Shown: positions 1 to 64,000 of the stretch, piece after piece
How positions within the stretch are numbered: position 1 is the first letter of the stretch
How the letters are laid out: each line of letters begins with the position of its first letter
From: an uncultured Trueperaceae bacterium
GTDB lineage: Bacteria > Deinococcota > Deinococci > Deinococcales > Trueperaceae
Assembly: GCA_963815215.1 (NCBI GenBank)
Contig: CAWFFU010000003.1
Span: forward strand, 800,001-864,000
Direction: 5' to 3'
DNA length: 64,000 nucleotides
Position numbers and translations under genes: made by a program
Notes under the pieces: generated by a model
The model's input: only the letters and a program-made list of their open reading frames with translations
Told to the model about the DNA's origin: nothing
The model's database searches: none

Positions 1-767
1 GAGCCGATCGTGCCCGTCAGCTCACCTACGCCCTGCTGGGCGGACCGGACTGGGACGGCTTCGAACGCTGCCGTCGGCCGCGCCTGAGGTACGCCTCGCT
101 GATGCAGTACGACCGGGACGTCGACGCGCCCTTCGCCTTCGAGCTGCCCGCCGTAGAGCACGCTCTCGGCGAGGTCGTGAGCGAGGCCGGCCTGCGCCAG
201 TACCACACCGCCGAGACCGAGAAGTACGCGCATGTGACCTACTTCTTCAATGCCAAGCGCGAGGACCCGTACCCGGGCGAGGAGCGCAAGCTGGTGCCGT
301 CTCCCAAGGTGGCCACCTACGATCTCCAGCCGCAGATGAGCGCCCCTGAGCTCACCGATGCCACCGTCGCGCGCCTGGAGCAAGCCGATGACGACTTCCT
401 GCTGCTCAACTACGCCAACCCCGACATGGTCGGGCACACCGGCGTGCTGCGCGCCGCCGTCGCAGCGTGCGAGGCCGCCGACACCGGCCTGGGCCGGCTC
501 CTGGAGGCGCTGCTGGCCAAGGGTGGCGCCGCCATCATCCTCGCCGACCACGGCAACGCCGAGGTCATGGCCGAGGCCGACGGCAGCCCCCACACCGCCC
601 ACACCACCAACCCGGTGCCCTGCGTGCTGGTGTGCGACGATCCGGAGCTCCGCGGGCGGACCCTGCGCAGCGGCGGAGTGCTCGGCGACGTCGCTCCCAC
701 CCTGCTCGAGCTCCTCGGCCTCGATCAGCCCGCCGAGATGACCGGCCGCAGCCTGCTCCAGCCCTAG
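1..767 (+). CDS. gpmI: 2,3-bisphosphoglycerate-independent phosphoglycerate mutase (5' truncated by window edge)
   Basis: Frame open from window start (ADRARQ); motifs AETEKYAHVTYFFN, NYANPDMVGHTG, ADHGNAE, HTAHT. Confidence 0.95.
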   Translation, partial: ADRARQLTYALLGGPDWDGFERCRRPRLRYASLMQYDRDVDAPFAFELPAVEHALGEVVSEAGLRQYHTAETEKYAHVTYFFNAKREDPYPGEERKLVPSPKVATYDLQPQMSAPELTDATVARLEQADDDFLLLNYANPDMVGHTGVLRAAVAACEAADTGLGRLLEALLAKGGAAIILADHGNAEVMAEADGSPHTAHTTNPVPCVLVCDDPELRGRTLRSGGVLGDVAPTLLELLGLDQPAEMTGRSLLQP

Positions 768-2038
768 CGCACTTCGGTCGCGCGGACGGCGCGCGGTCGA
801 CCCAACGGCAGGTCGAACAGGGGCACGAGCATCTCGTCGGCTTCGAGCGAACCGTGCATGCCCAGCAACACCGTGCCGGGATCATCGGGCCACACAGACG
901 CGGCGCCGCGCGCCAGCACCACCGCGTCCCCCACCCTGTCGACCGCCTCCGGATGGAGGCGGTCGGGCTCGCCGTACAGGCCCGCCCCGAGCGCCTCGCG
1001 CCCATCGACCACCAGGAAGTCCGGGCCGAGCGCTTCCTCCAGGGCCGCCAGAAGCTCCCGCTTCGCCCCGTGGCGCGCGTAGAGGTAGAGGTGGCGCGCC
1101 TCCCCTCCCGGCGGGTAGGCCAGCAGTGGCCCCACGCCGTCGAGCTCGGAGAGCAGCCTGCGCTCCTCCACCGGCGTCGCAACGAGCCCGTGATCGGCGG
1201 TGACCAGCAGCCGCGGAGCGCAGCCCGGCCACGGCCGCATGCCCTCGAGCCAGGCCTCGAGCGTCGTGAGCATGCCGTCCAACACGCGCTCCCACCCCTC
1301 GGTCCCGGGGCCTTCCCGGTGGCTGACGGTATCGAGGTCGGGTGTGTAGACGTAGGCGAAACCGCGGGGGGTGGACCGGAGGAACCGTTCGGCGGCCTGG
1401 AGCCCCGTCGCGAGATCTGGCAGGCCGCGGGGCGTCGCGCCCCGGAACTGCAGCCGCGACAACGGACTCCTTGCGATCGAAGCGGGCAGGAACGCGGCCG
1501 ACGGCACCCCTCCCCCCTCGAGGACCTCGAACAGCGAGGGCGTCTCCAGGAAGGTCTCGGGGCGCATGCCGGGCCGCTCGAGCCCGCGCTCCTCACCGGG
1601 AACTGTCCAGAACAGCATGTTGCCTACCAGCCCGAGGCGCGGCAGGCGTTGCGTGAAGCCCAGCATGCCGCTCTCCGCCGGCGCCGCGCCATTGCCCAGC
1701 AGCGCAGTGGTGGCCACGCTGGTGGTCGACGGTAGCACCGACGTCAGCGTCGTGGCGCGACCCCCGAAAGCTTCTACCAGTCCCTCGAGGCGGCCGCGGG
1801 GACCGGGTCGGCGCTCCAGGGCGCGCAACCCCAGCCCGTCGATCACCAGCAGCAGCACGTGCGACGCCCCGATGCCGTCGGACCCGCGTGCGGCCGCCAG
1901 CGGCGGCGCGGCCCAGCCGCCGCTCACGCCCAGCAGGCGTCCCACCGTGACCGGAAGGTTGACCAGCGAACCACCCCGGTAGTCGGGAGCCACGAAGGTA
2001 GGCACACGTTGGGCCAGCCGCGCGAGGACCGAGCTCAT
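764..2038 (-). CDS. Alkaline phosphatase superfamily / nucleotide pyrophosphatase-phosphodiesterase family protein
   Basis: LLVIDGLG, SVLPSTT nucleophile loop, DLDTVSH, VTADHG, GMHGS; start chosen 6 nt after a TATCGT -10 box. Confidence 0.8.
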   Translation of the reverse strand: MSSVLARLAQRVPTFVAPDYRGGSLVNLPVTVGRLLGVSGGWAAPPLAAARGSDGIGASHVLLLVIDGLGLRALERRPGPRGRLEGLVEAFGGRATTLTSVLPSTTSVATTALLGNGAAPAESGMLGFTQRLPRLGLVGNMLFWTVPGEERGLERPGMRPETFLETPSLFEVLEGGGVPSAAFLPASIARSPLSRLQFRGATPRGLPDLATGLQAAERFLRSTPRGFAYVYTPDLDTVSHREGPGTEGWERVLDGMLTTLEAWLEGMRPWPGCAPRLLVTADHGLVATPVEERRLLSELDGVGPLLAYPPGGEARHLYLYARHGAKRELLAALEEALGPDFLVVDGREALGAGLYGEPDRLHPEAVDRVGDAVVLARGAASVWPDDPGTVLLGMHGSLEADEMLVPLFDLPLGRPRAVRATEVR

Positions 2039-2094
2039 GCCGCGACGATACTGCGCCGCCCGGCCGGGCGCAGCGCGATCCGCCAACGACGGAA

Positions 2095-2124
2095 GCGGGG
2101 CGGCCCCTTCCGGGGCCGCCCCGC
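2095..2124 (-). terminator. GC hairpin downstream of groEL
   Basis: GCGGGGCGGCCCC-TTCC-GGGGCCGCCCCGC, 13-bp stem, weak U tail. Confidence 0.6.
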
Positions 2125-2168
2125 CAACTCGGCGAGCGCGAGACGCGCTCGTCAACGGTTTGCCTAGC

Positions 2169-3842
<1,674 letters not shown>

Positions 3843-4151
3843 TCACTCGACGACGGCGTGGATGTCGCGCTGACTGAGGATCATCAGCTCCTTGGCGCCG
3901 AGGCTGACCTCGGTGCCACCGTACTTGGCGAACACCACCGTGTCGCCGACCTTCACTTCCATGGGCTCGCGCTCACCGCTGTCGAGCACCTTGCCCGGGC
4001 CGACGGCCAGGACCTTGCCGCGCTGGCTCTTCTCCTTCGCCGTATCGGGAAGGACGATCCCGCTCGCCGTGGTCTGAGGCTCGTCGATCACCTCGACGAC
4101 GACCTTGTCACCGAGCGGCTTCAATGTCATCTTCTCCTCGGTCACTGCCAT
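3843..4151 (-). CDS. groS: Co-chaperonin GroES
   Basis: [31 protein letters not shown]. Confidence 0.99.
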
Positions 4152-4202
4152 AGTTTCCTCCGTGTCGGATAAGGTTCCCTTGTGGGTTGGGTCTCCATGA
4201 GA

Positions 4203-4229
4203 TTAGCACTCACGCGGCGTGAGTGCTAA
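4203..4229. promoter_or_regulatory. CIRCE operator (HrcA site)
   Basis: Exact TTAGCACTC-N9-GAGTGCTAA upstream of groES. Confidence 0.97.
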
Positions 4230-4237
4230 CTGCGGAC

Positions 4238-4266
4238 ATCGTATCCGCGCGGATACCCGTTGTCAA
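4238..4266 (-). promoter_or_regulatory. Sigma70-type promoter of groESL
   Basis: TTGACA-17 nt-TACGAT on the minus strand, immediately upstream of CIRCE. Confidence 0.85.
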
Positions 4267-4416
4267 GGACCTTGAGCGCCTGGCACTCAGGTTTTCCGCA
4301 CCGTCCCACCCTACCGTTTCGCGCTCCGCGGCACAAGGCCATCGGCGACAACGCCGCTCGCCCCGGCGTGGCGCCCGGTCGCGGACCGCCGACGCAGTCC
4401 TGGCGGGGAGCGCCGC

Positions 4417-4746
4417 TCAGCCGCGCTTCAGGCCCCACACCAAGGCAGGCACGAACGCCGCGGCGAAGGCGATGTTGTACGTCAGCAACGACAGGACCGT
4501 GTGCCACGCGCCACCCAGCGCGTTCGGCGTCAGCATGGGGTCGACGCTGCTCTGCACCACACCCCAGTTGATCGAGATGAAGCCGTAATAGGCCAGCACC
4601 TGCACCACCACGAACAGGAGGCCGACGGCGACTGCCATCAGTTTGCCGACCTTCTTCAGCGCGAAGCCCGCGGCGAAGCCGGCCACCGCGCCGAACCCCA
4701 GCTGCCCCACGAACGGGAACACGGTCTGCAGATCCGGGCTCTGCAC
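4417..4746 (-). CDS. FUN14-family small membrane protein
   Basis: QLGFGAVAGFAAGFALKKVGK...YYGFISINW pattern; GTG 6 nt after TACGCT. Confidence 0.8.
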   Translation of the reverse strand: MQSPDLQTVFPFVGQLGFGAVAGFAAGFALKKVGKLMAVAVGLLFVVVQVLAYYGFISINWGVVQSSVDPMLTPNALGGAWHTVLSLLTYNIAFAAAFVPALVWGLKRG

Positions 4747-4821
4747 GGCCCGAGCGTAGCACGACCCGCGGCGGCGCGGGGACGGCGGGGACGGGGCGGA
4801 GGCCTGAGGTAAGATGGCCGC

Positions 4822-5775
4822 GTGAGCCTGTACATCGCCCCGCCGATCCGAGAGGCCCTGCACGCCGGGCAACCCGTGGTGGCCCTGGAGTCCACGGTAG
4901 TGACGCACGGCCTGCCGCGCCCTCGGAACCTCGCCCTCGCCCGCCGCCTGGAGCAGGTCGTCCGGCAGGCGGGCGCGACACCGGCGACGGTCGCCGTGGT
5001 GGACGGCGAGCTCGTGGTGGGGATCGACGACGCGGCCCTGGAGCGCCTGGCGCACGATGACGCCGCCGACAAGGCCTCGCTCTGGAACCTCGCCGCCCTG
5101 GTCGGGCGCGGAGCCAGCGCCGGGACCACCGTCGCCGTCACCGTCTACGCCGCCGCCCGCGCCGGTATCCCGGTGTTCGCCACCGGGGGCATCGGCGGCG
5201 TTCACGAGCAACCGTTCGATGAGTCCGCCGATCTCGGCGCCCTCGCCCGCTACCCGGTCCTGACGGTGTGCGCCGGGCCCAAGAGCATCCTGGACGCGGC
5301 GGCCACGCTGGAGCGCCTCGAGAGCCTCGGCGTCCCCGTGGTGGGGTTCCGCTCCGCGAGGCTGGCGGGCTTCGTCGTCTCCGAGGTCGACCTCCCCTTG
5401 CCCGCGCGGGTGGACACGCCCCGCGAGGCCGCCCACGTGCTGCTCGCCCAGCGCGCGCTCCACCTCGGGGCCGGCGTGGTGCTCAGCAATCCGGTGTCGG
5501 ACGGCCTCGAAGCGGCCGACTTCGCGCTCTGGCTGGACCAGGCGCGCGAAGATCTGCGGGCCAGCGGCATCCGCGGGCGCGCCACTACGCCGTACCTGCT
5601 GGCGCGTCTGGCGGAGCTGTCGGGGGGCGCGACGCTCGAGGTCAACCTGCGGCTGCTGGAGGAGAACGCCCGCCTGGCCGCGGCCGTGGCCGTGGAGCTG
5701 TCTCGAGTGGAGACGTCCGGCCCCGCCGCACCGACGCCTGCCGCAGGCGTCGGTGCCTCGGGAGGATTCGCATGA
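4822..5775 (+). CDS. psuG: Pseudouridine-5'-phosphate glycosidase
   Basis: PVVALESTVVTHGLP, GTTVA, FATGGIGGVH, DESADL, GPKSILD, TPYLL. Confidence 0.92.
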   Translation: MSLYIAPPIREALHAGQPVVALESTVVTHGLPRPRNLALARRLEQVVRQAGATPATVAVVDGELVVGIDDAALERLAHDDAADKASLWNLAALVGRGASAGTTVAVTVYAAARAGIPVFATGGIGGVHEQPFDESADLGALARYPVLTVCAGPKSILDAAATLERLESLGVPVVGFRSARLAGFVVSEVDLPLPARVDTPREAAHVLLAQRALHLGAGVVLSNPVSDGLEAADFALWLDQAREDLRASGIRGRATTPYLLARLAELSGGATLEVNLRLLEENARLAAAVAVELSRVETSGPAAPTPAAGVGASGGFA

Positions 5776-6947
5776 GCGAGCGCGATGTCAACGCTCAGAG
5801 CGCAGTCCCTGGGAGCGAACGTCCTCCGGGCGGCCGCCCCCAGGGACTGGGCGACATGCTGGTGGAGGCCCGCCAACGCAAGGCGTTGGAGCTCTCCGAC
5901 GTCGCCGAGCTGACGCACGTCCGGCTGGAGTACCTGCGGGCGCTCGAGGAGGGGCGTTACCAGGATCTTCCGGAGGACGTCTACAGTCGCAACTACGTCA
6001 AACTCTACGCCCAGGCCGTGGGCCTCGACGAGGCGGCGGTGCTCGACAGTTACGGCCGCGAACGCCGGCGTGCGGTGGGCATGTCTACCCTGGAGCAGCG
6101 CCTCGAGCAGGAGCGCCGCGGCGAAGTCCCGGCCCGAGACCGACGCCCGGGCTTGCCGTTCGGCACCCTGCTACCCACGTTGCTGCTGGTGGTGGTGCTG
6201 GTGGGGCTGGCGGTGTGGGGCTTCAACAGTCTGCTGTTCCGCCCCACGCGCCCTCCGGCCGTCACTCTGGGTGCCAACGGGCCGACGTCGACGACGTCCG
6301 CGCCGAACGGCGCCGGCTCCGGCGCTCCGGCCGGCACGAGCTCCGGCGGCGCCTCCACTCCGGCGGGCGCGAGTACTGGCGCCGGCTCCACGCCGGCTGG
6401 CGTGGTAGGAGATGCCGTCCAGTCCCGCACCGTCCAGGTCACCATCGACACCCAGCCGCCCGGTGCCAGCGTCAGCATCGACGGCTTCGCGCTCCCCGGC
6501 ACCACGCCCATCCGGGACGCTCCGGTGACCGCTCGGGAGGGCCGGCAGGTCGAGATCACCCTCCCCGGCTACCAGCCCGAGGTGACGACGGTGAACCTCA
6601 CGCGTGACCGGTCGCTGAGCTACACGTTGACGCCTACGCCGCAGGCACAGGCACCTGCGCCGGGACCATCGGGCGCCTCCGTCACACCGACGTCGGTCGG
6701 ACCCAAGCAGATCGGGATCAACATCACGGCCCGCACCTGGCTCGAGGTCTACCAGAGCACCACCCGCAACCAGGGCAACCGGTTGGTCTACGCCACGGTG
6801 GACGCCGGTCAACACTACGTCTTCGATCTCCCCGTCTACCTCCACGTCGGCAACGCCGCCGGCGTGGACGTGGTTCTCCGCGGTCAGGACCTCGGCGCCA
6901 TGGGCTCGCCGGGCGCGGTCGTGAGCCGCGCCTTCCCGGCACCGTGA
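5772..6947 (+). CDS. rodZ: RodZ-like protein (N-terminal HTH, TM helix, PEGA-like domain, DUF4115-like C terminus)
   Basis: LGDMLVEARQRKAL...YLRALEEG...YVKLYAQAVGLD; one TM helix; VGNAAGV motif; ATGA overlap with psuG. Confidence 0.8.
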   Translation: MSERDVNAQSAVPGSERPPGGRPQGLGDMLVEARQRKALELSDVAELTHVRLEYLRALEEGRYQDLPEDVYSRNYVKLYAQAVGLDEAAVLDSYGRERRRAVGMSTLEQRLEQERRGEVPARDRRPGLPFGTLLPTLLLVVVLVGLAVWGFNSLLFRPTRPPAVTLGANGPTSTTSAPNGAGSGAPAGTSSGGASTPAGASTGAGSTPAGVVGDAVQSRTVQVTIDTQPPGASVSIDGFALPGTTPIRDAPVTAREGRQVEITLPGYQPEVTTVNLTRDRSLSYTLTPTPQAQAPAPGPSGASVTPTSVGPKQIGINITARTWLEVYQSTTRNQGNRLVYATVDAGQHYVFDLPVYLHVGNAAGVDVVLRGQDLGAMGSPGAVVSRAFPAP

Positions 6948-6954
6948 TGACGCC

Positions 6955-8766
6955 GTGATCTCCTCCGCCCTGTCGCCGTCAGCAGGCCGCTGGCGCCGTC
7001 TCGCGGTGATCCTGTTGGCCGTGCTGGCGGGCGTTGGCGCGGCCCAGAGCTACCGTTGGCACGACGTCGTTCAGGACGTCACCCTGCAGCCCGACGGCGC
7101 CGTGGTGGTGCGCGACACCCGCACGCTCAGCACCAGCGGGGACTTCGGGGAGGCGTTCATCTGCGTCGGGCACGGGCGCGCGCAGACGGTGACGATGCTT
7201 CCCGGCACGGAGGCGCTGGGCTCCGGCCCGGAGGCGCGCGCCTACAGCCAACCCTGCGACGGTGGCACCGAAGTGGTCGTGCACATGAGCAGCCGCATCT
7301 CCGAGCGCCGGGTGCGTTTCGTCTACCGCGTGAGCGGCAGCATGGACGCCTATAGCGACGTGGTGCAGTGGTACTGGAACCTCGTGCAGCTCGACCACCC
7401 CACGATCCTCGGCTACCACCTGACGGTGCACGCCCCGGGTCCGATGGCCGCGCCTTACGACGCCTACGTCCATCGCTACGCCAACCCCGAGACACCCACC
7501 GTGAGCCTGTCGGACGATCGCAGCACCCTGAGCGTCGCCTTCGACCGCATCCCCAGCGGTGACGGCGTCGAGGTGCGTTACCTGATGGATCCCGCGCTGT
7601 TCACGCTGCAAGGCTCGGCCCCCGGCATGAAGCGGCTGCTGCAGGACGAGACCCGCATCGTCGGCGCGCAGCGCCGCCAGCGTGCGCTCGAGCGCGTCCG
7701 CTCCAGCGCGCTCTGGGGGTTGGTACCTCTCGCCGTGCTGCTGTGGCTGGGCAGCGGCGTGTGGCGCGATTATCGCCGGTACGGCCGTGAGCCACGGGTG
7801 GCCTCGATGAAGTACCCGTTCGAACCTCCCAGCGACCTGCCGCCCGCGGCGGTCTGCGCGATCCGCATGCAGACGTTCAACGCCTCGTCGATGGGTCCCG
7901 CCTTCTTCGCCACCATCATGGACCTGGCGCGCCGCGGCTACGGCTCGTTCACCCCGAAGGGCAGGCGCTTCGAGATGCGTCTCGATCCGACCAAGTCGAC
8001 CGACGGGCTCGAGCCGTTCGAGCGCGACGTGCTGGGTTACCTGCAGAGCGCCGCCAAGACCCACCGTCGGGGCGACCCGGACTATCTCGAGTTCAACGAG
8101 CTCAAGGCTTACTCCAAGCGCCACGGGCAGACCTTCGTGCGCGCTTGGGGGCCGAAGGTGCGCGATTGGCTGGAGACGCGGCGCGGAGGACCGCTCGTCA
8201 GCGCGCAGAGCCGACGGGCGACGCGCCGCTGGAGCGTCTTGGCGATCCTGATGGCGGCCCTGTTGGGTGGCGGCGCGTTCCTCGCCCACGGCACCGCGCG
8301 CGGCCTGTTCATCGCCGGAGCCGCGCTGGCCGTGGGCCTGGCCATCACGGCGGTCGCCAGCCTGCCGGCCTGGCGCGAGGAGGTCGCACCCGAGATCTAC
8401 GGCTGGAACGGCTTCAAGCGCACGCTGACCGACTACACACGCATGAAGGACGCTCCGCTCGACTTCTTCGGGCTGTGGGACGTCTACTACTGCTACGCTG
8501 CCGCGCTCGGCGTATCCGCCCGCTACCTCAAGACGCTCGCTCGCGCCGCGCCGCTGGCGGGCGCCGATCAGGGCGCCATGGTGAGCCGCGGCGCCTGGCT
8601 CGGCGCCCACGCCGGAAGCGGCATCACCGATCTGGCCTCCATGTCGGCACAGATCCAATCGCTCTCCAGCGCGCTGGCGTCGGCGTCGGCATCGGCGTCG
8701 TCGGGCGGCTCGTCCTCCGGCGGGGGCGGCGGTGGCGGGGGTGGCGGCAGCTCGGGCGGACGCTGA
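6955..8766 (+). CDS. DUF2207-family membrane protein
   Basis: Signal peptide, VTLQPDG, YWNL, PPSDLPPA, ATIMDLARRG, YAAALGV, Ser/Gly tail. Confidence 0.85.
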   Translation: MISSALSPSAGRWRRLAVILLAVLAGVGAAQSYRWHDVVQDVTLQPDGAVVVRDTRTLSTSGDFGEAFICVGHGRAQTVTMLPGTEALGSGPEARAYSQPCDGGTEVVVHMSSRISERRVRFVYRVSGSMDAYSDVVQWYWNLVQLDHPTILGYHLTVHAPGPMAAPYDAYVHRYANPETPTVSLSDDRSTLSVAFDRIPSGDGVEVRYLMDPALFTLQGSAPGMKRLLQDETRIVGAQRRQRALERVRSSALWGLVPLAVLLWLGSGVWRDYRRYGREPRVASMKYPFEPPSDLPPAAVCAIRMQTFNASSMGPAFFATIMDLARRGYGSFTPKGRRFEMRLDPTKSTDGLEPFERDVLGYLQSAAKTHRRGDPDYLEFNELKAYSKRHGQTFVRAWGPKVRDWLETRRGGPLVSAQSRRATRRWSVLAILMAALLGGGAFLAHGTARGLFIAGAALAVGLAITAVASLPAWREEVAPEIYGWNGFKRTLTDYTRMKDAPLDFFGLWDVYYCYAAALGVSARYLKTLARAAPLAGADQGAMVSRGAWLGAHAGSGITDLASMSAQIQSLSSALASASASASSGGSSSGGGGGGGGGGSSGGR

Positions 8767-8875
8767 CGCCGAGCCGATCCTCCGGCCCGGCGCCGTGAGG
8801 GTCCCGAGCACCGTCGCGGTAGGATCGTCGGCGTGCCGCCCGGCGCGGAGCCCGGTGGCACGGAAGGAGACCGAC

Positions 8876-9286
8876 ATGAGCGCAAGTCGAAGCGTGCGCA
8901 GCGCCGGCCTGGGGCCGCGCGCCACCGCCGTGTGGGGCGCCTCGCTGGCCGGGCTCGCGGTGGTGTTCGGGGCGTTCGGCGTGCATGCGCTCGCTCCGCT
9001 GCTGGGTACCGAGCGCATGGGCGTGTGGGAGACGGCGGTTCGGTTCCAGATGTACCACGCGCTGGGGTTGTTGCTGATCGCTGCTCTGCCCCGCAGCAGT
9101 CGGCTGGCAGCGCTCTTGCTGCTGGTGGGCTCGCTGATCTTCTCCGGCAGCCTGTACTTGCTGGTGCTGACCGGCGTCACCGTGCTGGGCGCCGTCACAC
9201 CGCTCGGGGGCCTGTTGCAGATCGTGGGCTGGGCGCTCCTGGCCGTGAGCCTGGCACGCCGCTCGGACGACGCGGCGGCCGGCTGA
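8876..9286 (+). CDS. DUF423 (YgdD/TMEM256) membrane protein
   Basis: GAFGVHAL, WETAVRFQMYHAL, FSGSLY, GAVTPLGG. Confidence 0.92.
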   Translation: MSASRSVRSAGLGPRATAVWGASLAGLAVVFGAFGVHALAPLLGTERMGVWETAVRFQMYHALGLLLIAALPRSSRLAALLLLVGSLIFSGSLYLLVLTGVTVLGAVTPLGGLLQIVGWALLAVSLARRSDDAAAG

Positions 9287-9306
9287 GGGACGCCTCCGGG
9301 CGCGCC

Positions 9307-10662
9307 TCAGCCGGCCGCCGGCGGCAGCGTGGCCTCGGCCGCCTCGAGCGTCGCGCCCAGGACGATGCTGCGGTAGACGTCGAAGGAGCGCTTGGGGGTA
9401 CGGCTCTGCGTGGCGCGATCGAGGTGCACCAGCCCGAAGCGCTTGCTGAACCCCTCGGCCCACTCGAAGTTGTCCACCAGCGTCCAGGCGAAGTAGCCGC
9501 GAACGTCACAGCCGGCCTCCAGCGCCGCCTGCAGCGCGCGGAGGTGGCGGACCAGATAGCGGGCGCGCGCCTCGTCCTCCACCCGTCCCTCCGCGTCGGG
9601 AACGTCCTGGAAGGCCGCGCCGTTCTCGGTGATCACGACCGGAGGATTGCCATAGCGGTCCCGAAGCTCGGCCAGCTGCCCGACCAGCGCATCGGGCGCG
9701 ACCTCCCAGCCCATGGCGGTGGTCTCGGCACCGGCAGGCGGATCGACCTGCTCGAGCCCTACCAGGCTCGCCTCGCTGGCACGCACCCAGGCGCGGCTGT
9801 AGAAGTTGACACCCAGTACGTCGATCGGCTGCTGGATGAGGCGGATGTCGTCGGGGTCGGCGATCCCATCGAGCAACCAGGCGGCCGCCTCCGGGTAGCT
9901 CCCCAGCAGGAGCGGATCGAGGGTCGTCCGGTTCCACACGGCGTCGAGCAGCGCCGCGGCGCGCTCGTGCTCCTCTCCGTCCTCCGCCGGCAGCACCGGC
10001 TGCAGGTTCACGATGGTCCCCAGGGTGAACGCGGCGTCGACGTCGCGCAGCCGCGCCAGGCCCGCTCCGGCCGCCAGGTTCTGGTGGTGGAGGGCCGCCG
10101 CGAACGCCGCCGGATCGCTCACGCCGGGCGCGTGGACGCCGAGCAGGTGCCCGAGCACCGCGTGGACGTTGGGCTCGTTGAGCATCAGCAGGTGACGGAC
10201 CCGATCGCCGAGATGCTCGGCCACCGCCGCAGCGTAGTCGACGAAGTAGTGCACCGTGTCGCGCGCCGCCCAGCCCCCGCGATCCTGCAACGCCTGAGGC
10301 AGATCCCAATGGTACAGACACAGCCACGGCTCGATGCCGCGCGCCAGCAGACCATCCACCAGGCGCTCGTAGGGGTCGAGCCCGGCCCGCCTCAGGCGCC
10401 CGCTCCCGTCCGGGAACAGGCGCGTCCAAGCGGTCGAGAACCGGTAGGCACCCACCCCGAGCCGGGCCATCAGGTCGAGGTCCTCATCGAGACGCGCCAG
10501 ATGGTCGCAGGCGTCGTCGCCGTTACTGCCGTCGACGATGCGACCGGGAACGTGCGCGAAGGTGTCCCAGATGCTCAGGCCCTTGCCGTCGCCCACCGCA
10601 CCCTCGATCTGGTAAGCGGCGGTCGACACGCCCCAAGTGAACTCGGACGGGAATGTTGCCAC
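9307..10662 (-). CDS. GH1 beta-glucosidase
   Basis: FTWGVSTAAYQIEG, LYHWDLP, catalytic NEP and TENG, DNFEWAEG. Confidence 0.95.
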   Translation of the reverse strand: MATFPSEFTWGVSTAAYQIEGAVGDGKGLSIWDTFAHVPGRIVDGSNGDDACDHLARLDEDLDLMARLGVGAYRFSTAWTRLFPDGSGRLRRAGLDPYERLVDGLLARGIEPWLCLYHWDLPQALQDRGGWAARDTVHYFVDYAAAVAEHLGDRVRHLLMLNEPNVHAVLGHLLGVHAPGVSDPAAFAAALHHQNLAAGAGLARLRDVDAAFTLGTIVNLQPVLPAEDGEEHERAAALLDAVWNRTTLDPLLLGSYPEAAAWLLDGIADPDDIRLIQQPIDVLGVNFYSRAWVRASEASLVGLEQVDPPAGAETTAMGWEVAPDALVGQLAELRDRYGNPPVVITENGAAFQDVPDAEGRVEDEARARYLVRHLRALQAALEAGCDVRGYFAWTLVDNFEWAEGFSKRFGLVHLDRATQSRTPKRSFDVYRSIVLGATLEAAEATLPPAAG

Positions 10663-10781
10663 GCGGCCCCCTCTCGTCGAGCGACCACCCCACTGTACCA
10701 GCGCTGCGGGCCTCGGGCCGACGCGCGGAACGGCGACCTGGAGGGCGCGGGCCGCCACCGGCGCGGGGTACGATGGCGCCC

Positions 10782-11693
10782 ATGGCGCCGCCTCGAACCA
10801 CCCGCGTGTCGCTGGTGCTGGCGGTCGCGATCGCCGCGGTCAGCCTGGCCGCGGTTTTCATCCGGTTGGCCGACGCTCCGGGCGTGGTGATCGCTCTGTA
10901 CCGGATGGTCCTCGCTTCGGTGGTGATGGTGCCGCTGGCGGTTCGCGGACTCCGACGCACCCCGCTCACCGGCCGCCCCCTGCTGTGGACGGCGGCGGCC
11001 GGCGTGCTGCTCGGCATCCACTTCGCCACCTGGATCACCTCGCTGAACCTCACCTCGGTGGCGGCCAGCGTCACCCTTGTCACCACCTCGCCGCTATGGG
11101 TGGCGCTGTTCGCCTGGCTGTTCAGCGGTCGGGCTCCCAGCTTCTCGGTCCTGATCGGTGTGGTGCTCGCCGTTGGCGGTGCCGCCGTCATCGGCTTCGG
11201 CGACCTCGGCGGGGGGACCGCGCCGCTGCTGGGCGACGGTCTGGCGCTGGTCGGCGCGGCCAGCGCGGCGGGCTACCTGCTGCTCGGACGCACGGTGCAG
11301 CGCTCGGGCGTGGGGCTCGACGTCTACGCCGGCGTCGCCTACGCCGTGGCCGCGCTGGTCCTGTTGCCCCTGCCCGCCCTCCTGGCCGTGCCGTACTTCG
11401 GCTACTCGACGTCCAGCCTGGCGTGGATCGCGCTGCTCGCGCTGGTACCGCAACTGGTCGGGCACAACGGAATCAACTACGCCATGCGGCACCTCGACCC
11501 CACGCTCGTGGCGACCACCACCCTGCTCGAGCCGGTGGGGTCCACCCTGCTCGCCTTGGCCGTCTTCGGAGAGGTTCCCTCGGCGTTGACGTTGGTCGGC
11601 GCCGGCATCCTGCTGGCCGGCGTGGTGTTCACCGTGCGCTCCAACGAGCACCCCGCCGGCGACGCGATCCCACCGGAGATCCCGGGGGTCTGA
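10782..11693 (+). CDS. DMT/EamA family transporter
   Basis: About 10 hydrophobic helices in two EamA repeats (HFATWITSL, GDGLAL, LLEPV); alternative start at 10773. Confidence 0.9.
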   Translation: MAPPRTTRVSLVLAVAIAAVSLAAVFIRLADAPGVVIALYRMVLASVVMVPLAVRGLRRTPLTGRPLLWTAAAGVLLGIHFATWITSLNLTSVAASVTLVTTSPLWVALFAWLFSGRAPSFSVLIGVVLAVGGAAVIGFGDLGGGTAPLLGDGLALVGAASAAGYLLLGRTVQRSGVGLDVYAGVAYAVAALVLLPLPALLAVPYFGYSTSSLAWIALLALVPQLVGHNGINYAMRHLDPTLVATTTLLEPVGSTLLALAVFGEVPSALTLVGAGILLAGVVFTVRSNEHPAGDAIPPEIPGV

Positions 11694-11820
11694 GACCGGC
11701 GCCCGGCGCCCCCGGGCGAGACCCGCCCCTGCGGCCGGATTCCCGTCCATGACGTATCTTCTCGACGGATCGGGAAGCTCCTGTCGGATCCTTGGACCCC
11801 ATGCAAGACCCCCTCGAATC

Positions 11821-11829
11821 TGCTAGAAT
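11821..11829 (+). promoter_or_regulatory. Extended -10 promoter upstream of carD
   Basis: TGCTAGAAT about 150 nt before the carD start. Confidence 0.55.
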
Positions 11830-11977
11830 GCCGTACGTGGATGTGCTCGTCGGAGCCACGTACGTTCTGGGGCGAGCCTCCCACACCCATAACTCCTACA
11901 ATCTGACGAACCCGGTGCCGCTGCAGTCGGCGGCCGCGCAAGCTTGAACGGGCCCTGAGAGAAGGGAGCAAGCGACG

Positions 11978-12484
11978 TTGAAAGATCAATCCAAGACCTT
12001 CAAGAGCGGTGACCAGGTGGTCCTCCCGCCGTACGGCGTCGGCATCGTTTCGGGAACGACCGTGCGCACGATCGCTGGAGCGGACCTCGACTACTACGAG
12101 GTCGAGTTCCCCAACGGCACGTCGCGCGCCTACGTTCCGGTGCATGCGCCCCAGGAAGCGGGACTGCGCCCCGCGCTCACCAGCGAAGAGGTCCAGAGCG
12201 TCCTGGAGCGGCTCAACAACGGACGCATCACGTTGCCCAAGCAGTGGGCGGCGCGCCACCGCAAGGTGACGGACATCCTGACGAGCGGTGACCCTTACCA
12301 GATCGCCACGCTCGCCAGCGAGCTGCGTCGCTGGGATCTCGAACGAGGCCTCCCCGATCTCGACCGGCAGGCCTACCGGCGGGCGCTGCGCCTGCTGGCC
12401 GGCGAGATCAGCGCGGTGCTGTCCATCAGCGTGCAGGAAGCACGCGCCATGATGGACGCGGGCGAAGACGACGAGCTGAACTAG
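11978..12484 (+). CDS. carD: CarD/CdnL RNA-polymerase-binding factor
   Basis: FKSGDQVVLPPYGVG, RAYVPV, GLRP, conserved Trp in PKQWAARHR; TTG start after GGGAG. Confidence 0.93.
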   Translation: MKDQSKTFKSGDQVVLPPYGVGIVSGTTVRTIAGADLDYYEVEFPNGTSRAYVPVHAPQEAGLRPALTSEEVQSVLERLNNGRITLPKQWAARHRKVTDILTSGDPYQIATLASELRRWDLERGLPDLDRQAYRRALRLLAGEISAVLSISVQEARAMMDAGEDDELN

Positions 12485-12489
12485 GGGAC

Positions 12490-12518
12490 GCGCGGCGGCC
12501 ACCAGCCGCGCTTCTCTT
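12490..12518 (+). terminator. Intrinsic terminator after carD
   Basis: GCGCGGC...GCCGCGC stem followed by TTCTCTT. Confidence 0.65.
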
Positions 12519-12587
12519 GCGGGCCGGGGACTCTCCCCGGCCCTTGGCGTGGTGGCTGCGGGGCGGCGCCGGCAGCCGGGAGGTGCC

Positions 12588-13229
12588 GTGGGAACACGCG
12601 ACTGGATGGAGCGGCGCGCCGGCGGCGCCGCCGCGCTATACGACGACGTCGTCGGCCGGCTGGACCGGCTGGCGCTGGCAGCGGCGCGGCGCGACCTGCT
12701 CCAGGACGTGACGGGCGCGGTGCTCGAGCTCGGCTGCGGGACCGGCAGCGGCTTCGGGCTCTACCCGGCCACGGCGCGCGTCACCGCGGTGGAACCGGAG
12801 CCGGCGTTCCGACCCGTGGCGGCCAGCCGCGCCCGCGCGGCCGCTGCCGAGGTCCGTGTGTTGCCCGGCGACGCCCACGACCTGGCCTTCCCCGACGGCT
12901 CCTTCGACATCGTGGTGGCCGAGTTGATGCTGTGCAGCGTCGCTCGCCCCGAGGTGGCCCTACGTGAGGCCCGGCGCGTTCTGCGCCCGGGCGGCTCGCT
13001 GCGGCTGCTGGAGCACGTGCGCCACCGCCGTCCCGTCATCGGACGCATACAAGACGTCTTCGATCCGCTCTGGAACGCCGTCGAGGGACGCGGCTGCCAC
13101 ATCGGGCGCGACACCCCGCGAACCGTCGAGGCGGCGGGCTTCCAGATCGAGCGCGTCGAGACCGTGCCGTTGCCCGCCGGCGTCGACTGGTTCTTCCCGA
13201 TCGTGACGGTGCACGCCCGCAAATCGTGA
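12588..13229 (+). CDS. Class I SAM-dependent methyltransferase
   Basis: VLELGCGTG, FPDGSFD, RRVLRPGG, LEHV; GGAGG RBS before GTG. Confidence 0.88.
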   Translation: MGTRDWMERRAGGAAALYDDVVGRLDRLALAAARRDLLQDVTGAVLELGCGTGSGFGLYPATARVTAVEPEPAFRPVAASRARAAAAEVRVLPGDAHDLAFPDGSFDIVVAELMLCSVARPEVALREARRVLRPGGSLRLLEHVRHRRPVIGRIQDVFDPLWNAVEGRGCHIGRDTPRTVEAAGFQIERVETVPLPAGVDWFFPIVTVHARKS

Positions 13230-13290
13230 CGGCCAGCCGCCTACGCGGCGACCGAGGCAGGACCTGCGGCGCATCGGCGTCCGCCGGCCG

Positions 13291-13713
13291 CTAGAGTGGT
13301 GTACCGAGCCAACGCAGCGCGATGGCATAGGCGGCGTAATCGTCGATGGGGCGATGCGGGGCGCGCATGCCGGGAGGCAGGAGCCGCGACAGGCCGCGCG
13401 GCGGATGATCGCGGAAGTACAGATCACGCGCGGCCAGCGTGGTCCCGCGCTCGTCGACCAGCGTGGGCTCGAGCCCGCGCGCGCGCAGCTGCTCCACCAC
13501 CGCGCCGCTGCCGGTGCCGTCCCCCACAAGGACGATCCCGTTCGGTGGCAGCTCCAGGCGCCCGAGGTCGTCGGCAGTTAGGACCGCAAGGCGCTCCACG
13601 GTGCCGTCGCGACGCACCCAGGCGGCGCCCAGGTTGTGCCCCGGGTCGAGCGCCAGTACCACGCCGTCCCACCCGTTGCCGCCGACCGGTCCACCGGGCG
13701 TGCTCGCTCGCAT
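13291..13713 (-). CDS. YqgF/RNase H-fold (resolvase-like) protein
   Basis: VLALDPG, LVGDGTGS, VDERGTTLAAR, IDDYAA. Confidence 0.75.
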   Translation of the reverse strand: MRASTPGGPVGGNGWDGVVLALDPGHNLGAAWVRRDGTVERLAVLTADDLGRLELPPNGIVLVGDGTGSGAVVEQLRARGLEPTLVDERGTTLAARDLYFRDHPPRGLSRLLPPGMRAPHRPIDDYAAYAIALRWLGTPL

Positions 13714-13740
13714 CCCCGACAGGGTAGCAGTCCCAAGCGA

Positions 13741-13772
13741 GCGGGGGCCGGCGCGTACGCGCCGGCCCCCGC
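13741..13772. terminator. Perfect 32-bp palindrome after rpoC, likely terminator
   Basis: GCGGGGGCCGGCGCGT|ACGCGCCGGCCCCCGC. Confidence 0.65.
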
Positions 13773-13792
13773 AAGATGCCACGTTCCCCCGA

Positions 13793-18379
<4,587 letters not shown>

Positions 18380-18410
18380 GTCCGTCCCTTCAGGAAGGCG
18401 CCGATTCGGC

Positions 18411-21785
<3,375 letters not shown>

Positions 21786-22314
21786 CTTCACCCCTTCGCT
21801 CGAAGCCGTGTCGCCCGGAGCGTGAGCGCGGCCTGGGCCGCGCGTGCCGTTCAAGCCGAAGCGCGGCAGAGCAACCCCAGGGAGGGCCGCGCGCGGTCTC
21901 CCTGAGCGTCTTGCCGTGCACAAACGTTCGACGTCAAGTACGAATCCCCTGATTCAAAATACCGTGTCCCAACGGAAGGGCATGTCGGGCGACCCGGTCG
22001 CGGTGCTCCGCGCACTCGCCGCCTGAGCGAACCCTCGGGTTCTCCCGGCTTGCCGACGCCGACCCACCTCGCTGTGACGTGCCAACCTGACCTTCGTACC
22101 GACTCCGACCGATCTCCCCGCCAGTGGCTCGCAAACCACGAACTCTCATACTACTGCTTCGTAGCTCCCAGTCACGTAGCCTGCCACTCCTGAGCGTCAC
22201 TCCAACACGCTCGCACGTGCGTGACGACAGAAGTACAGTCGTCACGCACGGCGGCGCTTCGTCCTGGACAGCCCGTGTCAACGGGCCCTCCGTGCATCCG
22301 GCGCGCAAAGCGCG

Positions 22315-22695
22315 TTACTTGACCTCGACGGTGGCGCCCGCGGCTTCCAGCTTGCCCTTGATCTCCTCGGCCTCGTCCTTGCCGATGCTCTCCTTCACCA
22401 CGCCGCCGGACTCGACCAGATCCTTGGCCTCCTTGAGGCCCAGGCTCGTGATGGCGCGGACCTCCTTGATGACCTGGAGCTTCTTGTCGCCCGCCGACTT
22501 GATGCTGACCGTGAACTCGGTCTGCTCTTCGGCAGCAGCTTCCGCCGCAACCGGCATGGCCGCCATCATGCCCGCGGGCATGGCGGCAGCAGCTTCGACG
22601 CCCCACTTGTCCTTCAGGGCATCCACCAGATCCACCAGCTCCAGCACCGTGAGGCCGCTGAGCTGTTCCACCATCGCTTCCTTGTCGAACGCCAT
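22315..22695 (-). CDS. rplL: 50S ribosomal protein L7/L12
   Basis: [30 protein letters not shown]. Confidence 0.99.
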
Positions 22696-23226
22696 CTACT
22701 GTTCCTCCTTCACTTTGTCGCTGTAATTCTGCATGACAGACACCAGGTTCCGCTGCGGACCCTCCAACACGCCCACCAGCTGCTGCAGCGGCGCGAGCAG
22801 CGTGCCGAGCAGTTCGCTCTGCAGCTGCTGCCGCGAGGGCAGCTTGGCGATACGGTCGAGGGCATCCGCGCTCACGATGCCTCCCTGGAGGAACCCGCCC
22901 TTGCCTTTGGGCAGGTCCCGGGGGTGGTCCTTCGCGAAGTCGGCGATCGCCTTCAGAGGCGCCACCGGATCCTCGCCGACGAGCACCAGGGCCGTCGGAC
23001 CCGTGAGCGTGTCGCTGAACCCCTCGACGCCCTGCTGCTTGAGCACGACGTCGATGAGGGTGTTCTTGGCGACCAGGATGCGCCCGCCCGACGCGCGCAC
23101 CGAAGCGCGCAGCCGGCCGAGCTCGCCTGCGGAGAGCCCCTGGTAGTCCACCAGGAAGAACGTCTTCACGCCGTCGAGCAAACCGTGCAGCTCGCGGACG
23201 GACGCCTCATTCCTTGGATTGGCCAT
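22696..23226 (-). CDS. rplJ: 50S ribosomal protein L10
   Basis: VDYQGL, VAKNTL, LTGPTAL, AKLPSR; position in the operon. Confidence 0.97.
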   Translation of the reverse strand: MANPRNEASVRELHGLLDGVKTFFLVDYQGLSAGELGRLRASVRASGGRILVAKNTLIDVVLKQQGVEGFSDTLTGPTALVLVGEDPVAPLKAIADFAKDHPRDLPKGKGGFLQGGIVSADALDRIAKLPSRQQLQSELLGTLLAPLQQLVGVLEGPQRNLVSVMQNYSDKVKEEQ

Positions 23227-23254
23227 GGAACCCTCTCACCTACTCTAGAACGTG

Positions 23255-23410
23255 CGCCCACAGCCCCGAGGGGCCGCTTGCGGGCGCGTGCCGCGAAGCG
23301 CAGCTGGGTCGCGCCGTTCCGTCTCCGAGTGAGCCGAAACCGGCAACCTTGAACGCCTCGGCAGGATCTTTAAGCCTGGCAGGCCCCTGCTGTCTCCAAC
23401 GCCAGAGGTG
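23255..23410 (-). promoter_or_regulatory. L10 leader (ribosomal protein autoregulatory RNA)
   Basis: AGACAGCAGG...TTAAAGATCCTGCCGAGG in the rplA-rplJ spacer; boundaries approximate. Confidence 0.75.
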
Positions 23411-23453
23411 CATCGCAACCGCTACGCACCGGGATGCCGAAAGAACGACCGAC

Positions 23454-24137
23454 CTACAGTGTGACCCGGACGCTGGGGCCCATGGTCGAACTGAGGTGGA
23501 CGGTACGGACGTACTGGCCGCGCGCCGTGTCGGGCTTGGCCGCTTCCAACGCCGTGCGCAGCGCGGTGAGGTTCTCCGCGAGCTTGTCCGACTCGAAGCT
23601 GGCCTTGCCGATCGGCGCGTGTACGACGCCGGTCTTGTCCGCTCTGAACTCGATCTGCCCGGCCTTCAGGGCACCGACGATGTCGCCGACGTTCGGGCCC
23701 ACTGTCCCCGCCTTGGGGTTCGGGAGCAGTCCGCGTGGGCCGAGGACGCGGCCGAGCTTGCCGCCGACCTGCGCCATCATGTCGGGCGTGGCGACGACGG
23801 CGTCGAAGTCCATCCAGCCGTCGGCGATCCGCTGGATGAGGTCCGCCCCGCCGACCACGTCCGCTCCCGCCGCTTCCGCCTCGGCCACCTTGTCGCCCTG
23901 GGTGATCGCGATCACCCGGACGGTCTTGCCGGTCCCGTGCGGCAGGGCTACGGTGCCACGCACCGTCTGGTCGGACTTCTTGGGGTCGATGCCAAGCCGG
24001 AAGTGCGCCTCGATCGTCTCGTCGAACTTGGCGGTGGCGAGCTCCTTCACCAGCGCTGTCGCCTGATCGGGGGCGTAGAGCTGGGAGCGATCGACGCGCT
24101 TCTCGAGCTCACGGTAGCGTTTGCCGCGTCTAGCCAC
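23454..24137 (-). CDS. rplA: 50S ribosomal protein L1
   Basis: [32 protein letters not shown]. Confidence 0.99.
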
Positions 24138-24570
24138 CTGTAGGCGCTCCCTCCACCGTGACGCCCATCGAGCGGGCGGTGCCGGCGATGATGCGCGCCG
24201 CCGCCTCGGGGCTACCCGCGTTCAGGTCGGTCATCTTCTGCTCGCCAAGCTCCAGGCACTGCTGCCATGTGATCTTGCCGACCTTGACCTTGTGCGGCTC
24301 GCCCGAGCCACTGTCGATCCCTGCCGCCTTCTTGATGAGGTAGCTCGCCGGCGGCGTCTTGGTGATGAACGTGAAGGAACGGTCGGCGAAGATGGTGATC
24401 TCCACCGGCACCACCGCGCCGGCCTGCGAGGCCGTGGTGGCGTTGTACTCCTTCACGAACTGCATGATGTTGGCACCGTACTGCCCCAGCGCGGGCCCGA
24501 CCGGCGGCGCCGGTGTGGCGCCTCCCGCGGGCAACTGGAGCTTCACGATACCTGCGACCTTCTTGGCCAT
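24130..24570 (-). CDS. rplK: 50S ribosomal protein L11
   Basis: [25 protein letters not shown]. Confidence 0.99.
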
Positions 24571-24655
24571 GGTTCCTCCTAAGCTCCCCCGGCGGCATGG
24601 CCCGCAGCGGGGTTCGAGCGCTCCGTGAGGGCGCGTGGCGCGTGTTCCGCCGCGG

Positions 24656-25213
24656 TCACGCCCTGACGACCTGAGAGTAGTCGAGCTCGACCGGGGTCTC
24701 CCGGCCGAAGATCGAGACGAGTACCTTCACCTTGCCGCGCTCGGGGTTGACCTCCGAGACGACACCCGTGAAATCGGCGAAGGGTCCGGCCGTGACCTGG
24801 ACCATATCGCCGACGTTGAAGGTGATCTTGACCTTGGGCGCCTCCCGCGAACCGGTGATGCCCAGCGTGCCGAGCATGCGCTGCTCCTCGTCCGGGGAGA
24901 GCGGCACAGCGCGTGTGGCAGTGCCCACGAAGCCGGTCACGCCCGGCGTGTAGCGCACCACTTCCCACGCCTCGTTGGGCTCGTCGGGATTGTCGCCGAG
25001 GTCCATCTGCACGAAGATATAGCCGGGAAAGAGCTTGCGCTTGACGACTTCCTTCTTGCCGCCGCCCGCGTGCTCCACCGTCTCCTCGGTGGGCACGACC
25101 ACCTGGTAGATGCAGTCCGCGATGCCGAGCGACTTCGCCCGGCTCATCACGTTCTCCTTCACCTTCTCCTCGTGGCCCACATAGGTGTGGACGGCGTACC
25201 ACTCGATGCTCAT
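24656..25213 (-). CDS. nusG: Transcription termination/antitermination factor NusG
   Basis: [40 protein letters not shown]. Confidence 0.99.
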
Positions 25214-25285
25214 TCGGGTCCAAACCTCGTCTCGTGAGCCCCCGTGCCGGGACCCAGGTCGCGGCGGCGGGGTGGGGCGTCGACC

Positions 25286-25468
25286 TCAGGTGAGCAGGCC
25301 AATGAGGTTCCCCAACGTGGCGTCCGCGATGAGCAGGAACAGGGCCGTGATCAGCACGAACAACAGCGTCGCTTCGGTCGCCTGCAACACTTCCTTGCGG
25401 GTGGGCCAGGTGACGCGACCGAGCTCGGCGCGTGAGTTGCGCAGGTAGTTGACGAATCCCTTGAACAT
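25286..25468 (-). CDS. secE: Preprotein translocase subunit SecE
   Basis: ELGRVTWPTRKE plus one TM helix. Confidence 0.96.
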   Translation of the reverse strand: MFKGFVNYLRNSRAELGRVTWPTRKEVLQATEATLLFVLITALFLLIADATLGNLIGLLT

Positions 25469-25478
25469 GCGTGCCGGC

Positions 25479-25643
25479 CTAGACCTTCACCTCACGGTGC
25501 GCGGTGTGCTTGCGGTCCCAGGGGCAGTACTTGCGGAGCTCGAGCTTGCCCTGGCTGTTGCGCCGGTTCTTGTGCGTCGTGTAGTTACGGCGCTTGCACT
25601 CGGTGCACTCGAGAAGCAGCTTGATGCGGACGTCACTGGCCAT
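25479..25643 (-). CDS. rpmG: 50S ribosomal protein L33 (not in the ORF track)
   Basis: Hand translation [54 protein letters not shown]. Confidence 0.97.
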
Positions 25644-25732
25644 GGTGGTCTCCCAATCGAAAGAGCATACCAGAGTCGGGGCCCCGGCATCGTAGCGCGG
25701 CGGGGTCCCGACCCCGGGAAGGGCAGATGAGG

Positions 25733-26950
25733 TTACTTCGTCACGGCCGTCACGACACCCGCACCGACCGTCCGACCCCCCTCACGAATCGCAAACCGCA
25801 ACCCCTCCTCCATCGCAATCGGCTTGATCAACTCCACCCCAAGCTCCACATTATCCCCAGGCATCACCATCTCCACACCCTCCGGCAACGACACCACCCC
25901 CGTCACATCCGTCGTCCGAAAGTAAAACTGCGGGCGATACCCAGAAAAAAACGCGCTATGCCGCCCCCCCTCCTCCTTCTTCAACACATACACCGACCCA
26001 CGAAACACCGTATGCGGCGTAATCGACCCAGGCTTCGCCAACACCTGACCCCGCTCGATCTCCTCACGCCCCACACCCCGCAACAAAACCCCCACATTAT
26101 CCCCAGCCATCCCCGAACCCAACGTCTTCCGATGCATCTCCACACCCGTCACAACCGTCTTCCGCGTATCCCCCAACCCAACAATCTCAACCTCATCCCC
26201 CGTCTTCACCTCACCACGCTCAATACGACCCGTCGCCACCGTCCCACGACCCGTAATCGTAAACACATCCTCCACCGGCAACAAAAACGGCTTCTCCACA
26301 TCCCTCACCGGCGTCGGAATATACCCATCCACCGCATCCAACAACTCCCAAATCCGATCCACCCACTCATTCTCACCACGCTGCATCGACGGATTCCCAT
26401 GCAACGCCTCCAACGCCCTCAACGCAGACCCCGCCACCACCGGAATCTCATCCCCCGGAAACTCATACAACGACAACAGCTCCCGAACCTCCATCTCCAC
26501 AAGCTCCAACAACTCCGCATCATCCACCATGTCCACCTTGTTCAAAAACACCACAATATTCGGCACACCCACCTGACGCGCCAACACAATATGCTCACGC
26601 GTCTGCGGCATCGGCCCATCCGCAGCCGACACCACCAACACCGCACCATCCATCTGCGCAGCCCCCGTAATCATATTCTTCACATAATCCGCATGCCCCG
26701 GACAATCCACATGCGAATAATGCCGCGCCACCGTCTGATACTCCACATGCGCCGTATTAATCGTAATCCCACGCGCCTTCTCCTCCGGCGCCTTATCAAT
26801 CTGATCGTAATCCTGAATCTCCACCGACGGATCCGCCGCCGCAGCCGCAAACGTAATCGCAGCCGTCAACGTCGTCTTCCCATGATCCACATGCCCAATC
26901 GTCCCAACATTCACATGCGGCTTCGTACGCTCAAACACACCCTTAGCCAT
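25733..26950 (-). CDS. tuf: Elongation factor Tu
   Basis: [18 protein letters not shown]; 405 aa; anomalous G/T-ending codons. Confidence 0.99.
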
Positions 26951-27028
26951 GATCCTGTCCTTTCCCAGCCGAAACGAGCCGGCCTGCTGGCCGCAGGCAC
27001 GACTCGGCTCGACCTCGGGGCTGCAATT

Positions 27029-27103
<75 letters not shown>

Positions 27104-27175
27104 CCGCCTTCTACCCCGTCTTGCGCCCGGCCCAGCACGCACCGTGCTTGACGCGCCTGCGCGCGGGACCGTGCT

Positions 27176-27251
<76 letters not shown>

Positions 27252-27309
27252 GAACCGCCCGGATCCGGGCGCGCCCTCTCGAGCGGCGTGGCCAAGACGG
27301 CCGCGCTCC

Positions 27310-27395
27310 TGGTGGGCAGGGCTGGATTCGAACCAGCGTAGGCATAAGCCAACGGATTTACAGTCCGTCCCCTTTAACCACTCGGGCACCTACCC
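27310..27395 (-). tRNA. tRNA-Tyr(GTA)
   Basis: Anticodon loop CTGTAAA, long variable arm, encoded CCA. Confidence 0.96.
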
Positions 27396-27422
27396 GCACC
27401 GTGGACGTCGCGCCCCGCGCCG

Positions 27423-27498
27423 TGGAGCCACCCATCGGAATCGAACCGACAACCTTCCGATTACAAGTCGGATGCTCTACCGGTTGAGCTAGGGTGGC
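27423..27498 (-). tRNA. tRNA-Thr(TGT)
   Basis: Anticodon loop CTTGTAA, encoded CCA. Confidence 0.96.
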
Positions 27499-27574
27499 GC
27501 GCCGCAGTTCACACGGCCTCACCGACGCTCGCCGCTCCCGGCGGGGCCGGGCCCGGGCTGACGTCCGAATTCCT

Positions 27575-27604
27575 AAGTTAGCATGCGCGATTTTCCCGTG
27601 TCAA
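27575..27604 (-). promoter_or_regulatory. Promoter of the tRNA-tuf operon
   Basis: TTGACA-18 nt-TAACTT with an extended TGn. Confidence 0.7.
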
Positions 27605-27807
27605 CGGAATGAATCGCCGTTCGTGACGTGGCTAACGGCGCGCTGGCGACAGCGGCGCGAACGGACGCGTCCGGTCGCCCGCGCACGGCCGCCGGAAGGG
27701 CGTCCAGGCGCCGTCCCACCCCCCCGTCCCGGCCGCCCGTACCGTCGCGCCAGAGCACCTTGTAGCGAAGCGGCGGATGCTACGCTACGCGTGATGGAGG
27801 CAATCGC

Positions 27808-28155
27808 ATGAGAATAGGGTCGCTGGGCCTTCCCGAGCTGTTGGTCATCCTGTTGGTCGTTCTGCTGATCTTCGGTCCCCGCAGGCTACCGGAGATGGCG
27901 AAGGGCCTGGGCCAGTCCGTGCGCGAGTTCCGCAAGGGCATCAAGGACATGAAGGAGGACTTCGAGTCCGAGGCGAGCGCGCCGACCCCGGCCAAGGCGC
28001 CCGCCCAAACCGCCGCCGCCGACGCCGCAACCAACGCTGCGTCGCAGCCCGGGGCCACACCGACGGCCACGCCGACGGCTGCACCTGCACCAGCGGCAGC
28101 GGCAGCGGCAGCGGCGCCGTCCGAGGACGGCGACGCCACGCCGAAGGGCGCCTGA
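27808..28155 (+). CDS. tatA: Twin-arginine translocase TatA/E
   Basis: LGLPELLVIL...IFGPRRLPE...GQSVREFRK; Ala/Pro-rich tail. Confidence 0.95.
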   Translation: MRIGSLGLPELLVILLVVLLIFGPRRLPEMAKGLGQSVREFRKGIKDMKEDFESEASAPTPAKAPAQTAAADAATNAASQPGATPTATPTAAPAPAAAAAAAAPSEDGDATPKGA

Positions 28156-28228
28156 ACCCGCACCCACCCGATGACGGCCGCGAGCGTGAAGCGCGCGGCC
28201 GCGGGCTTTCCTGGGTTCCTCCACGCCT

Positions 28229-28963
28229 GTGACCTTGATCGAGCACTTCGAGGAGCTCCGCACCAGGCTCCTCATCGCCTTCGCCGCATGGATCGTCGGA
28301 TCCGGGGTGGCGTTCGCTTTCCGCTTCCAGGTGCTGGACTGGCTCAAGAGCCCGCTTCCGAGCAACACCACGTTGAGCTACTTCGGCGTGCTCGAGCCCT
28401 TCACGGTATCGATGCAGATCGCCAGCTTCTTCGGGCTGGTGGTCGCTTTCCCGGTGATCCTGGGCCAGGTGTGGGGCTTCATCGCCCCAGGGCTCTACCG
28501 CCAGGAGCGTCGCTACGCCGTGCCCTTCATCTTCTTCGCGGTGGTGGCGTTCCTGTGCGGGGTGGGCTTCGCGTACTACGTGGTGCTGCCCATCACCATC
28601 CCGATCCTGCTCGGCTTCCTGGGGTCGGCCGCGACCGGCCTGCTGTCGATCGGACGATACATCTCCACCATCCTGATGCTGATGGGGGTGTTCGGGCTGA
28701 TGTTCGAGATGCCGGTGCTGGGGTACCTGCTGGCCCGCATCGGGGTGCTGCACTCCCGGCCCCTGTCGCAGAACCGGCGTTACGCCATCGTCATCGGCCT
28801 GGTGTTCGCCGCCGTGATCACGCCCACTGGGGATCCGTTCAACCTCTCCCTGGTCGCCGTGCCGCTCATCGTGCTCTACGAGCTCACGATCTGGGTGGTC
28901 CACTTCTCGCAACGAAGGATGGAGTATGGACGGGAAGATCCAGAGCCTACGAGCCCGAATTGA
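28229..28963 (+). CDS. tatC: Twin-arginine translocase TatC
   Basis: TLIEHFEELRTR, WGFIAPGLY, FEMP, AVITPTGD, LYE. Confidence 0.96.
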   Translation: MTLIEHFEELRTRLLIAFAAWIVGSGVAFAFRFQVLDWLKSPLPSNTTLSYFGVLEPFTVSMQIASFFGLVVAFPVILGQVWGFIAPGLYRQERRYAVPFIFFAVVAFLCGVGFAYYVVLPITIPILLGFLGSAATGLLSIGRYISTILMLMGVFGLMFEMPVLGYLLARIGVLHSRPLSQNRRYAIVIGLVFAAVITPTGDPFNLSLVAVPLIVLYELTIWVVHFSQRRMEYGREDPEPTSPN

Positions 28964-30026
28964 CGATCTCAACCTCAGGATCCTTGAGCTACTGTCACAG
29001 CGCGCCTCGCTCGCCGAGGAGATCGGCGAGCTGCAGAGCGCCATGGGGCTGTCGCACTACGATCCCATGCGCGAGCAGGAGATGCTCGACGCGCTCACCG
29101 CGGCCAATGGGGGCCCGTTCAGCGATGCGGCGGTCAAGAGCCTGTTCAAGCAGATCTTCCAGGCCAGTATGCAGCTCGAGGAGACGCAGGAGAAGCGCCA
29201 CTACCTGACGTCACGGCGCAGCCACGGTGAGGACACCGTGGTGATGGTCGGCGACGTGCCCATCGGCGGCAAGCACGCTCCGGTGCTGATCGCCGGCCCC
29301 TGCGCCATCGAGTCGGCCGCCCAGGTGGAGGCAGTGGCGGCGCACGTCGCAGCGCAGGGCGTCACCCTGTTCCGGGGCGGAGCCTTCAAACCTCGTACCG
29401 ACCCCTACAGCTTCCAGGGACTGGGCGAGGAGGGGCTGCGCCTGGCACGCGAAGCCTGCGATCGTCACGGTCTCGCGCTGGTGAGCGAGATCATGGACGC
29501 CGAGCAGCTGCCGCTGTTCGAAGCCTATGCCGACCTGCTCCAGATCGGCGCCCGGAACATGCAGAACTTCACGCTCCTCAAGGCCGCCGGCCGCAGCCGC
29601 AAGCCGGTGCTGCTCAAGCGCGGGCTCTCCGCCACGGTGGAGGAGTGGGTGATGGCCGCCGAGTACCTGCTCAACGAGGGCAACCCCAACGTGGTGCTGT
29701 GCGAGCGGGGAATCCGCACCTTCGAGCGCTACACCCGAAACACGCTGGACGTATCGGCCGTCGCCCTGGCCAAGCTGGAGACCCACCTGCCGGTGCTGGT
29801 CGACGTCACGCACTCCGGCGGCCGCCGCGACCTGCTGGTGCCGCTGACCAAGGCGGGACTGGCCGTCGGCGCCGACGGCATCATGCTCGAGGTGCACCCG
29901 AACCCCGCCGTGGCATTGTCGGATCAGAAGCAGCAAGTCGACTTCGAGACCTTCGACCGCTATCTGGAGGACACGGGCTACCACGCCAAGCTCTCCGAGA
30001 AGCGTCTCGAAGTCTACGGATTCTAG
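28926..30026 (+). CDS. Bifunctional chorismate mutase / class I-beta DAHP synthase
   Basis: N-terminal AroQ-like domain (LRARIDDLN, YDPMREQEM), then IAGPCAIE, KPRT, QIGARNMQN, LKRG. Confidence 0.93.
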   Translation: MDGKIQSLRARIDDLNLRILELLSQRASLAEEIGELQSAMGLSHYDPMREQEMLDALTAANGGPFSDAAVKSLFKQIFQASMQLEETQEKRHYLTSRRSHGEDTVVMVGDVPIGGKHAPVLIAGPCAIESAAQVEAVAAHVAAQGVTLFRGGAFKPRTDPYSFQGLGEEGLRLAREACDRHGLALVSEIMDAEQLPLFEAYADLLQIGARNMQNFTLLKAAGRSRKPVLLKRGLSATVEEWVMAAEYLLNEGNPNVVLCERGIRTFERYTRNTLDVSAVALAKLETHLPVLVDVTHSGGRRDLLVPLTKAGLAVGADGIMLEVHPNPAVALSDQKQQVDFETFDRYLEDTGYHAKLSEKRLEVYGF

Positions 30027-30038
30027 CGGCGGCCTCGG

Positions 30039-31049
30039 ATGCCGGGGTTCGACGACCTCCTCAATTTCGTGCTCAAGGCCACCAACGTGGCCCCCAGCTA
30101 CAGCGCCGACCGGTGCATCGCCGTCACACAGTCGAGCACCGCCTGCCACGCCTGCGTCGCCGCCTGTCCCCATTACGCCGTGAAGCTCGGACGCGAGGTC
30201 GAGATCGACCCCGTCGACTGCACCGGCTGCGGCCTGTGCGTACAGGTGTGCCCCTCACAGGCGTTGGAGCCGCGCGTCAGCTACGAGCCGGGGACCTCGG
30301 TGCGCTGCTCGCAGGTCGAGGGGAGCGCGCAGAGCGTGCTCTGCCTGGGCCGCCTGCAGGCCACCGACGTCGTGCGGCTCGCCGCACGGCACGGGGATGT
30401 GACGCTGGCCCACGGTGACTGCGCCGACTGCCCGATCGGGGTGCCGCAGATCCTGGACGGCCTCGCCGAGGCGGTCCAGGACGCGCGCGCGCTCGTCGCT
30501 CAGCACGGTCGGACCATCACCGTGCGGGTCGAGCGCCGCGACAGCCTCGAGCAGGACCGCGCTCCCGCCGGCGTGAGCCGGCGCGCGCTGCTCACGGGCG
30601 GCCTGCGCAACGTACGGCGTTCGGCCGTAGGTGCTCTGGCGCCGTTGGAGACACTACTGCGGGTGAAGGACGACCCCGACGAGCCTACGCCGCTCCCCCG
30701 CGAGTTGCAGCGGCGCTTCCGCGTGCTGGAGCTCGCCCGCCCGGATCCCGAGGATCGGGTGCCGTGGCGGCTTCCACGAGTCGACGACGGCTGCATCATG
30801 TGCCCGGTCTGCACGCGCGTGTGCCCGACCGATGCCTTCTCCCGCGAGTTCGAGCCAGCGGACGGCGGGCAACCGGTGTTGCGACTCGAGCCCGAGCGCT
30901 GCCTCGATTGCGACGCCTGCGTGCAGGCCTGCCCCGTCAAGGTCATCCACATGGACGATGAGGTCCACTGGGGCGAGGTCTCCGGCGGCACCGTGGAGGC
31001 GCACCGGAGCGCCGAGAACGACGGTCCTCAGGGCAGCGTCTACCGCTGA
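30039..31049 (+). CDS. 4Fe-4S polyferredoxin-like protein
   Basis: Four CxxCxx(x)C..CP-type clusters plus a central CSQV/LCLG/CADC domain. Confidence 0.88.
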   Translation: MPGFDDLLNFVLKATNVAPSYSADRCIAVTQSSTACHACVAACPHYAVKLGREVEIDPVDCTGCGLCVQVCPSQALEPRVSYEPGTSVRCSQVEGSAQSVLCLGRLQATDVVRLAARHGDVTLAHGDCADCPIGVPQILDGLAEAVQDARALVAQHGRTITVRVERRDSLEQDRAPAGVSRRALLTGGLRNVRRSAVGALAPLETLLRVKDDPDEPTPLPRELQRRFRVLELARPDPEDRVPWRLPRVDDGCIMCPVCTRVCPTDAFSREFEPADGGQPVLRLEPERCLDCDACVQACPVKVIHMDDEVHWGEVSGGTVEAHRSAENDGPQGSVYR

Positions 31050-31117
31050 GACAGCTGTTTACACTGCTCGGGTCGACACGCCCCGGAAGGTGGTCGTGGC
31101 GGGGCGTACACTGACCC

Positions 31118-31360
31118 ATGACGGTGGACGATTGGGTATTCGAGGCGGTGGAGGCGTCGGGCCCCAAGGGCGCGACGTTGCGCGAAGTACAGCGCTACAT
31201 CGACGAGAAGCACTTCGAGGAGCTAGCCGTCGACACGATCGAATCGTCCCTGGCCTCGCTCGTCGGGCAGGGGCGTTTGAGCCACGATGGGGCCCGCTTC
31301 GGCGTGGTTGAGCGCACCAGCAAGGAAGACGCCCTCAAGAAGCTGTTCGGCGACGGCTGA
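31118..31360 (+). CDS. Small hypothetical protein, possibly winged-helix
   Basis: Typical codon usage; ATG 5 nt after TACACT. Confidence 0.7.
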   Translation: MTVDDWVFEAVEASGPKGATLREVQRYIDEKHFEELAVDTIESSLASLVGQGRLSHDGARFGVVERTSKEDALKKLFGDG

Positions 31361-31396
31361 TCCGTCGCTGCATCCACGACCCGCTTTGGAGGCACG

Positions 31397-32587
31397 ATGA
31401 CGACTCCCGCCAGGCCGGCCTCGGCCGTGTCCCTCGCCGACTTCTACGAGCTCGACGCGCTCTACGACCCGGAGGAGCGCATGATCCGCGACAGCGTCCG
31501 CGACTTCGTCCGCAGCGAGATCGTGCCCCACGTCGCCGACTGGTGGCGCGAGGACGCCTTCCCCGCCGATCTCCCCCGGCGCTTCGGCGCCCTCGGCATG
31601 CTCGGCGTCACGCTGCCCGAGCGCTACGGCGGTTCGGAAGCGTCCTACACGGCGTACGGCTTGATCAACCGCGAGTTGGAGTACGCCGACTCGGGGATGC
31701 GGTCGTTCGTGAGCGTGCAGTCGAGCCTGGTGATGTACCCCATCCACCGCTACGGCTCGGAGGCGCTGCGCAAGCGCTGGTTGCCGTTGCTGGCCAGCGG
31801 TGAAGCCGTCGGCTGCTTCGGCCTCACCGAGCCGGACGCTGGGAGCGATCCCGGCGCGATGCGCACGCGGGTCCGCAAGGTCGGTGACGAGTACGTCCTC
31901 AACGGGGTGAAGCGTTGGATCACCAACGGCTCGCGTGCGCACGTGGCCGTCGTATGGGCGCGGGACGAGGCGTCTGGCGAGGTCCTCGGGTTCGCCGTCG
32001 ACACCGCACACGACGGCTTCCAGGCAGTCGACATCAAGACCAAGGCGTCGATGCGGGCCTCGGTGACCTCGGAGCTCTACCTCGACGACGTGGTGGTCCC
32101 GGCCGCCGACAGGCTCGAAGTGACGGGCCTCAAAGGCGCGTTGAGCTGCCTCAACCAGGCCCGCTTCGGGATCGCCTATGGCGTGCTCGGCGCCGCACAG
32201 GCCTGTTTCGACGAGGTCACGGCGTACGTTGCCGACCGCCCCAGCTTCGGCGAGCCGTTGGCCGCCAAGCAGATCGTTCAGGAGCGTCTCGCCGATATGC
32301 TGGCGGACATCACCAAAGGGAGTCTGCTGGCGTACCAGCTGGGTCGCCTCAAGGAGAAGGGGGGCGACCGTCCGTCGCGCGTCTCGCTCGCCAAGCGCGA
32401 CAACGTCCGCGCCGCGCTTGCGGTGGCGCGTGCGGCACGTGACCTGCTGGGCGGCAACGGGATCACCACCGAATACGCCAGCATCCGGCACATGCTCAAC
32501 CTGGAGACGGTCGCGACCTACGAGGGCACCGACACCGTGCACACGCTGGTTCTTGGGCGGGAGATCACCGGCACGAACGCATTCTGA
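31397..32587 (+). CDS. Acyl-CoA dehydrogenase (glutaryl-CoA dehydrogenase-like)
   Basis: RSFVSVQSSL, GCFGLTEPDAGSDP, KRWITNG, TYEGT. Confidence 0.93.
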   Translation: MTTPARPASAVSLADFYELDALYDPEERMIRDSVRDFVRSEIVPHVADWWREDAFPADLPRRFGALGMLGVTLPERYGGSEASYTAYGLINRELEYADSGMRSFVSVQSSLVMYPIHRYGSEALRKRWLPLLASGEAVGCFGLTEPDAGSDPGAMRTRVRKVGDEYVLNGVKRWITNGSRAHVAVVWARDEASGEVLGFAVDTAHDGFQAVDIKTKASMRASVTSELYLDDVVVPAADRLEVTGLKGALSCLNQARFGIAYGVLGAAQACFDEVTAYVADRPSFGEPLAAKQIVQERLADMLADITKGSLLAYQLGRLKEKGGDRPSRVSLAKRDNVRAALAVARAARDLLGGNGITTEYASIRHMLNLETVATYEGTDTVHTLVLGREITGTNAF

Positions 32588-32620
32588 GGCGCGCCGGCGG
32601 AGTCCCTGCCGGAGCGCCGC

Positions 32621-32938
32621 TCAGCGCAGCACGACGACTGCGAGCGCCAGCAGGGCGACCATGGCGAGCGCCCGCACGGCGTGGAAGCGCCACACCACCC
32701 GGCCGAGCACCAGGCGCGCGTTGAGGTAGGACGCGAGCCAGCTGAGCCCGAGCCCGACGGCGAGGATCCAGGACGCGAAGTGCAGGCCGTAGCCCAGGGC
32801 CACCGCCGCTACCACCAGGACCACGGCGCTCAGCAGGAACAGACGGGACACCCGCGGCTTGCGACGACTCACCGCCCACGCCCCGAAGGCGTTGACGGCC
32901 ACCACGCCCAGCACCACCACCATGAGCACGACCGGCAC
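32621..32938 (-). CDS. Small hypothetical membrane protein
   Basis: 105 aa, about 4 hydrophobic segments; directly follows the upstream ORF. Confidence 0.65.
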   Translation of the reverse strand: MPVVLMVVVLGVVAVNAFGAWAVSRRKPRVSRLFLLSAVVLVVAAVALGYGLHFASWILAVGLGLSWLASYLNARLVLGRVVWRFHAVRALAMVALLALAVVVLR

Positions 32939-32941
32939 GGA

Positions 32942-33832
32942 TCAGTCTACCGGCGTCACCAACAGGCTGTCGACGGGGTCGGCGCTGCCCAGGACATCCT
33001 GCAGGTAGCGCACCTCGAGCGGCTTGCGCAGCAGCGCGCGCAGGCGGTCGGCCAGCCAGGCATCGGCGCCCGAGCCGCGATCGGCCAGGAACCGGATCTG
33101 GCTCACGCCGCCCCGGCGATCGAACAGCCTGGCCGCCCCCAGCACCTCCGCGTCGGTCGGTGCGAGCGCCTCGTCGAGCCGCGACGCCTCCTCCAACAGC
33201 TTTCCCGGATCGAATCTGTGCTGCGCCACGACATGGTCCCCCTCGTCTGCCACCCACCCGGCCAGCGCGTCGGTCAGGATCCAGGGCTGGCCGACCAGCC
33301 CGACGGTCCGCCGCTCACCGGGGAGGAGCGTCCAGCGGGGCGCCGTCAGCCGGGGCGGTCTGGCCTCCGCGCGGCGCCGCGCCCAGATGCGGCGCACGGC
33401 ATGGGCATCGTGCAGCAGGTTCTGCAGGGCGGTGACTACGGTCCCCTCGATGCCGGGCCCGAGCGAAGCCGGCACCGGCACCAGCGGCGGCAGGCCGGCC
33501 ACGGCCGCGCGCAGGGCATCGGGGAAGTCCGCGATCCACGGGTCCGCGCCGCCGCCGCGGGCGAGCCGACCGGCGGCGGCCTCGTCGCCTCCGCCGGCGC
33601 GGGCGTGGAGGTCGGGCACCAGTAGCACGTCGGCGTCGCCCAGCGCCACGGCCTGCGCCGCCGCCAGCCGGAAAGCGATCGGCTCGATCGCCGCCACGCG
33701 GGCGTCGGTCAGCGCTTCTCGCACTCCGTCGGCATCGGCGACCCGGCCGTCGGCACCGGCATCGCGCACCAGGTGCATCCACAGCGCGCCGTAGCGCGAC
33801 CAGAGCAATTGAGTAACGAAACCTACCTGCAC
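32942..33832 (-). CDS. Hypothetical protein, distantly resembling DUF2229 / acyl-CoA dehydratase activase-related domains
   Basis: VGFVTQLLWSRYGALW, TVGLVGQPWIL; start 8 nt after TAGACT; family call is weak. Confidence 0.55.
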   Translation of the reverse strand: MQVGFVTQLLWSRYGALWMHLVRDAGADGRVADADGVREALTDARVAAIEPIAFRLAAAQAVALGDADVLLVPDLHARAGGGDEAAAGRLARGGGADPWIADFPDALRAAVAGLPPLVPVPASLGPGIEGTVVTALQNLLHDAHAVRRIWARRRAEARPPRLTAPRWTLLPGERRTVGLVGQPWILTDALAGWVADEGDHVVAQHRFDPGKLLEEASRLDEALAPTDAEVLGAARLFDRRGGVSQIRFLADRGSGADAWLADRLRALLRKPLEVRYLQDVLGSADPVDSLLVTPVD

Positions 33833-33905
33833 GGCTGCGAAGTCTAGCACGCGCCGCGGCGTCCGGGAGGCGGCCGGCGGCCAGCCCCTCGATGGAGCCG
33901 GGCGC

Positions 33906-36194
33906 TCATGCCCGGACCGTCGTCGTCGCCGCCATCTCGAGGCGCAGCAGCAGGGCGTCGGCCAGCTTCCGCGCCGCCCGCTTGTCGAGGAACTGGTTGC
34001 CGTTCCCGCACTTCGGGGACAACACGCAACGAGGGCACCCACTCTCGCACGGGCAATCCCGGAGCAGGTCGCGGGCGGCGGTGAGCCACGTCCTGAACTG
34101 CGTGGCGCCGGCCCGGGCGTAGCCCACGCCGCCCGGATAGCCGTCGTAGATGAAGACGGTGCTCTCCCCGGTGGGCGGATAGCTCGGGTACGACACCCCG
34201 CCGACATCGGCGCGCTCGCACAGCACGAACGCCGGCAGCAGGCCGATGAGGGTGTGCTCGAGCGCGTGAAGCGCGCCCGGAAGCTCGTCGGCGCGTACGG
34301 CGTCCTCGACCTCCCGCGCGCTGAACCACAGCGCCTGGGTGGGATAGCTCAGCTCCGGCAGGTCGAGCGCGCGCTCGTCGAGGACCTGCCCGGACAGGTA
34401 GCGCTTGCGCACGAAGCTCGTGATCGCCGTGCTCACGCGCACGCGCCCCACCTGCACGCCGGCCGGGAGCGGGGTGCGCTCGGCCCCGCGCACGGAGGCC
34501 GGCAGGACCTCGATGTCAGTCTCGGAGCGGGGCTGCGTGTAGAAGTCCTCGATGTGCGGCAGGAGCTCCGCCAGCCCCCGGTCCAGGTCGAGCCGCACGA
34601 CCAGGTAGGGCTCGCCCTGGTGAAGGTAGACGGCGCCGGGGTGGAGCTCGCGCAGGGCGGTCGCCAGGTCGGCCGTGCCCAGCGAGCGCCCACCGGCGTC
34701 CTTGAGGCGGATCATGCGGTCGCCGCCGCCCCGGATTCGGACCCGACGGTGCGGATAGCGCCCCAGGTGCGTCCAGCCGCCCTCGATGCGGTGCAGCCCA
34801 GGCACGCCCCCCAGCGCCAGCGACGGGTCGACCACTCCGCGTTCGTCGTCGCGCAGCACCCGTTCGGCCGCCGCGCAGGCCACATGCAACGGGTGGAGCT
34901 CGCTGTTGAACGGATCGGCCACGGCGTCCTCGACGCGCCCTTCGGTGAGTAGCTCGGGATGGTGGAGGTAGTACTCATCGAGCGGATCGTTCCCCGGGAT
35001 CAGGAGCGTCAGGGCACGGCGTCCCTCGCGCCCGGCACGGCCGGAGCGCTGCCACAGCGCCATCTTGGAGCCCGGGTAGCCCACCAGCACGACCGCGTCC
35101 ACACCGCCGATGTCCATGCCGAGCTCGAGGGCGCTGGTGGCCGTCAGGACCCGGATGTCACCGCTCTTGAAGCCCTGCTCGATCAACCGCCGGTCCTCGG
35201 TGCTGTAGCCGGCCCGGTAGCTCTGCAGCAGGGGCACCTCCTCACCACGGAGGTGCCCGCTGGCGTAGCGGCGCAGGAGCTCCGCCACCTTGCGCGAGTT
35301 GCAGAAGAAGATGCTCTTGACGTCGCGGCGCACGAAGGCTGCGGCCAGCTCGGCCGCTTCGGTAGTCGCGCTGCGCCGCCGCGTGGCGGCGCCGGGCCCG
35401 CCGACCTGGGTCGGACGCCACAGGATGAACTCGCGGGCGCCGCGCGGGGCGTCGTCCTCCTCCACCAGCACGAAGGGCTCGCCGCTCAACGCCTCGGCGT
35501 GCTCGAGCGGGTTGCCGATGGTGGCGCTGGCGGCCACCAGGCGCGGCTCGGCCCCGTAGTGCCGGGCGATCCTCAACAGGCGCCGGACGATATTGGCGAC
35601 GTGGGTGCCGAGCACCCCTCGATAGCTGTGCAGCTCGTCCAGCACGATCGTGTCGAGCGCCGCCAGGAAGCGCGCCCAGCGTGCATGGTAAGGCAGCATC
35701 CCGTAGTGCAGCATGTCGGGATTGGTCAGCGCGCAGCGCGCTTCCTCGCGCACCGCGGCGCGCAGCGACGACGGCGTGTCGCCGTCGTAACTGGCGATGG
35801 CACCCTCTCCCAGCTCGAGCCCGAGCCGCCCGGCCATGGTCCGCAGTCGACCGAGCTGGTCGTGCGCGAGGGCCTTCGTCGGGTACAGGTAGAGGCTGGT
35901 CCCGCCCTCCGCGGCCGCGTCCAGCGTCGGGAGCTGGTACACCAGCGATTTCCCCGACGCCGTGGGCGTCGCCACCACCACGTTGCGCCGCGCCTCGACC
36001 AGAGCCAGCGCGCGCGCCTGGTGGCCGTAGGCCGCCAACCCGAGCGCGGCCAGCCGGCCTTGGTAGCGACCGGCGTAGCCTTCGTCGGTATGCCCGGTGC
36101 GCGGCGGGAAGAAGGCGTACGAGGCGACCTGATCCTGGTAGCCCTCGAGCCCCGTCAGCAGGGCATGGAAGCTCTCGTCACGGTGCCTCGCCAC
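33906..36194 (-). CDS. DEAD/DEAH-box helicase with DUF1998 Zn domain (Hrq1/MrfA/SftH-like)
   Basis: TPTASGKS, YPTKALAHDQ, LDELH, SAT, TSALELGMDIG, QRSGRAGR, IYDGYPGGVG, CPCESGCPRC. Confidence 0.92.
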   Translation of the reverse strand: MARHRDESFHALLTGLEGYQDQVASYAFFPPRTGHTDEGYAGRYQGRLAALGLAAYGHQARALALVEARRNVVVATPTASGKSLVYQLPTLDAAAEGGTSLYLYPTKALAHDQLGRLRTMAGRLGLELGEGAIASYDGDTPSSLRAAVREEARCALTNPDMLHYGMLPYHARWARFLAALDTIVLDELHSYRGVLGTHVANIVRRLLRIARHYGAEPRLVAASATIGNPLEHAEALSGEPFVLVEEDDAPRGAREFILWRPTQVGGPGAATRRRSATTEAAELAAAFVRRDVKSIFFCNSRKVAELLRRYASGHLRGEEVPLLQSYRAGYSTEDRRLIEQGFKSGDIRVLTATSALELGMDIGGVDAVVLVGYPGSKMALWQRSGRAGREGRRALTLLIPGNDPLDEYYLHHPELLTEGRVEDAVADPFNSELHPLHVACAAAERVLRDDERGVVDPSLALGGVPGLHRIEGGWTHLGRYPHRRVRIRGGGDRMIRLKDAGGRSLGTADLATALRELHPGAVYLHQGEPYLVVRLDLDRGLAELLPHIEDFYTQPRSETDIEVLPASVRGAERTPLPAGVQVGRVRVSTAITSFVRKRYLSGQVLDERALDLPELSYPTQALWFSAREVEDAVRADELPGALHALEHTLIGLLPAFVLCERADVGGVSYPSYPPTGESTVFIYDGYPGGVGYARAGATQFRTWLTAARDLLRDCPCESGCPRCVLSPKCGNGNQFLDKRAARKLADALLLRLEMAATTTVRA

Positions 36195-36466
36195 GCTCGT
36201 GAGCGTACCGCGGCGCGTGGCGACCGGGAGGACGTGCGGGCACGACGCCGGGCCTGTTCGAGTCGGGGCCGGTGGTACACTCCCAGGGACTCGCAGGCGC
36301 CGCTGGCGGGCACCGCCCGGCGCGATCCATGCCGTCGGCGACCACCGCTTCGTGGCCGGCCCGCGGCCCGCGCTCGTTCGTGGCCCGGGGTCCGACACGG
36401 CGCCTTGCCGGGACGATCCTCGGGCCAGCAACAGCCGAGCGTCCGTCCCTATGTTCGGAGGTACGC

Positions 36467-37681
36467 ATGAAGGTCTTCGTTCTCGGTGGTGACGGCTTCT
36501 GCGGCTGGCCCACCAGCCTACACCTCAGCAAACTCGGACACGACATCACCATCATCGACAACCTCAGCCGCCGCAACATCGACAACGAACTCGAAGCCGG
36601 CAGCCTCACCCCCATCCAACCCATGGGCACACGCCTGAAGGCCTGGCAACAGGTCAGCGGCAACACCATCGACTACGAACGCCTCGACATCGCCGACAAC
36701 TACCACCGGCTCCTCACCCTCATCCAAGACCAACGGCCCGACGCCATCATCCACTTCGCCGAACAACGCGCCGCGCCCTACAGCATGAAAAGCAGCTGGC
36801 ACAAGCGCTACACCGTCAACAACAACCTCAACGCCACCCACAACACCCTCGCCGCCATCGTCGAAGCCAACACCGACACCCACCTCATCCACCTCGGCAC
36901 CATGGGCGTCTACGGCTACGGCACCGCCGGCATGAAGATCCCCGAAGGCTACCTCCCCATCGAAGTCACCACCGACGAAGGCGACAAATCCACCAGGAGA
37001 TCCTCTACCCCCCCAACCCCGGCAGCATCTACCACCTCACCAAGACCCAGGACCAACTCTTCTTCGCCTACTACGCCAAGAACGACGGCCTACGCATCAC
37101 CGACCTCCACCAAGGCATCGTCTGGGGCACCAACACCCCCGACACCCTCCAAGACGAACGCCTCATCAACCGCTTCGACTACGACGGCGACTACGGCACC
37201 GTCCTCAACCGCTTCCTCATGCAAGCCGCCGTCAACTACCCCCTCACCGTCCACGGCACCGGCGGACAGACCCGCGCCTTCATCCACATCCGCGACACCG
37301 TCAGATGCCTCCAACTCGCCCTCGAGAACCCCCCCGACAAAGGCGAACGCGTCAAGATCCTCAACCAGATGACCGAAACCCACCGCGTCCGCGACCTCGC
37401 CCAACTCGTCGCCCAACAAACCGGCGCCACCATCGAGAACGTCCCCAACCCCCGCAAAGAAGACGCCGAGAACGACCTCCACGTCCACAACGACCTCTTC
37501 CTCGACCTCGGCCTCCAACCCACCACCCTCCAACAAGGCCTCCTCGAAGAAGTCACCACCATCGCCAAGAAATACGCGCCAGCGCGCCAACCTCGACAAG
37601 ATCCCCTGCACCAGCACCTGGACCCGCAACCAACACGCCGGAACACCCCACAGCACCAAGAAGACGCCAGAAACGGCGTAA
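36467..37681 (+). pseudogene. sqdB: UDP-sulfoquinovose synthase with two apparent frameshifts (about 36988 and 37578); may be assembly errors
   Basis: GGDGFCGWP, HFAEQRAAPYSMKS, HLGTMGVYGY; shifted frame gives PGSIYHLTK, RITDLHQGIVWG, RFDYDGDYGTVLNRF; original frame resumes for LDKIPCTSTW...TAA. Confidence 0.9.
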
Positions 37682-37736
37682 GCCCCGACCACCGGAGGCA
37701 CCCGCCGGACGACCCCCGGCGCCCGCACCCCGCCCC

Positions 37737-38882
37737 ATGCGCATCGCCTTCTTCACGGAAACGTTCCTGCCCAAGATCGACGGGGTGGTCACCCGTCTCG
37801 TGCGCACGCTCGAGCAGCTCGGACAGCTGGGCCACGAGGCGCTGATCTTCGCGCCCCACAACCCTCCCGAGGCGTACGCGGGGCACCGGGTGGTGCGGGT
37901 GCCCGGCGTCCCCTTCAGGCCCTGGTACCCCGAGCTCTTCCTGGGACTGCCCCGACCGCGCCTGGGCCGGGAGCTCGACCGATTCCAGCCCGACATCGTC
38001 CACGTCATCAACCCGGTTGTGCTCGGCCTGTGGGGTACCGCCATCGCCAAGCAGCGCAACCTGCCGCTGCTCGCCAGTTACCACACCGACATCACCCAGT
38101 ACGCCGAGGCGCTGCGACTCCGCTTCCTATCCGAACCGTCGCGCATCTTCCTTCGCGACGTCCACAACCAGGCCCACGTCAACCTGTGCACGAGCGGACC
38201 CATGGTCAACTCGGCGCGCGGCCTGGGCATCCGGCGCGTGCGGCTGTGGCCCAAGGCGGTCGACACCGAGCTGTACCACCCGGGCAAGCGTTCCCACGCC
38301 ATGCGGGTTCGCCTCACCGACGGACACCCGGACGAACCGCTGATGGTCTACGTTGGCAGGCTGTCGTTCGAGAAGCGGCTCGACTGGCTGTACGCGCCGG
38401 TCACCCAACTCCCCAACGTGAGACTGGCTCTGGTCGGCTCGGGGCCGGCCGAGTCGGTCCTGCGCGAGCGTTTCAAGGGCACGCGCACGGTGTTCACCGG
38501 CTACATGTCGGGCACGGAGCTGGCGGCGGCGTACGCGACGGCCGACGTCTTCGCGTTCCCGTCGGACACGGAGACGCTCGGATTCGTCGCGATGGAGGCG
38601 ATGGCGTCCGGGGTGCCACCCGTGGGAGCCCGCGCCGGAGGCATCCCCGACGTGATCCGCGACGGGGATACCGGCCTGATGTTCACGCCCGGCGACCTAG
38701 GGGACCTCACCGAGAAGCTCGCCGTGCTGCTGACCGATCCCGCGCTGCGCGATCGCCTCGGTGCCGCAGCCCGCCGGGACATGGAGCGCTACGGCTGGCG
38801 GTCGGCCACCGAAGGCCTGGTTGACTTCTACCGGCTCGCAGTGCGGGTGCGCGACCGGTTCGACCCGCCCAGCGCCGCCTGA
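37737..38882 (+). CDS. sqdX: GT4 glycosyltransferase, SQDG synthase-like
   Basis: MRIAFFTETFLPKIDGVVTRL, ASYHT, VGRLSFEK, ETLGFVAMEAMASG; adjacent to sqdB. Confidence 0.85.
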   Translation: MRIAFFTETFLPKIDGVVTRLVRTLEQLGQLGHEALIFAPHNPPEAYAGHRVVRVPGVPFRPWYPELFLGLPRPRLGRELDRFQPDIVHVINPVVLGLWGTAIAKQRNLPLLASYHTDITQYAEALRLRFLSEPSRIFLRDVHNQAHVNLCTSGPMVNSARGLGIRRVRLWPKAVDTELYHPGKRSHAMRVRLTDGHPDEPLMVYVGRLSFEKRLDWLYAPVTQLPNVRLALVGSGPAESVLRERFKGTRTVFTGYMSGTELAAAYATADVFAFPSDTETLGFVAMEAMASGVPPVGARAGGIPDVIRDGDTGLMFTPGDLGDLTEKLAVLLTDPALRDRLGAAARRDMERYGWRSATEGLVDFYRLAVRVRDRFDPPSAA

Positions 38883-38912
38883 ACCGGCACGCCGGTCCCG
38901 CGTCGCCTCCGA

Positions 38913-39704
38913 TCACGGGTCGGCCGCGCGCGCACCGTCCGGCAGGTGGGGCACCACCAGCGGGCGTGCCCCGATCGTGTGAACGTCGACACGGGTCCCG
39001 TAGACCCGGGACACGAGCGCCTCGGTGAGGACCTGCGAGGGGGTTCCCTGGGCCACGACGTGCCCCGCCTGCAGCACGACCAGACGGTCGCAGAAGCGGC
39101 TCGCAAGGTTGAGATCGTGGAGCACGACCAGGGCGCCGACGCCACGATCGACCTCCCGGCGCGTGTACTCGAGCATCTCCACCTGGTAGCGCAGATCGAG
39201 ATGGTTGGTCGGCTCGTCCAACAACAGGAAGCGCGGCCGCTGGGCGAGCGCCCGCGCCAGCACCACGCGCTGGCGTTCGCCGCCGGAGAGCCGCGTAGCG
39301 TCGCGGTCCGCCAGCGCGGCGGTGTCGGTGGCGCGCAGGGCCCGGTCGACGGCCCTCCGGTCCTCCGCGCGCTCCGGCCGCAGCAGCCCCAGGTGGGGCG
39401 TGCGCCCCATCGCCACCAGCTCGCGCACGCTGAAGCCGGCCGGGAGCTCCGGAAGTTGTGGGACCACAGCCAAGGATCGCGCCAGCTCCAGCCGCCCGAT
39501 CCGCGCGAGCGACCGGCCGTCGATCGTGACACTACCGGACCGCGGCGCCAACCGGCGTGTGAGCACGCGGACCAGCGTCGACTTGCCCGCTCCGTTCGGC
39601 CCGATGACGCCCAGTACCTCACCGGGCTCCACGCTCAGCTCGCAAGCGGCCAGCACGTCGCCTCTGCCGTACCCGGCGTAGAGCTCGCGGACCTCGATGC
39701 TCAC
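38913..39704 (-). CDS. Cobalamin/Fe-chelate ABC transporter ATPase (BtuD-like)
   Basis: GPNGAGKST, LSGGERQR, LLLDEPTNHLD, VLHDLNLA. Confidence 0.92.
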   Translation of the reverse strand: MSIEVRELYAGYGRGDVLAACELSVEPGEVLGVIGPNGAGKSTLVRVLTRRLAPRSGSVTIDGRSLARIGRLELARSLAVVPQLPELPAGFSVRELVAMGRTPHLGLLRPERAEDRRAVDRALRATDTAALADRDATRLSGGERQRVVLARALAQRPRFLLLDEPTNHLDLRYQVEMLEYTRREVDRGVGALVVLHDLNLASRFCDRLVVLQAGHVVAQGTPSQVLTEALVSRVYGTRVDVHTIGARPLVVPHLPDGARAADP

Positions 39705-39711
39705 GGGAACC

Positions 39712-40749
39712 TCATCGGCTGCGCTGCCTTCGAAGCAGCAGCAGGAAGAAAGGGCCCCCCACCAAGGCCGTGACGATGCCGACGGGAAGCTCGGCGGGGG
39801 CCAGCACCGTACGCGCGAACAGGTCGGCGAGGACCAGGAACACCGCACCCCACAACGCCGACAGGGGTAGCAGGCGCACGTGGCGAGCCCCGAAGGCCAG
39901 TCGCACGGCGTGGGGGACCACCAGGCCCACGAAGCCGATCACGCCGGCCACGGCGACCGCTGCGGCCGTCGCCAGGGTGGCGGCGGTCAGCAGCGCCAGC
40001 CGGACCCGTTCGACCGGCACCCCGAGCTGGGCCGCGGACTCCTCGCCGAGTTGCATCACGTCGAGGGCACGGCCGGCGAGCAGGAGTGGAACGGTGGCCA
40101 CAACGAGCAGAGGCAGAACGCTCAGGACACGGTCCCAACTCGCGAAGGCGAAGCTGCCGAGCAGCCAGCTCAGGATCCCCGCGGCGCGATCCCGCGCGGC
40201 CAGCATCAGGAAGGAGGTGCCGGCGCTGAGGATCGAGCCGAGTACCACGCCCGCCAGGATGAGCGACACGGCGGGGAGCCCGCCGTCCCGGCGAGCCAGT
40301 ACCATCACCAGCACCACCGTCGCCAGGGCGCAGGCGAAGGCCGCGCCCGGCACACCCAGCCGCGTCAGCCAGGGTACGCTGCCCGCCAGCACCAACACGG
40401 CGCTCGCCCCGAACCCCGCCCCGCTGGCGGCCCCCAGCAGGTAGGGATCGGCCAGCGGATTGCGGAACACGCCTTGGAACGTCGCCCCGGCGAGCGCCAG
40501 AGCCGATCCCACCAGGGCGGCGAGCAGCACGCGCGGCAACCGGAGCTGCCACACGATCGTCTCCGTGGGGCCGTGCGCATGGCCCTGAACTCCGGCGACC
40601 ACCGCCGTCACCAGGGCGAGCGGCCGGATGGCGACGCTGCCGACCGACGTCGCCGCCACCAGGACGACGACCAGGGCGATCAGCGAGAGCACGACGGGCG
40701 CCATCCCCCTCCGTCGCGACTCCGCTTGGAACGACAGGACGCGCGCCAC
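39712..40749 (-). CDS. Cobalamin/Fe-chelate ABC permease (BtuC/FecCD family)
   Basis: LRLPR, QGVFRNPLADPYLLG, GVIGFVGLVVPH, ELPVG. Confidence 0.93.
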   Translation of the reverse strand: MARVLSFQAESRRRGMAPVVLSLIALVVVLVAATSVGSVAIRPLALVTAVVAGVQGHAHGPTETIVWQLRLPRVLLAALVGSALALAGATFQGVFRNPLADPYLLGAASGAGFGASAVLVLAGSVPWLTRLGVPGAAFACALATVVLVMVLARRDGGLPAVSLILAGVVLGSILSAGTSFLMLAARDRAAGILSWLLGSFAFASWDRVLSVLPLLVVATVPLLLAGRALDVMQLGEESAAQLGVPVERVRLALLTAATLATAAAVAVAGVIGFVGLVVPHAVRLAFGARHVRLLPLSALWGAVFLVLADLFARTVLAPAELPVGIVTALVGGPFFLLLLRRQRSR

Positions 40750-40752
40750 GGC

Positions 40753-41634
40753 TCAGAAGCGGCCCGGATGGAGGAGCCTGGCCAGCAGCGACACCGCGTC
40801 TCCCATGCGCGGCCCGGCACGACTGAGGAGGTCGACCTGGCGCAGGTCGAGCGCCACCACACGACCGCTCTTCACGGCGCTGAGCCCCGCCCATCCCGGC
40901 CGCGCCTCGGCAGCGGCGAGCGTCTCCCCGTACGGAGCGTCCATCAGCAACACGACCTGGGGGTCCTGCTGCACTACGAACTCAGGATCGACCTGAGGGT
41001 ACTGCCCCATCGACGGCCGCACGATGGTCCGGCCCCCGGCCTTGGCGAGCAGCGTCCCGAGGTACGAGGTCGGCCCCACGCTGTAAGGCGTGCCGTCGAG
41101 CTCGACGAAGACGCTCACGGTAGGGAGCCCGGCGACCTCGGAGGCGACCGCAGCCACCTGTCCCTCGATATGGCTGCGCACCGCGGCGGCCGCGGCCTGG
41201 CGGTCGAGCAGACGGCCCATCGCTTCCAGGAAGTCCAGCGCCTGAGAGTAGGTTTGCGGCGTCCCGGCGTAGACCGGGATTCCCAGCTTCCGAACCCGTT
41301 CCGCGAGCCCGCTGTACTCGTCGGTGAGGACCAGGTCGGGCTTCAACGCGACCAGCCGTTCCAGGTTCGGGTCATTGGCGTTGCCGAGCCGGGGCAGCGA
41401 TGCGACCGTCGCCGGCCAATCGCTGAGGGCGTCGACCCCGACCAGCCGGTCGCACGCGCCCAGCGCACACACCGTCTCGGTGTCGCTGGGGATCATCGAC
41501 ACGATCCGCTTCGGCGGGCCGGTCAACGTCAGCTTCGCGCCGAGCTGATCCCGGATCGTCAGGGGGTAGGCCGTCGCCAGCGCCGTCTGGAGCGCCAGCA
41601 GCAGGACCACGAGGAACGTCGAGCGCTTGACCAC
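40753..41634 (-). CDS. Cobalamin-binding periplasmic protein (BtuF-like)
   Basis: Signal peptide, PKRIVSMIPSDTE, NLERLVALKPDLV, SRAGPR; lies under a cobalamin riboswitch. Confidence 0.9.
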   Translation of the reverse strand: MVKRSTFLVVLLLALQTALATAYPLTIRDQLGAKLTLTGPPKRIVSMIPSDTETVCALGACDRLVGVDALSDWPATVASLPRLGNANDPNLERLVALKPDLVLTDEYSGLAERVRKLGIPVYAGTPQTYSQALDFLEAMGRLLDRQAAAAAVRSHIEGQVAAVASEVAGLPTVSVFVELDGTPYSVGPTSYLGTLLAKAGGRTIVRPSMGQYPQVDPEFVVQQDPQVVLLMDAPYGETLAAAEARPGWAGLSAVKSGRVVALDLRQVDLLSRAGPRMGDAVSLLARLLHPGRF

Positions 41635-41663
41635 AAACGCCTCCTCAGCTCCTGCGATTGGAG

Positions 41664-41693
41664 AAAAAGAGATCCATCCCGGAGGGGATGGAT
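41664..41693 (-). terminator. Leader terminator (riboswitch expression platform)
   Basis: ATCCATCCC-CTCC-GGGATGGAT followed by CTCTTTTT, upstream of the btuF RBS. Confidence 0.8.
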
Positions 41694-41724
41694 GCCGTTG
41701 GCCGCGATCGCGGCTTCCGGGCAG

Positions 41725-41846
41725 CCCTTCCTCGTCCTCGCAAGGGGGTGCTTCGTCGGGTCGCGGTATTCGGGCTACGGCCTCTCGGGACCTTACCGTT
41801 GCGGGACAGCGCCGGAATCGCACCGGACTTCCCCGTGAACCGACCC
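41725..41846 (-). promoter_or_regulatory. Cobalamin riboswitch (short form)
   Basis: GGGAAGTCCGGTG..TTCCGGCGCTGTCCCGCAACGGT...AGCCCGAATACC; closing stem GGGTCG/CGACCC. Confidence 0.92.
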
Positions 41847-41850
41847 TCAA

Positions 41851-41879
41851 AGCGTACGACGCCCCCAGCGGGGTGTCAA
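41851..41879 (-). promoter_or_regulatory. Promoter of the btu operon
   Basis: TTGACA-17 nt-TACGCT directly upstream of the riboswitch. Confidence 0.85.
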
Positions 41880-41942
41880 ACGGTCGGAACCGTGCAGCGC
41901 GCGCTTCCGGCGGCGCCCTACGAGCGTGGTAGGCTCCCCGCT

Positions 41943-43007
41943 GTGACGCAGCTACGCTCCCTGTCGGAGCTCAACGTCCACGGGGCGGCGCGCGCCGATC
42001 GGCTGGTGCCTCCACCGCGCTTCGAGCGCGTCTCCTTCGAAGGGTATCGGCCCCAACACCCCAGCCAGGCGCTCGCGCGTGAACGGGCACGGGCCTTCGT
42101 CGAGGAGGCCGAGCGCGCCCTCAAGGCACCCCCACCCCGCCGCTTCCGGTTCCCCGGCCGTCGCCGTCCGTCACCCGGCCGCGGGCTCTACCTCGACGGC
42201 GGCTTCGGCGTCGGGAAGACCCACCTGCTGGCAGCCGCCTTCTTCCACGCGGATCTGGAGGCCAAGCACTACCTCAGCTTCCAGGAGCTCGTCTACCTCA
42301 TCGGGGTACTGGGCATGGAGCGGGCCCGCGCCGTCCTCGGTGGAGCGCGGCTGCTGTGCATCGACGAGTTCGAGCTCGACGACCCCGGCAACACGTTGAT
42401 CGTGAAGACCTTCCTGAACTCGGTGACGGAGGCCGGTGGCTACGTGCTCACCACCTCCAACACCGCGCCGGAAGCGCAGGGTCACGGGCGTTTCAACGCC
42501 GAGGACTTCCGGCGCGAGATCCAGTCCCTGGCCGACCACTTCGAGACGGTCACCATGGACGGCCCGGACTTCAGGCACCGGAGCCGCGTGGGCGTTCTGA
42601 CGCCGCGCCCCGAGTTCGAGCGGGCATGCCGTCAGGAGCGGGCCGAGGCGCCACGCGTGTTCAGCGAGTTCGACGCGCTGTTGCAGCTCCTCGCGGGCCT
42701 CCACCCTTCACGCTACGACGGGCTGCTGCGACAGGTGGGCACACTCTATCTGGCGGGCATCCGTCCTCTGGCCACCCAGAACGACGCCCTGCGCTTCGTG
42801 CACTTCGTGGACAAGCTCTACGACCTGGGGGTCGGGCTGCGGGCCACCGGCACCACCCCGCTCACCGAGCTGTTCGACGCCAGTTACCGCGACAGCGCTT
42901 ACGCCAAGAAGCACCTGCGCTGCCTGTCCCGTCTCAGCGAACTGCTGAGCGAGAGCCGGCAGGCCGGCGCGCCCGTCGAGCGCGCCGCGGTCGCCGCAGG
43001 CGGCTGA
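41943..43007 (+). CDS. zapE: AFG1/ZapE-family ATPase
   Basis: GLYLDGGFGVGKTHL, CIDEFELDDPG, TTSNT, RFVHFVDKLYD, RCLSRL. Confidence 0.9.
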   Translation: MTQLRSLSELNVHGAARADRLVPPPRFERVSFEGYRPQHPSQALARERARAFVEEAERALKAPPPRRFRFPGRRRPSPGRGLYLDGGFGVGKTHLLAAAFFHADLEAKHYLSFQELVYLIGVLGMERARAVLGGARLLCIDEFELDDPGNTLIVKTFLNSVTEAGGYVLTTSNTAPEAQGHGRFNAEDFRREIQSLADHFETVTMDGPDFRHRSRVGVLTPRPEFERACRQERAEAPRVFSEFDALLQLLAGLHPSRYDGLLRQVGTLYLAGIRPLATQNDALRFVHFVDKLYDLGVGLRATGTTPLTELFDASYRDSAYAKKHLRCLSRLSELLSESRQAGAPVERAAVAAGG

Positions 43008-43027
43008 CGACTCCGCTGGCCCGACCG

Positions 43028-44230
43028 TCAGGCAACCGGGTCGTACCCGCCTCGTAGAGCGGGCACGACCCGCGAGGCGCGTTCGAGCAAGTCGAGCGCG
43101 ATCGCTCGGCTGCCGCCGGGCGCCCCCATTCGCTGGCGGCCGATCCGACCCGCCCGGACCCTGGCCTCATCGTCACCTAGCAGCCCGCGGGCGGCCGCGG
43201 CGATGGCGCCTGGCTCGGGGTCGCTCAACGTGAGCGCTTCCCCCAGCAGACGCTTCTGGTTCAGGAGGAAGGCAAGTCCGTAGGAGGGCTCCAAGGGGAA
43301 GGACACCACCGGTACGCCGCGTGCCGCCGCCTGTTCGTTCGCGGTCCCTGCCGTACCGATGGCGATGCGGGCGCTGGCGAGCACGTCGCCGAAGCGCCCC
43401 TCCACAACCCACAGCCGGGTCGCGCCGCGCCGCAACGCCGCCACCCGTCCCGACACCGGCGCGGCTCCGCGGTCCTCCTCCCAGCCCGGCAACGCCGGCA
43501 ACGCTCCTCCGCTCCACGCCACCAGGCCCGTCACATCAGGGACGCTCGCCAGCGCCTCGGCCATGCGGGCCAGCGCGGTGGGCGTGTGGGCACGGGTACC
43601 GGGCAACAGGGCGACAGCGACGCGCCCGTCGATCCCTTCGAGCGCCCGCCCCTCGATCCGGTCCACCATCGGGTTGCCGAGCGCCAGCGCGTTGCGAACT
43701 CCGCGCGCTGTCAGCCAGGCGGCGGTCGCCTCGTCGCGCGCGTACACCACCGAGGCGAGGTGGCGCATCAGCACGCGCTCCGGGTAGCGGATGCGCTCCA
43801 TGAAGTAGCGGTTGGGCGGCGATCGTCCGGCGCCTGCGCTGTGGTGCGCGGATACGAGCGGCTGCACCACGGCGCGGAATCTCGAGCGCGTGAACGCCGC
43901 CAGCGCCTGGGCGTAGATGTCACCCACCACCACCACCACGTCGCTGCGCAACCGCGCCAGGGCGGCGAGCTGCGCCAGCGTCATGCCGACGAAACCGGCG
44001 CGGACGTCGGCAACGAGGCTCGCCGTCGAATGCAGGGTGAGTCCGCCGCTGGGCAACGCCCGACAGGGGCCGAGCCTGGAGATCGCCTCGGAACGGTAGG
44101 CCGACCCCTCGTCGACCACCGGGAAGGCACGGACCGTAGCGCCGGGCACCCGCTCCCGAAGGGCGCGCGCCAGCGACGCGCCGATGACGTCCTCGCCATG
44201 TCCGTTGGAGACGATCGTGATGCTCGGCAC
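43028..44230 (-). CDS. Lipid-A-disaccharide-synthase-related GT-B protein
   Basis: SNGHGED, LPSGG, VVGD, GNPMVD, LLPGTR, AGTANEQAA, RMGAPG. Confidence 0.8.
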   Translation of the reverse strand: MPSITIVSNGHGEDVIGASLARALRERVPGATVRAFPVVDEGSAYRSEAISRLGPCRALPSGGLTLHSTASLVADVRAGFVGMTLAQLAALARLRSDVVVVVGDIYAQALAAFTRSRFRAVVQPLVSAHHSAGAGRSPPNRYFMERIRYPERVLMRHLASVVYARDEATAAWLTARGVRNALALGNPMVDRIEGRALEGIDGRVAVALLPGTRAHTPTALARMAEALASVPDVTGLVAWSGGALPALPGWEEDRGAAPVSGRVAALRRGATRLWVVEGRFGDVLASARIAIGTAGTANEQAAARGVPVVSFPLEPSYGLAFLLNQKRLLGEALTLSDPEPGAIAAAARGLLGDDEARVRAGRIGRQRMGAPGGSRAIALDLLERASRVVPALRGGYDPVA

Positions 44231-44268
44231 GCCCGACCTGCCGGAACGCCGCGCCCTGGAGCGCGGGC

Positions 44269-45165
44269 TCAGCCCTCCCGCATGCGGGGCGGAGCCCCCC
44301 AGCCGAGCTTGAAGCGCAGGATGTCGAAGAAGCTGTGCCGACCCGAGGACACCAGCATCAGATCGGTCGGCGCCGCCGCGATCGTGAAGCGGTCGCCCCG
44401 GCGAAGATCGATGCGTTCCTGCCCGTCGACCACCAAGGCCAGCTCGTGAACGTCGCTCTCCACTCGGAAGCTCACGAGCACGCCCCCCTCGACGACGATG
44501 GGCCTGTTGGTGAGCGAGTGGGGGGCCAGCGGAGTGATCACGAAGGCGCGCAGCGACTGGCTCACGATGGGACCGCCGAGCGACAGCGAATAGGCGGTGG
44601 AGCCGACCGGCGTGGACACCACCAGACCGTCGGCCCGGTACTGGATGGCGTGCGCGCCGTCCACTTCCATGGCGATGTTCACGAGGCGCGCCACCACCCC
44701 CTGCGAGACCACCACGTCGTTGAGGGCGAAGGTGGGCTCGCCGCCGCCGTTCAGCCACACCTGCAACATGATGCGCGGGTTGATGCGCCAGTCGTCCGGC
44801 GTGCGGCCCTCGAGGTACTCGCGGACCTCGTCGGCGCTGAACTCGGCCAGGAACCCGAGCTTGCCCAGGTTGACGCCGACCACCGGCGCGGCGGACCCCA
44901 CCAGACGCCGTGCGGCGCCGAGGAGGGTGCCGTCGCCACCCACGGAGAACACCACGTCGGCGTCGTGCGTGCGCTCCCCCAGCGGCATGGTCCCCTCGAG
45001 ATCGAGCTCTACGCTGGCCCCCAGCTCACGGAGTCGGTCCGTCAGCTCGCGGGCGAGCACGTGCGCTTCGGGCTTGTAACGGGTACTGGTCACGATCACC
45101 CGGCGCAGCCCGGCGGCCGGCGTGGTGAACGCCCTCCCGGCGGCGATCGACGGGCCGGAGCTCAA
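44269..45165 (-). CDS. nadK: NAD+ kinase
   Basis: GGDGTLL, GVNLGKLGFL, ALND, DGLVVSTPVGSTAYSLS. Confidence 0.95.
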   Translation of the reverse strand: MSSGPSIAAGRAFTTPAAGLRRVIVTSTRYKPEAHVLARELTDRLRELGASVELDLEGTMPLGERTHDADVVFSVGGDGTLLGAARRLVGSAAPVVGVNLGKLGFLAEFSADEVREYLEGRTPDDWRINPRIMLQVWLNGGGEPTFALNDVVVSQGVVARLVNIAMEVDGAHAIQYRADGLVVSTPVGSTAYSLSLGGPIVSQSLRAFVITPLAPHSLTNRPIVVEGGVLVSFRVESDVHELALVVDGQERIDLRRGDRFTIAAAPTDLMLVSSGRHSFFDILRFKLGWGAPPRMREG

Positions 45166-45878
45166 ACCGCACCCACCCCAGACAGCGCCTGCATGACCCG
45201 GTCCACCACCTGCTCCAGCGTCAGGTCCCCGGTCTCGACGTGAACGGCGTCGTGTGCCGGCGCGGACTGCGCCGCGTCGAGGCGATCGCGACGAGCGATG
45301 GCCTCCGCGACCGCCGCCAGGTCCGCCGATCGCTCGCCGACCCGGCGCCGCGCCCTCACCTCGGCAGGCGCCGTCAGGAAGAACTTGAAGCCGGCGTCCG
45401 GGAACACCGCGGTGCCCATGTCCCGACCGTCGATCACGAACGGCCCGGGGATCTCTCGCAGACGCTCGGTGACCCAGTCCCGCACGCCGGGATGGCGGGC
45501 GACGGCCGATACCGTGCCGTCCACGGCGTCGGTGTGCAGCTCGCCGGTGACGTCCCGACCCTCCACCAGGACGCGGTCACCCGTCAGCGACGGCACCAGC
45601 CGCACGCGCCTCTCGGCGAGGATATGGAGCACGGCCCCCTCGTCGTCGGGGTCGCCCCGCAGGTCCTCGACCAGCCACGTCGCCGCGCGGTAGAGCAGGC
45701 CGCTGGAAACGAAGGGGACGCCGAGGCGTTCCGCCACCCGGCGAGCCACGCTCGACTTGCCGGAAGCCGCCGGTCCGTCCAGCGTGATCACGGTGCGCAC
45801 GAAGGTGTCTTGCTCAGTTGTGACGTGCCCGTGGGACTGCGCCATGGTCGTGCGTTCCCCTCCGTTCCCCACCGTCAT
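45162..45878 (-). CDS. cmk: Cytidylate kinase
   Basis: ITLDGPAASGKSS, SGLLYRA, DGRDMGTAVFPDA; alternative start at 45845. Confidence 0.95.
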   Translation of the reverse strand: MTVGNGGERTTMAQSHGHVTTEQDTFVRTVITLDGPAASGKSSVARRVAERLGVPFVSSGLLYRAATWLVEDLRGDPDDEGAVLHILAERRVRLVPSLTGDRVLVEGRDVTGELHTDAVDGTVSAVARHPGVRDWVTERLREIPGPFVIDGRDMGTAVFPDAGFKFFLTAPAEVRARRRVGERSADLAAVAEAIARRDRLDAAQSAPAHDAVHVETGDLTLEQVVDRVMQALSGVGAV

Positions 45879-47179
45879 GATAGCCTCCCGGCCAACAGTC
45901 CGAGGAAGTCCTCGAAGAAGCGTGGGTAGGTCTTGGCGACGCAGTTGGGGTCACGGATGGCCACGCCCGGCAACCGGGCGCCGACCACCGCCAGGGCCAT
46001 CGCCATGCGGTGGTCGCCGTAGGTCTCGAGCACGACCTCCGCCGCGGCAGCCCCGGCGAGCGGGTGAACGGTGAGGCTGGCATCCTCCTCCTCGACCTCG
46101 GCGCCCAGGCGGCGCAGCTCGATGGCCAGCGCCGTGAGTCGATCGGTCTCCTTGATACGCAGGTTCCAGACGTTCCGGATGTGGACCGGAGCGTCGGCGA
46201 AGAGCGCCACGCAGGCCAGCGTCTGCGCCTGGTCCGGCATGTCGTTGAGATCGAACGTGCCGCCGTGCAGCCGCCCCGGGCGCGGGCCCCGCACCTCGCA
46301 GGTGCTCTCGCCCCAGCGCACCTCGCACCCCATGCGCTCCAGCACGTCCGCGAAGTGCGCGTCTCCCTGCTTGGTGCGGCGGCCGAGGTTGGCGATGCGC
46401 ACCCGACCCCCGGTGATGGCGGCGGCGGCCCAGAAGTATCCGGCAGCCATGGCGTCGCCCTCGATGTCCAGCTCCCGGGACCGGTAGCGCCCAGGTGTGA
46501 CGGTGAAGCGCCGGTAGCCGTCGCGCTCCACCGTCACGCCGAAATCGGCCATCAGCGCCAGCGTCATGTCGACGAAGGGTTTGGACTGGAGCTCGCCGGC
46601 CACCTCCAGGGTGACGGCGGCGTCGGCGTACGGAGCCACCATCAGCAGCGCGGAGAGGTACTGCGAGCTCCTGCCGCCCTCCACCGCCACCGCGCCGCCG
46701 GGCAGGCCGCGCGCCCGGACCACCACGGGCGGGCAACCGTTACCGGACTCGCTCTCGGCCTCGACGCCCAACCCTTGAAGCGCGTCCAGCAGGTCCTGGA
46801 TGGGCCGCTCCCGCATGCGGGCGGTGCCGTCGAGCCGGAAGCGCCCCCGTCCCAGCGCCACCAGCGCCGTCAGGAAGCGCATGCTGGTCCCCGACAGGCG
46901 CACGTCGAGGTCCGCCGAGGTCGCCGGCACGCGGCCGCCCATGCCGTGCACGACGATGTGGGGCCCGCGCGCCTCGAGGCGGTAGCCGAGGCCGCTGAGA
47001 GCGCGGACCAGGACCTCGGAGTCCTCCGCCACCAGGGCACCCTCGAGGTGGCTGGCGCCGGCGGCCAGAGCGGAGATCACGAGGGCCCGGTTGGTCAAGC
47101 TCTTGGACCCCGGGATGCGCACTGTGCCGTCGACGGCGCCCTGCGGTCCTACGGTCACGATCGATGGCAGCGTCGACAT
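45875..47179 (-). CDS. aroA: EPSP synthase
   Basis: PGSKSLTNR, SGTSMRF, SSQYLSALL, RIKETDR, DHRMAM, KTYP. Confidence 0.97.
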   Translation of the reverse strand: MSTLPSIVTVGPQGAVDGTVRIPGSKSLTNRALVISALAAGASHLEGALVAEDSEVLVRALSGLGYRLEARGPHIVVHGMGGRVPATSADLDVRLSGTSMRFLTALVALGRGRFRLDGTARMRERPIQDLLDALQGLGVEAESESGNGCPPVVVRARGLPGGAVAVEGGRSSQYLSALLMVAPYADAAVTLEVAGELQSKPFVDMTLALMADFGVTVERDGYRRFTVTPGRYRSRELDIEGDAMAAGYFWAAAAITGGRVRIANLGRRTKQGDAHFADVLERMGCEVRWGESTCEVRGPRPGRLHGGTFDLNDMPDQAQTLACVALFADAPVHIRNVWNLRIKETDRLTALAIELRRLGAEVEEEDASLTVHPLAGAAAAEVVLETYGDHRMAMALAVVGARLPGVAIRDPNCVAKTYPRFFEDFLGLLAGRLS

Positions 47180-47273
47180 CGTGCCGAAGGATACCACCGG
47201 CCCACCGTCCTTCGCGCCGTCGCTCCCTCCCACACGACGTCCGGCGGGCGTCAGCGAGGCTAATCTGGCAGGC

Positions 47274-47714
47274 GTGAGCATTCCGGCCTCCCTACAGTCG
47301 ATCGTCGACACCTTCCAGAAGGCTCCGCGGAGCCTCAAGTTGCCGCTGCTGCTGGAGTACGCCGGCAAGGTCCCGCCGTTGCCGGCAGGCATGGACGCGG
47401 AACTGGAGAGGGTGCACGAGTGCCAGACGCCTCTGTTCCTCAAGGCGGAGGTCGCGGACGACGGCGGCGTGCGTCTGTACTTCGATGCCCCCGAGGAGGC
47501 GCCCACCACGCGCGGCTTCGCGGGGGTGGTGCACGAGGGTCTCTCGGGTGCGAGCGTCGAGGAGGTCATGGCGACGCCCGACGACTTCTACCAGACCATG
47601 GGCCTGGCGGAGCTCATCTCCCCGCTGCGGTTGAGGGGGATGGGCGCCATCCTGGCCCGCGTGAAGCGCCAGTTGCGGGAGGGCGCCGGCGCGCGGCGGT
47701 CGACCCCGGGCTAG
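47274..47714 (+). CDS. SufE-family sulfur acceptor
   Basis: VHECQTPLF, EAPTTRGF, ISPLRLRG. Confidence 0.88.
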   Translation: MSIPASLQSIVDTFQKAPRSLKLPLLLEYAGKVPPLPAGMDAELERVHECQTPLFLKAEVADDGGVRLYFDAPEEAPTTRGFAGVVHEGLSGASVEEVMATPDDFYQTMGLAELISPLRLRGMGAILARVKRQLREGAGARRSTPG

Positions 47715-47803
47715 CGAGCCGGCGCCCGGGTCTGCTAAAGTGGCTGGGCTTCGAGAGCGAACCCGAGCGCCCCTACGGGCCGGCGCCGGGCGGAGGACGA
47801 TCG

Positions 47804-48028
47804 ATGAAAAAGGACATCCACCCCAAGATGGTGCCGTGCAAGGTGATCTGCGAAGGCAAGGTCGTGCTGGAGACGTACAGCACCAAGGCGGAATTGCACG
47901 TCGACGTATGGTCGGGCAACCACCCCTTCTACACCGGGCAGCAACGCTTCATCGACACCGAAGGACGCGTCGAGAAGTTCCAGAAGCGCTTCGGTGACAG
48001 CTACCGCAAGAACGTCAAGACGAAGTAG
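47804..48028 (+). CDS. rpmE: 50S ribosomal protein L31
   Basis: MKKDIHP...HPFYTGQQRFIDTEGRVEKFQKRFG. Confidence 0.98.
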   Translation: MKKDIHPKMVPCKVICEGKVVLETYSTKAELHVDVWSGNHPFYTGQQRFIDTEGRVEKFQKRFGDSYRKNVKTK

Positions 48029-48058
48029 CGGCGCGCATCGCCGGCAGGCTTCCTTCAT

Positions 48059-48082
48059 GCGGCCGCCCCCAGGGGCGGCCGC
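48059..48082. terminator. Hairpin between convergent rpmE and the kinase gene
   Basis: GCGGCCGCCCC-CA-GGGGCGGCCGC. Confidence 0.55.
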
Positions 48083-48097
48083 CGTCGTTCTGTGGGT

Positions 48098-49924
48098 CTA
48101 TTCGGGTACGGCCGCCAGCACGCGCGTCCCGCGGCCGGGTTCGCTGACGATCTCGAACCGGCCCCCGCGCGCCTGCACGCGCTCGCGCATCTGGCGCAGT
48201 CCCAGCCCTCCGGCGCTGGTGACGCGATCACCCACCTGCACCGGATCGAATCCCCGGCCGTCGTCTTCCACGCTGATGAAGGCCATGCGTCCGCCGTCGG
48301 CTCCCACCCGGACGCCGACGGTGCGTGCCGCGGCATGCTTGGCGACGTTGTTCATGGCCTCCTGGAAGATCCGGAACAGCACTGCCTCCGACTTGATGCC
48401 GAGCTCCGGCAGCTCGCCGAGCTCGAGTCGCACGTGAACGTCGTTCTGCTGACCGAAGTCGATGGCGTAGCGCCGTACCGTCTCCACGAAGCCGTGACGC
48501 TCGAGGTCGATCGGTCGGAGCGCGAAGATGCTGCGCCGCACCTCCTTGATGGTCTCGCGCACGGTGTCCTTGGCGGCGTCGAGCTCGATGGTCGCCTTGG
48601 CCACGTCGCGCGTCAACAGGCGCGCCACCAGATCGAGCTTGAGGGCAGCGAAGGCGAGCGACTGCGCCACTCCGTCGTGGATCTCGCGGGCGATGCGGGC
48701 GCGTTCCTCTGCGATCGCCAGCTCCTCGGAGTGCAGGTAGGCGTTGGCGTTGCGGACCGCCAGACTCACCTGGTTGGCCAGCAGCCCCAGGAGCGGCAGG
48801 TTGGCGGCGTCGAAGTGGTCGGGGTCGGAGTGGGTGAGCACCACCACGCCGAGCAGGCCCTCCTCGGCGTAGACCGGCGTGGTCACGGCGCTGCCCGCTC
48901 GCGCGAGCAGCGGACCGCCGTCGGCCCGGTCGGCGATCGAGAGGCGGCTGACGATGCTGGGTTCGCGCGACTGGGCGCTGCGACCCACGAGACCCTCGCC
49001 CAGGCGCACCGGCACCTTGCCCGCCTCCTGAGGCGCACCCTCAGCCGAGCGCAGTTTCAACAAGTTGCCATCGTCGAACAGGTAGACGCCGCCCGTGAGC
49101 GCCTCTACCCGCGACATCATCTGGGCCAGGAGCGTGTGCAGCAAGCGCTCCAGGTTCCCCTCCGCGCGGATCGAGCGGTCGACGTCGAACAACGTCATCA
49201 GATCGCGGGCACGGCTCCGTGTGGCTTCGGCGGCCGCCGAGAACTCGGAGGCGAGGATGGAGAAGGCTTCACGCTGCCGGTCGTCCGGGTCGTCAGCGTA
49301 GTAGGCGTGCAGCGAGCCCTCCAGCTTGCCCCCCCAGGTCAGCGGCACGGTGAGCACCCAGCCGTCCCGGTCGCCGATGCGGCTCCGTTCACCGATTGGC
49401 TGTAGCGCCCGGAGCGCGCGATCGCGCTCCAGGGCATCGCGTTCGCGCTCCGGAGTCAGCCCCACACCGCTGGTGACGCCCAGCTCCGTGGGGCCGACCA
49501 GCACCGCCACCGCCACCGCCCCGGTGACGTCGCGGATGCCACGGGAAGCGGCCGACAGCGCCGCCTCCAGGTCGGTCGCCGCGGCGAACTGCTCGGTGAC
49601 CTGCTGGATGGCGGTGAGCAGCTCGTGGCTGCTCCGCAACTGGTCGAACAGGCGCGCCAGCTCCTCCTGCGCCTGCTCGCGCAGGCGCACCTCGGTGGCG
49701 ATCCAGTTGAGGGTCACGAAGGTGGCCAGCGGCCCCAGGATGCTGTAGAACAGCAGCTGCGCCCAGAACTGGTAGCGCTCGCCTCCCAGCGGCACCACGA
49801 CCAGCTGGTGGAGCAGCACCACCCCGACGATGGTCAGCGGGAGCCACAGGCGCGCCAGCCGGACCTGGTCGTAGAGGCTGCCAGGGTGCTCACTGCGCGG
49901 CGCGTGATCTGCGCCGCGGATCAC
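48098..49924 (-). CDS. Membrane sensor histidine kinase with GAF domains (HisKA_3, NarQ/DevS type)
   Basis: Two TM helices, two GAF-like regions, ERARIAREIHDGVAQ, QEAMNNVAKHA, DDGRGF, GLGLRQMRER; GTG overlaps the upstream stop. Confidence 0.9.
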   Translation of the reverse strand: MIRGADHAPRSEHPGSLYDQVRLARLWLPLTIVGVVLLHQLVVVPLGGERYQFWAQLLFYSILGPLATFVTLNWIATEVRLREQAQEELARLFDQLRSSHELLTAIQQVTEQFAAATDLEAALSAASRGIRDVTGAVAVAVLVGPTELGVTSGVGLTPERERDALERDRALRALQPIGERSRIGDRDGWVLTVPLTWGGKLEGSLHAYYADDPDDRQREAFSILASEFSAAAEATRSRARDLMTLFDVDRSIRAEGNLERLLHTLLAQMMSRVEALTGGVYLFDDGNLLKLRSAEGAPQEAGKVPVRLGEGLVGRSAQSREPSIVSRLSIADRADGGPLLARAGSAVTTPVYAEEGLLGVVVLTHSDPDHFDAANLPLLGLLANQVSLAVRNANAYLHSEELAIAEERARIAREIHDGVAQSLAFAALKLDLVARLLTRDVAKATIELDAAKDTVRETIKEVRRSIFALRPIDLERHGFVETVRRYAIDFGQQNDVHVRLELGELPELGIKSEAVLFRIFQEAMNNVAKHAAARTVGVRVGADGGRMAFISVEDDGRGFDPVQVGDRVTSAGGLGLRQMRERVQARGGRFEIVSEPGRGTRVLAAVPE

Positions 49925-50202
49925 ACCTCCTCCTCGACGTCCCTCCGCTTCCTGCTCGGCCGGAACTCGCTCATCAGGATCGGGTAGACCAGCAGGTAGG
50001 CGCCGAACACCAGCAGCATCTGCACCCAGAACTTCCCGAGGCCCGGTACGCCAAGGCTGTTGAGGACCATCACCACGACCGTCAGCAGGATGGCGAACAC
50101 CAGGGACTTGAGCAACAACCGCACCATCTTGCCGGCCGTGATCTTGCGGGCCTCCTCGACGCTGCGACGCTCGGCCTTGCGCCGTTGATTCTTCTTGGAC
50201 AT
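49921..50202 (-). CDS. Small two-TM membrane protein with a basic N terminus
   Basis: MSKKNQRRK..., two hydrophobic helices; ATG 5 nt after TACAAT. Confidence 0.75.
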   Translation of the reverse strand: MSKKNQRRKAERRSVEEARKITAGKMVRLLLKSLVFAILLTVVVMVLNSLGVPGLGKFWVQMLLVFGAYLLVYPILMSEFRPSRKRRDVEEEV

Positions 50203-50302
50203 GCCACATTGTAGGACGGCCGTCGTTCCCCGGTCGCCTGGCGCCGCGCTCGGGCCTGCCGACCCTTGCGCGGCAACGCCGCAGCCAGCGACACTGGCGC
50301 TC

Positions 50303-50845
50303 GTGAGGCCACCATTCCTATCCCATCTCCAGGAGGCGTTCGAAGGGGCGAACGGTCGACCGCTGGCGCAGGCGGCCAGCGTCTCCCCCGCGGGGATGCC
50401 CGAGGTGCGCACCGTGGTGCTGCGCCACCTCGCTCCGGACGGCTCTGCAACGTTCGCCAGCGATGCTCGGAGCGCCAAGATGGCGGCGCTCGCAGCGGGC
50501 GGCTGGCTCGAGCTCTGTCTGTGGCGCCCCGACGTCGGGCTGCAGCTGCGCCTATTGGGGCGCGCCCAGGTGCATCGCCTCGACGACCACGCGGTTGCCG
50601 TGTGGTCCGCCCTCCCGCTCGACACCAGGGAGCTTTTCGCGTCGCCGGAACCCGGGAGCCCGCTGCGCGGCGCCCCGGCGACCGAGGTGCCGGTGCCCGA
50701 ACTTGGGGACCGGCCGCCGATCACCTTCGCGGCCGTGCGCCTGACGCCGGAACGCTGCGATCGGCTGGAGCTGGGCCCGCCGCTGCGCCGCCGTATCTGG
50801 ACGCTCGACGAGGGGAGCTGGCGGTCGGAGGACGTTGTGCCCTGA
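50303..50845 (+). CDS. Pyridoxamine 5'-phosphate oxidase-like FMN-binding protein
   Basis: PEVRTVVLR, SDARSAK, QLRLLG, DRLEL; start uncertain. Confidence 0.8.
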   Translation: MRPPFLSHLQEAFEGANGRPLAQAASVSPAGMPEVRTVVLRHLAPDGSATFASDARSAKMAALAAGGWLELCLWRPDVGLQLRLLGRAQVHRLDDHAVAVWSALPLDTRELFASPEPGSPLRGAPATEVPVPELGDRPPITFAAVRLTPERCDRLELGPPLRRRIWTLDEGSWRSEDVVP

Positions 50846-50981
50846 CCGCGGCGCGGCGTCCGGCCGGCGCGGCGGGGGCGCTCCCGCCCTGCCATACTGG
50901 AGCCGTGAACCCGCCCTGCCGACAGCACCCTCTCGAAGGGCGTCGCGCGCGCCGAAGCGGAGGACCGCGCGAGTTCGTCGC

Positions 50982-52043
50982 ATGGCCGTGGACGTCCGGA
51001 CGATGAAGCCGGCGCCCGGCCGGCGCAGCGACGAGGGGTGGCGTTTCCTGGTGCGGGTCCGCTACCCGCTGGTGCTGTTCGCTACCGTCGTACTCCTGGG
51101 CACGGTCGCCTTCAAGCTGACGTGGTTGCCCTTCGGCGCGTCCTGGATGGACGCGCTGTACATGACGTTCATCACCGTGACGACCGTGGGGTACGCCGAG
51201 CTCTACCCGCTCGGTACCGCCGGGCGGGCGGTGGCGATCGTGGTGGCGGTGGCCGGCATCGGCAGCCTCTTCTACCTGCTGGCGGCTGTGATGGAGTTCC
51301 TGGTGGCGCAGCAGGTGCGCGACCCGCTGGGGAGGAGAACCATGAGACAACGCATCGCGGCGATGAGCGCTCACGTGGTGGTGGTCGGCTACGGCCGCAT
51401 GGGTCGGCGCTCGGCCGAGGAACTGGCGCACGAGCACGTTCCGTACGTCGTCGTCGACTCCGACCCCGCCGTGGGAAGCGTCCTTCAGGACGCGGGCGTG
51501 CCCTTCGTCATCGGTGACGGCGACGAGGAGGAGGTGCTCCTCGAGGCCGGACTGGCGCGCGCTCGCGGCGTGGTGGTCGCCACCAACAGCGACGCCACCA
51601 ACGCCTTCGTCGTGATGACGGCTCGCTCGCTCAACGCCGACCTGACCATCGTGGCTCGCGCCGATGACGCCGCCGCCGTCCGCAAGCTCGAGCGGGCGGG
51701 CGCCGATCGCGCCATCGACCTCTACACGCTGGGCGGACGACGCCTCGCCAATACGGTGGTGCGTCCCGCCACGGTCGACTTCCTGCATGGCACACTGCGC
51801 GAGCGCCGCGGCGAGCTCGCCATCGAGGAGGAGCCGGTGGCCGAGGGCAGCGAGCTCGCCGGCCGCACGCTGCGTCAGCTCGACTTGCGGCAGCGCACCG
51901 GGGCCAGCGTTCTGGCCGTGTTCCGGGGCAACGAGACGCATCCGAACCCGGAGTCGGAGTTCGTCCTCGAAACCGGCGACCGGCTCCTGGTGATGGCGAC
52001 CGTGGAGCAGATCAGCGCCCTGCGGAAGCTGTCCCGCCCCTGA
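50982..52043 (+). CDS. Potassium channel protein with TrkA-N/TrkA-C (RCK) domains
   Basis: TVTTVGY filter, VVGYGRMG, LRQRTGASVLAV; alternative start at 51003. Confidence 0.9.
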   Translation: MAVDVRTMKPAPGRRSDEGWRFLVRVRYPLVLFATVVLLGTVAFKLTWLPFGASWMDALYMTFITVTTVGYAELYPLGTAGRAVAIVVAVAGIGSLFYLLAAVMEFLVAQQVRDPLGRRTMRQRIAAMSAHVVVVGYGRMGRRSAEELAHEHVPYVVVDSDPAVGSVLQDAGVPFVIGDGDEEEVLLEAGLARARGVVVATNSDATNAFVVMTARSLNADLTIVARADDAAAVRKLERAGADRAIDLYTLGGRRLANTVVRPATVDFLHGTLRERRGELAIEEEPVAEGSELAGRTLRQLDLRQRTGASVLAVFRGNETHPNPESEFVLETGDRLLVMATVEQISALRKLSRP

Positions 52044-52116
52044 CGGCGGGCGCCCGACGCTCGGCGCTGTCCCGTCCGATGGCGCGCCGGCCGCCGCGGT
52101 TGGGTACACTCGCGCC

Positions 52117-53475
52117 ATGACGCTTGGATCCGATGCCGGTCGCGACACCGGCCCGCACGACAACGCAGCCGACGACGCCGCCCCGGGAGAGCGGGCACCG
52201 CTCGCCACCGGCGAGGCCACGGACAGTGGCGCCGCCGAGGATGGGAACGGCCCCGCCGAGCTGGCCGCCATCGTCGGCGATCAGCCCTTCGTGGAGGTGG
52301 ACGCCCACGGCGTGCGCTTCACGCTGCTGGGGACCGCCCACGTATCCCGGTCGAGCGCGGATGTGGTGGCGAGGCTGACCCGAAGCGGGCACTTCGACGC
52401 CGTGGCCATCGAGCTCGATGCGGGCCGTTTCGCGGCGTTGACCGATGCCGATCGCTGGGCCAAGATGGACCTCTTCCGGGTCTTCCGTGAAGGCAAGGCG
52501 GGGATGGTGGCGGCCAACCTGGCGCTCGGTGCGTTCCAGCAGCGGCTCGCCGATCAGCTCGGCATCGAGCCCGGCGCCGAGATGAAGGCCGCCATCGAGG
52601 GCGCGCGCGAGGCCGGACTGCCGCTCCAGCTAGTGGACCGCGACATCGGCGTGACGCTGCGCCGGGTCTATGCCAACGTTCCCTGGTGGCAACGGTTGAC
52701 GATCCTGGCAGGACTGGCGGCCAGCGTGCTGAGTCGCGAGGAGATCAGCGAGGAGGAGATCGAGCGCCTCAAGGAGGGCGATATGCTCGAGGCGACCTTC
52801 ACCGAGTTCGCCGAGCGCAGCGAGCGTCTCTACCTGCCACTCATCGCCGAGCGCGACCGCTACATCGCTGCGCGGCTCGAGCAGGAAGCCGCCGGCCTCG
52901 CCGGAGCCGAGACGCGCGCGAACGTGCTGGTCGTGCTGGGAGCGGGGCACCTCCAGGGCGTGGCGGAGACCTTGCGCCAGCCGCAGGATCCGGGCCCGGC
53001 CGAGCGCATCGCGGCGCTGTCTCAGGTGCCTCGCGGACGCCGTTGGGGGAAGATCGTTCCCTGGCTCATCGTGGCCGTGGTGATGGTCGGGTTCGTGCTC
53101 GGTTTCGCGCGGAGCCCGGCGTTGGGGCTCTCACTGCTGGCAGACTGGGTGGTCATCAACGGGGGCCTCGCCGCTATCGGCGCCCTCATCGCGCTGGCGC
53201 ACCCGATCACCATCCTGGTGACGGCGCTGGCGGCTCCCCTCACCTCGCTCAACCCGCTGGTGGGGGCCGGCTTCGTCGCGGCCGGCGTCGAGCTGTGGCT
53301 GCGCAGGCCCAACGTCGGCGACTTCTCGACGCTACGCCAGGACGTCACCAGCGTCCGTGGTTGGTGGCGCAACCGGGTCGCGAGAACGTTCCTGGTGTTC
53401 CTCCTGGCCACGCTCGGCTCGGCGATCGGCACCTACCTGGCCGGCTTCCGCATCTTCGGTCGCCTGCTCGGCTGA
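52117..53475 (+). CDS. TraB/GumN (pheromone-shutdown TraB) family protein
   Basis: LLGTAHVS, IELD, PGAEM, DRDIGVTLRR, ERDRYI, GAGHLQG, C-terminal TM helices. Confidence 0.9.
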   Translation: MTLGSDAGRDTGPHDNAADDAAPGERAPLATGEATDSGAAEDGNGPAELAAIVGDQPFVEVDAHGVRFTLLGTAHVSRSSADVVARLTRSGHFDAVAIELDAGRFAALTDADRWAKMDLFRVFREGKAGMVAANLALGAFQQRLADQLGIEPGAEMKAAIEGAREAGLPLQLVDRDIGVTLRRVYANVPWWQRLTILAGLAASVLSREEISEEEIERLKEGDMLEATFTEFAERSERLYLPLIAERDRYIAARLEQEAAGLAGAETRANVLVVLGAGHLQGVAETLRQPQDPGPAERIAALSQVPRGRRWGKIVPWLIVAVVMVGFVLGFARSPALGLSLLADWVVINGGLAAIGALIALAHPITILVTALAAPLTSLNPLVGAGFVAAGVELWLRRPNVGDFSTLRQDVTSVRGWWRNRVARTFLVFLLATLGSAIGTYLAGFRIFGRLLG

Positions 53476-53506
53476 GCGACCGCCACGCTACCTACCATCG
53501 ACCTTC

Positions 53507-53552
53507 TGCGTGAACGGGCGGCTCCCCACAGGGGGACCCGCCCGTTCACGCA
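53507..53552. terminator. 15-bp inverted repeat between convergent genes
   Basis: TGCGTGAACGGGCGG...CCGCCCGTTCACGCA. Confidence 0.65.
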
Positions 53553-53564
53553 ACCGCCCAGCTG

Positions 53565-55862
53565 CTACTGGGAGGTCGGCTTGGGCTCGGCCGGCGTCCC
53601 GTCGAGCACCCACTGCGCGTAGGCATCGACGAAGGTGAAGCTGGTGTTCCGGGCGCCCGACGCGAGCAGGTAGTGGAGGAAGTCGGCCACATCCTGCGTC
53701 GTGCTCCGCTGGAAGACCTGGGAACCCGACAGCCCCTCGAACCGTCCCGTGGTCGCCTTGGGGAGGGCCTGCTCGGCCTCGTTGGCCGTGGCCCTCAGCT
53801 CCTGCACGAGGATGCCCGAGAGCGCGCCGGGATGCTGGAGATCACCCCCGCCGTAGAGCTTGGCACCGGTATCGAGCGAGGTCATGTCGATGCCACGTCC
53901 GAGGAGCTGGCGCAGCGCCTCCGGCGCACCAGCCACCTCGAGCGTGGTCTGTACCGTCACGCTGCGGCCGTCGCTCGACCGCGCGGCGATCTCCAGGCGG
54001 AAGCTGCCGGGGCTGAGATCGGCGGGCAGCGTCAAGGCCTGGTCATCGACCACGAACCCGACGGCGTTGCTGGGGACGGTGAGCTGTTCCGTGGCTGTGG
54101 CCAGCGCGGCACCATCGCCACCGAGCAGGCGGTAGCTCACGCTCACCTGCCTGGGCAGGGCATCACCGGGCGTGCTGAGCTCGAAGCTCGGGTAGACCGC
54201 GTCACCCGGGTGGTAGGGCGCAGCGTCGGGACCGCGTTGCCCGAGCGTGAGCTTCACCGCGCCGTTCAGCTCCATGGGCGGCGGCGGAGCGCTCAACACC
54301 TTGACGCGGTGTTCGGCCTCGCTCCGGAGCGGCGCGCCCGCGGCGGTGGCGTCGAGATAGGCCTGGTAGGAGTCCCGCGCTTTCGACCGCTGGCCGTCGG
54401 CCTCGTACAACCGCGCCAGCGCGAAGTGCACGCCCGACCTATCGGGGAAGCGCGTGCGGGCACGTTCGAGGTCGTGGATCGCTTCCTGGTCCACCTTGGG
54501 GTCGACGCGCAGGGCGGCGCTGTAGTCCGACAAGCCGGCCTCCAGGTGGCCGGTCACGACCTTCACCAACCCCAGGTTGTACGCCGCGATCGACTGCCTC
54601 GCATCGAGGTCGAGTGCCTTCTGGGACGCCTGCTGGCTGCGGTCGAAGAACCCGAGGAGGTAGTACGACCACCCCAGGTTGGTCCAGTACAGGGCGTTGG
54701 AGGGAGCGAGCTCGACCGCTACCCGCAGGGCTTCCGCCGCGGCGAGCGGCTGGTCCTGGTCGAAGGCGATATAGGACAGGCGCTCGAAACTGTAGGTGAG
54801 GAAGGGCGCGGCGTGGCTGAGCGCCCGGAGCGCGCTCTTCTCGCGTTCGACCAGCTTCGCCTGCTGGGCCGCCACGGAAACGCCGAGCAGCGAGGCCGGG
54901 CCCGCCGCGCCGTTCGAGGCGCGGGTCAGCACCGCGTCGATGTCGGCCGACACTCCGTCGATGCCGCGATCGTTACGGTACGCCGCACGCGCAGCCAGGC
55001 CGAACGGGTAGCTCTGTGCGGCGCGGTCGAAGGCCGCCGTCGCGCCCTGTTTGTCGTTGACGCTGCTGTCGAGCGCACCGATCCACACTTGCGCCACCGG
55101 CAGACCGGTAGCATCGAGAGCCTTCTGGAACAGCGCCACGCTGCGCGTCGCGACGAGCTGAGACAGGCTGAGTGAGATCACCGCCATGCGGAGCGGGTCC
55201 TTGCCTTCACCGCTGCCGAGCACGGCGTCGAGATCGTCGGCCAGACGCTGCGCCCGGGCCGACAGCTCCCCCTGCTGCGCCAGTTGCGACAACAGGTTGC
55301 CGGCGTCCTGCGGCAGGCCGGCGGACACCAGGGCGAGGGCCCGCACGTACTGGCCGTACGCGCCCGACAGATCGAGGGTCGTGTCGACCTTGGGGACGCC
55401 GAGGCCCAGTGTCGATGCCACCGAGCCGGCGGCCTCCCGCGCCAGCAGGCCGGGCGCATCCTTGGGCGCATCGAGGGTGACGCGCCGCAGCCCCGATCCC
55501 GAGGCGATCTCGAGCGACAGCCGGTAGCCCTGGTCGGTGATGGCGATGTTGCCTGTGACGGCGACGTCGGCGCCTGTCGCACCACGGATCAGACTCGCGC
55601 CGCTGGGACCGGTCATGGCGCCGGAGCCCACCAGCGTGACCAGATTGATGAAGCCGCCCTGCGCGACGAGCGGGGGCACGAGCCCGGGCGCTATCTCGGG
55701 ACCGACCACCGTAGCTCGACCGTCGAACGCCGCGGCCACGCGATCGGCCACCGCAACGCCCAGCAACGTGTCCTGGCTGTCGAAGGGGTACACCACCACG
55801 CTCGACGCCAGCGCGCCGGCGCTCAGAAGCAGGGTCGAGAGGACGAGCAACCACCTGCGCAT
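53565..55862 (-). CDS. Exported TPR-repeat protein
   Basis: Signal peptide (ALA-S), TPR motifs (YWTNLGWSYY, AYNLGLV, VHFALARLY), C-terminal beta-rich domain. Confidence 0.8.
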   Translation of the reverse strand: MRRWLLVLSTLLLSAGALASSVVVYPFDSQDTLLGVAVADRVAAAFDGRATVVGPEIAPGLVPPLVAQGGFINLVTLVGSGAMTGPSGASLIRGATGADVAVTGNIAITDQGYRLSLEIASGSGLRRVTLDAPKDAPGLLAREAAGSVASTLGLGVPKVDTTLDLSGAYGQYVRALALVSAGLPQDAGNLLSQLAQQGELSARAQRLADDLDAVLGSGEGKDPLRMAVISLSLSQLVATRSVALFQKALDATGLPVAQVWIGALDSSVNDKQGATAAFDRAAQSYPFGLAARAAYRNDRGIDGVSADIDAVLTRASNGAAGPASLLGVSVAAQQAKLVEREKSALRALSHAAPFLTYSFERLSYIAFDQDQPLAAAEALRVAVELAPSNALYWTNLGWSYYLLGFFDRSQQASQKALDLDARQSIAAYNLGLVKVVTGHLEAGLSDYSAALRVDPKVDQEAIHDLERARTRFPDRSGVHFALARLYEADGQRSKARDSYQAYLDATAAGAPLRSEAEHRVKVLSAPPPPMELNGAVKLTLGQRGPDAAPYHPGDAVYPSFELSTPGDALPRQVSVSYRLLGGDGAALATATEQLTVPSNAVGFVVDDQALTLPADLSPGSFRLEIAARSSDGRSVTVQTTLEVAGAPEALRQLLGRGIDMTSLDTGAKLYGGGDLQHPGALSGILVQELRATANEAEQALPKATTGRFEGLSGSQVFQRSTTQDVADFLHYLLASGARNTSFTFVDAYAQWVLDGTPAEPKPTSQ

Positions 55863-55958
55863 GCGGGCCTCCTATGGGCGCTCAGGCTAGCACGCGTGCC
55901 CACGGCAACGTGGCGTCCCAGCGTCCATCCACCGGGCGCGCGCCGGACCTCGGCAGCG

Positions 55959-56417
55959 TCACTCCAGGAGGGCTTCGAACTCCTCGAGCAGGTGGACAGC
56001 GCGCTCTTCGCTGCGGGCGATCACCAGGATGGTGTTCTGTCCGGCGAGCGTCCCGACGATCTCATCGCGGTCGAGTTTGTCGAGGACGAAGGCGATCCCC
56101 GACGCGTGGCCCTCGTCGGTCCTGATGACCAGGATGTTCGCGCCCCGGTCCAGATCGCGCACGAACAGCCGGAAGCGCTGACTGAGCTCGCCCACCACGT
56201 CCTCCTGGGCGGTAAGCGGCGTCGACCGGTAGCGGTGCTGGCCGTTGCCTGCGGGCAGGCGAACCAGCCTCAGTTCGTTGACGTCACGACTGATGGTGGC
56301 CTGCGTGACCTTGATGCCTCGCTTCGCCAGGTGCTCGGCGATCTCGGCCTGCGTCGAGATGAACTCGTTCTCGACCAGCTCCGCGATGAGGCGTTGTCTG
56401 TACTCTTTACTCGGCAT
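55959..56417 (-). CDS. argR: Arginine repressor
   Basis: TQAEI, VTQATISRD, LVIRT, VGTLAGQNTILVI. Confidence 0.95.
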   Translation of the reverse strand: MPSKEYRQRLIAELVENEFISTQAEIAEHLAKRGIKVTQATISRDVNELRLVRLPAGNGQHRYRSTPLTAQEDVVGELSQRFRLFVRDLDRGANILVIRTDEGHASGIAFVLDKLDRDEIVGTLAGQNTILVIARSEERAVHLLEEFEALLE

Positions 56418-56431
56418 ATTTATTCAGTATA
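56411..56431 (-). promoter_or_regulatory. ARG-box-like operator overlapping the argR -10 box and start codon
   Basis: TATACTGAATAAATATGCCGA, an AT-rich island in GC-rich DNA. Confidence 0.7.
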
Positions 56432-56459
56432 CCTGTTACCGAGCCACGCCGCGCGTCTC

Positions 56460-57692
56460 CTACTCCACGCGCTCGGCGAGCCGTGCGGCCGCACGATCGA
56501 GGATCGCGTCGGCCAGGTCGCGTTTCGACATCCGCGGCCACGCCTCCGACGAGCCGTCCGGGCGCACCAGGATGACCTCGTTCTCGGCAGCACCGAACCC
56601 GACACCGGGGCGCGCAGGGTAGTTCAGCACGATGAACGCGAGCCCCTTGTCACGCGCCTTGCGGGCCGCCCGTTCCACGCCCTCGTGCGTCTCCATCGCG
56701 AAGCCGACGACGATCTGACGCCGCCGCCGCGTCGCCAGTGTCGCCAGGATGTCGGGCGTGCGCACCAGCCGCAGCGAACGGTCCCCTTCCGTCTTGGGCT
56801 CCTTGCGCTCCGAGCGGTCCGCCGGGCGCCAGTCGCCGACCGCGGCGCTCATCACCAGCAGGTCGCTATCGTCGAAGCGTTCGGCCAGCGCAGCCAGCAT
56901 CCCGTCGGCGTCCTCGACGCGCACGACGTGCACGCCCGGCGGATCGGGGAGGGCGGAAGGCCCGCTCACCAGCGTGACGGCAGCGCCGCGGGCCCGCGCG
57001 GCCTCCGCCAGCGCGAACCCCGTTCTCCCGCTCGACGGGTTGCTGATGAAACGCACCGGGTCGAGGTACTCGCGGGTCGGTCCGGCCGACACCAGCACCC
57101 GAACGTCGCGCAGGTCACGATCGAAGGGGATCCCCAGCGCCGCGGACACGATCGCGTCCGGCTCGGCCATGCGCCCCACTCCCTCGCCCTCCTCGGCGCT
57201 CGCCAACGGTCCCTGCACCGGCCCGACGAAATCGTGGCCCAACCGGGCCAGCGTCTCCACGTTGTGCTGCACCCGTGCATGGCCCCACATCGACGGGTTC
57301 ATGGCGGGCGCCCAGAGCACCCGCGGCACGCCGGCGACGATCAGCGCCGAGATCACGTCGTGGGCCCTACCCGCTGCGGCGTTCGCCAGCGCATCGGCCG
57401 TCGCCGGAGCGACGATCAAGCCGTCGGCCCAGCGCGACCACTCGAGGTGCCGAACCTGTCCGTCCGCGGCGAACCAACGTTCCCGGTCGAAGACCTCACT
57501 ACCCGACGCGACCGCGAGCGAAAGAGGCGTCACGAACGCGTAGGCATCGGGCGTCGCCGCCGCCCGGACCTCGCACCCCGCCTGCCGGAGTCGCCGCACG
57601 AGCGTGGGCGTCTTGATCGCCGCCACGCCACCGCTCGCAGCGACGATGAGACGGGGTCTACTCCTCGTCGGCCGGCTCGGGTCGGGCAACAC
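56460..57692 (-). CDS. coaBC: Phosphopantothenoylcysteine decarboxylase/ligase
   Basis: SGGVAAIK, APATAD, PAMNPSM, SAGPTREYLDPVRFISNPSSG, AAVGD, GFAMET. Confidence 0.95.
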   Translation of the reverse strand: MLPDPSRPTRSRPRLIVAASGGVAAIKTPTLVRRLRQAGCEVRAAATPDAYAFVTPLSLAVASGSEVFDRERWFAADGQVRHLEWSRWADGLIVAPATADALANAAAGRAHDVISALIVAGVPRVLWAPAMNPSMWGHARVQHNVETLARLGHDFVGPVQGPLASAEEGEGVGRMAEPDAIVSAALGIPFDRDLRDVRVLVSAGPTREYLDPVRFISNPSSGRTGFALAEAARARGAAVTLVSGPSALPDPPGVHVVRVEDADGMLAALAERFDDSDLLVMSAAVGDWRPADRSERKEPKTEGDRSLRLVRTPDILATLATRRRRQIVVGFAMETHEGVERAARKARDKGLAFIVLNYPARPGVGFGAAENEVILVRPDGSSEAWPRMSKRDLADAILDRAAARLAERVE

Positions 57693-57957
57693 CGAAGCTC
57701 GGTTCCTCCGGGCGCCGCTCCACCAGCCTCCGCAGATCGTCGGCGCTGGGAAGCTCATCGCCCCACAAGATGTCGTGGGTCGTCTCGAGCTCCTTCATGG
57801 CGATGCTCACGGTGTTGCTGGTGCGCGGCGCGGCATCGCTGTCGAGCGTCGTCGGGATGCCGGCCTTGAGCTGCGCGGCACGGCGCGCCACGATCATCGA
57901 CAGCCGGTATCGCGAATCCGTCAACGCCATCAGGGTGTCGTAGCCTTCCTGGGCCAC
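57658..57957 (-). CDS. rpoZ: RNA polymerase omega subunit
   Basis: DSRYRLSMIVARRAAQL; gmk-rpoZ-coaBC synteny. Confidence 0.93.
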   Translation of the reverse strand: MAQEGYDTLMALTDSRYRLSMIVARRAAQLKAGIPTTLDSDAAPRTSNTVSIAMKELETTHDILWGDELPSADDLRRLVERRPEEPSFGVARPEPADEE

Positions 57958-58145
57958 CGGAACCTCCTCCGCAGGCCGTAGCCCGCCGGCAACGCCCCGA
58001 AGGGCGCGCATCCTCGAGATCGGGCCGCCGATCCCCCTAGGGGGCGACCTCCGAACAGGTGATTCTACACGACGGTGGCGCTCCCCGGCGTGCGCTCCGG
58101 GGCTTCGGGCGGGCGGGCGAACACGAATCGGGCGCGAATCGGGCG

Positions 58146-58787
58146 CTACTCGCGCCGGGCCTCGGTCTCCCGCAGGAAGGCCTCGACCGCGCGCTCACTC
58201 AGATGGGCGGCACGCGCACGTTCCGCCTCGATGATGCTGTCGAACAGCCGCACCGCGTCCTCGAGCTCGTCGTTGACGATGGCGAAATCGAACTCCCGCA
58301 CCGCACGGATCTCTTCGCGGGCCCGTCGCAGGCGCTTCTGGATCTTCTCCTCGCTGTCGGTTCCGCGGCCGCGCAGCCTGCGCTCGAGCTCGAACAGCGA
58401 CGGCGGCGCGATGAACACCATCACGGCCTCCGGCATCTTGCGCTTGACCTTGCGGGCGCCCACCAGCTCCAACTCGAGCAGCACGTCGTTGCCCTCGGCC
58501 AGGCTACGGCGCACCGGCCCGGCCGGCGTGCCATAGTAGTCGCCGACGTAGTCGGCGTATTCCAGCAGATCGTCACGGGCGATCATGTCCTCGAAGGTGT
58601 CGCGGTCGTAGAAGAAGTACTGCTCGCCGTGCACCTCACCCTGCCGGCGGGCGCGCGTGGTGGCGGAGATCGAGTAGCTGAGGTTGTCGATCCGGGGCAA
58701 CGCCGCCCGTCGGATGGTGTCCTTTCCGACGCCCGACGCGCCGGTCATCACGAACAGGATGCCCTTGCTGCGAGACTGCTCTTCCAC
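58146..58787 (-). CDS. gmk: Guanylate kinase
   Basis: TGASGVGKDT, SISATTR, YYGTP, RLRGRGTDS. Confidence 0.96.
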   Translation of the reverse strand: MEEQSRSKGILFVMTGASGVGKDTIRRAALPRIDNLSYSISATTRARRQGEVHGEQYFFYDRDTFEDMIARDDLLEYADYVGDYYGTPAGPVRRSLAEGNDVLLELELVGARKVKRKMPEAVMVFIAPPSLFELERRLRGRGTDSEEKIQKRLRRAREEIRAVREFDFAIVNDELEDAVRLFDSIIEAERARAAHLSERAVEAFLRETEARRE

Positions 58788-58929
58788 CGTGCGTTGCGCT
58801 CCCTCGAGGTGTGCGGTATCGCCGGGCCCGGACGGGTCCAACCGTTCGACGCGGCGTCCCGGCACGGTCCCTGAAGGACCCGCCGCGTCGGGCTGGACGC
58901 GACTCTACCACGACCTCCGCGTTCGCCGG

Positions 58930-59304
58930 CTAGCCCTCCGGTGCGTCCGGCGTGGCGTGGTAGGCGTGCAATTGGAGCCGCTCGATCGTCGCCAGGCGGC
59001 CCCAGCGGTCTATGGGCGCGACCTCCTGCTCGACGAAGCGCCTCAACCGTTGCGGCTCATCGACCAGCTCCACCACCAGGGGCTGCCGCTCCGGGCGGTA
59101 GATCTGCACCGTCATCGGGTGATCGAGCCCGTGGCGGCCGAAACCGCTCAAACCCGGCAGCACCGTGGCGCCGCGAAGGCCCTGCCGCCTGGCGGCGCGG
59201 ACCAGCGCCTCGGCCAGGCTCACCTTGCCGACCTTGTCCCCGGCCAGCGTGTAGACACGGAGCAGCGAAGCGCCCTCCATCCCGGCGCGGTGCAGCACCC
59301 TCAC
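58930..59304 (-). CDS. DUF190 (PII-like) protein
   Basis: LLRVY, GLRGATVLPGLSGFG, PLVVELVD. Confidence 0.85.
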   Translation of the reverse strand: MRVLHRAGMEGASLLRVYTLAGDKVGKVSLAEALVRAARRQGLRGATVLPGLSGFGRHGLDHPMTVQIYRPERQPLVVELVDEPQRLRRFVEQEVAPIDRWGRLATIERLQLHAYHATPDAPEG

Positions 59305-59669
59305 GGCGCCCGGCCCTCCCCTTCGACGCCGCCGCGCAGCACCGCCACGTGCTCGACCGTGATCAGCCCGCCGCCGCTCAACAACGCGCCCAGGGCTTGC
59401 ACGAACGCGTCGATCCGCTCCCCGTCGTCGACGACCTCCAGCACCATCGGGAGATCGCCCGACAGCCTGAAGGGCTGGGGATGGCGCACCACCGAGTTGG
59501 CGCCGAACCCGAGGCTCCCGCGGAACAGGGTCGCACCCGCGAGACCCGCATCGTGCGCAGCCGCAAGCAGCGCCTCGGAGGCGGGCCGGCCGGAGATCCG
59601 GTCGCTCTCGCCGAAGTAGACGCGCAGCAGCGAGGCGTCGCCGTGAGCGATCGCCCGGCCCACGCTCAC
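59301..59669 (-). CDS. DUF190 (PII-like) protein
   Basis: LLRVYFGESD, GLAGATLFRGSLGFG, LSGDLPMVLEVVD, GLITVE. Confidence 0.9.
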   Translation of the reverse strand: MSVGRAIAHGDASLLRVYFGESDRISGRPASEALLAAAHDAGLAGATLFRGSLGFGANSVVRHPQPFRLSGDLPMVLEVVDDGERIDAFVQALGALLSGGGLITVEHVAVLRGGVEGEGRAP

Positions 59670-60058
59670 GGCGCCCCCGCCAGGCGCAGGGCGGCTGCCC
59701 GCCCCGCCAGGATGGCGAGGTAGCCGACCGCCAGATTGGCCATCACATAGGCACCGGCACGCACGAGTTCGCCCTCTCGCACCAGCAACTGGCTCTCCAG
59801 CTCGAAGGTCGAGAAGGTGGTGAGCGCACCCAGGAAGCCGGTGCCCACGGCGACACGCGCGGCCGGCGACACCAGGCCGCGAAGACCGAGCTCCGTGACG
59901 AAGGCGAGCAGGAAAGAGCCGGTCACGTTGACCAGCAACGTGGCCAGCGGGAATCCGGCGTAGCCGGTCCCCTGTAGAGCTCCCTGTACGACGTTGGTGA
60001 CCAGGTAGCGTGACAGCGCACCGAGCGCGCCCCCCAGCATGACTCCGAGGATGAGCAT
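59666..60058 (-). CDS. crcB: Fluoride channel FluC/CrcB
   Basis: GGALGALSRY, FPLATLLVNVTGSF, GFLGALTTFSTF. Confidence 0.96.
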   Translation of the reverse strand: MLILGVMLGGALGALSRYLVTNVVQGALQGTGYAGFPLATLLVNVTGSFLLAFVTELGLRGLVSPAARVAVGTGFLGALTTFSTFELESQLLVREGELVRAGAYVMANLAVGYLAILAGRAAALRLAGAP

Positions 60059-60088
60059 GAGGACTCCGAAGCGTTCCTGGAGTGGTGG

Positions 60089-60144
60089 ATAGGCGTCATC
60101 AGCCGAACGCGGAGCGGTTCATGGAAAGGGTGAACGCCATCACC
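60089..60144 (-). promoter_or_regulatory. Fluoride riboswitch
   Basis: GGTGATGGCGTTCACC...AACCGC...GCTGATGACGCCTA, pseudoknot GGCGT/ACGCC; TACACT -10 at 60152-60157. Confidence 0.93.
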
Positions 60145-60239
60145 CCCGCGGAGTGTATCATCCAACGCGACCGCTCCCCGGCCCCGACCTCGGTCGGGGG
60201 ACAGGGGGGTGGTAGCATGGAATCCCGGGAAGGTGAGGC

Positions 60240-61928
60240 ATGGAGCGCAAGTACATCTTCGTCACGGGTGGGGTGGTTTCGAGCCTCGGCAAAGGCATCG
60301 CCACCTCGAGTATCGGAGCCCTGCTGCGGGCACGCGGTTATGCCGTCACCGCCGTCAAGATCGATCCCTACATCAACGTGGACGCCGGCACCATGCGTCC
60401 CTACGAGCACGGTGAGGTCTTCGTCACCGACGACGGTGCCGAGACCGATCTGGACATCGGCACCTACGAACGCTTCCTCGACGTCGACCTGTCGCGCGGG
60501 AACAACATCACGACCGGTCAGGTCTACCAGACGGTCATCGAGAAGGAGCGGCGCGGCGCCTACCTTTCGCAGACGGTCCAGGTCATCCCGCACGTCACCG
60601 ATGAGATCAAGCAACGGATCATCGACGCAGGCGAGCGGGTCGGCGCGGAGTTGGTGCTGGTCGAGGTCGGTGGGACGGTCGGGGACATCGAGTCGTTGCC
60701 CTTCCTGGAAGCCATCCGCCAGCTGCGCTTCGAGATGGGCCGCGAGAACACCCTCTACCTGCACGTGACGCTGTTGCCGTACCTCGGCACCAGCGAGGAG
60801 TACAAGACCAAGCCCACCCAGCACTCCGTCGCTACTTTGCGTGGCGTCGGGATCCAGCCGGACGGCATCATCCTGCGCTCGAAGACCCCCGTCCCGGAAG
60901 AGGCCCGTCGCAAGATCGCGCTGTTCACCAACGTCGAGGCCGATGCCGTCTTCAACGCCTTCGACGCCGACTTCGTCTACGCCGTGCCGGAGATGCTGGA
61001 GCAGCAGAGCATCGGCCGCTTCGTCGAGCGCATGCTGGGCCTCGAGCACGTCACGCCCGAGCTCCGGGTGTGGCAGGAGGCGGTGCGGGTGATGCGTCAA
61101 CCGGCCCGCGAAGTGGCGATCGCGGTCGTCGGCAAGTACGTTGCTATGCCCGACGCCTATCTGAGCCTGATGGAGGCCCTGAAGCACGCCGGCATCGCCA
61201 ACGATGCGCGCGTCTCGATCGAGTGGGTGAACGCCGAGGCGCTGGTGGAAGCTGATCTCACGCCGCTCAAGGAGTTCGACGGCATCCTGGTGCCCGGCGG
61301 ATTCGGGGTGCGCGGCATCGAGGGCAAGGTGCGGGCCGCTCAGGTGGCACGCGAGCACCTCGTGCCCTACCTTGGCATCTGCCTGGGGATGCAGGTGGCG
61401 GTCATCGAGTACGCCCGCCACGTCGCCGCCCTCGAAGCGGCGAACTCCACCGAGTTCGACCCGTACACGCCTCATCCCGTCATCGACCTGATGCCCGAAC
61501 AGCTCGAGGTCGCCGACATGGGAGGCACCATGCGGCTGGGGAGCTGGCCCATGCGCGTCAGCGCCGGGACGCTGCTGGCGGCGCTCTACGATCCGGTGCC
61601 CACCAGCCATGGCATCGCCTACGAGCGTCATCGGCACCGCTTCGAGGTGAACCCGCGCTACGTCGAGCGCCTGAAGACCGCGGGCCTGACCGTTTCCGGC
61701 ATCACCCCCGGCATGGCCGGCCGCGGCGAGGGCCTGGTGGAGGCGATCGAGATCGCCGAGCACCCGTTCTTCCTGGGTGTGCAGTCGCACCCGGAGTTCC
61801 GCTCCCGCCTGATGCGCCCCAGCCCGCCTTTCAGCGGCTTCATCCACGCTGCCGCCGAACGGGCCGAGCGGCGACGCGCCGCATCGGCGGACGTCGCCCC
61901 GGCGGTCCAGGGCGAGGCCCCGCGGTGA
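60240..61928 (+). CDS. pyrG: CTP synthase
   Basis: KYIFVTGGVVSSLGKG, GGTVGDIE, KTKPTQHS, GICLGMQ, HPEF. Confidence 0.99.
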   Translation: MERKYIFVTGGVVSSLGKGIATSSIGALLRARGYAVTAVKIDPYINVDAGTMRPYEHGEVFVTDDGAETDLDIGTYERFLDVDLSRGNNITTGQVYQTVIEKERRGAYLSQTVQVIPHVTDEIKQRIIDAGERVGAELVLVEVGGTVGDIESLPFLEAIRQLRFEMGRENTLYLHVTLLPYLGTSEEYKTKPTQHSVATLRGVGIQPDGIILRSKTPVPEEARRKIALFTNVEADAVFNAFDADFVYAVPEMLEQQSIGRFVERMLGLEHVTPELRVWQEAVRVMRQPAREVAIAVVGKYVAMPDAYLSLMEALKHAGIANDARVSIEWVNAEALVEADLTPLKEFDGILVPGGFGVRGIEGKVRAAQVAREHLVPYLGICLGMQVAVIEYARHVAALEAANSTEFDPYTPHPVIDLMPEQLEVADMGGTMRLGSWPMRVSAGTLLAALYDPVPTSHGIAYERHRHRFEVNPRYVERLKTAGLTVSGITPGMAGRGEGLVEAIEIAEHPFFLGVQSHPEFRSRLMRPSPPFSGFIHAAAERAERRRAASADVAPAVQGEAPR

Positions 61929-61945
61929 GCCGGAGGGTCGGCTGA

Positions 61946-62584
61946 GTGCGGCACCCGAAGCCGCTCGTGATCGGACTGGCGGGCGGCACCGGATCGGGCA
62001 AGACGACGGTCGCCGAAGCGATCGTCGACGCCGCCGGCGCCGACAACGTGACCATCCTGCCTCAGGACGCCTACTACCTGGCGCAGGCCGACATCCCGCC
62101 GGCGGCACGCGCCATGATCAACTACGACGAGCCGAGCGCCTTCGACAACGACCTGCTGGTGGAACACGTGGACACGCTGGTGCAGTGGCGACCCGTCGAG
62201 CGCCCCGTCTACGACTTCGAGCGCGACGACCGCTCGCTGCAGACGGTAACGCTGAACCCCGCGCCGGTGCTGGTGGTCGAGGGGATCCTGGTGCTGCACG
62301 AGCCGACGCTCCGCGAGCGCTTCACCCTCAAGGTGTTCGTCGACGCTCCGCCCGACGAGCGCTTCATCCGCCGTCTGGAGCGTGACGTGCGTGAGCGTGG
62401 TCGCCGGGCCGAGAGCGTGATCGCGCAGTACCGGCGCAGCGTCAAGCCGATGCACGACCTGTTCGTCGAACCGACCAAACAGCACGCCGATCTGATCATT
62501 CCCGAGGGCGGCCGCAACCGCGTCGCCCTGGACGTGCTGGCGAGCTACGTGCGTCACTGCATCGCCATGCCGAACGGAGGCTGA
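61946..62584 (+). CDS. udk: Uridine kinase
   Basis: GLAGGTGSGKTT, QDAYY, VEGIL, RRLERDVRERGR, FVEPTK. Confidence 0.95.
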   Translation: MRHPKPLVIGLAGGTGSGKTTVAEAIVDAAGADNVTILPQDAYYLAQADIPPAARAMINYDEPSAFDNDLLVEHVDTLVQWRPVERPVYDFERDDRSLQTVTLNPAPVLVVEGILVLHEPTLRERFTLKVFVDAPPDERFIRRLERDVRERGRRAESVIAQYRRSVKPMHDLFVEPTKQHADLIIPEGGRNRVALDVLASYVRHCIAMPNGG

Positions 62585-62588
62585 ACCC

Positions 62589-64000
62589 GTGCTCGACCCC
62601 CGGTTGCGCCGCCTGCTGTGGCTCCTGATCGTCCTCAGCTTGATCCCCGCCGGCATCCTGGTCGTCCGCCGCATCCAGGCCGAAGGCGTGAGCGAGCACG
62701 TCGCCCTGGTGATGGACGCCCAGGCGCTCACCGACCAGGCCCACCTGCTCGGGCGCTCTCCGCTGGAACTGGCCAAGCACTACCGGACCCTGGGCCTCAC
62801 GGGTATCGCCGTCTACGAGGACACCATCGACAGTCTGGTCGCCAAGGGCGAAGCGGCCGCGCTCCTGGGCAGTGAGGCGCGGGCGCAGGCGCTGGCCGCC
62901 GGCCAGACGCCGCCCGACGTGCCCGGCGATGCCACGCTGGTGTCGGCCCTGCAGCCCGGCGCCCTCGATGCGCTCGTCGCCCACAACGTGCCGAAGCCCC
63001 GGACCCTGACCTGGCACGGCCGCTCCTGGTACGTCTACCCTGGGGATGTCCGAAGCAGCCTTCCGGCAGGGCCCGACCGAGCCGAGCTGAAGGCCTGGGC
63101 CGACGCCGGCTTCGACATCGCCTACCGTCCGCGCAACGCCCCCTACCGGCTGCTGAACCCCGGTTCCGACTTCCCCAGCAGCGCGCACTACCTGATCTAC
63201 GCCGGCACACAGGTGGCCGGCTTCCCGGGAAACCTCGCTGCGGTCGTGACGGCGTCGCAACCCTACCTGACGGCACTCATCGAAGGAACGCCACAGGCCG
63301 GTCTGGACAGCCTATTGAACAAGGTGCCGACCGTGCGGTTGTTGTCGTTCAACCAGGACTACATCGACCGGCGCCTCAGCCCGCGCGATCTGATCGACAA
63401 GTACATGCTCGCCGTGAGCGAGCGCAACATCCGGCTGCTCTACCTTCGCCCTTACACCACCACCGACCAGGGTGACCTGCTGACGAACACCGACCGCCTG
63501 GTGAGCGGGCTCACCTCGGCCCTGAAGAGCGCCGGCTACCAGGTCGGCCCGCTGCAGACGCAGACCTTCCACTACCACACCAGCGCCGCCCTGCGGGCGC
63601 TCGCCGGCGTCGGCGTGCTGGCGGGGGTGCTGCTCTTGATCGGCCTCTTCCCTGGCGCGTGGGGCCTGCTCGTGGCCGCGCTGGTCGCCATCCTGGGAGT
63701 GGCGGCCGGCGGGCCTCGCTGGGACGCGTTGGCGCTCATGGCGGCGCTCACGTTCCCGGTGCTGGGGTACGGGCACCTGCGAAAGAACGCGTGGAGCGTG
63801 GTGCTCGCCACGCTCATCAGCCTGGCCGGTGCGGCGCTTCTGGCCGCGGTGGGGAGCGAGCGCGACACCATGCTCGCCATCCGGCCGTTCGCGGGGGTTG
63901 GCGCCACCCTGATCGTTCCCCCGGCGCTCTTCCTGTTCCACTACGCGCTGCGCTTCCGTCGTCCGGCTGCCTGGGTGCGTGACTTCTGGCGCTCCGAGGT
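62589..64000 (+). CDS. DUF5693-like membrane protein (3' truncated by window edge; not in the ORF track)
   Basis: Open frame VLDPRLRRLLW...GLTGIAVYEDT...AVSERNIRLLYLRP, followed by TM helices. Confidence 0.7.
   Translation, partial: MLDPRLRRLLWLLIVLSLIPAGILVVRRIQAEGVSEHVALVMDAQALTDQAHLLGRSPLELAKHYRTLGLTGIAVYEDTIDSLVAKGEAAALLGSEARAQALAAGQTPPDVPGDATLVSALQPGALDALVAHNVPKPRTLTWHGRSWYVYPGDVRSSLPAGPDRAELKAWADAGFDIAYRPRNAPYRLLNPGSDFPSSAHYLIYAGTQVAGFPGNLAAVVTASQPYLTALIEGTPQAGLDSLLNKVPTVRLLSFNQDYIDRRLSPRDLIDKYMLAVSERNIRLLYLRPYTTTDQGDLLTNTDRLVSGLTSALKSAGYQVGPLQTQTFHYHTSAALRALAGVGVLAGVLLLIGLFPGAWGLLVAALVAILGVAAGGPRWDALALMAALTFPVLGYGHLRKNAWSVVLATLISLAGAALLAAVGSERDTMLAIRPFAGVGATLIVPPALFLFHYALRFRRPAAWVRDFWRSE

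What the first reader, a model, noticed from the sequence alone, without database searches (positions are those of the whole stretch)
25760..26950. tuf recoded to G/T-ending codons with sharp boundaries
Seen: from the start codon (ATG GCT AAG GGT GTG TTT GAG CGT ACG AAG CCG CAT GTG AAT...) almost every codon ends in G or T, unlike the C/G-ending codons of the adjacent highly expressed rpl, nusG and groEL genes. Hand count for 26281-26340 on the + strand is C25/G8/A17/T10. The skew starts at the ATG and fades in the last few codons, while the protein stays intact. Known: tuf is commonly duplicated and homogenised by gene conversion. Inference: the strand-biased process is strong enough to override codon optimisation in one of the most highly expressed genes, and the skew boundaries mark the tract shared with the other tuf copy.
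Basis: partly seen in the sequence, partly recalled or inferred. Interest (0 to 1): 0.8.

Follow-up and report, generated by a model that had tools for sequence, protein, structure and literature searches.

The report
Genes purged of one strong base
In this Deinococcus-Thermus-type bacterium the gene for the abundant translation factor EF-Tu is written almost without the letter C at silent positions, a few other genes show the same purge or its mirror image, and the cause is unknown and apparently undescribed.

Summary
The tuf gene (window 25733-26950, minus strand) has third codon positions of C 2.7%, G 66.5%, T 30.5% and A 0.2%. Typical genes here have C about 50% and G about 40%. Its GC skew lies about 8 SD from the genome mean.

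It is 100% identical over 1224 nt, which is the coding sequence plus 4 and 2 nt. Gene conversion explains that identity. It does not explain the skew:
- A single-copy ABC ATPase is being purged now.
- Relatives hold identical tuf and recA pairs with no skew.
- One relative's identical tuf pair is purged in its 3' half only.

Both recA copies are also C-purged. A sulfolipid gene (sqdB-like, window 36467-37845) shows the mirror image: G is purged and codons end in C or A.

Every purge stops at the ends of the coding sequence, even inside operons. The trait is genus-wide and is supported by independent metagenome contigs.

My best reading, at moderate confidence, is a selection-like pressure on single reading frames against having both G and C, which gives weakly folding mRNA. 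A strand-specific mutational process is not excluded. This scan found C-poor tuf before in other phyla. I found no published description.

The parts
25733..26950 (-). tuf (EF-Tu), tufB-type copy. Silent positions are almost free of C and A; codons end in G or T.
   Evidence: Pfam GTP_EFTU, D2, D3.
25731..26954 (.). Tract 100% identical to the second tuf copy at G000:C3:568988-570211. It covers the coding sequence plus 4 nt upstream and 2 nt downstream.
27029..27498 (-). tRNA cluster upstream of tuf: Thr(TGT), Tyr(GTA), Gly(CCC), Thr(GGT). Composition is normal. The cluster, Gly(CCC) included, is conserved in relatives with and without the skew.
25482..25643 (-). rpmG (L33), 89 nt downstream of the tuf stop. 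It lies in the stretch of normal composition just after tuf.
22315..25213 (-). nusG, rplK, rplA, rplJ, rplL. These highly expressed neighbours have ordinary C/G-ending codons (C3 .40-.52).
36467..37845 (+). sqdB-like NAD-dependent epimerase with the mirror-image purge: G and T are rare at silent positions and codons end in C or A. The skew is bounded by the coding sequence. In this assembly the frame breaks near 36983.

Best explanation
A pressure that acts on single reading frames, and behaves like selection, removes one of the two strong bases from the silent positions of a few genes.

In tuf, recA and one ABC ATPase, C is removed. Four-fold sites go to G, or to T in GGT, CGT, GCT and GTT. 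Two-fold pyrimidine sites go to T. Leu goes from CTG to TTG. In the sqdB-like gene, G is removed instead: four-fold sites go to C and two-fold purine sites go to A.

The shared outcome is an mRNA segment that can hardly form G:C pairs in a genome of 70% G+C, where ordinary mRNAs are predicted to fold strongly. I infer that this is the selected property: an open reading frame that stays easy to translate. For the C-purged genes the RNA also lacks the C-rich, G-poor stretches that termination factor Rho needs.

Which base is lost may be set by the local replication-linked mutation bias. Gene conversion between the two tuf copies, and between the two recA copies, only keeps the copies identical.

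Shown here: the pattern, its coding-sequence bounds, its direction of change and its inheritance. Inferred: the selective reason.
For: 1. The bounds are the coding sequence, in four gene families.
- The str-operon tuf lies 40 nt after fusA (C3 .50) and 2 nt before rpsJ (C3 .47).
- The ABC ATPase lies 47 nt after its permease gene (C3 .47).
- The sqdB skew starts at the start codon and ends at the stop in both G000 and G004.
- The unique tails of the two recA copies are normal.

2. The change is directional and synonymous.
- On the G000 branch the ABC gene shows synonymous C>T 27 and C>G 14, against G>C 4 and G>A 0.
- Against the adjacent permease gene, two-fold C>T is 9/39 versus 1/58, and four-fold G>C is 3/50 versus 13/64.
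- In sqdB the mirror holds: G>A 11/28, C>T 0/79, four-fold G>C 6/7.

3. At four-fold sites the direct change is a transversion. C>G is 4/11 against C>T 1/11, and G>C is 6/7. Deamination alone does not give this.

4. The state is held through turnover. G<->T is the commonest class of synonymous tuf difference between species of the genus, 16-22 per pair. The three tuf differences listed for metagenome run X4 are also G<->T on the sense strand.

5. A is excluded as well: 0 of 61 two-fold purine codons, where the genome uses A in 4-12%.

6. Predicted folding in 150-nt windows, in kcal/mol per nt:
- 200 genome genes: -0.433, SD .041, weakest -0.331.
- tuf -0.296; recA -0.318.
- tuf recoded with genome codon usage: -0.393.
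- sqdB in G004, G007 and G003: about -0.19, against -0.32 to -0.39 in four orthologues without the purge (G001, G014, G017, G018) and -0.28 in G015, which is intermediate.

7. ORF-wide units of mRNA structure that differ between adjacent ORFs of one operon, and that correlate with translation rate, are described for E. coli (PMC5318159, abstract read).
Against: - Ribosomal protein genes, fusA and the two large rpoB/rpoC-type ORFs are not purged, so high expression is not the criterion. I cannot say why these particular genes are affected.
- Shuffling synonymous codons within each gene shows no consistent extra avoidance of structure. The z values are tuf -3.2, ABC -2.4, recA +2.1, and sqdB +1.9 and +1.2.
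- The ABC gene's predicted folding is hardly changed: -0.38 against -0.396 when recoded.
- Unskewed tuf of G012 folds about as weakly (-0.314), through lower G+C.
- In tuf, four-fold sites use T (20%) but never A, although A should pair less in a G-rich RNA.
- Leu is switched (TTG 24 of 27) but Arg is not (AGR 2 of 24). That fits a transition-limited mutational route.
- The G+T-rich DNA strand is the presumed leading strand at 7 of 8 loci, which hints at a DNA-level cause.
- G017 is purged in half a gene only.
Confidence: 0.4

Rival explanations
1. A strand-specific mutational process acts on gene-length tracts. One DNA strand, the lagging-strand template, spends more time single-stranded at these genes. 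It loses C (to T) and A (to G). Purifying selection lets only silent changes through in conserved proteins.
For: - The allowed third-position letters are exact complements: G/T in tuf, recA and the ABC gene, and C/A in sqdB and in the gene at C11:194706.
- In genome coordinates the ABC gene (minus strand) and sqdB (plus strand) lose C from the same DNA strand.
- The G+T-rich strand matches the sign of the background GC skew at 7 of 8 loci. The exception is the recA copy on C3, which is tied to the other copy by gene conversion.
- Leu CTG>TTG has happened, but Arg CGN>AGR has not.
- sqdB also drifts at non-silent positions: G at codon positions 1+2 falls from .27-.29 to .24-.25 and A rises from .27-.30 to .32-.34.
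Against: - The purge stops at coding-sequence ends in four gene families. Co-oriented neighbours 2-47 nt away, which probably share the transcript, are untouched.
- At four-fold sites direct transversions dominate.
- The process is gene-specific, with no graded effect in other highly expressed genes.
- 'Leading strand' is inferred from the sign of the skew only. No origin was mapped.
Confidence: 0.22
2. One reading: the bias arises during, or is fixed by, gene conversion between duplicated copies, and so it is confined to the shared tract.
For: - The four most extreme genes in the genome are the two near-identical pairs: tuf, 1224 nt at 100%, and recA, 983 nt at 99.4%.
Against: - A single-copy ABC ATPase and sqdB are purged.
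- G012, G020 and G027 have identical or near-identical pairs with no skew.
- G017 has a fully identical pair but a purge in half the gene only.
- Other repeats in this genome (718 nt at 99.9%; 1.7 kb at 96.8%) are not skewed.
Confidence: 0.08
3. Escape from Rho: C is removed and G added so that the untranslated mRNA offers no Rho loading site. This would keep tuf and recA transcribed when translation falters.
For: - tuf has no 78-nt window with C>G; G exceeds C by 10 or more in every window.
- The median gene has such windows over 51% of its length, among 1855 genes.
- rho is present in 31 of 31 genomes searched.
- In E. coli and Salmonella, 28 of 32 regions free of such windows gave no Rho termination in vitro, and G-rich motifs count against termination (PMC6144790, passages read).
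Against: - The str-operon tuf and the ABC ATPase lie in apparent operons with C-rich genes on which Rho could still load.
- sqdB evolved the opposite way, towards an ideal Rho substrate.
- G017's C-containing 5' half would defeat any protection of its 3' half.
- rho is equally present in relatives without the skew.
Confidence: 0.1
4. Codon-set partition for regulation: tuf-type genes use codons read by C-starting anticodons, and sqdB-type genes avoid them. Changes in those tRNAs (level, charging or modification) would then shift translation between the two gene sets.
For: - Four-fold sites are about 79% G in tuf and mostly C in sqdB.
- Leu TTG replaces CTG.
- Lineages differ in which two-fold codons switch, which points to codon-specific costs. 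G014 switches His and Asp; G024, G025 and G021 switch Phe, Ile, Asn and Tyr.
Against: - T-ending and C-ending two-fold codons share one tRNA, so the switch to T is not explained.
- The tRNA-Gly(CCC) gene upstream of tuf is present in relatives whether or not they are skewed.
- I made no tRNA census.
Confidence: 0.08

Closest known systems
Concerted evolution of tufA/tufB by gene conversion (Salmonella and E. coli). Paulsson et al. 2017, PMC5485169, abstract read; Abdulkarim and Hughes 1996 is recalled.
   Same: There are two tuf genes in the classical places, behind fusA and behind a Thr-Tyr-Gly-Thr tRNA cluster. They are identical exactly over the gene and unrelated outside it.
   Different: The model explains identity, not composition. 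Enteric tuf genes use the genome's favoured codons (recalled). Here both copies use the rarest ones.
Selected codon bias of highly expressed genes, with C-ending Phe, Tyr, Ile and Asn codons preferred across bacteria (Sharp et al. 2005, recalled).
   Same: It is a strong gene-specific departure from genomic codon usage in the most abundant protein's gene.
   Different: The direction is reversed: TTT 12 of 12 and ATT 18 of 20. Ribosomal protein genes do not share it.
ORF-centric mRNA structure in operons (Burkhardt et al. 2017, PMC5318159, abstract read).
   Same: It is a property of a single ORF that changes at ORF boundaries within one operon, and predicted folding is much weaker.
   Different: Here it is reached by removing one base from silent sites, to an extent not reported there. 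No structure or translation data exist for this organism.
Regions free of C>G windows, which resist Rho (Nadiras et al. 2018, PMC6144790, passages read).
   Same: tuf is one 1.2-kb region free of C>G windows.
   Different: The margin is far beyond what that criterion needs, the mirror gene goes the other way, and nothing here shows Rho is involved.
Replication-linked and transcription-linked strand asymmetry (G>C and T>A on the leading or non-template strand; Lobry, Francino and Ochman, Beletskii and Bhagwat; all recalled).
   Same: One strand is enriched in G and T, and at 7 of 8 loci the polarity agrees with the replichore's background skew.
   Different: The size is about ten times the background (0.5 against 0.02-0.06). 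It is confined to single coding sequences, and many of the changes are C>G.

Membership tests
tufA/tufB-type concerted evolution | Two copies whose near-identity is confined to the gene, with unrelated flanks. | tested here: met
   The copies are 100% identical over 1224 nt and the flanks do not align. The same holds for the pairs in G012, G024, G020, G025, G027 and G011.
tufA/tufB-type concerted evolution | The identity is produced by RecA-dependent gene conversion. | not testable with these tools
   This is inferred from the pattern alone.
Translationally selected codon bias | The bias is shared with ribosomal protein genes, and C-ending two-fold codons are favoured. | tested here: not met
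   Ribosomal protein genes have a T-ending share of 0-.21 and C3 of .40-.56. tuf has a T-ending share of .88.
Transcription-associated strand asymmetry | It covers the transcription unit and always enriches G and T on the sense strand. | tested here: not met
   Adjacent same-strand genes (fusA, rpsJ, the permease gene) are normal. In sqdB the sense strand is rich in C and A.
Replication-associated GC skew | The polarity follows the leading strand. | tested here: inconclusive
   Seven of 8 loci agree with the sign of the background skew. No origin was mapped, and the loci are few and partly linked.
Replication-associated GC skew | The size is roughly uniform along a replichore. | tested here: not met
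   The background in 10-kb and 20-kb bins is mostly .02-.06. It is .5 inside the purged genes.
Rho-refractory region | No 78-nt window with C>G on the sense strand. | tested here: met
   tuf has none of these windows. The genome median is .51 of windows.
Rho-refractory region | Reduced Rho termination in vivo or in vitro. | not testable with these tools
   The rho gene is present. There are no functional data.
ORF-wide low-structure mRNA unit | Low structure confined to the ORF. | tested here: met
   Predicted energies are tuf -0.296 and sqdB -0.19, against -0.39 to -0.50 in neighbours and -0.433 across the genome. These are predictions only.
ORF-wide low-structure mRNA unit | Higher translation efficiency than operon neighbours. 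| not testable with these tools
   No ribosome profiling exists for this organism.
Foreign (horizontally acquired) gene | The protein or its context departs from vertical descent. | tested here: not met
   Protein identity falls with kinship: 95-97% in the genus and 81-89% in the order. The operon context is conserved and the trait is genus-wide. I built no formal tree.
Assembly or sequencing artefact | Not reproduced in independent data. | tested here: not met
   Five other genomes of the genus carry it, and contigs of an independent study match with 0-3 differences.

The most novel reading that the evidence does not exclude
An undescribed evolutionary force, delimited by the reading frame, strips either C or G from the sense strand of chosen genes in either polarity and across several phyla. 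It overrides the near-universal preference for C-ending two-fold codons in the most abundant protein's gene.

It could be a new layer of gene-specific expression design: mRNAs built to stay unfolded and translatable when RNA structure is stabilised, for example by cold, salt or drying. It could instead be a targeted, gene-scale mutational mechanism that has not yet been recognised.
Probability: 0.3. Interest if true: 0.85.

Novelty: new variant of a known kind. Interest (0 to 1): 0.7.

Why it matters
tuf is the textbook case of codon optimisation, and here it uses the genome's rarest codons. That means some force stronger than translational selection acts on silent sites of single genes.

Three findings make the question directly testable:
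- The same purge is under way now in a single-copy gene.
- Its mirror image exists in another gene.
- Both stop at reading-frame ends inside operons.

They also rule out the easy answers of import, artefact, gene conversion and simple transcription-linked mutation.

There are practical consequences too. tuf and recA are standard phylogenetic markers, and such composition shifts can mislead nucleotide trees and methods that detect foreign DNA by composition. If the selected property is an open mRNA, it would also be a natural design rule for gene expression in high-G+C hosts.

Tried and rejected
- **tRNA lead.** The tRNA-Gly(CCC) gene just upstream of tuf might have co-evolved with the 29 GGG codons. 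It is present in the cluster of all 7 genomes for which I held that flank, skewed or not.
- **Rho presence or absence.** rho was found in 31 of 31 genomes, so it gives no contrast.
- **Arrangement-level selection on structure.** Codon-shuffle tests gave mixed signs.
- **G-quadruplexes.** There is only one canonical motif in the tuf sense strand.
- **Amino-acid shift in EF-Tu.** C at codon position 2 is unchanged. The fall at position 1 is the Leu switch.
- **Import of a purged tuf into G017's 3' half.** Nucleotide identity to G000 is .83 against .78 in the 5' half, which shared composition explains.
- **The search for related loci with tuf.** It returned 80 tuf genes from all over the bacteria, not relatives. 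I used them as a rough background: skew ran from -0.08 to +0.33 and none came near +0.5.
- **RNA contigs.** Two metatranscriptomes cover only parts of tuf. That says nothing about expression level or transcript ends.
- **Full-length folding of the gene.** I used 150-nt windows instead.
- **Literature.** Three full-text searches found no description of C-poor tuf or recA genes: tuf / codon usage / Deinococcus / GC skew; tuf / gene conversion / codon usage / GC skew / T-ending; and Rho-dependent termination / C-rich / G-poor / highly expressed genes / codon. Subscription journals are largely outside that library.
- **Earlier scan notes.** They held nothing on recA.

Full report
**What is there.** The finding lies on an EF-Tu gene on the minus strand (ATG at 26950, stop at 25733-25735). 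It follows a tRNA cluster, Thr(TGT)-Tyr-Gly(CCC)-Thr(GGT), and precedes rpmG, nusG, rplK, rplA, rplJ and rplL and the two large ORFs that I take for rpoB and rpoC (Pfam names down to rplL). The window is G000:C3:800001-864000, in a genome of 3.3 Mb and 70% G+C in 14 contigs.

- Third positions are C .027, G .665, T .305 and A .002.
- tuf uses TTT 12 of 12, ATT 18 of 20 and TTG 24 of 27. Those codons make up 1%, 1% and 7% of their families in the genome. It uses no A-ending Glu, Lys or Gln codon among 61.
- GC skew in 600-nt windows has mean -0.005 and SD 0.071 genome-wide. tuf reaches -0.50 to -0.57 on the plus strand.
- Among 2219 gene-like ORFs, the two tuf copies are the extremes on three separate codon measures.
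- The skew starts at the ATG and relaxes over the last 11 codons.
- Neighbouring ribosomal protein genes, nusG and the two rpoB/rpoC-type ORFs have C3 of .40-.52. I did not look at groEL.

**It is not an artefact or an import.**
- Five other genomes of the genus give tuf C3 of .01-.04. Other genera and families of the order show weaker forms (C3 .15-.20 with G3 .44-.66). Others are normal or opposite, and two Thermus-like genomes have 87% C at four-fold sites.
- Protein identity falls off with kinship, and the tRNA-tuf context is conserved.
- Contigs of an independent metagenome study cover the gene with 0-3 differences per piece. They break at the gene's ends, as expected for a two-copy repeat.
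- A haphazard set of 80 bacterial tuf genes had skews from -0.08 to +0.33.

**The second copy and what gene conversion explains.** The second tuf is at G000:C3:568990-570207, 40 nt after fusA and 2 nt before rpsJ. It is 100% identical over 1224 nt: the coding sequence plus 4 nt upstream and 2 nt downstream. But the shared tract, the skewed tract and the coding sequence all coincide, so tuf alone cannot tell them apart. Other data can.

**recA.**
- The genome has two recA genes. One sits behind cinA on C3 and one is elsewhere on C8. They are 99.4% identical over 983 nt, and both are purged: C3 .15-.16, G3 .67-.69, TTG 23 of 30 Leu codons.
- The skew lies inside the identical tract. The first 20 codons or so, and the last 40 nt of the tract, read normally. 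So do the two unrelated C-terminal tails.
- All eight recA loci from other genomes of the genus are alike (C3 .12-.19), as are those of two further genera. Other families are normal.

**Counter-examples to the conversion idea.**
- G012 has an identical tuf pair and a 972-nt identical recA tract, both with ordinary codons.
- G020 and G027 have near-identical tuf pairs without skew.
- G017's tuf copies differ at 1 of 1218 nt, yet only codons 226-405 are purged: 0-4 C-ending codons per 45, against 7-19 per 45 in the 5' part.
- Other repeats in this genome are not skewed.

**A single-copy gene caught in the act.** An ABC-transporter ATPase (G000:C3:748365-749147) lies 47 nt after its permease gene. 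It is single-copy: the nearest paralogue is 73% identical and normal. Its C3 is .21 in G000 and G008.28-.42 in six other genomes of the genus and .51 in G007.
- Against the consensus of five relatives, the G000 branch shows synonymous C>T 27, C>G 14 and C>A 1. The reverse changes are G>C 4, G>T 1 and G>A 0.
- Against the adjacent permease gene on the same branch, two-fold C>T is 9/39 versus 1/58, four-fold C>G is 4/11 versus 6/51, and four-fold G>C is 3/50 versus 13/64.
- The first 20 and the last 12 codons are normal.

**The mirror image.** Another skewed stretch in the window (36470-37780) is an sqdB-like epimerase on the plus strand. In G004, G007, G003 and G006 its third positions are C .75-.80, G .09-.15, A .09-.11 and T 0-.01. 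In G001 and in three high-G+C genera (G014, G017, G018) they are ordinary (G .28-.36); G015 is intermediate (G .19, A .08).
- The inferred changes are two-fold G>A 11/28, C>T 0/79 and four-fold G>C 6/7.
- The skew begins at the start codon and ends at the stop, in G000 and in G004.
- Non-silent positions drift slightly the same way.
- An island gene on C11 of unknown function shows the same C/A type. A DUF4357 gene beside it shows the G/T type.

**Polarity.** The G+T-rich strand is the sense strand in tuf (two copies), recA (two copies), the ABC gene and one island gene. It is the antisense strand in sqdB and the other island gene. In DNA terms, the G+T-rich strand is the one that the background skew marks as G-rich at 7 of 8 loci. 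The exception is the recA copy on C3. Reading that strand as the leading strand rests on the usual rule (recalled), not on a mapped origin.

**Weighing the explanations.**
- Simple transcription-linked mutation fails. Neighbours on the same strand a few nucleotides away, which probably share the transcript, are untouched, and sqdB is reversed.
- A replication-linked process fits the polarity and the complementary alphabets (G/T against C/A). It also fits the contrast between Leu (switched) and Arg (not switched). It does not fit the coding-sequence bounds in four gene families or the direct C>G and G>C changes at four-fold sites.
- Escape from Rho fits tuf: it has no window with C>G, where the genome median is .51 of windows, and such regions gave no Rho termination in vitro in 28 of 32 cases tested in enteric bacteria (PMC6144790). 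It does not fit the operon settings, the mirror gene or G017, and rho is present in all 31 genomes.
- What both polarities share is the loss of G:C pairing capacity within one ORF. Predicted folding is -0.296 for tuf, -0.318 for recA and about -0.19 for purged sqdB. Against these stand -0.433 (SD .041) for 200 genes, -0.393 for tuf recoded with genome codon usage, and -0.32 to -0.39 for sqdB orthologues without the purge. ORF-wide structural units that track translation rate are known in E. coli (PMC5318159).
- Against this reading: codon-shuffle tests show no consistent extra avoidance of structure, the ABC gene's folding is barely changed, ribosomal protein genes are unaffected, and tuf never uses A at four-fold sites.

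I therefore put an ORF-level, selection-like pressure first at moderate confidence. The direction may be set by local mutation bias. The mutational rival stays open.

**Relation to earlier notes of this scan.** C-poor tuf genes were reported before on other DNA, in Acidimicrobiia and several uncultured phyla, some as half-gene mosaics and some with purine-ending variants. New here are the Deinococcus-Thermus lineage, the recA pair, the ongoing purge in a single-copy gene with its substitution spectrum, the mirror-image gene, and the tests that separate the skew from gene conversion.

Noticed in passing
window 36467-37845 (break near 36983): The sqdB-like gene reads in two frames in this assembly. 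Orthologues in the genus have 404-405 uninterrupted codons. A one-base indel fits the two frames, either real or an assembly error.
   Followed up: partly
L007 and L025 (G017 tuf copies), codons 1-225 versus 226-405: This is a half-gene mosaic. Only the 3' part is C-purged, with T at 19-28 of 45 third positions, although the two copies differ at a single base.
   Followed up: partly
G000:C11:184000-198000 (L186): An island holds a type I restriction R-subunit fragment, a DUF4357 gene with G/T-ending codons, and a 392-aa gene of unknown function (weak ribbon-helix-helix hit) with C/A-ending codons.
   Followed up: partly
L031/L057, L032/L058, L039/L059, L040/L060: Two recA genes were found in four genomes of the family. 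Three pairs share tracts of 943-983 nt at 99.4-100% identity with differing C-terminal tails; in G015 the overlap I could see was 404 nt at 98.3%. recA duplicated with concerted evolution looks like a family trait.
   Followed up: partly
G000:C14:80500-81600 and G000:C12:5000-6600: Two further strongly skewed stretches lie here, with skews of -0.59 and +0.43. The first overlaps a proline-rich ORF near a contig end. I did not study either.
   Followed up: no
L004 and L030 (G014): This genome has two tuf sequences only 85% identical, with different third-position make-up, plus a third match at 74% protein identity. They may be unhomogenised copies or contamination of the bin.
   Followed up: no
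window 25727-27151 (+): A 474-codon open frame runs antisense to tuf in codon register. This is expected when no sense codon ends in A, and it is not evidence of a gene.
   Followed up: no
G000 contig ends (C1/C5, C1/C9, C11/C12, C6/C9, C6/C14): Several contigs share end overlaps of 2-11 kb at 99.3-100% identity. These are probably assembly redundancy or large repeats.
   Followed up: no

Follow-up and report, generated by a model that had tools for sequence, protein, structure and literature searches.

Does a gene need a duplicate in order to acquire the intense nucleotide skew of a GRINS (genetic repeat of intense nucleotide skews)? The question is raised by a locus in a 64,000-nucleotide stretch of DNA from an uncultured Trueperaceae bacterium (hereafter the window), whose own genome, G000, is a 14-contig metagenome bin of 3.32 Mb that is 97% complete. 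As defined in PMC8256042, GRINS are >500 bp long, have mean absolute GC and TA skews >0.15 that are correlated, and share >80% DNA identity with a sequence elsewhere; in the same text they are tied to gene conversion and defined through duplication. A preliminary description of the window had recognized a skew of this type in sqdB and had predicted from it a hidden second copy of the gene under gene conversion. We found that the skew is indeed of GRINS type, the GC and TA skews being correlated, strongest at third positions and accompanied by the matching amino-acid shift, and that the gene occurs once in the assembly. The features concerned are listed in Table 1.

Table 1. Features of the sqdB locus and of the tuf copy in the same window (positions are those of the window)
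Feature	Position	Strand	Basis or remark
sqdB (predicted UDP-sulfoquinovose synthase, SQD1 family)	36467..37681	+	three-frame translation; Pfam, NCBIfam and PDB matches
Skew island (sqdB body from about codon 12, and sqdB-sqdX spacer)	36501..37736	+	C/A-rich + strand
Frame break 1 in sqdB	36983..36999	+	DNA alignment with G003-G007; one base short behind 36988
Frame break 2 in sqdB	37572..37582	+	DNA alignment; one base surplus, frame 1 restored
sqdB-sqdX spacer, non-coding, 55 nt	37682..37736	+	G15 C33 A7 T0; skew equal to that of the gene
sqdX-like GT4 glycosyltransferase	37737..38882	+	Pfam Glycos_transf_1 and Glyco_transf_4
tuf copy, member of a GRINS-type pair	25733..26950	-	twin at G000:C3:568993-570207

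In the window, sqdB is split over three frames (36467-36988, 36991-37578 and 37580-37681, with the stop codon at 37679-37681). Both main pieces match the Pfam family Epimerase, and each aligns to its own half of the NCBIfam profile NF041015 (UDP-sulfoquinovose synthase), which is the best NCBIfam match of the intact G003 orthologue (340.6 bits, below the curated cut-off of 575). The SQD1 structures 1qrr and 1i24 in the PDB are matched with an E of 3e-93 over residues 2-386. An sqdB gene followed by a gene for a GT4 glycosyltransferase is the pattern of the sqdB-sqdX operon, and this order is kept at 19 of 19 loci in relatives. We regard sqdB as an ordinary, single-copy and vertically inherited gene whose predicted product is a UDP-sulfoquinovose synthase. 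Both frameshifts are most likely errors of the metagenome consensus, or private to the strain; if they are real, sqdB of this strain would be a recent pseudogene. Around the first break, four more differences from the closest orthologues are clustered about the missing base, and an extra G behind 36988 is present in all three DNA runs from other metagenomes (a single covering contig each), the contig of an RNA run having an A behind 36982 instead. At the second break, one base is omitted at 37576 (X3) or 37578 (X7) in both of the DNA runs that cover it, X1 being without cover there. In RNA run X19, contigs that are 90-99% alike cover 36456-37401 only; the uncovered flanks are no evidence either way, the contigs come possibly from relatives, and as contigs they carry no information on strand or expression level.

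The + strand, which is the sense strand of sqdB, has a GC skew of -0.41 and an AT skew of +0.42 over 36501-37650. In 300-nt windows across 36450-37799 these values range from -0.29 to -0.45 and from +0.27 to +0.50 at 61-66% GC, compared with flanks in which the skew is near zero and the GC content 70-76%. Genome-wide, 400-nt windows (n=33,119) have a mean GC skew of -0.005 (SD 0.079) and an AT skew SD of 0.143, and only 40 merged islands in the whole genome exceed 0.6 in |AT skew - GC skew|. At third positions the GC skew of sqdB is -0.77, an outlier among head-on genes (n=885; -0.161 +/- 0.096), and the AT skew is +0.88; four-fold sites hold C at 0.91, G at 0.04, A at 0.04 and T at 0.02. The hand counts of the preliminary description (C31/G8/A15/T6 for 36841-36900 and G23/C21 for 38521-38580) are exact. 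Its limits for the skew, from about 36500 to the sqdX start, agree with an island that runs from 36501 through the spacer as far as sqdX, which starts at 37737, but the first 34 nt of the gene, up to the onset some 35 nt in, are G/T-rich. It had also described a loss of both G and T; the avoidance of third-position G is the unusual part, but scarcity of T is normal for a genome of 70% GC. Among the codons that it named, CTC (39 vs 1 for CTG), ACC (37 vs 2 for ACG), CCC (19 vs 0 for CCG), CAA (17 vs 6 for CAG) and GAA (15 vs 4 for GAG) do dominate, but AAA (6) is outnumbered by AAG (11). Sense-strand G is avoided at nearly all silent sites of sqdB, C being used where any base fits and A where a purine is needed. 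The skew goes beyond the codon level, since the spacer is equally skewed and the amino-acid composition is shifted: Pro, Thr, His and Gln together make up 0.24-0.26 of sqdB proteins in the skewed clade vs 0.19-0.20 in other genera, and Gly, Val, Cys and Trp 0.136-0.139 vs 0.166-0.186. The sense RNA has a predicted folding energy of -0.18 kcal/mol per nt, compared with -0.34 to -0.38 in unskewed orthologues and -0.40 to -0.46 in neighbour genes. The following gene, sqdX, has no overall skew, with weak skew at codons 100-200 only.

The proposal that a GRINS-type state marks duplicated ordinary genes of this genome is borne out by tuf and recA. The two tuf copies of G000 are 100% identical in DNA and the two recA copies 99.8%, and the identical tracts (~1.2 kb in tuf, ~0.9 kb in recA) coincide with skewed tracts of GC skew +0.4 to +0.65; both pairs are GRINS by the full definition. 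On its coding strand tuf has G at 0.78, T at 0.20, C at 0.02 and A at 0.00 of four-fold sites, C at 6% and T at 94% of two-fold pyrimidine sites, and a third-position GC skew of about +0.85, and the 1-kb window adjoining it (27001-28000) is unskewed. Full-length tuf matches within one genome have identical scores in nine genomes, namely G000, G019, G030, G020, G012, G017, G026, G031 (three matches) and G033 (near-identical). A Pyr_redox_2 gene at C3:1174413 behaves like sqdB, with four-fold G of 0.09-0.23 in six genomes of the genus and 0.41-0.43 at the other three loci (G012, G030). A strongly G-poor gene at C11:194739-195881, for which no homologue was detected in 24 relatives, may have been acquired. 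Moderately skewed genes encode NHL/beta-propeller surface proteins, a cupredoxin, a Pyr_redox_2 enzyme, an ABC ATPase and regulators, a set with no clear tie to expression. A codon-score gene caller, which returned 2,132 ORFs on 80% of the genome, missed both sqdB and tuf, indicating that gene-level lists under-report skewed genes; with open alternative frames and odd codon usage, genes of this kind may be mistaken for foreign genes or for pseudogenes.

The polarity of the sqdB island is that of replication skew. As the preliminary description had observed, the + strand is skewed in the same direction in sqdB and in tuf on the opposite strand (C533/G171/A309/T205 on the + strand of tuf), and its suggestion that the skew tracks the chromosome strand, and not codon preference, is supported across the genome, where the sign of skew islands goes with the chromosome strand or replichore and not with the coding strand. 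The sign of the background is carried by 16 of the 18 G000 islands for which that background is clear (Fisher p 0.003) and, when the islands are collapsed to 12 loci because duplicates and neighbouring genes make them non-independent, by 10 loci in full (p 0.04), counts to be read with the proviso that even a small shift of the mean would on its own make the matching sign commoner in extreme windows. In the part of G020 that was read (2.4 of 2.92 Mb), the positive replichore has 11 islands, of which all but the inverted recA twin are positive, and the negative replichore has one clear island, which is negative, and two ambiguous ones. With the leading strand assigned by the sign that GC skew has in the background rather than by a mapped origin, and with gene orientations taken from ORFs with Pfam matches, the presumed leading strand is G/T-rich in tuf and in recA on C8, which are co-directional, as well as in sqdB and the pse cluster, which are head-on. 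The background itself amounts to a GC skew of 2-5%, and the third-position means of head-on and co-directional genes differ by 0.10. Head-on sqdB next to tuf is also found in the unskewed relatives G019, G020 and G017, and orientation alone is therefore insufficient as a cause.

Comparison of orthologues indicates that the skew arose in place within the Trueperaceae. In G019, sqdB has a four-fold C/G of 0.45/0.50 and 2% A-ending Gln/Lys/Glu codons; in G001 the values are 0.76/0.20 and 3%; and in G000, G003, G004, G005 and G007 they reach 0.91-0.95/0.02-0.04 and 58-67%. On the sqdX tree G019 branches outside (G001, G009), which in turn lie outside the crown (support 100/95), in line with a skew that is absent, intermediate and extreme in turn. 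In G015, which belongs to a separate clade beside the normal G022, the values are 0.83/0.10 and 37%, making this a probable second and separate origin. Orthologues across species share the skew, which must therefore be at least as old as the species split. Among 80 sqdB loci from many phyla, three have a GC skew of -0.24 or lower, the others lying between -0.19 and +0.10; two of the three (L070 and L071) are titled Trueperaceae and the third (L072) 'uncultured bacterium'.

That sqdB is half of a gene-conversion pair, and hence a true GRINS, with its partner hidden or collapsed in the assembly, is very unlikely. The type of skew, the two skewed conversion pairs in the same genome and the state of the assembly (14 contigs, not quite complete) would suit such a pair, but self-BLAST of 36400-37800 with megablast, blastn and dc-megablast found no second tract in the 14 contigs and, besides the locus itself, returned a weak 66-nt match at the sqdX end, in an assembly that had resolved 100%-identical 1.1-kb tuf copies. 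At the protein level the only other match in G000 is 34% identical. Matches to sqdB are present in 26 of the 41 genomes searched, with a full-length orthologue (E <= 1e-102) at 20 loci and no genome with two; G010 and G002 have partial matches, and all the remaining ones, at 29-46% identity, are epimerase relatives. None of the orthologues that share the skew across species has a partner. A single 2,684-nt contig from X7, another metagenome, is unbroken across 36539-38600, bridging sqdB, spacer and sqdX. Word depth in X1 (6.8 and 6.09 for the sqdB contigs vs 7.02 for sqdX) points weakly in the same direction, contig depth being no copy number, and the X3 contig depth of 50-160 over sqdB vs 8-60 in the flanks sums many related strains and so gives no copy number either. 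A single copy here, without a paralogue in relatives, is what the preliminary description itself had named as refuting a duplicate, and by that rule its hypothesis fails. Horizontal transfer from a donor using C- and A-ending codons, which that description had kept as an alternative, fares no better and is extremely improbable. An island of 62% GC in a 70% GC genome would fit it, as would the possibly acquired G-poor gene on C11, but protein identity declines with taxonomic distance (96% to the near species, 76-79% to other genera), sqdB-sqdX synteny is kept, divergence at positions 1+2 matches that of the neighbour gene, the skew increases by steps inside the clade, and such usage was found at 0 of the 77 other loci in the survey of 80. 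Gene-specific translational selection on codons, tied to the tRNA pool, could explain why third positions are affected most strongly and silent sites are constrained. We reject it, granting it only a very small probability, because tuf, the standard for high expression, is a mirror image that prefers G- and T-ending codons, and because the spacer is skewed; the unskewed kilobase next to tuf and the concordant shift in amino acids also argue against it.

The remaining alternatives turn on rates at silent sites. For three species pairs the ratio of corrected four-fold distances, sqdB to sqdX, is 0.28 (95% 0.09-0.60), 0.21 (0.10-0.40) and 0.13 (0.05-0.26). Each pair contributes 7-15 silent differences, the correction is a simple one of F81 type, and sqdX is the sole control, the upstream gene having been left out because it aligns to G003 and G004 with gaps. 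At positions 1+2 the divergence is 0.017 vs 0.014, 0.037 vs 0.030 and 0.035 vs 0.034, which is to say that silent divergence in sqdB is 4-8 times below that of sqdX while positions 1+2 are equal or higher. Slow silent sites combined with equal positions 1+2 favour a directional fixation bias, by selection or by biased conversion, over a local mutation hot spot; such a bias holds sqdB in its state, with a preference for C over G of ~20-fold at free sites. In a hot spot, cytosines of the minus strand (the sqdB template, and presumed leading-strand sequence) would be deaminated far more often within sqdB, with GC pressure then causing T->G changes; fork stalling at a head-on gene, leaving the strand single-stranded, is a possible cause. 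The replication-like polarity and the skewed non-coding spacer agree with this, one 'avoid C' factor fits both the T-ending sites of tuf and sqdB (A at 60% of purine sites), and deamination of single-stranded DNA is also named as a candidate cause in the discussion of GRINS in PMC8256042. Faster loss of G, however, predicts turnover at or above that of ordinary genes (~1.9 times by a two-state estimate), against observed ratios of 0.13-0.28, and in G001 four-fold G is already down to 0.20 with A-ending purine codons still at 3%, the reverse of a G-to-A-first order; we therefore consider a hot spot unlikely. Selection on the nucleic acid alone, without recombination, is a minor but real possibility. 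It might act for an unstructured C/A-rich mRNA, or to keep R-loops from forming in a head-on gene, since the RNA:DNA hybrids of a G-poor transcript would be weaker. Slow silent sites, the restriction of the skew to gene and spacer, the halving of predicted sense-RNA folding and the parallel rise in the same gene in two lineages are all consistent with it. Against it, sqdX is barely skewed although, lying 55 nt downstream on the same strand, it may share the sqdB transcript, and R-loop avoidance cannot account for tuf and recA, whose sense strands are G-rich in mirror image; moreover, selection of this kind overlaps with the explanation that we prefer and is inseparable from it here.

The explanation that we prefer, and hold to be probable, is that sqdB is a single-copy gene recoded in place to keto/amino skew by a fixation bias, for which a partner copy is not needed. 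The gene body would have been recoded into the extreme state with the amino acids drifting the same way (Pro, Thr, His and Gln up; Gly, Val, Cys and Trp down), and sqdB would show, in a single copy, the same state as the tuf and recA conversion pairs. The bias could come from strand-asymmetric biased repair or conversion as genome copies recombine, with fork direction setting the polarity, or from selection for a strand unable to pair with itself, with replication bias picking the base of the G:C pair that is dropped; the sqdB results would fit either natural selection or biased conversion. More tentatively, and with some doubt on our part, a replication-polarised, selection-like force may build GRINS-type skew first in single-copy genes, and it may be their skew that then turns repeats such as tuf and recA into conversion hot spots.

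In its length (~1,240 bp), in its correlated GC and TA skews (both beyond 0.15 in magnitude) with third positions strongest over ~1 kb, and in its functional-looking protein, sqdB is like the GRINS described in PMC8256042. It also follows the amino-acid drift given there for negatively skewed GRINS DNA, in which Pro, Thr, His and Gln are enriched and Gly, Val, Cys and Trp depleted. Unlike the tuf and recA pairs, sqdB has no sequence of >80% identity elsewhere, and thus lacks the repeat that is a defining feature of GRINS in that text, in which skewed regions 'present in only one copy' are also mentioned. It further differs in being a housekeeping lipid gene of the Deinococcota, outside the five phyla of the genome-selection passage of PMC8256042, and in having one sign across the gene, which follows the replichore, whereas GRINS elements carry both signs on one strand, for which replication strand bias is argued there to be inadequate. 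Replication-associated skew, in which the leading strand is G/T-rich (PMC8256042), has the same polarity as the islands. The islands are far larger than this background, however, and confined to single genes.

Duplicated tuf genes evolve in concert by gene conversion, and the identity of the G000 tuf pair is in keeping with this; we know of no description of near-total silent-site avoidance of C in the literature on tuf concerted evolution, which has no bearing on single-copy sqdB. Classical GC-biased gene conversion makes no distinction between G and C. As in such conversion, or in selection on silent sites, a fixation bias slows the disfavoured changes at four-fold sites of sqdB, but unlike classical biased conversion it favours only one of G and C on one strand, and a strand-asymmetric form of conversion would therefore be needed; to our knowledge no such form has been described. 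The literature searched, which did not extend to the supplementary tables of PMC8256042, yielded no account of single-copy skew islands whose sign goes with the replichore, nor of a skewed tuf or recA from the Deinococcota.

We conclude that a gene need not be duplicated for GRINS-like skew to arise in it and be kept. The sqdB case offers a single-copy housekeeping gene in an extreme state, graded intermediates, a probable second origin and true pairs for comparison, together with two measurable properties, namely a polarity in step with the replichore and a silent-site rate 4-8 times below that of the neighbour. Taken together, the intermediates, the tuf and recA pairs, the polarity and the rates make both the order of events (skew or duplication first) and the force behind them (mutation or fixation bias) testable. 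If the skew does come first, GRINS-type skew would not be a by-product of duplication, and the sqdB series would record, as a natural time series, how an island is born, with no skew in G019, C over G only in G001, the full state in the crown and a second origin in G015.

The + strand between ~36450 and 37800 has a GC skew of -0.29 to -0.45 and an AT skew of +0.27 to +0.50 at 61-66% GC, and is flanked by sequence with skew near zero and 70-76% GC. Across the assembly holding the window (G000; 3.32 Mb in 14 contigs, 70% GC; window at G000:C3:800001-864000, C3 being the contig), GC skew in 400-nt windows is -0.005 +/- 0.079, the standard deviation of AT skew is 0.143, and only 40 merged islands of such windows exceed a combined index of 0.6. 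The skew begins ~35 nt into sqdB, is even along the gene and present in each 20-codon block, includes the 55-nt sqdB-sqdX spacer (G15 C33 A7 T0) and ends where sqdX starts, sqdX itself being weakly skewed at codons 100-200. This confirms the island noted in the preliminary description, both hand counts of which were reproduced exactly. Another kind of asymmetry occurs at 39600-40950, where + strand AT skew is +0.3 to +0.49 and GC skew almost nil. The best NCBIfam match of sqdB is NF041015, under its cut-off, and its product matches Arabidopsis SQD1 structures (E 3e-93).

Coordinates of sqdB and of other skewed or neighbouring features (bare coordinates, window positions; G020, a relative's genome)
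Feature	Position	Strand	Remarks
sqdB, probable UDP-sulfoquinovose synthase	36467-37681	+	Pfam Epimerase on both halves, NF041015, SQD1 structures
sqdX-like GT4 glycosyltransferase	starts 37737	+	next after sqdB
tuf copy	25733-26950	-	twin G000:C3:568993-570207 (-)
recA copies	G000:C3:872289-873386 and G000:C8:78260-79450	+ and -	~0.9-kb identical skewed core
recA pair of G020	G020:C1:589509-590576 and 835411-836460		inverted
Pyr_redox_2 gene	C3:1174413-1175795	+	dihydrolipoamide-dehydrogenase-like
381-aa ORF	C11:194739-195881	+	
Pseudaminic/sialic-acid-type cluster	G000:C12:4946-8891	-	NeuB, GNAT, Glyco_tran_28_C, cytidylyltransferase
Most other G020 skew islands	G020:C1:3-7998 and 422486-429357	-	

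Four-fold sites of sqdB comprise C 0.91, G 0.04, A 0.04 and T 0.02, C fills 100% of the two-fold pyrimidine sites, and 64% of Gln, Lys and Glu codons end in A; ordinary G000 genes have C ~0.44-0.50, G 0.38-0.43 and 11-15% A-ending purine codons. As T is also low in ordinary genes, its rarity is general; what sets sqdB apart is that its sense strand avoids G, which gives way to C at sites open to any base and to A at sites restricted to purines. Third-position GC skew is -0.77 vs a mean of -0.161 +/- 0.096 for 885 head-on genes, and first and second positions and amino-acid composition shift in the same direction. One physical consequence is weaker folding of the sense RNA, predicted to be half as strong (-0.18 vs -0.34 to -0.46 kcal/mol per nt). 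The tuf gene is a mirror image (four-fold G 0.78, T 0.20, C 0.02; two-fold pyrimidine sites 6% C), so that, tuf being a minus-strand gene, the minus strand of the window is C-poor at both genes.

The sqdB frame is broken twice in the G000 assembly, by one base missing after 36988 and one extra near 37578, so that the middle 196 codons are read in another frame; around each break, differences from the nearest orthologues cluster in a small patch. Since contigs of three other metagenomes (90-99% alike) are without these breaks, they are probably either errors of the consensus or confined to this strain. An extra G is present at 36988 in all three DNA runs with cover there, and one base fewer at 37576-37578 in both runs with cover. 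The sqdB frame is likewise broken in a second assembly, that of a relative, G005 (locus L004, G005:C95), by a 25-nt gap at codons ~46-54 relative to all other orthologues.

From its likeness to genetic repeats with intense nucleotide skews (GRINS), sqdB had been proposed to be a duplicate with a hidden second copy under gene conversion. Self-BLAST of the G000 assembly matched only its own locus, and a protein search of 41 genomes recovered 20 loci with full-length orthologues, never two per genome, the remaining matches being epimerase relatives of 29-46% identity. A collapsed 1.2-kb repeat is unlikely, given that the two tuf copies, 100% identical, were assembled separately. One contig of another metagenome (run X7) spans sqdB, spacer and sqdX unbroken, and word depth on X1 contigs is alike on both genes, a weak indication as contig depth is not copy number. 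The gene is single copy in this assembly; the resemblance of its skew to GRINS stands, and the hidden duplicate does not.

PMC8256042 defines GRINS by duplication, and by that definition the tuf and recA pairs of this genome are GRINS. The tuf copies are 100% identical over ~1.1-1.2 kb, with C almost absent at silent sites and a G/T-skewed sense strand; the recA paralogues share an identical core, have unrelated ends and are inverted, so that the skew of one copy opposes its replichore. At 100-nt resolution the identical tracts, ~1.2 kb in tuf and ~0.9 kb in recA, match the stretches with sense-strand GC skews of +0.4 to +0.65, beyond which neither identity nor skew was found. In nine genomes across the order the two full-length tuf matches have the same score, C-poor tuf occurs in many of the genomes searched, and the inverted recA pair recurs in G020, from another genus. 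The literature searched yielded neither skewed tuf or recA in Deinococcota nor replichore-following single-copy islands.

The Pyr_redox_2 gene is a second single-copy gene with lineage-wide skew (four-fold G 0.09-0.23 in six genomes from the genus; a normal 0.41-0.43 in G012 and G030). The 381-aa ORF is the G-poorest of the called genes (four-fold G 0.14, A 0.21), with no Pfam family and no homologue among 24 relatives; a DUF4357 gene 6 kb away has opposite orientation and equal chromosomal skew polarity. The sense strand of the pseudaminic/sialic-acid-type cluster is C/A-rich over ~3.7 kb. Reading frames in the cluster seem to be broken, with the GNAT domain divided between two overlapping ORFs; consensus errors in skewed sequence may be the cause here too. 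Several genes with a moderate excess of C over G encode paralogous surface proteins of the NHL/beta-propeller type (C3:631387, C4:141156, C10:82205, C3:1210199, C10:27276) and may be a family under partial conversion. Judged by their translations, the minus-strand genes that hold most other skew islands of G020 appear akin to genes of defence systems or mobile elements (helicase-like, ArdC-like, restriction-enzyme-like).

In G000 the first ~320 kb of C3 and the contigs C10, C4, C12 and C14 have a positive background GC skew, and C3 beyond 480 kb, C11 and C8 a negative one, the leading strand being assigned from skew sign and not a mapped origin. Strict islands (at least 500 nt, |GC skew| >0.25, TA skew >0.15 of like sign; n=20) share the background sign in 16 of the 18 with clear background (Fisher p 0.003; a shifted distribution alone would enrich the matching sign among extreme windows), with full agreement in 10/12 after collapsing to loci. 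This supports the earlier proposal that skew sign follows the chromosome strand. Islands that agree lie both in co-directional genes whose sense strand is rich in G/T (tuf, recA on C8, C11:187606, C3:1178099) and in head-on genes whose sense strand is rich in C/A (sqdB, C11:194739, the pse/NeuB cluster on C12, C3:631387, C4:136461). One exception is the recA copy on C3, whose inverted counterpart on C8 does agree. Over the 2.4/2.92 Mb of G020 covered, 10 of 11 islands on the positive replichore have positive sign, the inverted recA twin being once more the one that deviates; the negative replichore has one clear negative island and two ambiguous ones. Head-on orientation is not a sufficient cause, as relatives with the same arrangement beside tuf have unskewed sqdB.

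Horizontal transfer from a similarly coded donor is unsupported: GC skew of -0.24 or below occurs in only 3 of 80 sqdB loci from many phyla (two titled Trueperaceae, one 'uncultured bacterium'), sqdB-sqdX order is kept in 19/19 relatives' loci, and sqdB protein identity drops with taxonomic distance. The skew arose in place. On the sqdX tree, G019 / (G001, G009) / (G000, G007, (G003, G004)) with support 100/95, the series runs from an unskewed sqdB in G019, via C-over-G only in G001, to full skew in the crown. Intermediate-high skew in G015, placed beside normal G022 in another clade of this single-gene tree, suggests a second origin.

Corrected four-fold distances give sqdB/sqdX ratios of 0.28 (G003-G004), 0.21 (G000-G003) and 0.13 (G000-G004), with bootstrap 95% ranges inside 0.05-0.60, from small counts, one control gene (sqdX) and a simple model; at positions 1+2 sqdB divergence equals or exceeds that of sqdX in the same pairs. 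Mere acceleration of G loss would predict silent turnover at least as high as normal (~1.9 times in a two-state estimate), and a fixation bias of the needed size (C:G ~23:1) would predict a ratio of ~0.27; the observed ratios fit the fixation bias. Silent sites in sqdB are slow, G is avoided at third positions with matching drift elsewhere, polarity is like that of replication skew, and the island coexists with skewed conversion pairs in the same genome. We infer a gene-local, strand-polarised fixation bias at sqdB, which would be either strand-asymmetric biased repair or conversion, or selection on the nucleic acid. While not a GRINS by definition, sqdB is a skewed region occurring as one copy only, such as the Discussion of PMC8256042 mentions.
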